Shown here: piece by piece, positions 1 through 34,026 of the stretch
Position numbering within the stretch: the stretch's first letter is position 1
Layout of the letters: the number at the start of each line of letters is the position of its first letter
From: a virus
Lineage: Duplodnaviria > Caudoviricetes
IMG/VR virus record: IMGVR_UViG_3300027212_000019
Coordinates: 1 to 34,026 of that record
Direction: 5' to 3' (one strand)
DNA: 34,026 nucleotides
The notes under the pieces: model-generated
The model's input: the letters and a program-made list of their open reading frames with translations, nothing else
Told to the model about the DNA's origin: nothing
Database searches by the model: none
Made by a program: the position numbers and the translations under genes

Positions 1-345
1 AAATTTAAATACGATGATGTCTCCAGGTTGAATGTCTTTTGCCTTTGGCGATACGAGCGTTGTAGTGCTGTTGTCTTGCTCTTTTGACCAACGGATAAAA
101 TCCCATGCACCCGCCGTGGTAGGTCGCTTAAAAGTGGCAGTCTGTTTGATTCCGCACTTTGTCATTGCTTCCCTCACAATAAAACAGACAAATGCCGCGC
201 ACCACGGCCATGCTTGTTTTGCATCCAAATTAGTAGCCGCCTTGTATTCATCAACTCGCTTTCCGCGATTACTATTCCGTGGCGATTCTCTCACCCCGAT
301 TTCGTCAATCGCTTTTGTGACTATTGCTGCTTGTAATGGCTTCAT
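1..345 (-). CDS. CHAP-family endolysin, truncated by window edge (lysis cassette A)
   Basis: Not in the ORF track; manual translation MKPLQAAIVTKAIDEIGVRESPRNSNRGKRVDEYKAATNLDAKQAWPWCAAFVCF...QPGDIIVFKF; has the WCAAF catalytic Cys motif; homologous to 32777-33274. Confidence 0.85.
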   Translation of the reverse strand, partial: MKPLQAAIVTKAIDEIGVRESPRNSNRGKRVDEYKAATNLDAKQAWPWCAAFVCFIVREAMTKCGIKQTATFKRPTTAGAWDFIRWSKEQDNSTTTLVSPKAKDIQPGDIIVFKF

Positions 346-470
346 TTTGCGTATGAGGGTTCGATGATAATCACGCCCGATGGTGACGCGGTGTAAGTCC
401 CGAATTTACCCTTGTAAACCACGCCGCACGATGACAGCGATAAAATGATGATTGCTAGTATTGTTTTCAT
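342..470 (-). CDS. Small lipoprotein, possible spanin component (cassette A)
   Basis: Manual translation MKTILAIIILSLSSCGVVYKGKFGTYTASPSGVIIIEPSYAK; lipobox LSSC; ATGA overlaps with both neighbours. Confidence 0.7.
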   Translation of the reverse strand: MKTILAIIILSLSSCGVVYKGKFGTYTASPSGVIIIEPSYAK

Positions 471-940
471 AAGATTTTTACATAAACGCCTTCTGTATCT
501 TTTCCAAAATACTTATCCCCGTATGCTTCCACCGCATCGTAATAATGACTGGCAAGCAAAAAACCATTTCGCTCCATGAGGTGCAGAAATTGATAGTTCG
601 CATCGTGCGCGTCATACATGCCGACTGCCGAAAATTGGAAAAGAACATCGTGCCAAAATGATGCTTCGATGGTGCCGGCAAAGTCTGGCGTTCCAATCCA
701 CGCTCCGAGCGGATAAAAACCGACGTATTTTTTCGGGCTGCATCCGTTCCAAAAATACTCGTTCGCCGCGAAAATCCAGCCGTTTTTAATCCATGCCCTA
801 AGCACCCCATCGGCACTATAAAATTCTACGTTTGGATGCTGTGAAAGCCTTCCTTTTAGAGTCGTGCAATTCACACCAACTGCAGCAAAGCGATATTTGC
901 GCTTGCCTTCTTTTGTCGGATGTAAGATGCGGTAGTTCAT
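467..940 (-). CDS. DUF1353-like protein
   Basis: WNGCSP...ASFWHDVLFQF...YYDAVEAYG resembles the DUF1353 pattern; coupled to neighbours. Confidence 0.55.
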   Translation of the reverse strand: MNYRILHPTKEGKRKYRFAAVGVNCTTLKGRLSQHPNVEFYSADGVLRAWIKNGWIFAANEYFWNGCSPKKYVGFYPLGAWIGTPDFAGTIEASFWHDVLFQFSAVGMYDAHDANYQFLHLMERNGFLLASHYYDAVEAYGDKYFGKDTEGVYVKIL

Positions 941-1215
941 TTGTTTCCCTCTGCTTTTTTCAATGCCGTCTCGTGCAATTCCTTGATGTAGTCATCTTTC
1001 TTTTCCAGCTTTTCGAATAGGTGTTTTACCGTCCGAGTTAGAACAAAAATACATGCGATGGCTAACCCCCAGCCAGTTAATGCGCTGGCATATTTAGCCA
1101 AACCAAGCTCGGCTGGAATTTCCGTGCTGAGTAAAAAGCTAAATCCGCTGCTGCAAAACAACGTGAGTGTTTTCGATATGCCAATTGAGAATTCTGTGAG
1201 TAGATCAAACTTCAT
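937..1215 (-). CDS. Holin-like membrane protein (cassette A)
   Basis: Likely start MKFDLL at 1215; two hydrophobic segments and a charged C-tail. Confidence 0.55.
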   Translation of the reverse strand: MKFDLLTEFSIGISKTLTLFCSSGFSFLLSTEIPAELGLAKYASALTGWGLAIACIFVLTRTVKHLFEKLEKKDDYIKELHETALKKAEGNK

Positions 1216-1549
1216 TTTCGATAGGTGTAAATGATTCAACGATTGGCGCGGTGTAAACAAATTTACCATCCGCAAATTTATAGCCAGTTGGCATTGTTAC
1301 GATCACGCGACTGATAATGTCGGTCTTTTCAAGCTGAGAATTAACCGCCGCGCCAAGTTCTGAGTTTGCCGCGAATCGTTCGAGAGTGGCGGCAAGATTG
1401 CCGTTGATGCTGTCGAGTATAACTTGCTTGTCACGCCGCCAAAAATCAGCATAGCACTCGTTGAGAGTATCTGCTAGATGCTTAGTTGCGATGATCCCTT
1501 TGCGAGTCAAGCCCTTTTCAAATTCTGCCGTTGTTAGTGATGTGTCCAT
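1205..1549 (-). CDS. Hypothetical protein after tail fibre (possible fibre chaperone)
   Basis: 114-aa ORF directly downstream of the fibre gene; its 3' part recurs at the window end. Confidence 0.6.
   Translation of the reverse strand: MDTSLTTAEFEKGLTRKGIIATKHLADTLNECYADFWRRDKQVILDSINGNLAATLERFAANSELGAAVNSQLEKTDIISRVIVTMPTGYKFADGKFVYTAPIVESFTPIENEV
1248..1346. repeat. 99-bp exact direct repeat, copy 1
   Basis: gcggtgtaaacaaatttacc...gctgagaattaacc identical to 33928-34026. Confidence 0.97.
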
Positions 1550-1553
1550 AAAA

Positions 1554-3236
1554 TTATAGAGTAGATGTTTGCCATGCCACGGTTGATCGCATCGGGGCTA
1601 AGTATTTATTGTTTGCCGTTGTTGACTGTAGCCAAAAACCAAGTCCAAGACTGCCAGTGCAGCTAAATCCACTCGTTGCCGATACCGTTACTGGCGTTGT
1701 GCTTGTTGATGTGGCAATAATCATATCGGTCTGCGTTGCTGATACAAATTTCATTGTTACTCTAACAATTTGATTTAGTGTGACAGCTTTACCTGTATCA
1801 ACTTTCGTTTTTACACCCGCGCTCGTCTCATGCAGTAGCTGCCAATTAGTATCGACTCCCGCTTCATAATACAAACCACGCCTTCCCACCTCTGCTGTTG
1901 CGCTTGCTGTATTTCTAATGCCGATAAAGATATTTTCACTCGCAATGCTTGTGTTGATGTTGAAAACTTGATCAAAAACTACGCCATTAAAGTTGGCGAT
2001 TGATGCTGCCGCACAAGTTGCAATGTAATAAAAATATGCTGCATTGTTTACCATCAAATTTACGCCGCCAAGAAATCCAGATGCATTAAAAGCTGAATCA
2101 CTCCAATTCGTTGCTGATCCCACAAGTATCCAGTTAAATGAGTTATTCCCCGAAGCAGTCAACCATCTCCCTAAAAAATTATCTTGAGCAAATTGGAACG
2201 GCACGGCAAACAATGATGCGATGCGAGAGTCAACCGAGCTTGTTCCGATTGCGGTGTTTAATGCTGCCGCTGCCCCCGCGCCGAACGTGTAGCTCGTCGC
2301 GTTAAATGTCGCCGCCGTGCCAAATGTCGCCGAGTTGATTGCTGGTGATGTCAGCGTTTTGTTGGTGAGTGTTTCGCTACCTGCTAGAGTCGCAATCGTA
2401 TTTGCAGCTGGTAAGCCTAGAGCGGTTACATGCGCTGATGCCGCGCCTGTGCCGTAGGTAAATGATGTGTTGTTAAAAGTCAACGCCGTGCCTGCGCTTA
2501 TGGTCATGTTTTGATCGCTAACGCCCCAAGTAAAACAAGCGTTTCCACTTCCATCAATCGCATTTGCACCAAGGATTCCACCTCCGTAATTTCTGCCAAG
2601 AAATGCAAAAAGCGTGCTATTACACACGATATTTCCACCCACACAGATAATCGAAGTCTCAGCTTGTAAAGTGTCAACAAACAAAGCCGCCGTCCCATCG
2701 CTTGTAGTCGCGCTTGTGACGGCGTTTGTAGCGACTGAGATTTGCCCAAATAAAAGCGAGTGGTTATTGGTAAATGCCGACCCTGCCGATGAAACTAACG
2801 TAACTGGAAAAGTGTAGTATGCCGTCGATGTCCCAGCGTCAGTAACAGTTGGCGTGTCGCTAATTAGCCATACTTGGTTGTTGGCTGAGTCGTCGCGGTC
2901 TTGAATGAAGATTTTTTGATTGACGACGAAAAAGGAAAGGAAAAGCTCGATGTCGGTGTCGTCATCGGTGAGGTGTGAGACAAGTATGCTTGTTGCGCTT
3001 GTCTGCGTGGCATTGTTCCATAATAGGTAGCCGTTACCAGGGTAGCCACTCGTTGCGTTGGTCTTGGCATTATAGTTCCATGCCGAGGTTGATCCCCCAG
3101 ATGCACCAGTTGGTCCAGTTGGTCCAGTGGGACCCATGTTGATCTGCACCACTGCTGGGGATCCAGTTGCTTGCAACTCCACAAGTGATGGATTGGCACT
3201 GGCAATTCTGATTTCTACGGTTGAAAGACTGCTCAT
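1554..3236 (-). CDS. Tail fibre / receptor-binding protein
   Basis: Likely start MSSLSTV at 3236 (ATGA overlap); short collagen run GPTGPTGPTG; TLTNKTLTSP fibre motif; internal repeat TFNxTSxTxGxGAAxA; beta-rich C-terminal domain. Confidence 0.8.
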   Translation of the reverse strand: MSSLSTVEIRIASANPSLVELQATGSPAVVQINMGPTGPTGPTGASGGSTSAWNYNAKTNATSGYPGNGYLLWNNATQTSATSILVSHLTDDDTDIELFLSFFVVNQKIFIQDRDDSANNQVWLISDTPTVTDAGTSTAYYTFPVTLVSSAGSAFTNNHSLLFGQISVATNAVTSATTSDGTAALFVDTLQAETSIICVGGNIVCNSTLFAFLGRNYGGGILGANAIDGSGNACFTWGVSDQNMTISAGTALTFNNTSFTYGTGAASAHVTALGLPAANTIATLAGSETLTNKTLTSPAINSATFGTAATFNATSYTFGAGAAAALNTAIGTSSVDSRIASLFAVPFQFAQDNFLGRWLTASGNNSFNWILVGSATNWSDSAFNASGFLGGVNLMVNNAAYFYYIATCAAASIANFNGVVFDQVFNINTSIASENIFIGIRNTASATAEVGRRGLYYEAGVDTNWQLLHETSAGVKTKVDTGKAVTLNQIVRVTMKFVSATQTDMIIATSTSTTPVTVSATSGFSCTGSLGLGFWLQSTTANNKYLAPMRSTVAWQTSTL

Positions 3237-3559
3237 GGTGTGTTTTTCTTTCTGAGTTTTGCTGTGCCGTAGCCAATCACGATTGGTGCATTGGCACCCA
3301 GTTTGATCTGGACATCCCATCCATAGACACCGGCTGGCACTGCTGCTGTGTTGACAGACACCAGCACCACACCATTTGCCGGTGTGGGGATTGTTGGCAC
3401 CAGATCCAGTGCCACCGCTGATGATGGGTTGATTTTCAAGACACCATCTGCAGTGTATCCAGTGAGGTTGAAGGCAGTGCCGTCAGACTGCAAACAGGTC
3501 AAAGACATTGTGATGTCCTCACCAATCCAGAACTCAAAATTTGCACCTGTATAAGCCAT
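3233..3559 (-). CDS. BppU-like baseplate/fibre adaptor
   Basis: GED...AFNLTGYT...GVYGWDVQI pattern typical of the BppU N-terminal-like small tail protein. Confidence 0.65.
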   Translation of the reverse strand: MAYTGANFEFWIGEDITMSLTCLQSDGTAFNLTGYTADGVLKINPSSAVALDLVPTIPTPANGVVLVSVNTAAVPAGVYGWDVQIKLGANAPIVIGYGTAKLRKKNTP

Positions 3560-3564
3560 GGCGA

Positions 3565-4257
3565 TTACATTATATTTTTTGTTTGTAATTGCAAGAATTT
3601 ATTCAACTTTTGCATAGAAATTGTCACACCCTCTGGTGTGCGCGGAGAATTGCCAAATGTGCAGACAGAAAACTTCTGACACTCTGCCGGGTGAAACGAT
3701 GATGGCACTGCTGAGAATGCACCACCAGCAGGGTTAAAGTTGTGCATCTTGTGGTGCAGACCAAGTTCACAGACTGCTCCCCAGATGGCAAGATCCTCTG
3801 GCACATCATCACTGACCTCACCATCACTCAGGTGGATGTAGACCTCGACAGCATCTGCCATGGTCAGACTGTAGCAACACCCAAACGCATCCCTCCTGTC
3901 AATCTCCAGTGAGCAGACACCAGTGGACATCTCCAAGAATGGTGATGCATCGATGATGAGTGTGTCACTGTCAATCTTGATGGCAATGGTTGACCGGCAG
4001 AGGATCATGGCATGGATCATGGACCGCACAATGCCCACAGCACACTTGGTGCCGTTCAGATTGCCATTGCGTTCAAAGGTAGTGAGGATGTGATGCCCAC
4101 CATTGTCTTGGATCCATGCCACCATGTGCCGAGGCAGTGGAGCATGTGAGTCGTCAAACACATATGGCACCAGACCAGCAGCAATTGCACCGGTGATGCA
4201 CTCCCTGACTGGCAAGGCATCTCCTGAATAGCAAAAAATACATGCTGGAGTTTTCAT
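3565..4257 (-). CDS. GT-A fold glycosyltransferase-like protein
   Basis: N-terminal IFCY strand, YVFDD, KIDSD (DxD motif) and late PED, as in GT2-like enzymes. Confidence 0.6.
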   Translation of the reverse strand: MKTPACIFCYSGDALPVRECITGAIAAGLVPYVFDDSHAPLPRHMVAWIQDNGGHHILTTFERNGNLNGTKCAVGIVRSMIHAMILCRSTIAIKIDSDTLIIDASPFLEMSTGVCSLEIDRRDAFGCCYSLTMADAVEVYIHLSDGEVSDDVPEDLAIWGAVCELGLHHKMHNFNPAGGAFSAVPSSFHPAECQKFSVCTFGNSPRTPEGVTISMQKLNKFLQLQTKNIM

Positions 4258-5174
4258 CGATAGAGGATGGCGCCATTGACAAATTGTGTGAGGATCCCAG
4301 CACCGTCTGAGTAGGCGATAGGCACCACCTCAAGTGTGGCAGAGTTTGCCGGCAGAGAGGTGCCAAAGAATGGACCGCGAGCAGTTGAGAACACACCAGC
4401 AGCAAGAACAATCTCGACGTAGACAAAACCTGTCATTGGCACTCTGCCGAGCAGTGACACAACCATCACAAATGATGCACCATTGTTGTAAGTGTCTGCA
4501 CCGTAGGTGGTTGAGTCGTAGGTGTTGGTGGGATCTCTGCCATATGGTGTGGCACTGGCAACTACATTTGTGCCATCATCGATCTCCCCGGTGGTGCTGT
4601 CAATTGTCCAACCACCATTGGTCCATGTGTCAAAAGATGCTTCTGTGTATGTGCCATCATTGGCAGTGCCGGTGAAGATCTCAACTTCTGCAGTTGTTGC
4701 AGTTGCTCCACCTTCAAAGGTGGTGGTCAGGGTGAATGGTGTGCCGCCATTGTAAGTGTCTTTGCCAAAGGTAGTGGACGAGAATGTCCCCACAGGTGCA
4801 GTGGTGTATGCAGTCGAGAAGGTGGCAATGACATCAGTGCCAATGCGAATCTCTGCGGTGTTGGCAGCATCATTGCCCACAATTGTGTTGCCGTAACTGT
4901 CAACCCAAGTCTCTGTGCCGGTTTGCTGAAAGTAGCCAATCGGGGCAGCAGTGCCAGACAGTGTGCCAGTGGTTGCCATGCTCTCACCACTACCACCCAC
5001 AAAAAACAAATCGTTGATGCTGATCGTGCGAAGTCTTGGTCCATTGCCAATGATTGACAAATTTGCCTGACCCAAGTGTGTGGTGGTCGAGGTGGCAGCA
5101 GTCAGATTGACCACTGTGCCAGCCGCCACCAGCAAGTTTCCTTGATTGTCAATTGCTACGTCAAACTGGTTCAT
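4254..5174 (-). CDS. Tail tip/minor tail protein with internal duplication
   Basis: T/G-rich 306 aa; repeated STT(F/Y)G.DTYN.G..F motif; tail module position. Confidence 0.65.
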   Translation of the reverse strand: MNQFDVAIDNQGNLLVAAGTVVNLTAATSTTTHLGQANLSIIGNGPRLRTISINDLFFVGGSGESMATTGTLSGTAAPIGYFQQTGTETWVDSYGNTIVGNDAANTAEIRIGTDVIATFSTAYTTAPVGTFSSTTFGKDTYNGGTPFTLTTTFEGGATATTAEVEIFTGTANDGTYTEASFDTWTNGGWTIDSTTGEIDDGTNVVASATPYGRDPTNTYDSTTYGADTYNNGASFVMVVSLLGRVPMTGFVYVEIVLAAGVFSTARGPFFGTSLPANSATLEVVPIAYSDGAGILTQFVNGAILYR

Positions 5175-7060
5175 ACAAATACGATGTTGTCCTGTGGTGT
5201 TTTGCGGATCCGTTCAGTCAGGGATCTGTAGTCAACCCTTGGTGGAGTGCCAAGAGAGATTGTGGTCTGACCACTGAAAAGATTGAGTGTTTCACCCGAC
5301 ACCATGGCACCCATGGTGCTGTGTGCTGTAAGGGATCCAATCACGTTGATCTTCTTGCCACGATAGCGCACGGCACCGGCAGTCTGTTCAGTGGTGCTGA
5401 TCTGTCCCTCATAGACAATGAAACTCTGTGCTGCGAGCAGATTGGCAGCAAGCCCAGCCGGAGGAGCAAGAAAACTGTATTCTGCCTCACGATAAAGTGG
5501 GTGACCTTGGAGTTGGTAGGTCAGACCATTTGCTGGTTTTTGTGTAGATGACCATGTGCTGGTCAGTGTTGCCAGTCTTGTGCTGCCAACATAGTCAGTG
5601 ATGGTGTCAGTGAAGGAGGCACCCGCAGATGTTCTCCATGTGACCGTCAGACCCACATAGTAATCATCTATGCTGCTGGCAGCAAGTGCCAGTTGGATTG
5701 CTGTGGTGCTGCTGCTGGATCTGGCAGTGCCTGTCCAGTGATATGCAGTTGCTGCCAAATATCCAGTTGCTGCGTAGGTATTGGTATAATGCACAAAATG
5801 ACTGTCGGCAGTGTTTGAATTATACGCTTGAAATTCAAAAATGACTTGCAGGTCATTAGTCCAAATCGGGATGTCAGTTGTCTGATCAAACCATTTATAT
5901 CCCCACTTGCCAGTGACAGTCACAGGTGTCAGTCCATTTTCATCAATTGCCCATTGTGGCAAATTCTCTGACATCAAGAAATTCTGACCTGCATAGACAA
6001 CAGGGTTGCCATTGTTGTCAGTATAAACGGGGATGGGAAAATAGTATCGTTGTCTTGCTGATGCAAAAGTTGTGTCTCTATAATAGTCAAAACTACCCTC
6101 CACTTGGATCTGATTTGTCAATCCTCTGGTCTTGGCATTCTCAAATTGTCGATCTCCATCGATGACAAAGGGTTCAAGAGTGGTGTAGCTTTTGACTGTC
6201 GCCTTCTCAAAGAGATCATTTGGCAGAAATGTGTCCAACTCTGGACCTCCCATGGTGACCACTTGGATCTTGCCAGCCGATGCCGTGCCACTGCTCTGTG
6301 TCTGATACACTGTACGTCCAAGTGTGTCCCTGTCCACATACGGCAAGACCACTTGGTTCACCTTTAGCTCAAAGACTGGATTGATGCTCATCGCATCGAT
6401 GGGTGAGGTGCCAACAGTGAAATCCACGGCAGTCGCAACACCTCTGCGTGTGACTTGCAGAGTCGGTGTGGCAGTGGAATAGTCAAAGTAGGTCATTGTG
6501 TCTGGCACAATCCTGAGCAACTCTGTCAGCACTCCTGAGCATGATGCTTGGTTGAGTGTGATTCTTGGAAGATCAAAATATGTAGCCACCGCAGATCCAC
6601 CGGAGATGTTTGCCATTGGTGCGCCCAGTGCCACTGCGGTGTTGATTGCTGTCTCGATGGCAGTCTTGAGATTGGTGCCAGCACCAGCAGTGCCGAACAC
6701 CCCAGTGAGTCTGTCTGCTGTGGATCCAGCACTATCTGTCTGCGGTGTGGTGTAGGCGATGCGATCCAGCCACCACCACGGACCACTGACTGTGATGCTG
6801 AGTCCACTTGTGTTCTGTGATTGAATGTCAGTGACGGTGCCAGTAAAGAACAGGGTGCCGGATCTGTAGATCTTGATGATCTGTCCAAGTTCTGGTGGTG
6901 TGTAGCTTGCCAGTGATTGTGTGATGATGCCAATGATCAACTCGTCAACACCGATTGATCGGAAGGTCAACTCTGCATCAGCAATCTGCCGATATTCCAT
7001 TGATTGAGCAGTGGCATCCCATGCCTTCGCTGCTTCTCCTGCTATTGTCCAGACTGGCAT
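5171..7060 (-). CDS. Tail tip/hub protein
   Basis: 629 aa directly after the tape measure; hub-like N-terminus (LFFTGTV, ITVSGPWWWL); inserted ASSIDDYYVG beta module. Confidence 0.7.
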   Translation of the reverse strand: MPVWTIAGEAAKAWDATAQSMEYRQIADAELTFRSIGVDELIIGIITQSLASYTPPELGQIIKIYRSGTLFFTGTVTDIQSQNTSGLSITVSGPWWWLDRIAYTTPQTDSAGSTADRLTGVFGTAGAGTNLKTAIETAINTAVALGAPMANISGGSAVATYFDLPRITLNQASCSGVLTELLRIVPDTMTYFDYSTATPTLQVTRRGVATAVDFTVGTSPIDAMSINPVFELKVNQVVLPYVDRDTLGRTVYQTQSSGTASAGKIQVVTMGGPELDTFLPNDLFEKATVKSYTTLEPFVIDGDRQFENAKTRGLTNQIQVEGSFDYYRDTTFASARQRYYFPIPVYTDNNGNPVVYAGQNFLMSENLPQWAIDENGLTPVTVTGKWGYKWFDQTTDIPIWTNDLQVIFEFQAYNSNTADSHFVHYTNTYAATGYLAATAYHWTGTARSSSSTTAIQLALAASSIDDYYVGLTVTWRTSAGASFTDTITDYVGSTRLATLTSTWSSTQKPANGLTYQLQGHPLYREAEYSFLAPPAGLAANLLAAQSFIVYEGQISTTEQTAGAVRYRGKKINVIGSLTAHSTMGAMVSGETLNLFSGQTTISLGTPPRVDYRSLTERIRKTPQDNIVFV

Positions 7061-7061
7061 A

Positions 7062-8567
7062 TTATTTTATAATCCCCGGATATCTTTGATTGATTGCATC
7101 AATCTGTTTTTTCTGTTGCAGTAGATCACCACTGAATCCATTCATAAGTTGGATTAACTTGTTTACATTGCCAATGGTGATTTTTTGCTGTGTTGATGCA
7201 GTTGACAAAACCATGGAAATGCCACGTTGCACATCTACTGCTTCTGAGGCAATCAACAACCCATCTTGTGTTGCTTTGTCGATCAACAAAAGCCCTTCTT
7301 GCTGTGTTTTGTTGAGAGGTTGCACATTCTCAAAAGCAGATTTCAGCAAGTCAGAATTGGTCTTTGCTTGTGTCTGTAGTTGTGCTGTGTTCTCAGTTAT
7401 TAGTTGCTCTTGTGCCTTGAGATCGATCTGCTCAATCTGACCTGTGACCAAATCAGAGATTGTCTGCACTGACACCTGAGCTTTTGCTAGTCCATCGGCA
7501 GCAGACACCACATCAGACAAAAGACCACCGTCTGTGGCTTTTGCAATTGCCTCAATGCTTGCTTTTAATGCTTCAATCTGTGCATCAAATGGAGTGGATG
7601 CAAGTGATTGTTTGGCAGCTAATGCTTCGGGAGTTGGCAAGATCCTACTGGCAACTGTTCCCATGCCAGCACCAGCCGATGCACCAGACATTGTCCCGCT
7701 GTCAGTGAATGTCTGCTTGGCTATGTTTTCCAACTCTAGTTTTTGCGCTTTGAGAGTTGCCAGTTTTTGGATCTCGAGATCCAGTTCTTCTTTTCTGGCA
7801 TTCAATGCAGCACCTTTAGTGATGACTTCTTGCCTTGCAATCTCAAGAGTGTTCTCTGCTGCTTGTCGCTTTTCTTCTTCTTGCTTCTTTTGTTGATCTG
7901 CAATGTCAACAATCAGTTTTTGACTAGCTGCAAATTTCTCAGATGCTACTTGATCGTCAGTGATTCCACTTCTTAATTTTCTCAGTTCAATCTCTGCAAT
8001 TTTGATTTTATTCAAACCCTCAACTGCCTGTATTGAAAACTCTCTTTCTTGTGCAGTTGCTTCTTTGAATCCCTGTGCAAGCAGTTTTGTCAGTTCAATG
8101 GCTTGCTCAATTGCATCCCTGCCAAGGTCGATTTCTTCTGATTTGATCTTACCTGCTTCTTCACCAATCTTTTTGATTGCTTCTGCTAGGGTGTCAGCTT
8201 TGTCTGATGCGGATGTGGCATCTTCACCCATCCCCATGAACACCTTGGCAGCAATGGCACCAACTGCAATGACTGCACCAGCAATTGCACCAGTTGGTCC
8301 AAACATCCCAAGAAACTGTGGTGCCTGTTGTGAGAACGCAACAAGTGCATTTGTGCCACCACCCACTTGCACAGCAAAGTCTTGGATCTGGTAACCGGCA
8401 CCCTGTGCAACTTGTCCCATTTTGCCTGTATTGGCAGTGGTGGTGTTGATTGCTGCTGAGTTTGCCTTTGTTGCAGTGGTCAGACTATTGGCAGCAACAG
8501 TGGTTTGCTTCAACCCAGTGGTGTCAGCAGTTGTCTTGATGTTAATATCGACTTTTTTAGCTGCCAT
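7062..8567 (-). CDS. Tail tape measure protein
   Basis: Likely start MAAKKVDINIK at 8567; GYQIQDFAVQVGGG...SQQAPQ tape-measure motif; long A/Q/K/E coiled coil. Confidence 0.85.
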   Translation of the reverse strand: MAAKKVDINIKTTADTTGLKQTTVAANSLTTATKANSAAINTTTANTGKMGQVAQGAGYQIQDFAVQVGGGTNALVAFSQQAPQFLGMFGPTGAIAGAVIAVGAIAAKVFMGMGEDATSASDKADTLAEAIKKIGEEAGKIKSEEIDLGRDAIEQAIELTKLLAQGFKEATAQEREFSIQAVEGLNKIKIAEIELRKLRSGITDDQVASEKFAASQKLIVDIADQQKKQEEEKRQAAENTLEIARQEVITKGAALNARKEELDLEIQKLATLKAQKLELENIAKQTFTDSGTMSGASAGAGMGTVASRILPTPEALAAKQSLASTPFDAQIEALKASIEAIAKATDGGLLSDVVSAADGLAKAQVSVQTISDLVTGQIEQIDLKAQEQLITENTAQLQTQAKTNSDLLKSAFENVQPLNKTQQEGLLLIDKATQDGLLIASEAVDVQRGISMVLSTASTQQKITIGNVNKLIQLMNGFSGDLLQQKKQIDAINQRYPGIIK

Positions 8568-9306
8568 ATTTTCCGAGAATTGTGACGTTTTGTGTGATTG
8601 CAACACCCTGTTGTGATAGATCCACCATGGCACTCACATCATTGAGAGTGACTGAGTTGGTGATCGTTGGTGCAACACCAGCAGTGGTGTTGGCACTAGT
8701 GGCACCTGTGATTGTTGGATTCGGGGATCCGTTGGTGGTCACCAGTGCAAAAGTGCCATCATCGGCAGCAGCATTGCGTTTGGTGATGATTACTGTGGTG
8801 CCTGAACTGCTTGCCATGTTGGACACAGAGAAGGCAGCACTGGCATTGAGGGATGCTGCAATCTTTGGTGCATAGAGTGTGGGTGTGTCACCACTCAGAA
8901 CTGCTGTGGATCCACTGGCATTGCCATCTGCCGCAGTCAATGCCCAGTTGATGTTGCCATTGATGCTGGCATTGCCAACACAGGTCAGAGTCTCAACTTG
9001 TCTGGTGCCACTGGCAGTGAGTCTGCCGAGTGTGGCAGTCATATCCAACTGATTGATCAAACCCTGCGGTGTGTTGAGCAAATAAGTCTCTGCCTCTGCC
9101 ACCGTTGAGAATGTCAGGACCGATGAGAAGGACACAGTGGTTGCTGCACCTCCTCTGTAGAACTGCACAAACTCTGCCGCCTCAATGTATGCAGACTGTT
9201 GAAAGTTTGTCTCTGATGAGATCCTCAAGTTGGACGTTTCTGATCTTTGCCCATCGCCACCGGCAAGGACAAAGAGAACAGATCCACGTTGAATTGAGAC
9301 ATACAT
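8557..9306 (-). CDS. Minor tail protein (distal-tail-like with inserted beta domain)
   Basis: Position between tube and tape measure; S/T/A/G-rich; function inferred only. Confidence 0.5.
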   Translation of the reverse strand: MYVSIQRGSVLFVLAGGDGQRSETSNLRISSETNFQQSAYIEAAEFVQFYRGGAATTVSFSSVLTFSTVAEAETYLLNTPQGLINQLDMTATLGRLTASGTRQVETLTCVGNASINGNINWALTAADGNASGSTAVLSGDTPTLYAPKIAASLNASAAFSVSNMASSSGTTVIITKRNAAADDGTFALVTTNGSPNPTITGATSANTTAGVAPTITNSVTLNDVSAMVDLSQQGVAITQNVTILGKYGS

Positions 9307-9315
9307 GGTGAAGTG

Positions 9316-10227
9316 TTAAGATACTGCTGCCACTGTGAACAATGCCACTGGTGAGCCAGCAGAAAATGTGCGTTTTGCTGCAAGGTTGAGTGTGCCAAGT
9401 CGGTTGTCACCGGCACTGAAGTTGCGCACCAAATCGATGACCTGCACTGCGGCACAGTCAAAGTTCAGACCACCAACTGTGGCAGTTGAGATGTCGAGTG
9501 TGCTGGTCGAGAGATCCTCACCGGCATCTAGCAAGTTGAAAAATGTGTCAAAATCGTTTTGTAGTGGTCCAGTTGGCACACATGTGATGTTGCATCCAAG
9601 AGATCCAAGGGTCATATCCACCGTGCCAATGCCGTCTACTGTGACTGGATTGAGCGATAGGTCAAACGAGATGTCAAACCCTTCAGCAGAGAAGAATGCT
9701 GACATTGCACCAAGTGTTGCTTGGTATGGTGCTGTGATAATGTTGCCCGGTGCAAACGATGTGCCGATAGATGCACCAGCACCAGCAGTCATGTAGTCAA
9801 TGAGCAGTGCTGGGTCACCTGCTTTTTTGAGTAGACCAGTGAACTGGACAGAACCAAATGCTGTGTTGTTGGCACTGCACTTGATTGCTGGCAACTGTGT
9901 GATCTGTGCGTTGAGGATGGTGTATGTTTTGTCTGCTGACACAATCACCAGTGGTTTGTCAGTCGAGCCGTAGATGCTGGCACCCATGGCTGTGTTGCCG
10001 TGTGGATAAAGCACTGCGAGTGCTTCAATCTCGCCAGTTGGCTCAAACTCCACGGTTATGGTGTAGTCAGTTTTTGCTTTGCCCACAGGACCATAGGCAT
10101 CTGCCACTTTATCGAAGGTCGTGATGGCAGTGGTCAAGACCACAGCACCTTTGCTATAAAATGTCTGTGAGTCATAAGTGACCTTGCAAGGTCCCCGCAC
10201 AATTGTTGTTCTATCGAATGTTGGCAT
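9316..10227 (-). CDS. Major tail tube protein
   Basis: 303 aa; IVRGPCKVTY N-terminus; two repeated tube-like halves; follows neck genes. Confidence 0.7.
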   Translation of the reverse strand: MPTFDRTTIVRGPCKVTYDSQTFYSKGAVVLTTAITTFDKVADAYGPVGKAKTDYTITVEFEPTGEIEALAVLYPHGNTAMGASIYGSTDKPLVIVSADKTYTILNAQITQLPAIKCSANNTAFGSVQFTGLLKKAGDPALLIDYMTAGAGASIGTSFAPGNIITAPYQATLGAMSAFFSAEGFDISFDLSLNPVTVDGIGTVDMTLGSLGCNITCVPTGPLQNDFDTFFNLLDAGEDLSTSTLDISTATVGGLNFDCAAVQVIDLVRNFSAGDNRLGTLNLAAKRTFSAGSPVALFTVAAVS

Positions 10228-10233
10228 GATGTT

Positions 10234-10725
10234 CTATCGTGTTGGAGTTGTGTTTTGTAGCCCAACTGGGCAATTGAATCTGATAATTTGTTGAAGCATT
10301 GGTGGGATGGCATCTTGTGCCATGCCTTGGAAGATTAGGACACCACCGGTGAGTGCATCACCCTCTTTGTCAAGTGGTGTGTGGTGGTGGAGGATCCGAG
10401 AAACTGCCTCAGCAATCTCTGTACATGATGGTTTTGATTGGTTGCCAACTTGCTGCCTCCACACGCTGGGGATCTCTGCCACTGTGCATACAAACTCACA
10501 CTGGTCCATGTATGGTCCGGGTGTGTCGGCAGTGTCTGTGTTGGCGTTCGAGAAGTTGACCAGAACAAAGGCACCACATGAGTTCATTGCCTTCTCGATC
10601 TGCTGATCGATGTCACGATGATCCTCCACGATGACAGGTATCACAGGCAGTGTGCGGAAGTATGCATGTGCGCTCAATGTCGCTGCAATGCTCTCCACAA
10701 TCTGTCTGATGATGCTGTTGCTCAT
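10234..10725 (-). CDS. Tail terminator/completion protein
   Basis: Size, position and N-terminal helix IRQIVESIAATL typical of tail terminators. Confidence 0.55.
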   Translation of the reverse strand: MSNSIIRQIVESIAATLSAHAYFRTLPVIPVIVEDHRDIDQQIEKAMNSCGAFVLVNFSNANTDTADTPGPYMDQCEFVCTVAEIPSVWRQQVGNQSKPSCTEIAEAVSRILHHHTPLDKEGDALTGGVLIFQGMAQDAIPPMLQQIIRFNCPVGLQNTTPTR

Positions 10726-11174
10726 GGTGATTCTGCAAAGTTTAAGAGTGTGGCACCGCTGATCTGGAAGGAACCACTGGATGCCACTGCAAAGGCAGCC
10801 GCACCGGTGTCATCACTGTCTGCATTGTTGTCAGAGAGTGCCTCGAGATAATTGTTGGCTTCTTGGACCGAGTCTTTGCGATCCTCACCGTTAAACTCTG
10901 CCAGTGCCGGGTAAGAGTCAGTGAGTTCTCGACGAGCGAGAACATAAGAGTGACGGCTGGCACCGTAGGGAATATAAAGACCAGTGTTGACCAGTGGTGG
11001 CAGACCACGCTTTCTGCGTCCAGCGTTGACCCTTGAGACAACCTCTTGGGCGACTGCTGTCAGGATTTCTTGTGCCTTGTCCTCTGGTGTTGGACATTCT
11101 GCCAGCAGTCGAGACAACTCCTCAGATGAGAGTCTGTCCTTGAGTCCTGAGTATGTGAGAATAGTCCAAGCCAT
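10722..11174 (-). CDS. Head-tail adaptor, Mu gp36-like
   Basis: Likely start MAWTILT at 11174; helical pattern ending RKDSVQEANNYLEAL; follows capsid genes. Confidence 0.6.
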   Translation of the reverse strand: MAWTILTYSGLKDRLSSEELSRLLAECPTPEDKAQEILTAVAQEVVSRVNAGRRKRGLPPLVNTGLYIPYGASRHSYVLARRELTDSYPALAEFNGEDRKDSVQEANNYLEALSDNNADSDDTGAAAFAVASSGSFQISGATLLNFAESP

Positions 11175-11195
11175 GATGTGAAAATGTGAGTTTAT

Positions 11196-11237
11196 AAAGA
11201 TAAAGGGTGGCAGCAGGGATTGACCCACTACCACCCT
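11196..11237 (-). terminator. Rho-independent terminator after capsid/cement genes
   Basis: Minus strand AGGGTGGTAG...CTGCCACCCT stem followed by TTATCTTT. Confidence 0.65.
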
Positions 11238-11274
11238 CTTTCTTTACAATACGCTATGAAACAGAAACAGAATT

Positions 11275-11667
11275 TTAGAACAACACCTTGAAGGTGAATG
11301 AGCCAGCCACGGATCCGAGGGTGTCACCAGTCTGTGCGATACGAACATACCGGCGAACATTTGGGGGGAAGCGGAAGCGCACAGTCTTTGCTGCGAGTGC
11401 CGAGGCAGCAGCGGTGATTGTGGTGGTCACTGCTGGATCCACAGCAGCAAAGGTGCTATTGTCGGCAGAGTCTTGCAGGGTATAGGTGCAGATCTTTCCA
11501 GTTGTGGCAACTGATGCTGGAGAAACTACTTCACCAACGATGCGCTCGATGTCACCACCCACTACTTGCTCAAGATCCATGGATGCTGAGTTTGCTGCGG
11601 TCGTGTGAAGTGCAGTGCTATTGGTATAACGAAGGTCTTGTTGATTACGATTGAATTCAAATGACAT
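11275..11667 (-). CDS. Capsid cement/decoration protein (Bbp16-like)
   Basis: LQDSADNSTF and RRYVRI motifs; directly after the major capsid gene. Confidence 0.7.
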   Translation of the reverse strand: MSFEFNRNQQDLRYTNSTALHTTAANSASMDLEQVVGGDIERIVGEVVSPASVATTGKICTYTLQDSADNSTFAAVDPAVTTTITAAASALAAKTVRFRFPPNVRRYVRIAQTGDTLGSVAGSFTFKVLF

Positions 11668-11685
11668 ATTTTTTTATGGTTGGAA

Positions 11686-12624
11686 TTAGCTGAGTGCCTC
11701 AGTTGAGACAATGGAGTCGGTGATGATGATGGGGATGCCGAAGGATTCCGTTGGCATACCGAATGGGATGATGCCAGTGAATGCTTCTTGTTTGCTGTTT
11801 GGAGCAGTCGTGCGACTCGTTGAGAGTTGGAAAGCACTGCGACGATTCATCAACAAATGCGTTGGAGTCTGACCGATTGGGAACTTGCTGATGAGTTCTG
11901 CAATCTTGGCATCGGTGACACCTTTGCCAGAGTCAGCAGTTGCATCTTTCAAACGTCCAACTGCGAACTTGTTCACACACTGCAAACCAATCCATGAGGT
12001 GAGGTCTGCGATGAATGCTGCGAAGCGATTGGTGCCGCCAGAGTCAACTGCATCACCTTCACGAAACGGTGACAAGTCAAAGGTCGTGCCGTTGCCGTAG
12101 ACATACTGCACACCCTGCACACCCGCTTGGATGGCATAGACGCTCGAACCAGTGTCAGCAGTCGTGCCACCGGCATCAACTACAAGGTCAGATCCGAAGG
12201 TTGCGAGCAACTCTTGCAGACCAAGGAACCCTTTGGTGCTGTTGGCAGTGCCGTAGATCGTTTGTGACCCAACGGTGCTGAGTGCTGCTTTCATCGTGCC
12301 AACTGCCTCAATTGCTTGGAGTGCTTCTGGTCCGTCCTCGTAGCCGCGAGCAATTGCTTTGTCGATCTCCACGCGAGCAGAGAGGATAAAGCACTCAACG
12401 AGACGCTCGCTAAACATCGATGCACTGCCAGCAGTGCCTTCATTGGCAGCGCGGAAGCCCACGGATGGACGAGTGTTGCGAGACACAGTCTTGTAGCTAG
12501 TGCCACGGATTGTGCGAGCAGGGATGATGGTCACCTCTGGGGAGGTATTGGCGACTTCTTCGATTAGTCCAACAACTTGTTCGGACCCATTTAGTTTTGC
12601 AAGATCAAGGAGTGATAATGACAT
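11686..12624 (-). CDS. Major capsid protein (HK97 fold)
   Basis: LSLLDLAK start, FRAANEG, GFLGL, FGIPIIITDSIVSTEA end; follows protease/scaffold. Confidence 0.88.
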   Translation of the reverse strand: MSLSLLDLAKLNGSEQVVGLIEEVANTSPEVTIIPARTIRGTSYKTVSRNTRPSVGFRAANEGTAGSASMFSERLVECFILSARVEIDKAIARGYEDGPEALQAIEAVGTMKAALSTVGSQTIYGTANSTKGFLGLQELLATFGSDLVVDAGGTTADTGSSVYAIQAGVQGVQYVYGNGTTFDLSPFREGDAVDSGGTNRFAAFIADLTSWIGLQCVNKFAVGRLKDATADSGKGVTDAKIAELISKFPIGQTPTHLLMNRRSAFQLSTSRTTAPNSKQEAFTGIIPFGMPTESFGIPIIITDSIVSTEALS

Positions 12625-12630
12625 ATTTTT

Positions 12631-13635
12631 TTATTGTTGATTGTTTTTGAATGCTGCTTCTACGCGAGCAATACCTGTGAGAGTTGTTTGTTTGTTTTCA
12701 GCACTTGCTTTGCCAGCAAGAATGACTTCGCCATTGATTGGTTTGGCAGGGAGTGCTGCAAGGATCCCAGCAGCAGACTTGTCTGCTTTGATCGACTTCT
12801 TCCAGAATGTTTTGGTGGCATCATCTTGTGGTGGGATGCGTCCGGCATTGACTGCTTCAGTGATGATCACATCGATCTTCTCATCCTCTACTTTTTCAAC
12901 AGTAGCAGTGAGTTCATCAATCTGTTTGGTGAGGTCATCCACTTTTTCAACAGCAGCATCTTTCTCTGCCACTGCTGCGTCTTTTTCGGCAACAGCAACA
13001 TCAAGTTGTGCTTGGATTGTTTCTGCATGAGCCGCAGCAACTGACTCCTCACGAAGTGTTGCGAGTGCTGCCTTTGCCACTTCCATCGCAGTGGATGGAT
13101 CCTGTCCTTCTGGGATCAAACCCAGTTCTGTCAGATGTTCGATGATCATATGTTGTTCTGTTTGTTTGTTGTGAGATGCTGCAATCTTCTCCATTGCCTC
13201 AAATGCCGGTTCATTTACCAATGACCCAATCTCGCCATGTTTGGCAAGACCTGCAGGGATGCCATTGACCAAGAGAAAGTTTGGCGAGAAGTAGGAGTAA
13301 TCTTTTCCTTCAATTGCTGCCTTGCCAGCACTGGTCCACTCGACATCCAGCACCAGCCCGGTGCCGTGTTCATAGCGGAACTCTTTTGGCAAGAATGATG
13401 CAGCACCGGCTGCGTGATCAAACCCAGCAAAGGGTCTGACATTGCGAGCAAGTCTTGATGCGAGATCTTCAGCAAATGATGCAAGCACACGCTGGTCAAC
13501 TGTGACCGTGCGCTTCTGCGGCTTTCCATTCACCGTTGCATGGATCTCATGCACACCTTCTGGCAGATAGACGATTGATTCTGTCAAAGAATCAATGCCA
13601 TTTCCAAATGCTGCTGTGATGTGTTCTGCGCTCAA
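12631..13635 (-). CDS. Mu gpI-like prohead protease with C-terminal scaffold
   Basis: FDH, VEWT.AGK.AI..KDYSYFSP.F and LVNEPAF motifs; coiled coil and AVNAGRIPP scaffold motif; TTG start. Confidence 0.85.
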   Translation of the reverse strand: MSAEHITAAFGNGIDSLTESIVYLPEGVHEIHATVNGKPQKRTVTVDQRVLASFAEDLASRLARNVRPFAGFDHAAGAASFLPKEFRYEHGTGLVLDVEWTSAGKAAIEGKDYSYFSPNFLLVNGIPAGLAKHGEIGSLVNEPAFEAMEKIAASHNKQTEQHMIIEHLTELGLIPEGQDPSTAMEVAKAALATLREESVAAAHAETIQAQLDVAVAEKDAAVAEKDAAVEKVDDLTKQIDELTATVEKVEDEKIDVIITEAVNAGRIPPQDDATKTFWKKSIKADKSAAGILAALPAKPINGEVILAGKASAENKQTTLTGIARVEAAFKNNQQ

Positions 13636-13676
13636 CTTGTGTGGAATTTACCATCACTTTGATATTCTCGTTAGTC

Positions 13677-14273
13677 TTATTTTTCAGATTCTGCAATGAG
13701 TGTGTCCAGCACACCCGCAGCATAAGCATCCAAGTATGTTTTCTCTGGTGGCAATGCACCTTTCCATGCTTTCTGCGTGACTGATTTCTTCAGGACAAAG
13801 ATGGGTTTTATCTTGCCATCTTTATCTTCTTGGACCAGCAGATTCTTGACTCTGAACAATGGTTTGATTGTCTTGCTGTAGGTCTTGGCAGATAGACCGT
13901 GCGCTTCTGGCACAATGGGGATGGTCAAGAACTTCGCACGTTTTGCACTGATCGTGCCGCCGGTGATCTTGTGGCTGAATCCATCGGTGTTGATGTTTGA
14001 AAGTGTGGCACCAGTGGATGATGTGCTTGCCACTGACCAATTGCTTTCTACTTTTCGCCACCACTGAGTTTTTTTTCTCCCGGCTCCTTGTGTTGGACCG
14101 GTGCCACTCCACAATGCACTGCCCCCAACACCATAATATTTCTTCACCACAACGAGTGCATCATCTGCACCGGCATTGATTGCTCTGCGTCTGACCTCAG
14201 TGCTTTGCAATGCCAACATGGATGATGTGACCTCATCCAGACCAGTGACTGTGATTGTGGTTTTGATGCTCAT
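13677..14273 (-). CDS. Virion morphogenesis protein (Mu gpG/HK97 gp10-like)
   Basis: Likely start MSIKTTITVTGL at 14273; basic; GGTISAKRAKFLTIP motif. Confidence 0.65.
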   Translation of the reverse strand: MSIKTTITVTGLDEVTSSMLALQSTEVRRRAINAGADDALVVVKKYYGVGGSALWSGTGPTQGAGRKKTQWWRKVESNWSVASTSSTGATLSNINTDGFSHKITGGTISAKRAKFLTIPIVPEAHGLSAKTYSKTIKPLFRVKNLLVQEDKDGKIKPIFVLKKSVTQKAWKGALPPEKTYLDAYAAGVLDTLIAESEK

Positions 14274-14863
14274 TGATTCTCTAGTTCTTTCATTTTTGCA
14301 ATTGCCCAAGATCTGCCAGCATCACCTCCCCATCCATGCCATGCTTGCCAACCTTTGCCCTTCTCACTCCATGTGGATCCCTTCTTGTCCACTTCGTGAC
14401 GTGCAAAGAATGACACCATTCTGGCAACTGTGTCAGGTGTGAGTTGTGTCCTGTTGGAAAGATCTCTTGCTCTGGCAATGCCAACATCAGTCATGCCTCT
14501 CTCTGATGGTGGTTTTGTTTTGCGAACATCCAAAGCATCCTGTGCTGCCTTCGCCATCGCTGCTGTCGGTGTTAGGTCAACATCTGCCTTGGCTGCTTGC
14601 ACCGTGTTTGGCAGTGCCTTCTCCAGTGGTTTGACAAATGCATTGACCATCTCATCATTGAGTGATTCTTCCAATGATGTGATGTCGAGACGCTCCCACA
14701 GATCAGGGATCCTCAAGACCACCTCATCAACCTCACGCATGAATGCACCGATGGTCATTCTTTGTGATTTGTCCACAAGGTCAGCGATGACCTCATCGAT
14801 GGGTGACAGCCATTTTGCTGACACCTCTGCCAATTGTTCTTCTGTCATCATTTGCTGCTCCAT
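14270..14863 (-). CDS. Portal-associated protein: Mu gp29 C-terminal-like helical part plus WGGDAG domain
   Basis: IPDLWERLD..SLEESL..EM resembles Mu portal C-termini; C-terminal ~100 aa paralogous to the end of 14848-16476. Confidence 0.65.
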   Translation of the reverse strand: MEQQMMTEEQLAEVSAKWLSPIDEVIADLVDKSQRMTIGAFMREVDEVVLRIPDLWERLDITSLEESLNDEMVNAFVKPLEKALPNTVQAAKADVDLTPTAAMAKAAQDALDVRKTKPPSERGMTDVGIARARDLSNRTQLTPDTVARMVSFFARHEVDKKGSTWSEKGKGWQAWHGWGGDAGRSWAIAKMKELENQ

Positions 14864-16476
14864 TCTTTGCCAGCATCACCACCCCAACCTTGGTATGTCT
14901 GCCACTGCTTTGATCCTACTTCACCAGACTCAGCAGTGCTGAAGAATGCCTTCATTTTGTTCCGGGCTGCCTGTGTCAACTCGACACCAGCCGCGATGTC
15001 ACGCGCACGTTGCAGACCAGCAGCAGTCATGCCACGTTGACCGATTGGTGCAATACGTCTGGCATCCAGTGCTGCCTGTGCTGCCTGTGCCATCTCTGCT
15101 GTTGGCATCAGATCAAGTGCAATCAGATCCTCTGGTGCATCTTCTGGTGCATCTTCTTCTGGTGCTGGTGTGATTGGATCTGGCACAATGGGATCTGGCA
15201 TCTCCATCTGTGGTGGTGCCTCACCGAGCAGTGTGTCTCCCTCTTGTGGCTCAGGGATCCCCATCTCTTCGTAAGCCCACTTCAGTGTGACCGGCAGACC
15301 AATCTCACTTATGATCTTTAGTCTCTCTGCAATTGCTTTCTGGTCCTTAGGCACTGGGATCTCGAGTGTGGCATAGGGCAGATCTTCACTTGCCACCTTG
15401 CCAAAGTTCATGGTCACGATGGCAGGGATCAACTGGTTGGTGTAGATCCCACTCACCCATGTTGCAACTGATTGCAGAATGTCGGATCTCACCGATGCAT
15501 GGACATCACCCAATGCCCGGCTGCCACTGGCACCCACATCCGTGGTGAGTGTCTGTCCAAGCATCAAGATGTCACACGCTTTGTCAGCGATGTCCATCAA
15601 GTGAGACTGTGGCATTGTGGCAGCAGATCCGCTCACACCCTCCAGCACACTCAACTTGACGTTGGGACCAGTCACAGCAGCACCAGATGAACCAATGCCC
15701 TCCAACAGGTCCTGCGCTTTGCTCATCGCCTCTGCACTGCCGTCTGTCTCAATGTGCCGCCATGGGATGCCAAAGAGTTGAGCGTATTGCATCAGCCACC
15801 CCATGCCATAGATGGCACCGAGCCACTGCTTGGTCAATGCTCTGAGATTGCCACAGTGAATGGGATGAATGCCACCTTGTTGCCAGATCCCAATCAAGAA
15901 TTTATCTGCTGGGAAATCTTCCAGCACACCTTGTGCCACACCATTTGGTGCCACCATCAATCTGTCTGTCTGGTTGGAGTCTTGTGGGTATGCCAGATAT
16001 TTTGCTGGGACCGGACAGAAGCACCGAGGTGACACCACACCATTTTGTGTGTGCCATAGGATCTCAACCACACTGATCCCCTTGGCATATGCGTCAACCA
16101 TTGCCTTGATCATGCCCATGCCATCCAGTTCAAGGTATGCTGGTCTGGGTGCATATGATTCAAGCGCACGTTCAACCACCTCATGGATCCGTAGTGCTTC
16201 TGGTGTTGGTTCCTCCTCACCTTCTCTGATTGCTGGTGAGATCATGATTGGCAAAGATGCCACTGCACCGCTGACCTCGTTCAAACACTTCCGCAGTCTG
16301 CTCCATGAGTCGAGCATGAGACGGAAGAGTCTGTCTTGATCCTCCAGTCTGCCAGTGCGAACATTGCGAAGGATTGAACGCACCTGTTCTGGTGTGACAT
16401 TGGCAAGGTCAAAGTCCTGTGTGCGATAGGATGATGGCAGTGGAGTCACAACTCCTTTTTTCTCGTCTTTGGTCAT
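14848..16476 (-). CDS. Portal protein, Mu gp29/DUF935 family, with C-terminal extra domain
   Basis: KGISVVEILW, WLMQYAQLFGIP, ILMLGQTLTT and GSRALGDVH motifs. Confidence 0.92.
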   Translation of the reverse strand: MTKDEKKGVVTPLPSSYRTQDFDLANVTPEQVRSILRNVRTGRLEDQDRLFRLMLDSWSRLRKCLNEVSGAVASLPIMISPAIREGEEEPTPEALRIHEVVERALESYAPRPAYLELDGMGMIKAMVDAYAKGISVVEILWHTQNGVVSPRCFCPVPAKYLAYPQDSNQTDRLMVAPNGVAQGVLEDFPADKFLIGIWQQGGIHPIHCGNLRALTKQWLGAIYGMGWLMQYAQLFGIPWRHIETDGSAEAMSKAQDLLEGIGSSGAAVTGPNVKLSVLEGVSGSAATMPQSHLMDIADKACDILMLGQTLTTDVGASGSRALGDVHASVRSDILQSVATWVSGIYTNQLIPAIVTMNFGKVASEDLPYATLEIPVPKDQKAIAERLKIISEIGLPVTLKWAYEEMGIPEPQEGDTLLGEAPPQMEMPDPIVPDPITPAPEEDAPEDAPEDLIALDLMPTAEMAQAAQAALDARRIAPIGQRGMTAAGLQRARDIAAGVELTQAARNKMKAFFSTAESGEVGSKQWQTYQGWGGDAGKEWSSK

Positions 16477-16544
16477 GGGTTGACCAATAGCACAGACCGG
16501 TGCCTGTGTGAAGTAAAAGCGTGTGGTATCTTATATAAAAGGTA

Positions 16545-17900
16545 TCAGATTGAGTTGAACCCTCTGACCGTCCTTGGTCTGAACTCTGACTGTGAGGTGT
16601 TGACCACTGTGGCAGCACCCATGGATCCGGTGATCCTCGATCCCATCACGATGCACCCGAGCAGTGCATCTGCTCTGTCTGGTGACTTCACACCATGCAT
16701 TGCCATCTTCTCTTTTGACTCACACCTCAGTTTGCCTGTCTCATTCCACTCAGACTTTCTGGTGGTCATCTGCTCAAAGGTCTTGGTGTCCAACTGACCA
16801 AGGTTGACTCTGCCTCTCTCAATCTCTCTGGCACCTACATGCCAGACCTGTGCAATGAGGTTGGCATACTCACCCTTCTCTGTGCTGGTCTGACCACCAT
16901 GGAACCTGTTGATGTGCCAACCCATCTCAGCAAACTGATCAATGAACCCGGTGCCGAGTCCATCTGCATCTCCCCAGATCTGACCGGCAGAGAGTTTCTC
17001 ATCTTTGAACATCTGCACAAACTCTCTTGCTGCTTGCACTGTGTCCTTCTCCACCCATGCTCTGATGATCCGTGCCTTGTTGCCTCTGCGGATGCACAGC
17101 ACATTCTCATCTCTGCCAGCAGCAAAGTCACAGAAGGCGATCACCTCGCCAGCTACATTCTCCGCCGGCTGACTGTCGAGGGCAGACCGCAGTGCCGGTG
17201 CCGATAGGACCAGACGATCCAGATCCTCAGTGAACTCTGCAAGGTGCTTGGACCTGTAGAGTGGGTGACCTTCACCATACTTGATCAAATCCAATTCTCT
17301 TTTCTCTGCACTGATGTGTGGGCATTCGGTGCTTGGCACTTTTCTGGTCCAATACATGGCAGCATTCTTGTGGAATGAATCATAGAACTGACCTCTAGGT
17401 GAGCCGGTGGATGACACCCACAACTCAAAGCGTCTGGTGCATCGATCAAATGCCTCAAAGATGGCATCTGGCACAGTCTTTGCCTCATCGATGATCAAGA
17501 AAACAGGATCCACATCACCACTGATCTTCGGATGGTGACCTTCTGCTCTGCCAGCATTGTCTGTGGAGAACCCGAAGGCAACACCACCAGACGGTGTGCG
17601 GATCTCTGTTGCCATGAACTCCCAGTGTGGGAACTTGCCACAGAAAACTTTGATTGCTGGCATCAACTGCTTCTCAATCTGCATCCAAGATCCAGATGTG
17701 AACACACACTGACCTTGGGGATACTCATGCAGGAACCACAGGATCAGTGGTGCCACCAGTCGTGCAGTCTTGCCAGATCCATTGGCAGCAACAACAGATG
17801 TGGGTTGCTCCATGGCAACAGACTCCATTGCCTCACACTGCCAGAAGTATGGGATCACACCCAACACCTTCACACAGAACTCTGTGGGTGTCATCTTCAT
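16545..17900 (-). CDS. terL: Terminase large subunit
   Basis: Walker A AANGSGKT, Walker B LIIDEAK, nuclease DFAAGRD and SPDRADA. Confidence 0.93.
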   Translation of the reverse strand: MKMTPTEFCVKVLGVIPYFWQCEAMESVAMEQPTSVVAANGSGKTARLVAPLILWFLHEYPQGQCVFTSGSWMQIEKQLMPAIKVFCGKFPHWEFMATEIRTPSGGVAFGFSTDNAGRAEGHHPKISGDVDPVFLIIDEAKTVPDAIFEAFDRCTRRFELWVSSTGSPRGQFYDSFHKNAAMYWTRKVPSTECPHISAEKRELDLIKYGEGHPLYRSKHLAEFTEDLDRLVLSAPALRSALDSQPAENVAGEVIAFCDFAAGRDENVLCIRRGNKARIIRAWVEKDTVQAAREFVQMFKDEKLSAGQIWGDADGLGTGFIDQFAEMGWHINRFHGGQTSTEKGEYANLIAQVWHVGAREIERGRVNLGQLDTKTFEQMTTRKSEWNETGKLRCESKEKMAMHGVKSPDRADALLGCIVMGSRITGSMGAATVVNTSQSEFRPRTVRGFNSI

Positions 17901-18457
17901 ACATCGATGACTTGCTTCTTGGCAGATGCTCTTGCCATTGCCACCAGTTGTGCCAGTTGTGCTTCTTGCTCTTGACCGAGGTTGACATTTCCCGCCGCAG
18001 TGTTGTTGTTGTTCACAATGATCTCTGGTTTGTCACCATAGCGTTTGGGATCCCACTTCGCGAGCAGTTTGAGTCTTGTTTCAACCTGTAATTTTCTATG
18101 ACCCAGCGCATCTTGCTTTGTGATCTCCACACCATCTTTGCCAATCTTCTCAATGTATGCATCAACAGGTGTGTCAGCAATCCTCAGTGCTTCTGCTGCT
18201 ATGACATCAAAACCAACTTCTCTGGCACACGCGATGGCATGTGAAAGTTGTTCATCTGCATTCATCCAATCACGCACAATGCCATCATGGATCCTCAACC
18301 CACGACAGATGACAGTGAGTGGTGTGCCATTACTCAACCCATCAAGAATTGCCTTGATGACACCATCATTGCGTTTTGTGGGTCTGCCCATCTTTGCTGG
18401 CACCTTGGTGACTGCTGATTTTCTGGCAGACTTCTTTGCTTTGGTTGTTGTTGGCAT
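17897..18457 (-). CDS. terS: Terminase small subunit
   Basis: Likely start MPTTTK at 18457; GRPTK-HTH and RKLQVETRLKLLAKWDPKRYGDK motif. Confidence 0.88.
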   Translation of the reverse strand: MPTTTKAKKSARKSAVTKVPAKMGRPTKRNDGVIKAILDGLSNGTPLTVICRGLRIHDGIVRDWMNADEQLSHAIACAREVGFDVIAAEALRIADTPVDAYIEKIGKDGVEITKQDALGHRKLQVETRLKLLAKWDPKRYGDKPEIIVNNNNTAAGNVNLGQEQEAQLAQLVAMARASAKKQVIDV

Positions 18458-18467
18458 AGTGAAAATA

Positions 18468-19949
18468 TCAGGGGTGCTTGTGGAATGGGGGACCACCTAA
18501 CCTTGCATAAAGTCCCATCACATCTGGTGGGTATGTCTTGCCAGAAAGGACACCACCAAAAACCTCTGCAACAAATTCTTTTGGGTTTGTTTGTGCATAC
18601 CTTGACACCTTTGATGTGATCTCTGTGTTTTTGTTACCAAATGACCATGTGCTGTTGGCATCATAACTGTTGGGGGATGCTTTCTGGTGTTCCAAATGCC
18701 CTACCTCATGGATGATTGGGTTGAATTGTGACCAGTAACCAATCTCCACTTGTTTCTCTAAAAGTTCCCTGTTGACAGGTCTAGTGGTCATAGCAATCCC
18801 ATTGTGTGACCCATAGGCAATAGCTTTTGAGTTCTCAAATTTTTTACTGGTGATTGACTTGGGAACATCAAACCCAAATTTTTTGATTGCAACTATGGCA
18901 TCCACTGTCAAGTCCCTCATTGCTTTACTTCTTGGAAGGTTGATGTCAACAACACCCAACTCTCTCAGGATGCCCTCATGGTTTGATTTTGCCTTTTCAA
19001 CCTCAATGTCAAGACCTTTTCTAGTGGTTGCTGGTTGTGTGACTGGTGACACAGGCACTGGTGGCACATACTGCCCACCAATTGCTGCTCTCGCCTGTTT
19101 TAAGGCATCCAGTGTTGGTTTTCCATTTGATCCTATGGCACCGGGTCCAAGACGCGCCACAATCGCCTTCTGAGCCTTTGCACGAATCTCTGGAGTGACA
19201 TCATCCAGTGTGGCATCCACACCATGGTTGAACTGTGACCCAAGACTCACACCATAGCGTGTGACATCTGGCACAGGGATGACTTCACCCTTCTGGACCA
19301 GACCGAGTCTCTCTGCCTCTGCTCTGCTCACCGGCTCTTGCACCATGTAACTGTTGAACCCATACGGACCCCACGGAACATCGAACCCACCAATGTCATT
19401 GCCATTCTGAAATGTCCAGAATGCAAAATCATCCCATCGTCTGACCTCACCCTCTGCTGCCGTGTGTCTTGGTCGCTGGATAATGGCACCGGATCTGCGG
19501 AAGAATCTTGCTGCTGGTTTTCTGTTGAGTGCTTCCGGATCTCGCATTCTTGCTTGCCATGCGGCGAAGGTTGCTGCTTGCTCCAGATTGGTGTTGTAGA
19601 TCAGTTGGAGTCTGGCATTGCTGATGACATTCTTGATTGACTGGTCAGCATAGTCATCCTCTTTTGCCAATCCCTCTTGTATCAAAAACTCTGCCGCACG
19701 TTCTCTAAACTTTGCCAATCCCACTTCTTTGTAGGCAATGCCGCCGGGTGTCTGCTCAGTGGCACCATCTTGCCAATCCAGCAGCATGGATCTCATCTTG
19801 GTGAGAACCTTGGCACTGCTGATGGTGGCACTGAAAAATGACCTGTTGCGGATTGCTGGCTCAACAGTTTTCCACTCTCTTGATCTGAACCAAGAAGGTG
19901 TGATGCCTCTGTTGGTCAGTGCATTGATGATGTCGCTTAAACTAAGCAT
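18468..19949 (-). CDS. MuF (Mu gp30-like) head protein with C-terminal zincin metallopeptidase
   Basis: RLQLIYNTN, RPRH and PWGPYGFN MuF motifs; C-terminal IIHEVGH...SRYAQTNPKEFVAEVF. Confidence 0.85.
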   Translation of the reverse strand: MLSLSDIINALTNRGITPSWFRSREWKTVEPAIRNRSFFSATISSAKVLTKMRSMLLDWQDGATEQTPGGIAYKEVGLAKFRERAAEFLIQEGLAKEDDYADQSIKNVISNARLQLIYNTNLEQAATFAAWQARMRDPEALNRKPAARFFRRSGAIIQRPRHTAAEGEVRRWDDFAFWTFQNGNDIGGFDVPWGPYGFNSYMVQEPVSRAEAERLGLVQKGEVIPVPDVTRYGVSLGSQFNHGVDATLDDVTPEIRAKAQKAIVARLGPGAIGSNGKPTLDALKQARAAIGGQYVPPVPVSPVTQPATTRKGLDIEVEKAKSNHEGILRELGVVDINLPRSKAMRDLTVDAIVAIKKFGFDVPKSITSKKFENSKAIAYGSHNGIAMTTRPVNRELLEKQVEIGYWSQFNPIIHEVGHLEHQKASPNSYDANSTWSFGNKNTEITSKVSRYAQTNPKEFVAEVFGGVLSGKTYPPDVMGLYARLGGPPFHKHP

Positions 19950-20182
19950 TTTTGTGCCTCCTTGCCAAGTGGTGTAAGAATGTATCGTGCCGGTGCTGTG
20001 GTTCTATCAGCCACCACAAAACCTTTCAGAGATAGGACATAGAGTGAGTTGGTCACATTGACTCTGGTGTCCTTCATATCTTGAGCAATTGCCCTTGCAG
20101 AGATCCCACTGACCCTTGCCAGCACTCTTGCTTCTTTCATGCCAACCTCAAGTCTGGCAATGTGATCAATGGATCTGTCCAT
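19937..20182 (-). CDS. Winged-helix DNA-binding protein
   Basis: ISARAIAQDM...VTNSLYVLSLKGFV...YILTPLGKE matches the MarR/TrmB-type wHTH pattern. Confidence 0.75.
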   Translation of the reverse strand: MDRSIDHIARLEVGMKEARVLARVSGISARAIAQDMKDTRVNVTNSLYVLSLKGFVVADRTTAPARYILTPLGKEAQKCLV

Positions 20183-20189
20183 GCAAGTG

Positions 20190-20218
20190 GTCTTATCTTA
20201 TTTTTCCACCAATGTCAA
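20190..20218 (-). promoter_or_regulatory. Sigma70-like promoter for the leftward arm
   Basis: TTGACA-17 nt-TAAGAC with upstream A-tract; ATG lies 7 nt after the -10 box. Confidence 0.6.
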
Positions 20219-20432
20219 TTTTTATTTTTGCACCCTGTGTGCCAGTTCTCAACCATTCAACCCAAAATTATTTGAGTCTGGTCACACAGTGGTGCTGAGA
20301 TGAGAGTGAATGAGTTTTGACATTTGTGCAATCATTTTCTGCACTTTTTTGTATGTTGCCACCACCGGATCTGTGCCAGCATCACACCACATTTTTTCTG
20401 TTAGATGGTCAAAAATTAGTTAAGATATCTAA

Positions 20433-20717
20433 AGGGCAGTGGAATTTTCACTGCCCTACCCACTGCCCTTAAAAAAGTCATTGGTATGTATAGCAATTTT
20501 GCCAAATCTAACTAAAAAGGGCAGAGGGCAGCACTTCTGTACCCTTATATAAAGAGACATCATGAAGAACACATGAAAAAACCATATAATATACATTATT
20601 TACCTCTCCACTAATAGAAGTACAAATCGCTGCCCTCTGCCCTAATTCCCCGCAAACCTATATGCACCAATGGCTTTTTGAGGGGCAGAGGGTAGGGCAG
20701 GCATATTTTGCTGCCCT
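20433..20717. repeat. Putative replication origin: AGGGCAG/CTGCCCT iterons in a long imperfect inverted repeat
   Basis: Nine exact heptamers (20433, 20451, 20463, 20518, 20525, 20630, 20637, 20694, 20711) plus variants, around an AT-rich spacer, next to the primase-helicase gene. Confidence 0.7.
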
Positions 20718-20981
20718 AAGAAAAAACCCTTGGCACATATAGGATTCTCTCTTATATGTGCAAAAAAATGCACGAAACCGAATTCATTCAACACAACTTT
20801 TTTGGCTTGCTGTTTATCTGCACAAATCTCTGCAAATAGCATTTTTGCACTCATCTGCACAAATTTCCGCAGATAATCTCATCAAATCATTCTGACCATC
20901 ACCTCAGAATTTGATTCACTAGATCTCAAATCAGTGTTAGAAATGATCTGCCGAGGTGACCAAAATAGGCGAAAAATAGTT

Positions 20982-21010
20982 TTGACAACTCATACACCTC
21001 AGTACATTCT
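20982..21010 (+). promoter_or_regulatory. Sigma70-like promoter for primase-helicase
   Basis: TTGACA-17 nt-CATTCT; spacer contains CATAC-N6-GTACA. Confidence 0.6.
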
Positions 21011-21033
21011 TGCCATCTCAACCACAACCAACC

Positions 21034-23388
21034 ATGAGAAAAATAGAAAATATAACTCTGCCACCGGCAGGAGATGGACACAATGCTGGGCTAGTATCAG
21101 CAGCACGTAGATGCCAGAATGCTGGTGCATCAGCAGAAGAAACACTGGAGCATTTGAGGTCAATTTATGACTCAACCAGACCGGACCACCACACTGCCAC
21201 ACAACGTGTGGTTGACCTTGTTTGGTCCACTGATGTGCCGAGTGATGATGATGACAAGGTGACCATGCCAGAAGCAGATGAGAAGCTGCTGCACCGGCTG
21301 CACTGCACACCACTCAGCACAATCATTGAGGCAACACCACACAAGTGTGGCATCAAGACGAGCAGCATCATCAAGAATCTATTTTTGCAAGATGAGATCA
21401 TCGGGATCCAAGAGGTGAGCAAACAGTCTGGCACCTTGGTGGTGGTCGAGGATCTCGTCAACCTCTACCCACACCCAGCACTTGATGCATTCAAGTTTCT
21501 CAACCCATCCACATTCAAATCAATAGAAGGTGCATGGATCCGCGATCAGAAGAATGGTGGACAGAAACTCAGCACCCGGTGCAATGCCAATGTTGCCAGC
21601 AGACCATACATGCTGCTGGAGATGGACAGCAAAGATGAGAAGGTAGTGCAGCAGTTCAGCACCTTCGCCATGGGGCTGTCAAAGTTCGTGCCACTCAAGA
21701 TGGTGGTGGACACTGGTGGCAAGAGTCTGCACTTCTGGTTTGACGCACGACAAGCATCAATGGCAGAGGTGGATGCCATCTTTACCATTGCCTGTCTCTA
21801 TGGTGCAGACAAACAGATGGCAGTGCGCTCACAGGTGGCAAGAATGCCCAACGTAAGTGCAGCGGATGATGGCAGATCTGCCCAGCGTGTGGTCTATTTT
21901 GACCCGAAGGGTGACAACTACCCAACAACCATTGCCAAGGGCAAGTGGGATGTGGCAGGGTTTGAGGCATCAATCACCACACACAAAGATGTGCTGTATT
22001 ATTATCATGGTGGCAAGTATTACACGGAGTCGATCTCTGGCAAGTGGATCTCACTGAGTGGCAGATCCATGGCTCGTCAACTCATCGATGTTGGCATGAG
22101 AGGCATCAAGATGCAGGGTGAGGGTCAATCACCGGTGGACACCTTCATTGCCGGTGTGGAGATGCACCACCCCATCGATGCGATCATGCAGGGTGCCAGT
22201 GGACGGTGTGCCGGTGTGCATTCAGAGAATGGCTATGACTACCTTGTGATGAGATCCCCAACAGTGATCAAACCGAGGAAGGGTGACTGGGGAACCATCA
22301 AAAAACTACTCACACACATGTTTGACCACTCACCACAACAACTCGATGTGTTCTACGGTTGGACCAGTTCAAGTGCCAAGGCATTTCGCAATGATGGCAA
22401 GCGTCAATCAAAGTTTTCACCCTGCCAATTCTTACACATCATCGGTGAGGTGAACAGTGGCAAGACTCTGCTGCTCGATAACATCTTGCCACACCTTCTT
22501 GGCGGACGTAGCACCAACGCAGACAGTATGTTCAGTGAGTATGGTGCTGCATTCAACTCTGACCTGTTCCAGTGCGAGTTGCTGTTCTTGGATGACACCA
22601 GTGTGTTGCTGCCAGACTTCAAGTCCAGATCCAAACTGGGCGAACAGATCAAGAGTCTGACCGTTGGCACCGGTGGTGACTACCATCAGAAGTTTGCCGA
22701 CAAGATCCCAGTGAAGCCATGGTGGCGTTTTGTGCGACTGATGAACATGGAGAACTCATCGATCAGCACCTTGCCACAGATGAACGAGGGCATCAAGGAC
22801 AAGATCATTTTACTCAAAGCACAGAGCATGGTTGGTGGTCTCATCGACAACACCACAGCCGGGTGGTATGAACCAACCCAGCAAAAGATCCTCAGTGAGT
22901 TGCCAGCATTCTTGCACTTCTTGCTGGAGGAGTTTATCATCCCCGCACACATTGTGGATCCAGCAAAGCGTTTCCCCACTTTGTCCTACCACAACCCATC
23001 AGTCTTGGACCTGATCAATGAGGGCAGCCCAGAGCATTCACTCATTGAGCGCATCGATGGTGCTGCACATGGCAGACTGTTCTGCCAACTCTTCGAGGAG
23101 GACGAGAAGCCCGAAGCATGGACCGGCACAGTGGGTGCCTTGTTCGAGATCCTGAGTGATGTTGGCACACGCAATTCACAAATGCAGTTCAGCAGATTCT
23201 GCCCATCACCAAAGGTGTTGATCTCACAACTCCAGCATCTAACAAAAACACATTCTGACCGTGTGATCTACTCTGGTGATGAGTCATCACAGATCACACC
23301 GAAGAAGAAAAATGGAGCGTTCTATTGGGTGATTATGCCCAAAAAAGGTGAAGAAGTGACAATTGATGACTGCATGGACCCATTCTAG
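21034..23388 (+). CDS. Primase-SF3 helicase
   Basis: LLEMD, VVDTGGKSLHFWF and ARMP primase motifs; GEVNSGKT Walker A, LFLDD Walker B; likely ATG at 21034. Confidence 0.85.
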   Translation: MRKIENITLPPAGDGHNAGLVSAARRCQNAGASAEETLEHLRSIYDSTRPDHHTATQRVVDLVWSTDVPSDDDDKVTMPEADEKLLHRLHCTPLSTIIEATPHKCGIKTSSIIKNLFLQDEIIGIQEVSKQSGTLVVVEDLVNLYPHPALDAFKFLNPSTFKSIEGAWIRDQKNGGQKLSTRCNANVASRPYMLLEMDSKDEKVVQQFSTFAMGLSKFVPLKMVVDTGGKSLHFWFDARQASMAEVDAIFTIACLYGADKQMAVRSQVARMPNVSAADDGRSAQRVVYFDPKGDNYPTTIAKGKWDVAGFEASITTHKDVLYYYHGGKYYTESISGKWISLSGRSMARQLIDVGMRGIKMQGEGQSPVDTFIAGVEMHHPIDAIMQGASGRCAGVHSENGYDYLVMRSPTVIKPRKGDWGTIKKLLTHMFDHSPQQLDVFYGWTSSSAKAFRNDGKRQSKFSPCQFLHIIGEVNSGKTLLLDNILPHLLGGRSTNADSMFSEYGAAFNSDLFQCELLFLDDTSVLLPDFKSRSKLGEQIKSLTVGTGGDYHQKFADKIPVKPWWRFVRLMNMENSSISTLPQMNEGIKDKIILLKAQSMVGGLIDNTTAGWYEPTQQKILSELPAFLHFLLEEFIIPAHIVDPAKRFPTLSYHNPSVLDLINEGSPEHSLIERIDGAAHGRLFCQLFEEDEKPEAWTGTVGALFEILSDVGTRNSQMQFSRFCPSPKVLISQLQHLTKTHSDRVIYSGDESSQITPKKKNGAFYWVIMPKKGEEVTIDDCMDPF

Positions 23389-23433
23389 AATATAGGCTGC
23401 AGAACTATTTTCAACAAATGTGAAAAAATATGC

Positions 23434-23500
23434 AAATAAATCTGGACAGCATACAGAATAGTATGCATATTTCTCCCGCCGCGAGGCACTGAACCAAAAC
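23434..23500 (+). promoter_or_regulatory. Repeated promoter/operator element, copy P1
   Basis: aaataaatcTGGACAgCATACagaataGTATGcatatt...cccgccgcgaggcactgaaccaaaac; near-identical to 26797-26864. Confidence 0.75.
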
Positions 23501-23516
23501 TGAACCAACACACAAT

Positions 23517-23702
23517 ATGAAAATTAAAAATTACGCTGCTGCAGTTTCAAAAATCGAAAAATGCAAAAGCCTCAATGCTTGCGATAAGCTAGAAGAGGCA
23601 TTCGAGTATCAATATGATGAGGACGTTTTTACTACATCGGAGTATCTTACTCTAGATGGACTGCTGAACGAAAAAAGAAACGAAATCGAGGAATTGAACT
23701 AA
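23517..23702 (+). CDS. Small hypothetical early protein
   Basis: 61-aa acidic ORF directly after P1 with A/C-rich leader. Confidence 0.65.
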   Translation: MKIKNYAAAVSKIEKCKSLNACDKLEEAFEYQYDEDVFTTSEYLTLDGLLNEKRNEIEELN

Positions 23703-23738
23703 AACTGAACCAACCAAACAACACTAACTAAACACATT

Positions 23739-23984
23739 ATGCACAACACATTCACACCGACACAAAAAGTTTTAAGCGCACTTGCAATCAGCGAAAAAGA
23801 AGCGTTTTCAAATCCAAAGAAAGTAATTTTTGCAGCAAGTAAAAAGCTACAATCCATGGGCTACGTTCGCAAAATGAATCACATGGCATGGGAGCGCGGA
23901 ATGAGATGGTTTGCACCTAATGCATCCACGCCGATGGAAAATGCAGACACTGCAACAATCCTTGCTTACGCACTCAACAAATAA
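23739..23984 (+). CDS. Small hypothetical protein, possible winged helix
   Basis: QKVLSAL...KKLQSMGYVRK...WF pattern; A/C-rich leader. Confidence 0.6.
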   Translation: MHNTFTPTQKVLSALAISEKEAFSNPKKVIFAASKKLQSMGYVRKMNHMAWERGMRWFAPNASTPMENADTATILAYALNK

Positions 23985-23998
23985 AAAAATTCGTATTT

Positions 23999-24196
23999 AT
24001 GATGGACATAGCGGATCAGCAGATAACTAGCATAAAAGAAAAATACGCAGCAACCATTGCACAAATGATAAACGAATCTTTTACTAGATTTGAAAAAGCC
24101 GAAAAGGATGAAATCAAAATTTGTGAAGATTGCGCTGATACTTATGAGGATTGCGATTGCAGCGAAGATGACGGAACACCAATTAGACACAGCTAA
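23999..24196 (+). CDS. Small acidic protein with CxxC...CxC motif
   Basis: ICEDCADTYEDCDC. Confidence 0.55.
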   Translation: MMDIADQQITSIKEKYAATIAQMINESFTRFEKAEKDEIKICEDCADTYEDCDCSEDDGTPIRHS

Positions 24197-24253
24197 AAAA
24201 ACAGGGGCGCGACTGTAACGCGCTAATTTTAACACATCAACCATACCAAACTT

Positions 24254-24475
24254 ATGAAAATACTATCACCATACAGAAACTACATCGCAATCATCGATAA
24301 TGACGAAGCACACCCAATTGATCTCCGCGCCAGAGATGCTGCTGATGCTAAGAAAAAAGCCAGACGCTACATGAGCGATGTCGTTGGTCACTCTGTCAAA
24401 TATGAGGGTCCTTATAAACTGAACATCAGACTTGCAACACCAGAAGCACCAGACGCACCAGACGCAGAAGATTGA
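24254..24475 (+). CDS. Small hypothetical protein
   Basis: 73 aa; cataccaaac leader; LRARDAADAKKKA motif. Confidence 0.6.
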   Translation: MKILSPYRNYIAIIDNDEAHPIDLRARDAADAKKKARRYMSDVVGHSVKYEGPYKLNIRLATPEAPDAPDAED

Positions 24476-24493
24476 TCTACTCACATACCAGCA

Positions 24494-24530
24494 ATCACCT
24501 CACCCATTGAATTGGGTGGGGTTTTCTGGG
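24494..24530 (+). terminator. Repeated terminator, copy T1
   Basis: atcacctcacccattgaattgggtggggttttctggg hairpin plus T-tract; identical to 27242-27278. Confidence 0.75.
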
Positions 24531-24567
24531 TGTAACATCTAACCATTTACAAACAATACCAATTACT

Positions 24568-24999
24568 ATGAACATAATAATCAGCATACCAGCACTAGAC
24601 AGACTCTGCTCAATACTTGAGAAGGGCATTGACATCAATCAACTAAGCACCACATCGGCACCAGTGGACACACCACCAGCACCAGCACCGAAGGTGAAGA
24701 AGGAGAAGGTCACATTACCGGCTCCAGTGGATCCACCAGCACCGATCACACCGATCATCACACCAGAGATCACTCTGGAGGATGAGGAAGAGGAGACACC
24801 CACAGTGGTGGTCAAAGCACCAACGGTGGAGTCCATCACTGCACTCGCCAAATCGTTCATCGCCTTCAACTCACCGGCTGCACTGCGTGACCTACTCGAC
24901 GATGCTGGCATTGCCGGTCAGAAGATCAGCACCTGTGACAAATCATTCTATCCTGCCATTGAGATGGCACTGACCACTGCACTCGAGATGGTCAAATAA
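24568..24999 (+). CDS. Proline-rich protein of the DUF2800/DUF2815/PolA module
   Basis: Low-complexity middle and helical C-terminus (LLDDAG..KISTC....Y); usual position before DUF2800. Confidence 0.65.
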   Translation: MNIIISIPALDRLCSILEKGIDINQLSTTSAPVDTPPAPAPKVKKEKVTLPAPVDPPAPITPIITPEITLEDEEEETPTVVVKAPTVESITALAKSFIAFNSPAALRDLLDDAGIAGQKISTCDKSFYPAIEMALTTALEMVK

Positions 25000-25006
25000 A
25001 ACAATC

Positions 25007-25077
25007 TGCTGTGGTAACCGGTGGCAAACCTCACTCACGAATGTAGGTCAACAAGTCCGGCAAGTCTTACCACAGCA
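25007..25077 (+). other. Intergenic nested stem-loop (candidate structured RNA)
   Basis: TGCTGTGGTAA/TTACCACAGCA 11-bp stem enclosing CCGG/CCGG and ACCT/AGGT stems. Confidence 0.45.
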
Positions 25078-25102
25078 CCCAATCACTAAACATACCAAAC
25101 AC

Positions 25103-25267
25103 ATGACACAAAAAACAAAGAAACTACTAGGCATCCAACGCCACCCGATCAACAACAACCACCGTCTGCGTCGATATGAGACTAAAGTGCCTGTCATTGG
25201 CATTGTCGCACTATATGCATTTGGAGTCCTCACCGGCATTCTTCTCAACATGATCATCAACCTATGA
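25103..25267 (+). CDS. Small protein with C-terminal transmembrane segment
   Basis: Manual translation MTQKTKKLLG...VIGIVALYAFGVLTGILLNMIINL; conserved leader; ATGA overlap with the next gene. Confidence 0.6.
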   Translation: MTQKTKKLLGIQRHPINNNHRLRRYETKVPVIGIVALYAFGVLTGILLNMIINL

Positions 25268-26496
25268 CACCAGAAAATACACATTATGCATGGGGAGCAA
25301 GTGCTGCAAAACAGTGGAGAGGATGTGCCGGGTCAGTAGCATACATCGCACAGTGCAAGGCAGCAGGGATGATCCCTGCCAAGGTTGACACAGCATACTC
25401 ACTGGAAGGCACTGAGGCACACGATTGGGCAGACCGATGCCTCAAGGGTGACATAGTCCGGTCCGAGATCCCTGAGTCATTTCTGGAGCATCTTGGTGGC
25501 TACATTGATTATGCGGATGAACTGGCAGAACAGATGCACGGTGGTGCCACAGTATTCACTGAGCAGAAGGTGCCTCTCTACTACAACAAGTCTGTGCATG
25601 GCACCATTGACTTTGCTGTGGTGGGTGAGAAGGGAATCAATATCTTGGATCTGAAGTATGGTGTCGGTGAGAAGGTCAGTGCAGAGGGCAATGATCAACT
25701 CGCCATCTATGCCATCTCTCTGGTGGAGTTGCTCCAATCACAAGGTCACAAGTTCACAAAGACCACACCGGTGACCATGGCGATCTACCAGCCGCGCCAC
25801 CACTCGTTTGATGGCACTGCGGAAGTGTGGACCACCACACTTGGTGAATTGATGATGCAGATCGGTGAGCGGATCTTTGAGTCATACCAAGTGAGCAAAG
25901 CAGCAGATGCCACTCAACTCACACCATCTTATGATGCTTGCCGGTTCTGTGATGCTCGCAGGGTCTGTGCCACCAGAGTGGGTGCCATGTTCGATGGTCT
26001 GCCAGACGAGATCAACCCGCTCAAAGGTGAGATTGACAAAGAGCAGATTGCCAAGGTTGAGATCACCGATGCAGTCCGTGTGAGGATTGCAATGAAGTCA
26101 AAGGAGATCAGCAAGTTCTTTGATGAACTCAATGAGAACACACTGGAGTTGATCGAAGCAGGGCAGAGCATCTGTGGTCTCAAGACCATCGACGGTGGCA
26201 AAGGCAACAGACGGTGGAGCAGTGAGTCAGAGGTTGACAAGTTGCTGCGTAAGATCCCAGCAGCAGAAAAGTATGCACCCAAAAAACTGCTATCACCGGC
26301 ACAGATTGAGAAGGTGCTGAAGAAGAATGGCACACCACTGGAGAAGCAACACAAGAGATTTTTGAGCCGGTGGGACCAACTGGTCACACAACCAGAAGGA
26401 TCTCCAAAACTGGTGCTGGAGTCAGATCCAAGACCAGCAAGAGTCACTGCTGCTGGCAACTTTGAGGATGAGATTGCAGAGGAGGATTGTTTATGA
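25264..26496 (+). CDS. DUF2800 Cas4-like PD-(D/E)xK exonuclease
   Basis: WRGC, EGTEAH, GTIDF, ILDLKYG, QLAIYA and CRFC...C motifs. Confidence 0.88.
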   Translation: MTPENTHYAWGASAAKQWRGCAGSVAYIAQCKAAGMIPAKVDTAYSLEGTEAHDWADRCLKGDIVRSEIPESFLEHLGGYIDYADELAEQMHGGATVFTEQKVPLYYNKSVHGTIDFAVVGEKGINILDLKYGVGEKVSAEGNDQLAIYAISLVELLQSQGHKFTKTTPVTMAIYQPRHHSFDGTAEVWTTTLGELMMQIGERIFESYQVSKAADATQLTPSYDACRFCDARRVCATRVGAMFDGLPDEINPLKGEIDKEQIAKVEITDAVRVRIAMKSKEISKFFDELNENTLELIEAGQSICGLKTIDGGKGNRRWSSESEVDKLLRKIPAAEKYAPKKLLSPAQIEKVLKKNGTPLEKQHKRFLSRWDQLVTQPEGSPKLVLESDPRPARVTAAGNFEDEIAEEDCL

Positions 26497-26512
26497 ACAC
26501 ACCGACACCAAC

Positions 26513-26761
26513 ATGAGCGCGAAAAAAACCACGAAGAAGAAATCCTCTCATGCCGCGCATTGCTCGCGTTTCTTCATAGCTCAACCCGGCTACATGCTGA
26601 AAAATCTAGCCCCGCTGCAAAAGTGGCATGAATGGGAAGTGGGCGACCATCGAGGGCAAGATCGAATCTGCCTGACCTCATGCAAACGCAAAGCAGAACT
26701 GATCCGTGACGCACTAGAATCCTTCCACGCGAATAGCAAAGATCGCTCACCGAAAGGTTGA
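26513..26761 (+). CDS. Hypothetical protein carried on an attC-like cassette
   Basis: MSAKKTT... 82 aa; both ends overlap attC-like sequences; CpG-rich relative to flanks. Confidence 0.55.
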   Translation: MSAKKTTKKKSSHAAHCSRFFIAQPGYMLKNLAPLQKWHEWEVGDHRGQDRICLTSCKRKAELIRDALESFHANSKDRSPKG

Positions 26762-26780
26762 GCGCATCGAAATGTTCTGC
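26728..26780. other. attC-like recombination hairpin (inverted relative to the gene)
   Basis: CGCGAAT-6nt-GATCGCTCA-CC-GAAA-GG-(T)-TGAGCG-(C)-ATC-5nt-GTTCTGC, with two extrahelical bases. Confidence 0.55.
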
Positions 26781-26796
26781 TGTAAAAAATAATTGA

Positions 26797-26864
26797 AAAT
26801 AAATCTGGACAGCATACAAAAGTGTATGGTATGCTGTCCCCGCCGGACGGCACTGAACCAAAAC
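26797..26864 (+). promoter_or_regulatory. Repeated promoter/operator element, copy P2
   Basis: aaataaatcTGGACAgCATACaaaagtGTATGgTATGCT...cccgccggacggcactgaaccaaaac. Confidence 0.75.
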
Positions 26865-26878
26865 AAACATACAGAACC

Positions 26879-27223
26879 ATGAAAAAAATAAAAGTTACAA
26901 TCAAACAAGTCACACCTGTCACCACTGAACAAATCGACTTTGGCATCCTTGACAACAAGGGCAGATCAATTGGTCTGCATATTGCCATCTCAACAGCAGA
27001 ATTCACAGTGGCACCAGAAGATGCAAAAAGTTATTATTGGAAAACAGAAGAACAAATTGGTGTGTGGTTCAAAGTGACAATGACCTGCACCAGAGATGGC
27101 AACTGGTTTGGTGCGAGTCAATACCCAGAATACCACCGCACAGTTGGTGAATTACAAAATGCAATTGACAAGCGCAAAAAATCAACTTTTGCACGATACA
27201 CAAAACAATTTGCCAAAGTGTAA
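26879..27223 (+). CDS. Hypothetical protein (moron-like, own promoter and terminator)
   Basis: Likely start MKKIKV at 26879; lies between P2 and T2. Confidence 0.7.
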   Translation: MKKIKVTIKQVTPVTTEQIDFGILDNKGRSIGLHIAISTAEFTVAPEDAKSYYWKTEEQIGVWFKVTMTCTRDGNWFGASQYPEYHRTVGELQNAIDKRKKSTFARYTKQFAKV

Positions 27224-27241
27224 GCACACACACACACCAGC

Positions 27242-27278
27242 ATCACCTCACCCATTGAATTGGGTGGGGTTTTCTGGG
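27242..27278 (+). terminator. Repeated terminator, copy T2
   Basis: Identical 37 bp to 24494-24530. Confidence 0.75.
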
Positions 27279-27335
27279 CGAAAGATGGCACCCTGTCATC
27301 TGGTCAAATTAACCAAAATTAAACATACCAAACAT

Positions 27336-27956
27336 ATGCAAGTCAAAATCAAAAATGTCAGATTGTCCTTTAGCAATCTCCGCAAGCCATACACCCCAAA
27401 AACTGGCGATCCCAAATTCACCTTCACTGGCATCTGCAGCGCAGACAGCACTGTGGAGGCAACTATCGATGAGAAGAAAGTCACAGTGCCAAGCACAGAC
27501 TTTGAGAAGGTCATTCTTGCTGCCATCTGCAAAGACAAATGGGGAAAAACACCAGCAAAGTTGGAGATGTATGCTTACAGCAAAGCAGACCAGCAAGTTG
27601 GCAGTCGTGGTCCTAAGGTCAACGAGGATGGTGATTACTACGAGGGATATGATGCCAGCACCATGTTCTTCTCTGCTGGCACCAAGGTGGCAGATGCACC
27701 TAATGGGATCCTCATTGTGGATCAGAAGCGTCAACCACTGCCAGCGTCCTCTGGGATGCCAAACAATGGTGATTACGTCAACGCGATCCTGAACATCTTT
27801 GCCTATGAATACGAGGGCAAGAAGGGCATCAGCGCATCGATTGAGGCAATCCAATATCTCCGCAAAGGTGAGTCCTTTGGCACTGCCAAGGTCACAGTGG
27901 ATGCCTTTGAGGATGAGGATATGGAAGAAGAGGAAACCGAAGTTGAAAACTTCTAA
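27336..27956 (+). CDS. DUF2815 ssDNA-binding protein (T7 gp2.5-like)
   Basis: NVRLSF, GDYVNA, KKGISASIEAIQY..KGESFG and acidic tail ending in F; start at 27336. Confidence 0.88.
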   Translation: MQVKIKNVRLSFSNLRKPYTPKTGDPKFTFTGICSADSTVEATIDEKKVTVPSTDFEKVILAAICKDKWGKTPAKLEMYAYSKADQQVGSRGPKVNEDGDYYEGYDASTMFFSAGTKVADAPNGILIVDQKRQPLPASSGMPNNGDYVNAILNIFAYEYEGKKGISASIEAIQYLRKGESFGTAKVTVDAFEDEDMEEEETEVENF

Positions 27957-27967
27957 TCATTGAAATT

Positions 27968-28156
27968 ATGTCCACAGAATCGAAAATCAAAGAATACGTC
28001 AAAGCAATCCATCACCTTGTTCAAAACGACAACGATGGCAACAGGATCCTGAATGAACAATTGGGGATTTACAACCTCGCCCAGCAGGGCAAAGTTGAGG
28101 CACTCCAGTCCGAGGTCGAGGCACTACAGTCCGAGATCCTCCTGTCTAAATCATAA
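27968..28156 (+). CDS. Small coiled-coil protein
   Basis: 62 aa; VEALQSE twice, from a 21-bp tandem repeat at 28094-28135. Confidence 0.55.
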   Translation: MSTESKIKEYVKAIHHLVQNDNDGNRILNEQLGIYNLAQQGKVEALQSEVEALQSEILLSKS

Positions 28157-28171
28157 CACACCACCGGCTCC

Positions 28172-30364
28172 ATGCTCACCACACCAGACACCTATCATCT
28201 AGACTATGAGACATTCTCACCAGAAAGTCTCAAGGATGTAGGTGCATTCAAATATGCAGCACATTTTGATGCTGAGATCCTCGTCATGGCGATTGCCAAA
28301 AATGATGAGGCATCACTGGTGTGGTCAGTCATGGACAACAACACCGATGCACTGGCACTGCTCAGACAGGCAGTGCAGAGTGGTGCAGAGATCTGGTCAC
28401 ACAATGCACAATTTGAGTTTGCCATCAGCAAACACTTGTTTGCCAAGACCTTTGGCATTGATCCACCGGCACTGACTCAGTGGAGATGCACAGCAGCACT
28501 GTGCCGTCTGGCAGCAATCCCATCATCACTTGCTGGTGCTGGTGAGTTTCTTCAGATCCCCATGCCCAAAGACAAAGATGGCACCAAATTGATCCAGCAG
28601 TTCTGTGTCCCACGCAAACCCACTAAGAGTGATTCTCGCACACGGATCTATCCAGCAGACGCACCACTCGACTTCCAGATCTTTGTTGAATACTGCCGCC
28701 GCGATGTCGAGGCAGAGAGATTGGTGCATCATGCACTGGTCAGTCTGACAAAGCAGTCACACCCTACTGCTGCACACTTTCACGCAGATCTCAGAATGAA
28801 TGACCGAGGCATCCCACTCAAGATCAATGCACTGCATCATGCAGAGAGTCTGATTGGTGAATACACCAGCAGACTGATCCCAATTTTCCAATCACAGACG
28901 GCACACCCCACCGAGATGATCACACTCCCGGTGACCAAGATGAGAAAAGCACCAAAGCAAGTCAGCATCACCGAGGGATTCAACCCATCACAAAATGAGA
29001 TGATGCAGTGCTGGCTAAAGGGCAAAGGATTCACTGGTCAGGATCTGCAAGCAGACACAGTGAGCGCATGGTTGACCTCGCCACTGGTGGACCTACTCAC
29101 ACCAAAGGCAGTGGCAGCACTGACCACCTACTCACTGATCGGGTCAGCAGCAGTTAAGAAGATCCCCGCCATGCTCCAGATGGCTGAGACAGACGGCAGG
29201 GTCCGAGGTGCGCTGTTGATCTACGGTGCCGAGAGAACACACCGGTGGACCGGCAAAGGCATACAGCCGCAGAACTACGCCAGACCCACGATAGCATTCT
29301 CAGATCTGGCATATGCTTGTGTGTGTGCCGGTGCCAACATTGATGTGTTGGAGTCACTCTTTGGTGACCTCTTTCAAGTGATGATCTCTGTGATCCGTAA
29401 CTTTATCCAACCCACCACCGGCATGATCCTCCAAGCAGACTATGCTGCGATTGAAGCAAGAGTAGCACCATGGTTGGTGGGGGAAGAAAAGACCTTGCAG
29501 AAGTTCAGAAACAATGAATTGATATATGAGATCATGGCATCTCTGATCTTTGGCAAACCTGTCAACAAGATCACCAAAGATGAACGGTTCATTGGCAAAC
29601 AGGCAGTGCTTGGTTGCTCATACAACATGGGCAGACCTAAGTTCAGAGCAACCTGTGAGTCTTATGGGTTCACACCAACACCACAGATGATTGCTGAGTA
29701 TAAACCCCGCCATGCAGACTTCATCGATGGCAAGGATCTCAAGGAGATGGGATGGACCACACAGGATCCACAGACCGAGGCAGAGTGGTCAAACTACTGT
29801 TTTGACGATCTTGCAGACCGTGCAGTGAGCAGTTGGAGAAAAGAGAACCCTGTGGTGGTGGCATCATGGAAGCAACTCGACGATGCTGCCAAGGCAGCAA
29901 TCAAGTCACCCAACACAAAGCACAAGGTTGGCAAGCTGATCTTATCGTGCAGCACCATTGCCAACTACACTGCACTGTGCATCAAGTTGCCATCTGGTCA
30001 TCATCTGATTTACCCCAAAGCAGAGGTGGTCACAAGCAGTGCCAAGTTCTGGACCTCACAGATCCGCTTCTGGGGGATCATCCCCAACAGTGGTGGCACA
30101 TGGGGATGGTGCCACACTTACGGTGGCAAGTTGCTGGAGAATGCCACACAAGCGTGTGCCGGTGACATCATGCGAGAAGGTATGCTGGCAGCAGAGAGTG
30201 CTGGGTATCAACCATTCATGCTCGTCCATGATGAGATCCTCTGCACACAGCAAGAAGGACAGACTCACGAAGAACTCTGTCAACTACTCTGCACCATGCC
30301 AGCATGGGCAAATGGTCTGCCACTGGCAGCAGAAGGATCAACAATTCAACACTACAAAAAATGA
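28172..30364 (+). CDS. polA: DNA polymerase family A with 3'-5' exonuclease domain
   Basis: LDYET and HNAQFE exo motifs, YCRRDV; motif A ADYAAIEAR, motif B RFIGKQAVLGCSY, motif C VHDE. Confidence 0.95.
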   Translation: MLTTPDTYHLDYETFSPESLKDVGAFKYAAHFDAEILVMAIAKNDEASLVWSVMDNNTDALALLRQAVQSGAEIWSHNAQFEFAISKHLFAKTFGIDPPALTQWRCTAALCRLAAIPSSLAGAGEFLQIPMPKDKDGTKLIQQFCVPRKPTKSDSRTRIYPADAPLDFQIFVEYCRRDVEAERLVHHALVSLTKQSHPTAAHFHADLRMNDRGIPLKINALHHAESLIGEYTSRLIPIFQSQTAHPTEMITLPVTKMRKAPKQVSITEGFNPSQNEMMQCWLKGKGFTGQDLQADTVSAWLTSPLVDLLTPKAVAALTTYSLIGSAAVKKIPAMLQMAETDGRVRGALLIYGAERTHRWTGKGIQPQNYARPTIAFSDLAYACVCAGANIDVLESLFGDLFQVMISVIRNFIQPTTGMILQADYAAIEARVAPWLVGEEKTLQKFRNNELIYEIMASLIFGKPVNKITKDERFIGKQAVLGCSYNMGRPKFRATCESYGFTPTPQMIAEYKPRHADFIDGKDLKEMGWTTQDPQTEAEWSNYCFDDLADRAVSSWRKENPVVVASWKQLDDAAKAAIKSPNTKHKVGKLILSCSTIANYTALCIKLPSGHHLIYPKAEVVTSSAKFWTSQIRFWGIIPNSGGTWGWCHTYGGKLLENATQACAGDIMREGMLAAESAGYQPFMLVHDEILCTQQEGQTHEELCQLLCTMPAWANGLPLAAEGSTIQHYKK

Positions 30365-30525
30365 CACCAAACCAACGCAAAATTGAGGATATGATCCTTT
30401 CAGCAATCCAGCATCTTGAGGAGGCAGTTGAGTGCAATGATGAGTCTGACAAAGAGGCACTCATCGATGAACTCAACAATGCACTCAAACAGATCCAAGA
30501 AACCATCGAACACATCAACCAATGA
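30361..30525 (+). CDS. Small hypothetical protein
   Basis: MTPNQRK...; ATGA overlaps at both ends. Confidence 0.55.
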   Translation: MTPNQRKIEDMILSAIQHLEEAVECNDESDKEALIDELNNALKQIQETIEHINQ

Positions 30526-30836
30526 ACACACTGCCCAAGAATAAAAACATCTTCACTGGTGTGCGCTCAGTGAGTGCAGCATCTGCCCAGAAGTTGCACA
30601 ATGCTGGGTTGCTCAATCACTCCGGCATAGTGGTGGCATGGTCATCACTCAACCCATTTTTGCGTGATGAGATGCTCAGTGAAACAGAAGCAAAGCAACT
30701 GATCTTGTTGGAATTATTCAGAACAGATGCAGCACCCAGAGTGGACACCATCAACAGGTTGCTGAACTACATGACCGGCATTGACAAGAGAGAACTGAAG
30801 CACAAGATCCTTTACCACACTAGCATTGAGTTATGA
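30522..30836 (+). CDS. Hypothetical protein
   Basis: 104 aa; ATGA overlaps at both ends. Confidence 0.6.
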   Translation: MNTLPKNKNIFTGVRSVSAASAQKLHNAGLLNHSGIVVAWSSLNPFLRDEMLSETEAKQLILLELFRTDAAPRVDTINRLLNYMTGIDKRELKHKILYHTSIEL

Positions 30837-31165
30837 CCGAGGCAGCACTAGAAAAGAAGATTGTGCAGTTTGCCAAATCACTTGGCATCTACACCAGAAA
30901 ATTCACATCACCCGGACACCGAGCAGTGCCAGACAGGATCTTTGTCTCTGGTGGCATTGTGCTATTCTTGGAGATCAAGACAGCAGGGAAAAAACCCACA
31001 CAGGCACAACTGCATGAGATGGCACTCATCACCTCTGTTGGTGGTCTGGTGGGATGGGTGGACAACTTCACCGATGCCACAGCATTTCTCTTCTCCCTAC
31101 GCTACAAACTCACCGCAGATCTTAAAAGGAGATGCAAAAACCAACAACCAGAAGAAACACAATGA
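30833..31165 (+). CDS. VRR-NUC nuclease
   Basis: EAALEKKI, KFTSPG...VPDRI, FLEIK..GKKPT..Q. Confidence 0.92.
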   Translation: MTEAALEKKIVQFAKSLGIYTRKFTSPGHRAVPDRIFVSGGIVLFLEIKTAGKKPTQAQLHEMALITSVGGLVGWVDNFTDATAFLFSLRYKLTADLKRRCKNQQPEETQ

Positions 31166-31350
31166 AACACAGAACCACCGACAGATCCGCTGGCATACTC
31201 GCAGCGATTGACTACCTCCAGCACAGCACCAATCACTCACCTGTGAAAATGCTGCTGGCACACTTGGTCAGAATGCCAAAAGAGGTGATGGTCAAAATGT
31301 GCCGCACACCCTTTGGCACCTTGCCACCTCTCGACATCTCAAGACTGTGA
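31162..31350 (+). CDS. Small hypothetical protein
   Basis: MKHRTT...; overlaps stop/start of both neighbours. Confidence 0.5.
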   Translation: MKHRTTDRSAGILAAIDYLQHSTNHSPVKMLLAHLVRMPKEVMVKMCRTPFGTLPPLDISRL

Positions 31351-32780
31351 TCTTTACACCCAAACCATACCAGCAGACCGGCATTGACCATCTGGGTGAT
31401 CACCCGATTGGTGCATTGTTTGCTGGCATGGGTCTGGGCAAAACTGCCATGGTGCTGGCAAGACTCTCACAGGATATCGCAGATGGATCTTGCAAGGGTG
31501 CCTTGGTGATCGCGCCACTGCGTGTGTCACTGTTCACATGGTTGGATGAGGTTGCCAAGTGGCATAACTTCTCATGGATGAGAACAGTGTCACTCAGGAC
31601 ACCAGAGGGCATGGCAGCATGGTCCAGAGGTGATGCTTGCATCTACACGCTCAACTATGAGAGTCTATACATCCCCAGAACTGCCAGAGATGGCACTACA
31701 GTTGATCATGGCATCATCAGAAAGATCCTGCACGGCAAACATCCAGATGATCTGCCGGTGGACACCATAGTCTGGGATGAACTCAGCAAAGCAAAAGATC
31801 CAAAGTCAAAGAGGATCCAGTTTTTCCGCAAATACAGAAGCAAGTTCAAACGTCACTGGGGATTGACCGGCACACCCATCCCCAACAGTCACCAAGATCT
31901 CTTTGCCCAGATCAGACTGCTGGATGATGGTGCAATGTTTGGCAAGCACATGGGAAATTTTAAGCAACAATACCTTGAGCCGATTGATTTCCATGAACGT
32001 CAGTGGAGGGTCAGACCAGAGTGTGATGGCATGATTGAGGAGAAGCTGCTGTCGTATGTGCTGACCCTGAGATCCGAGGATCACCTCGACATCCCCCCGG
32101 TGACTGTGGAGGACATCTCTGTGTCATTGCCACCAGCAGTGAGGGTGAAGTATAAGAAGCTGGAGAAAGAACTGATTGTGACCTTGGCAGATGCACAGGT
32201 CACTGCTGTCAACAAAGGTGTGCTGGTTGGCAAGCTCCAGCAGATGCTCAGTGGTGCCGTCTATGCTGACTCACTCGCCAACATCTACAACATTGGTGCC
32301 GGTGAGGTCAAGACAGTGACACAGGTGCATGATGCCAAGATCAAAGCACTGCACAAACTGGTGGACCGTGAGAATGCACCCATGTTGGTGGTGATCCGAT
32401 ACATCCATGAACGTGAGCGGATCCTTGCAGCATTTCCTCAGGCGAAAGCATTTCATTCTGATCTGCTGGGTGATTGGAACAGTGGCAAGATCCCCATGCT
32501 AGTGGCACACCCACTGTCCATCAGTCATGGGTTGAATATGCAGAGTGGTGGCAGCAGAATAGTCTGGGTCACCCTGCCATTCTCCACCGAAGAATACAAT
32601 CAGACCAATGCCAGACTAGCCAGAACTGGACAGAAGCACCCTACGCAGATCTTCCGGCTGCTGGTGGACGGCACACTGGATGATGTGGTGGTGTCAGTGC
32701 TGGAGTCACGCAACAGCACACAGGACAATTTTCTTGGTGTTCTCAGCCGCAATCTCAAGATCCTCAACTCAATCACCTAG
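31347..32780 (+). CDS. SNF2-family helicase
   Basis: PYQ, GMGLGKT, WDELS, LTGTP, HGLNMQ and QTNARLARTGQ; likely GTG start at 31347. Confidence 0.92.
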   Translation: MIFTPKPYQQTGIDHLGDHPIGALFAGMGLGKTAMVLARLSQDIADGSCKGALVIAPLRVSLFTWLDEVAKWHNFSWMRTVSLRTPEGMAAWSRGDACIYTLNYESLYIPRTARDGTTVDHGIIRKILHGKHPDDLPVDTIVWDELSKAKDPKSKRIQFFRKYRSKFKRHWGLTGTPIPNSHQDLFAQIRLLDDGAMFGKHMGNFKQQYLEPIDFHERQWRVRPECDGMIEEKLLSYVLTLRSEDHLDIPPVTVEDISVSLPPAVRVKYKKLEKELIVTLADAQVTAVNKGVLVGKLQQMLSGAVYADSLANIYNIGAGEVKTVTQVHDAKIKALHKLVDRENAPMLVVIRYIHERERILAAFPQAKAFHSDLLGDWNSGKIPMLVAHPLSISHGLNMQSGGSRIVWVTLPFSTEEYNQTNARLARTGQKHPTQIFRLLVDGTLDDVVVSVLESRNSTQDNFLGVLSRNLKILNSIT

Positions 32781-33274
32781 ACTGTGAATGTGACCCAATC
32801 CCTGACCTGTGAGATGTGCCGTCTCTGTTTGACCACACCACCACCATCTCTGGCATTGGCAAGACTTGAGTTTCCTTCCACAGAATAAAAATACCCATTT
32901 TTGTCTGGTTTGCTGATGGCAATGCCACAGTGTGAGACTGTCTTGAGTGAGAAGATCCCCACCGGTTCACCAGTGTGTGACCGTCTGGTCTTGGTGCTGC
33001 TGTCCTGTTTGAGGGACCACTCATCAAATCCATAAGCAAGTGGTGTGATGGGTCTGTTGAATGTGACCTTGGTGCCATGCTCCTTCTCCCACAGCACAAT
33101 TGCCTGTTGCACACACCAGCAGATGTATGCGGCACACCAATACCAACCAGTGCCACCCAACGATGTGCTGTCTTGGTATTGCTGCACCCTTTTGCCAGTG
33201 TTCGATGATCCAATCTCCTTCACTCCAATCTCAGCAATTGCCACTGCTGAGAGATGTTCTGAGAGTGTTTTCAT
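32777..33274 (-). CDS. CHAP-family endolysin (lysis cassette B)
   Basis: EIGVKE, WCAAY, SHCGI and VEGN motifs. Confidence 0.88.
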   Translation of the reverse strand: MKTLSEHLSAVAIAEIGVKEIGSSNTGKRVQQYQDSTSLGGTGWYWCAAYICWCVQQAIVLWEKEHGTKVTFNRPITPLAYGFDEWSLKQDSSTKTRRSHTGEPVGIFSLKTVSHCGIAISKPDKNGYFYSVEGNSSLANARDGGGVVKQRRHISQVRDWVTFTV

Positions 33275-33420
33275 TTGTTGTTGAGGATCTCAATGGCAGT
33301 GTTGGCATCAACACCATATGTGCGTGTGCCATCTGGTGAGACAGAGAGTGTGCATGATGACCAGCACAGCACACTGAGCGCACAGATGAGGAAGTAGAGA
33401 AGTGAGTATGTTTTTTTCAT
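33271..33420 (-). CDS. Small lipoprotein, possible spanin component (cassette B)
   Basis: Manual translation MKKTYSLLYFLICALSVLCWSSCTLSVSPDGTRTYGVDANTAIEILNNK; SSC lipobox-like; ATGA overlap with the endolysin. Confidence 0.65.
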   Translation of the reverse strand: MKKTYSLLYFLICALSVLCWSSCTLSVSPDGTRTYGVDANTAIEILNNK

Positions 33421-33432
33421 GACGTTCTGTGG

Positions 33433-33609
33433 TTAAATTCCCGTGCCAGTGATGCCAGCATCCTTGGACACATACCCAAAGACTGCTACCAAGACTGGCA
33501 GAGCGTAGAGTTTCCAGTCAGCTAAGTCCCCACCACTTTGGATGTAGATGGTGATTGCAGTGAGTGCCGCGCCAATCGCGCCCAGTAATGTTGTTTTCCA
33601 GTTCTTCAT
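33433..33609 (-). CDS. Holin-like protein
   Basis: Manual translation MKNWKTTLLGAIGAALTAITIYI...LYALPVLVAVFGYVSKDAGITGTGI; two TM segments. Confidence 0.7.
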   Translation of the reverse strand: MKNWKTTLLGAIGAALTAITIYIQSGGDLADWKLYALPVLVAVFGYVSKDAGITGTGI

Positions 33610-33613
33610 ATTT

Positions 33614-33712
33614 TTAATCTGTGAAATTTGCCTTAAATATGTTCCATACTACGACAAGTGCGAAAAGCGTTGCTGTGGCTTTTATGATTGTCATGTAGTC
33701 ATCAGTATTCAT
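33614..33712 (-). CDS. 32-aa single-TM protein
   Basis: MNTDDYMTIIKATATLFALVVVWNIFKANFTD; ATGA overlap; fills the gap between lysis genes. Confidence 0.45.
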   Translation of the reverse strand: MNTDDYMTIIKATATLFALVVVWNIFKANFTD

Positions 33713-33891
33713 TTCTTTTTCCGTAAAAGATTGCAGAGGGTGACAATGGAAACGCAAATCAGAAGTATTGTCGAAGATGTTTTCAAAGCCCAGTCTAGTT
33801 GTTCTTGGAACTGAGTAATGACACCCAAGGAGGATGCGGCAATGCCGATAAGACCGTTCACTATGTTATATGTTGCGCTGTGTTCGTGCAT
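33709..33891 (-). CDS. Small two-TM membrane protein (holin/antiholin-like)
   Basis: 60 aa, two hydrophobic segments, RKKK tail; TAATG overlap. Confidence 0.55.
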   Translation of the reverse strand: MHEHSATYNIVNGLIGIAASSLGVITQFQEQLDWALKTSSTILLICVSIVTLCNLLRKKK

Positions 33892-34026
33892 TATTCTATG
33901 ATTTCCAATACTGGTTCTGGTGCTGGTGCGGTGTAAACAAATTTACCATCCGCAAATTTATAGCCAGTTGGCATTGTTACGATCACGCGACTGATAATGT
34001 CGGTCTTTTCAAGCTGAGAATTAACC
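33891..34026 (-). CDS. 3' end of the 1205-1549 gene with an alternative C-terminus (partial)
   Basis: ...GKFVYTAP is followed by APEPVLEIIE* instead of IVESFTPIENEV*. Confidence 0.75.
   Translation of the reverse strand, partial: VNSQLEKTDIISRVIVTMPTGYKFADGKFVYTAPAPEPVLEIIE
33928..34026. repeat. 99-bp exact direct repeat, copy 2 (window end)
   Basis: Identical to 1248-1346. Confidence 0.97.

Follow-up and report, generated by a model that had tools for sequence, protein, structure and literature searches.

The open reading frame at 26513-26761 of a tailed-phage genome runs into a hairpin that resembles the attC site of integrons. Is this hairpin the gene's own recombination site, or does it belong to the place where the gene landed? 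A first-pass annotation had taken the former view, i.e. an integron cassette spanning 26562-26774 that had been captured from a host integron and carried its own attC, inverted, at its end. The DNA analysed here, referred to as the window, is the whole record IMGVR_UViG_3300027212_000019 of IMG/VR, 34,026 nucleotides long. Our results favour another answer, which we consider reasonably likely: the 53-nt hairpin is a short, attC-shaped site of a conserved family that ends rows of backwards cassettes, and it is likely the dock where an integron-type integrase, probably from a prophage or the host, would insert genes at AA|C.

The window contains genes for terminase, portal, head, DNA polymerase, helicase and exonuclease, and its completeness was estimated by CheckV as 100%. 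An overlap of 103 nt (1244-1346 vs 33924-34026) closes the record into a circle of about 32.7 kb. Positions 1-1243 lie outside this overlap and the alignment with the sister genome is limited to 1244-34026; the first 1243 positions probably represent either an alternative end module or a strain chimera produced by the assembly. The phage had been described as lacking an integrase, and indeed the PF00589 profile detected no tyrosine recombinase in the window record, nor in five relatives. Genome-wide, both CpG and TpA were depleted (observed/expected ratios of 0.51 and 0.38). The CpG richness that had been noticed in the small ORF was real (1.18 vs 0.51), although it was shared with the early genes at 23500-24500 and with positions 1-3000; CpG was also at a normal level in 33500-34026. 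Over the whole window GGCC occurred once (94 expected) and GTAC five times (47 expected), a scarcity that suggests avoidance of host restriction sites.

The gene occupies a slot between the exonuclease gene, which ends at 26496, and a repeated phage promoter at 26806-26835; the exonuclease and a Gp2.5-like annealing protein are encoded beside the slot. The features discussed below are as follows.

26492-26498, + strand: possible upstream crossover box, ending in AAC.
26498-26561, + strand: what is left, after decay, of the long-loop attC-type hairpin that belongs to the gene, with the start codon and the N-terminal codons inside it.
26513-26761, + strand: 82-aa cassette gene, its C-terminal tail read from the downstream hairpin.
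26562-26568, + strand: 5' box of the cassette (R''-type) with GTT changed to GCT, encoding a conserved Cys-Ser-Arg.
26728-26734, + strand: 3' box of the cassette (R'-type) ending in AAT, with a putative crossover AA|T at 26733/26734.
26734-26780, + strand: short-loop attC-type hairpin that supplies the stop codon of the ORF.
26806-26839, + strand: sigma-70-type phage promoter with an 11-bp perfect inverted repeat, part of the backbone and outside the cassette.

The slot turns over among sister phages: L028 has an extra gene there, L013 has nothing, and L012 has another gene and no hairpin, gene and hairpin having been replaced together. The promoter, identified by promoter prediction, has a related copy near 23440 and is present also in the hairpin-less L012; its inverted repeat spans the -35 and -10 boxes (z -4.45) and is possibly an operator. 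Contigs of two other sequencing runs, one of which is possibly the source sample, covered the hairpin with identical letters, and neither joints nor variants were found at the hairpin in contigs of four runs.

All the letters of the earlier description, i.e. the ORF, boxes, spacers, bulges and total length, were found in the window. The stem-loop occupies 26741-26768, with bulges at C26765 and T26758/26759, and is flanked by spacers of 6 nt and 5 nt, the R' box CGCGAAT and the GTT box GTTCTGC (26774-26780), 53 nt in all. The extrahelical bases sit on the arm opposite AAC; the far one is T and the first is C, not the usual G, and they can be placed in either a 5-bp or a 6-bp register. The triplet pair is AAT/GTT with a T-G wobble, i.e. 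the AAC typical of attC was not found in the window copy.

To search for this geometry we used a scanner with the layout AAC, 5-6 nt, 3 bp, bulge, 5-6 bp, bulged T, 3 bp, loop, 5 nt, GTT, its features being drawn from the anatomy of the recombined attC strand in the consulted parts of Nivina et al. (PMC5027507). On both strands of the 34 kb it reported a single site, 26732-26776 (+), with a score that was matched by 2 of 40 block-shuffled windows. The control attC sites (P1 class 1 integron, TJE1, M16-3 and pNA6) were all reported on the strand opposite to their cassette genes. The window site is therefore inverted relative to its gene, as had been proposed, and what lies on the gene strand is arranged like the bottom strand of a canonical attC, the strand that recombines. 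The scanner missed long Vibrio attC sites, which were found by a covariance model. The first-pass annotation had named a search with an attC covariance model as a check, and our home-made model of 12 canonical sites gave no match to the window site even at E<=10; the same model detected long-loop sites of phages (L089, L081) and gave a weak signal for the short site in L028.

As a DNA fold, the hairpin was unremarkable (z -1.3 to -1.6). The bottom and top strands of the window site differed little in stability (-8.5 vs -8.1 kcal/mol), canonical controls were mixed, and a folding bias towards the gene strand was absent from the viral sites, the gene strand giving the more stable fold in 9 of 20 short and 25 of 53 long ones. 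The predicted pairing of the R boxes was 0.09 in the window vs a family median of 0.67, and the window dock is predicted to be weak. Since this copy is partly decayed, we regard it as a marker of the system and not as its best specimen.

Motif searches of viral contigs yielded 73 distinct sites, 53 with a long loop and 20 with a short loop, and in 21 viral loci (duplicates included) the scanner gave 46 matches on the motif strand and none on the other. Long-loop sites follow one another in chains, where the box after a site was the perfect complement of the box preceding the next site in 29 of 33 pairs of neighbours no more than 700 bp apart (5000 permutations gave a mean of 2.9 and a maximum of 10). 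The ATG of the next gene, with a reading frame that continues for at least 30 codons beyond the GTT, was contained in 38 of the 53 long-loop hairpins vs 10 of 53 on the opposite strand. No downstream neighbour within 700 bp was found for any of the 20 short sites, and three farther neighbours were not complementary.

Short sites measure 52-56 nt (n=20), their triplet is AAC in 16 and AAT in three, the first bulge is mostly C and the loop sequence is not conserved. The window site had been called short and decayed; shortness turned out to be a family trait and AAT a recurrent variant, and the verdict of decay was right in part. Among stem pairs, 9 of 14 changed on both sides and 98.5% of cells were paired, a covariation that involves some circularity, since pairing is a requirement of the scanner. 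A count of 17 G-T vs 2 A-C is biased by the scanner's scoring and was set aside. When a stem-free pattern was used, the geometry was passed by 23 of 35 viral matches vs none of 69 matches in prokaryote genomes. A family model built from 15 short sites, leaving out the window and its three closest relatives (the two of L014 and that of L089), recovered the window site with 55.5 bits (E 1.2e-12) and had no other match in a 190-kb set to which canonical integrons and the sister phage belonged. The short-site model gave no site in 151 genomes of the order searched (30 candidates scored per genome). The scanner, the family pattern, the covariation and the leave-out model all point to the hairpin at 26734-26780, which would likely be a terminal docking site. 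We also noticed short sites with arms from different variants (L079:191, L103:2994, L106:2994), half-sites reduced to the 5' arm (L036, L056) and a long-loop site in L063 with the same middle stem as the window.

The 82-aa gene has 34 close homologues, with a constant core and variable ends. In DNA searches, viral contigs gave 11 loci and metagenome contigs 12, one of the latter being the window itself, and none came from 185,579 prokaryote genomes or from GenBank phages; the proposed capture from a host integron found no support there. The core is under purifying selection (pN 0-0.095 vs pS 0.14-0.98 over 43 codons in 10 comparisons). Its predicted fold comprises three strands and one helix (model pLDDT 69). 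Pfam and NCBIfam gave nothing for the ORF, PHROG 15926 matched at no better than E 0.005, the best ESM Atlas score (0.81) was at chance level, and fold searches reached at best Z 5.3 (YaiA, rmsd 5.9 Å, 68 aligned), with no viral match under E 0.001. As the fold searches were uninformative, no function could be assigned, and we propose with low confidence that the product is an early accessory protein.

Four of 18 compared sequences (L020, L021, L022, L035) begin at the core and have neither box; the remaining 14 carry a GTT box at a Cys-Ser-Arg or Arg-Ser-Arg motif together with a complementary box at the end. The boxes at 26562-26568 and 26728-26734 are complementary in the window, and in relatives they are intact and covary. 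The intact forms that had been predicted from the window do exist, GTTCGCGT in L014, L028 and L029 and ACGCGAAC in L028 and L029, and in distant copies both boxes are jointly changed to GTTCTCG/CGAGAAC (L023, L030, L032, L033). After a His/Tyr-Ala-Asn/Thr junction, close copies continue into five different tails. Downstream, L014 has the same short hairpin as the window, L027 and L028 have another short hairpin, and L029 has a long-loop remnant. When the window, L028, L029, L030, L032 and L033 are compared, the same gene is followed by different sites while the upstream hairpin is kept. As the comparison shows, the last codons of the gene come from whichever site follows.

Intact upstream hairpins that include the start codon precede homologues in L030, L031, L032, L033, L034 and L036. 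In L029, 12 extra bases of the 3' arm complete the upstream hairpin by eye, the scanner not calling this site, and the window lacks those 12 bases and part of the 5' arm. The comparison with L029 identifies 26498-26561 as the remnant of such a hairpin. The suggestion that both ends of the protein are encoded by att sequence is supported, with the start codon in the upstream remnant and the tail and stop codon in the downstream hairpin. The compared loci show the unit to begin with a long-loop hairpin that contains the start codon, after which come the GTT box, the gene and, last, a complementary box with AA at its end; as read from these alignments, it is here the upstream hairpin plus the gene, about 26498-26733.

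L012 aligns with the window up to 26497 and then continues into an unrelated gene, which is weak evidence for a crossover box at 26492-26498, since many genes start with ATGAA and the letters at this place are ATC in L014 and L029. The possible box overlaps the stop codon of the exonuclease (26494-26496) as well as the ATG of a 7-codon leader; the leader spans 26493-26516, and its own stop codon overlaps the start of the ORF. As its own upstream site has decayed, the gene is probably fixed and, we infer, has probably lost the ability to be excised. A tree built from 49 homologue cores (P0049 and P0050 excluded, 2 rows skipped) required 11 changes of att label; with 2 of 44 branches well supported, it does not discriminate between an att-bearing and an att-free ancestor.

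The positions where relatives diverge indicate to which side the short hairpin belongs. Among 56 pairs of loci with similar hairpins, 45 differ in both flanks, nine share the downstream flank only, one shares both, and one, the window with L014, shares the upstream flank only. Of 12 BLAST pairs that share a short site, and that are not independent of each other, six are homologous from the initial A of the triplet onwards, two from within 2 nt of it (one a duplicate) and two from 9-11 nt upstream; the last two are uninformative. The match between the window and L029 stops at 26733, and the breakpoints of the family map to the triplet. Since L086 and L089 share AA|T and the hairpin and differ in the gene ahead, the T belongs to the site. 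Short-loop sites thus stand last in their rows and stay with the downstream backbone, while the gene ahead changes at AA|C. Because relatives break there, the hairpin goes with the downstream sequence, as canonical cleavage at AA|C predicts, which leaves the decayed upstream site as the gene's own. The first-pass annotation had expected a cassette of 26562-26774 and divergence at its GTT-like boundaries; the breaks lie instead at AA|T (26733/26734) and not at the GTT boxes. The exceptional L014 (5909-6230), from an unrelated phage, contains the gene, the hairpin and roughly 30 bp of the window's exonuclease tail, all attached to the end of a different ORF, and is best read as evidence of block transfer from phage to phage that ignored the boxes. 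Neither a convincing empty dock nor a first box complementary to the GTT box of a dock was found among the sites examined.

A candidate enzyme for such sites occurs in other phage records. PF00589 was found in 2 of 37 further records and in none of nine near-complete ones. One of the two contains three cassettes, two of which are methyltransferases, and they end at a non-hairpin site directly before a co-directional gene for a 324-aa recombinase. The phage recombinase scored 252 bits against TIGR02249 (cut-off 265), and its best PDB match was 2a3v, in an alignment that included the IntI-specific insertion. In a Mu-like record, an enzyme with 80% identity is preceded by the same non-hairpin site. 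The long-loop hairpin families at these integrase arrays are those that precede homologues of the window gene. L182:2650-3670 and L183:4941-5970 hold complete mirror-image integrons, with inverted cassettes, a conserved non-hairpin attI-like site and a co-directional IntI-type gene, and the non-hairpin sequence before the integrase is the true attI-like site of the system. No short hairpin was seen beside an integrase; integrase-linked arrays end in the non-hairpin site. A similar attI-like site without an adjacent intact integrase was noticed at L184:2939, and a long AAC/GTT hairpin near small genes and methyltransferases at L195:8415-8545 (KX853513, a GenBank virus with an IntI-like gene).

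The named relatives of the integrase come from Luteolibacter marinus (85%) and Haloferula luteola (80%), and only these speak to the host, since the polymerase gave no named organism. Within the order to which a Verrucomicrobiales bin belongs, 84 of 301 genomes had IntI-like chromosomal genes, and 2 of 30 chromosomal IntI loci (L211, L216) had similar hairpins in canonical orientation. The phage IntI clade and a host integron appear to be equally good sources of the enzyme, and either could act in trans.

In the mechanism that we propose, cassette circle and short site would both be folded, and an IntI-type enzyme would recombine one with the other. Extrusion of the site from supercoiled DNA would be made possible by its short loop, as short-loop sites do extrude according to the consulted parts of PMC8946536. 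The 82-aa gene would be the last unit docked here, probably expressed by translational coupling behind the exonuclease.

Several other explanations were weighed against such a dock. The short hairpin could be a real attC-type relic, left by a gene-less cassette or one that lost its cargo, and kept as a donor of stop codons and not as an insertion site. The lack of an empty dock and of an adjacent integrase would fit a relic, as would the half-sites, the hybrids with mismatched arms, the poor fold of the window copy and the middle stem shared with the long-loop site of L063. However, the upstream gene is swapped exactly at AA|C while the hairpin and the downstream flank stay, and the full geometry covaries across unrelated phages, which a donor of stop codons would not need; we regard a relic as unlikely. 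That the hairpin is the own inverted attC of a host integron cassette at 26562-26774 is quite improbable. L014 has both gene and hairpin, IntI-like genes and similar hairpins in canonical arrays do occur in the order searched, and low-rate recombination of the top strand is reported in the consulted parts of PMC5027507, but the AA|C breakpoints largely refute such a cassette, the same gene stands before different downstream sites with its upstream hairpin kept, prokaryote genomes hold no homologue, and the L014 block includes the exonuclease tail.

It is also conceivable, though very improbable in our judgement, that the sites are mere repeats at which the phage exonuclease and annealing protein swap genes by homologous recombination without IntI. 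Both proteins are encoded beside the slot and block transfers are seen; such swapping, however, needs neither ends with cassette-specific complementarity (29 of 33) nor conserved bulges nor breakpoints at a single position, and arrays of this kind are closed by an IntI gene with an attI-like site. Next to no weight falls on an ordinary RNA hairpin (a GAAA tetraloop element or a terminator) or on chance. The + strand RNA fold has a z of about -2.7 to -3.0, but the hairpin was not called as an intrinsic terminator, for which a stem followed by a U-tract was sought and not found, it had no match in Rfam and its loop sequence is not conserved in the family, while chance is refuted by the E-value of the family model. 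An additional role of the hairpin as RNA may exist.

With the terminal dock as the preferred reading, a wider picture can be sketched, which is tentative and against which, taken in full, we lean slightly. Phages of Verrucomicrobiales may run a mirror-image integron network, in which temperate phages (Mu-like and other) carry the IntI clade and attI, and integrase-less phages use the mini attC hairpin as a portable substitute for attI that parasitises the enzyme in shared hosts. The cassette pool would be confined to phages, with sites written into the protein ends, so that each insertion rewrites a C-terminus.

In aquatic phages, small early genes form a patchwork that is usually attributed to illegitimate recombination. 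Our findings point to a site-specific route behind it, and they offer natural attC-like sites that are below the published length range and overlap coding sequence, as well as a candidate hairpin replacing attI and a phage-borne IntI clade. As a single gene family includes copies with and without att, the findings also bear on the origin and fixation of cassettes.

Among known systems, integron attC sites are the closest. In the consulted parts of Nivina et al. 2016 (PMC5027507) they are 57-141 bp long with RYYYAAC/GTTRRRY boxes, and they share with the sites described here the AAC/GTT triplets, unpaired spacers of 5-6 nt, two extrahelical bases opposite AAC (the far one T), complementary cassette ends and the AA|C crossover. 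In contrast, here the bottom-strand layout lies on the coding strand, the sites overlap coding sequence and hold start or stop codons, and the terminal site is 52-56 nt long, with a first bulge that is mostly C and boxes off the consensus. Compared with a canonical integron cassette, the unit has its own site upstream, not downstream, and its gene on the bottom-strand side.

The phage CALINs of Qi et al. 2023 (PMC9892861), which according to the consulted parts are recombined by IntI1, have in common with our locus attC-type sites in virulent phages without an integrase; by our scanner the sites of the TJE1 phage CALIN are in canonical orientation, unlike the window site. The same parts mention divergent attC directions for P12002L and describe neither inverted codon-bearing sites nor a hairpin dock, and no description of inverted codon-bearing phage cassettes or of a hairpin dock was found in the literature searched, mostly open and at the level of abstracts. 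With SALINs, as described in the consulted parts of 10.1101/2022.09.11.507474, the window shares a single attC-type site, one gene and no integrase; it indeed has the one attC-type site without neighbouring integrase by which SALINs and CALINs are recognised. A lone insertion at attG, from the parts of its description consulted, leaves a hairpin on one side only, which here would be upstream, whereas in the phages a distinct family closes the row. Like attI, the short hairpin marks the array end where neighbours change, as judged from comparative evidence only; unlike attI, it is a folding hairpin and not a double-stranded site, and it does not stand next to intI. What we propose is thus not membership in canonical attC but a site that, judging from sequence, would work like attC and stands where attI would.
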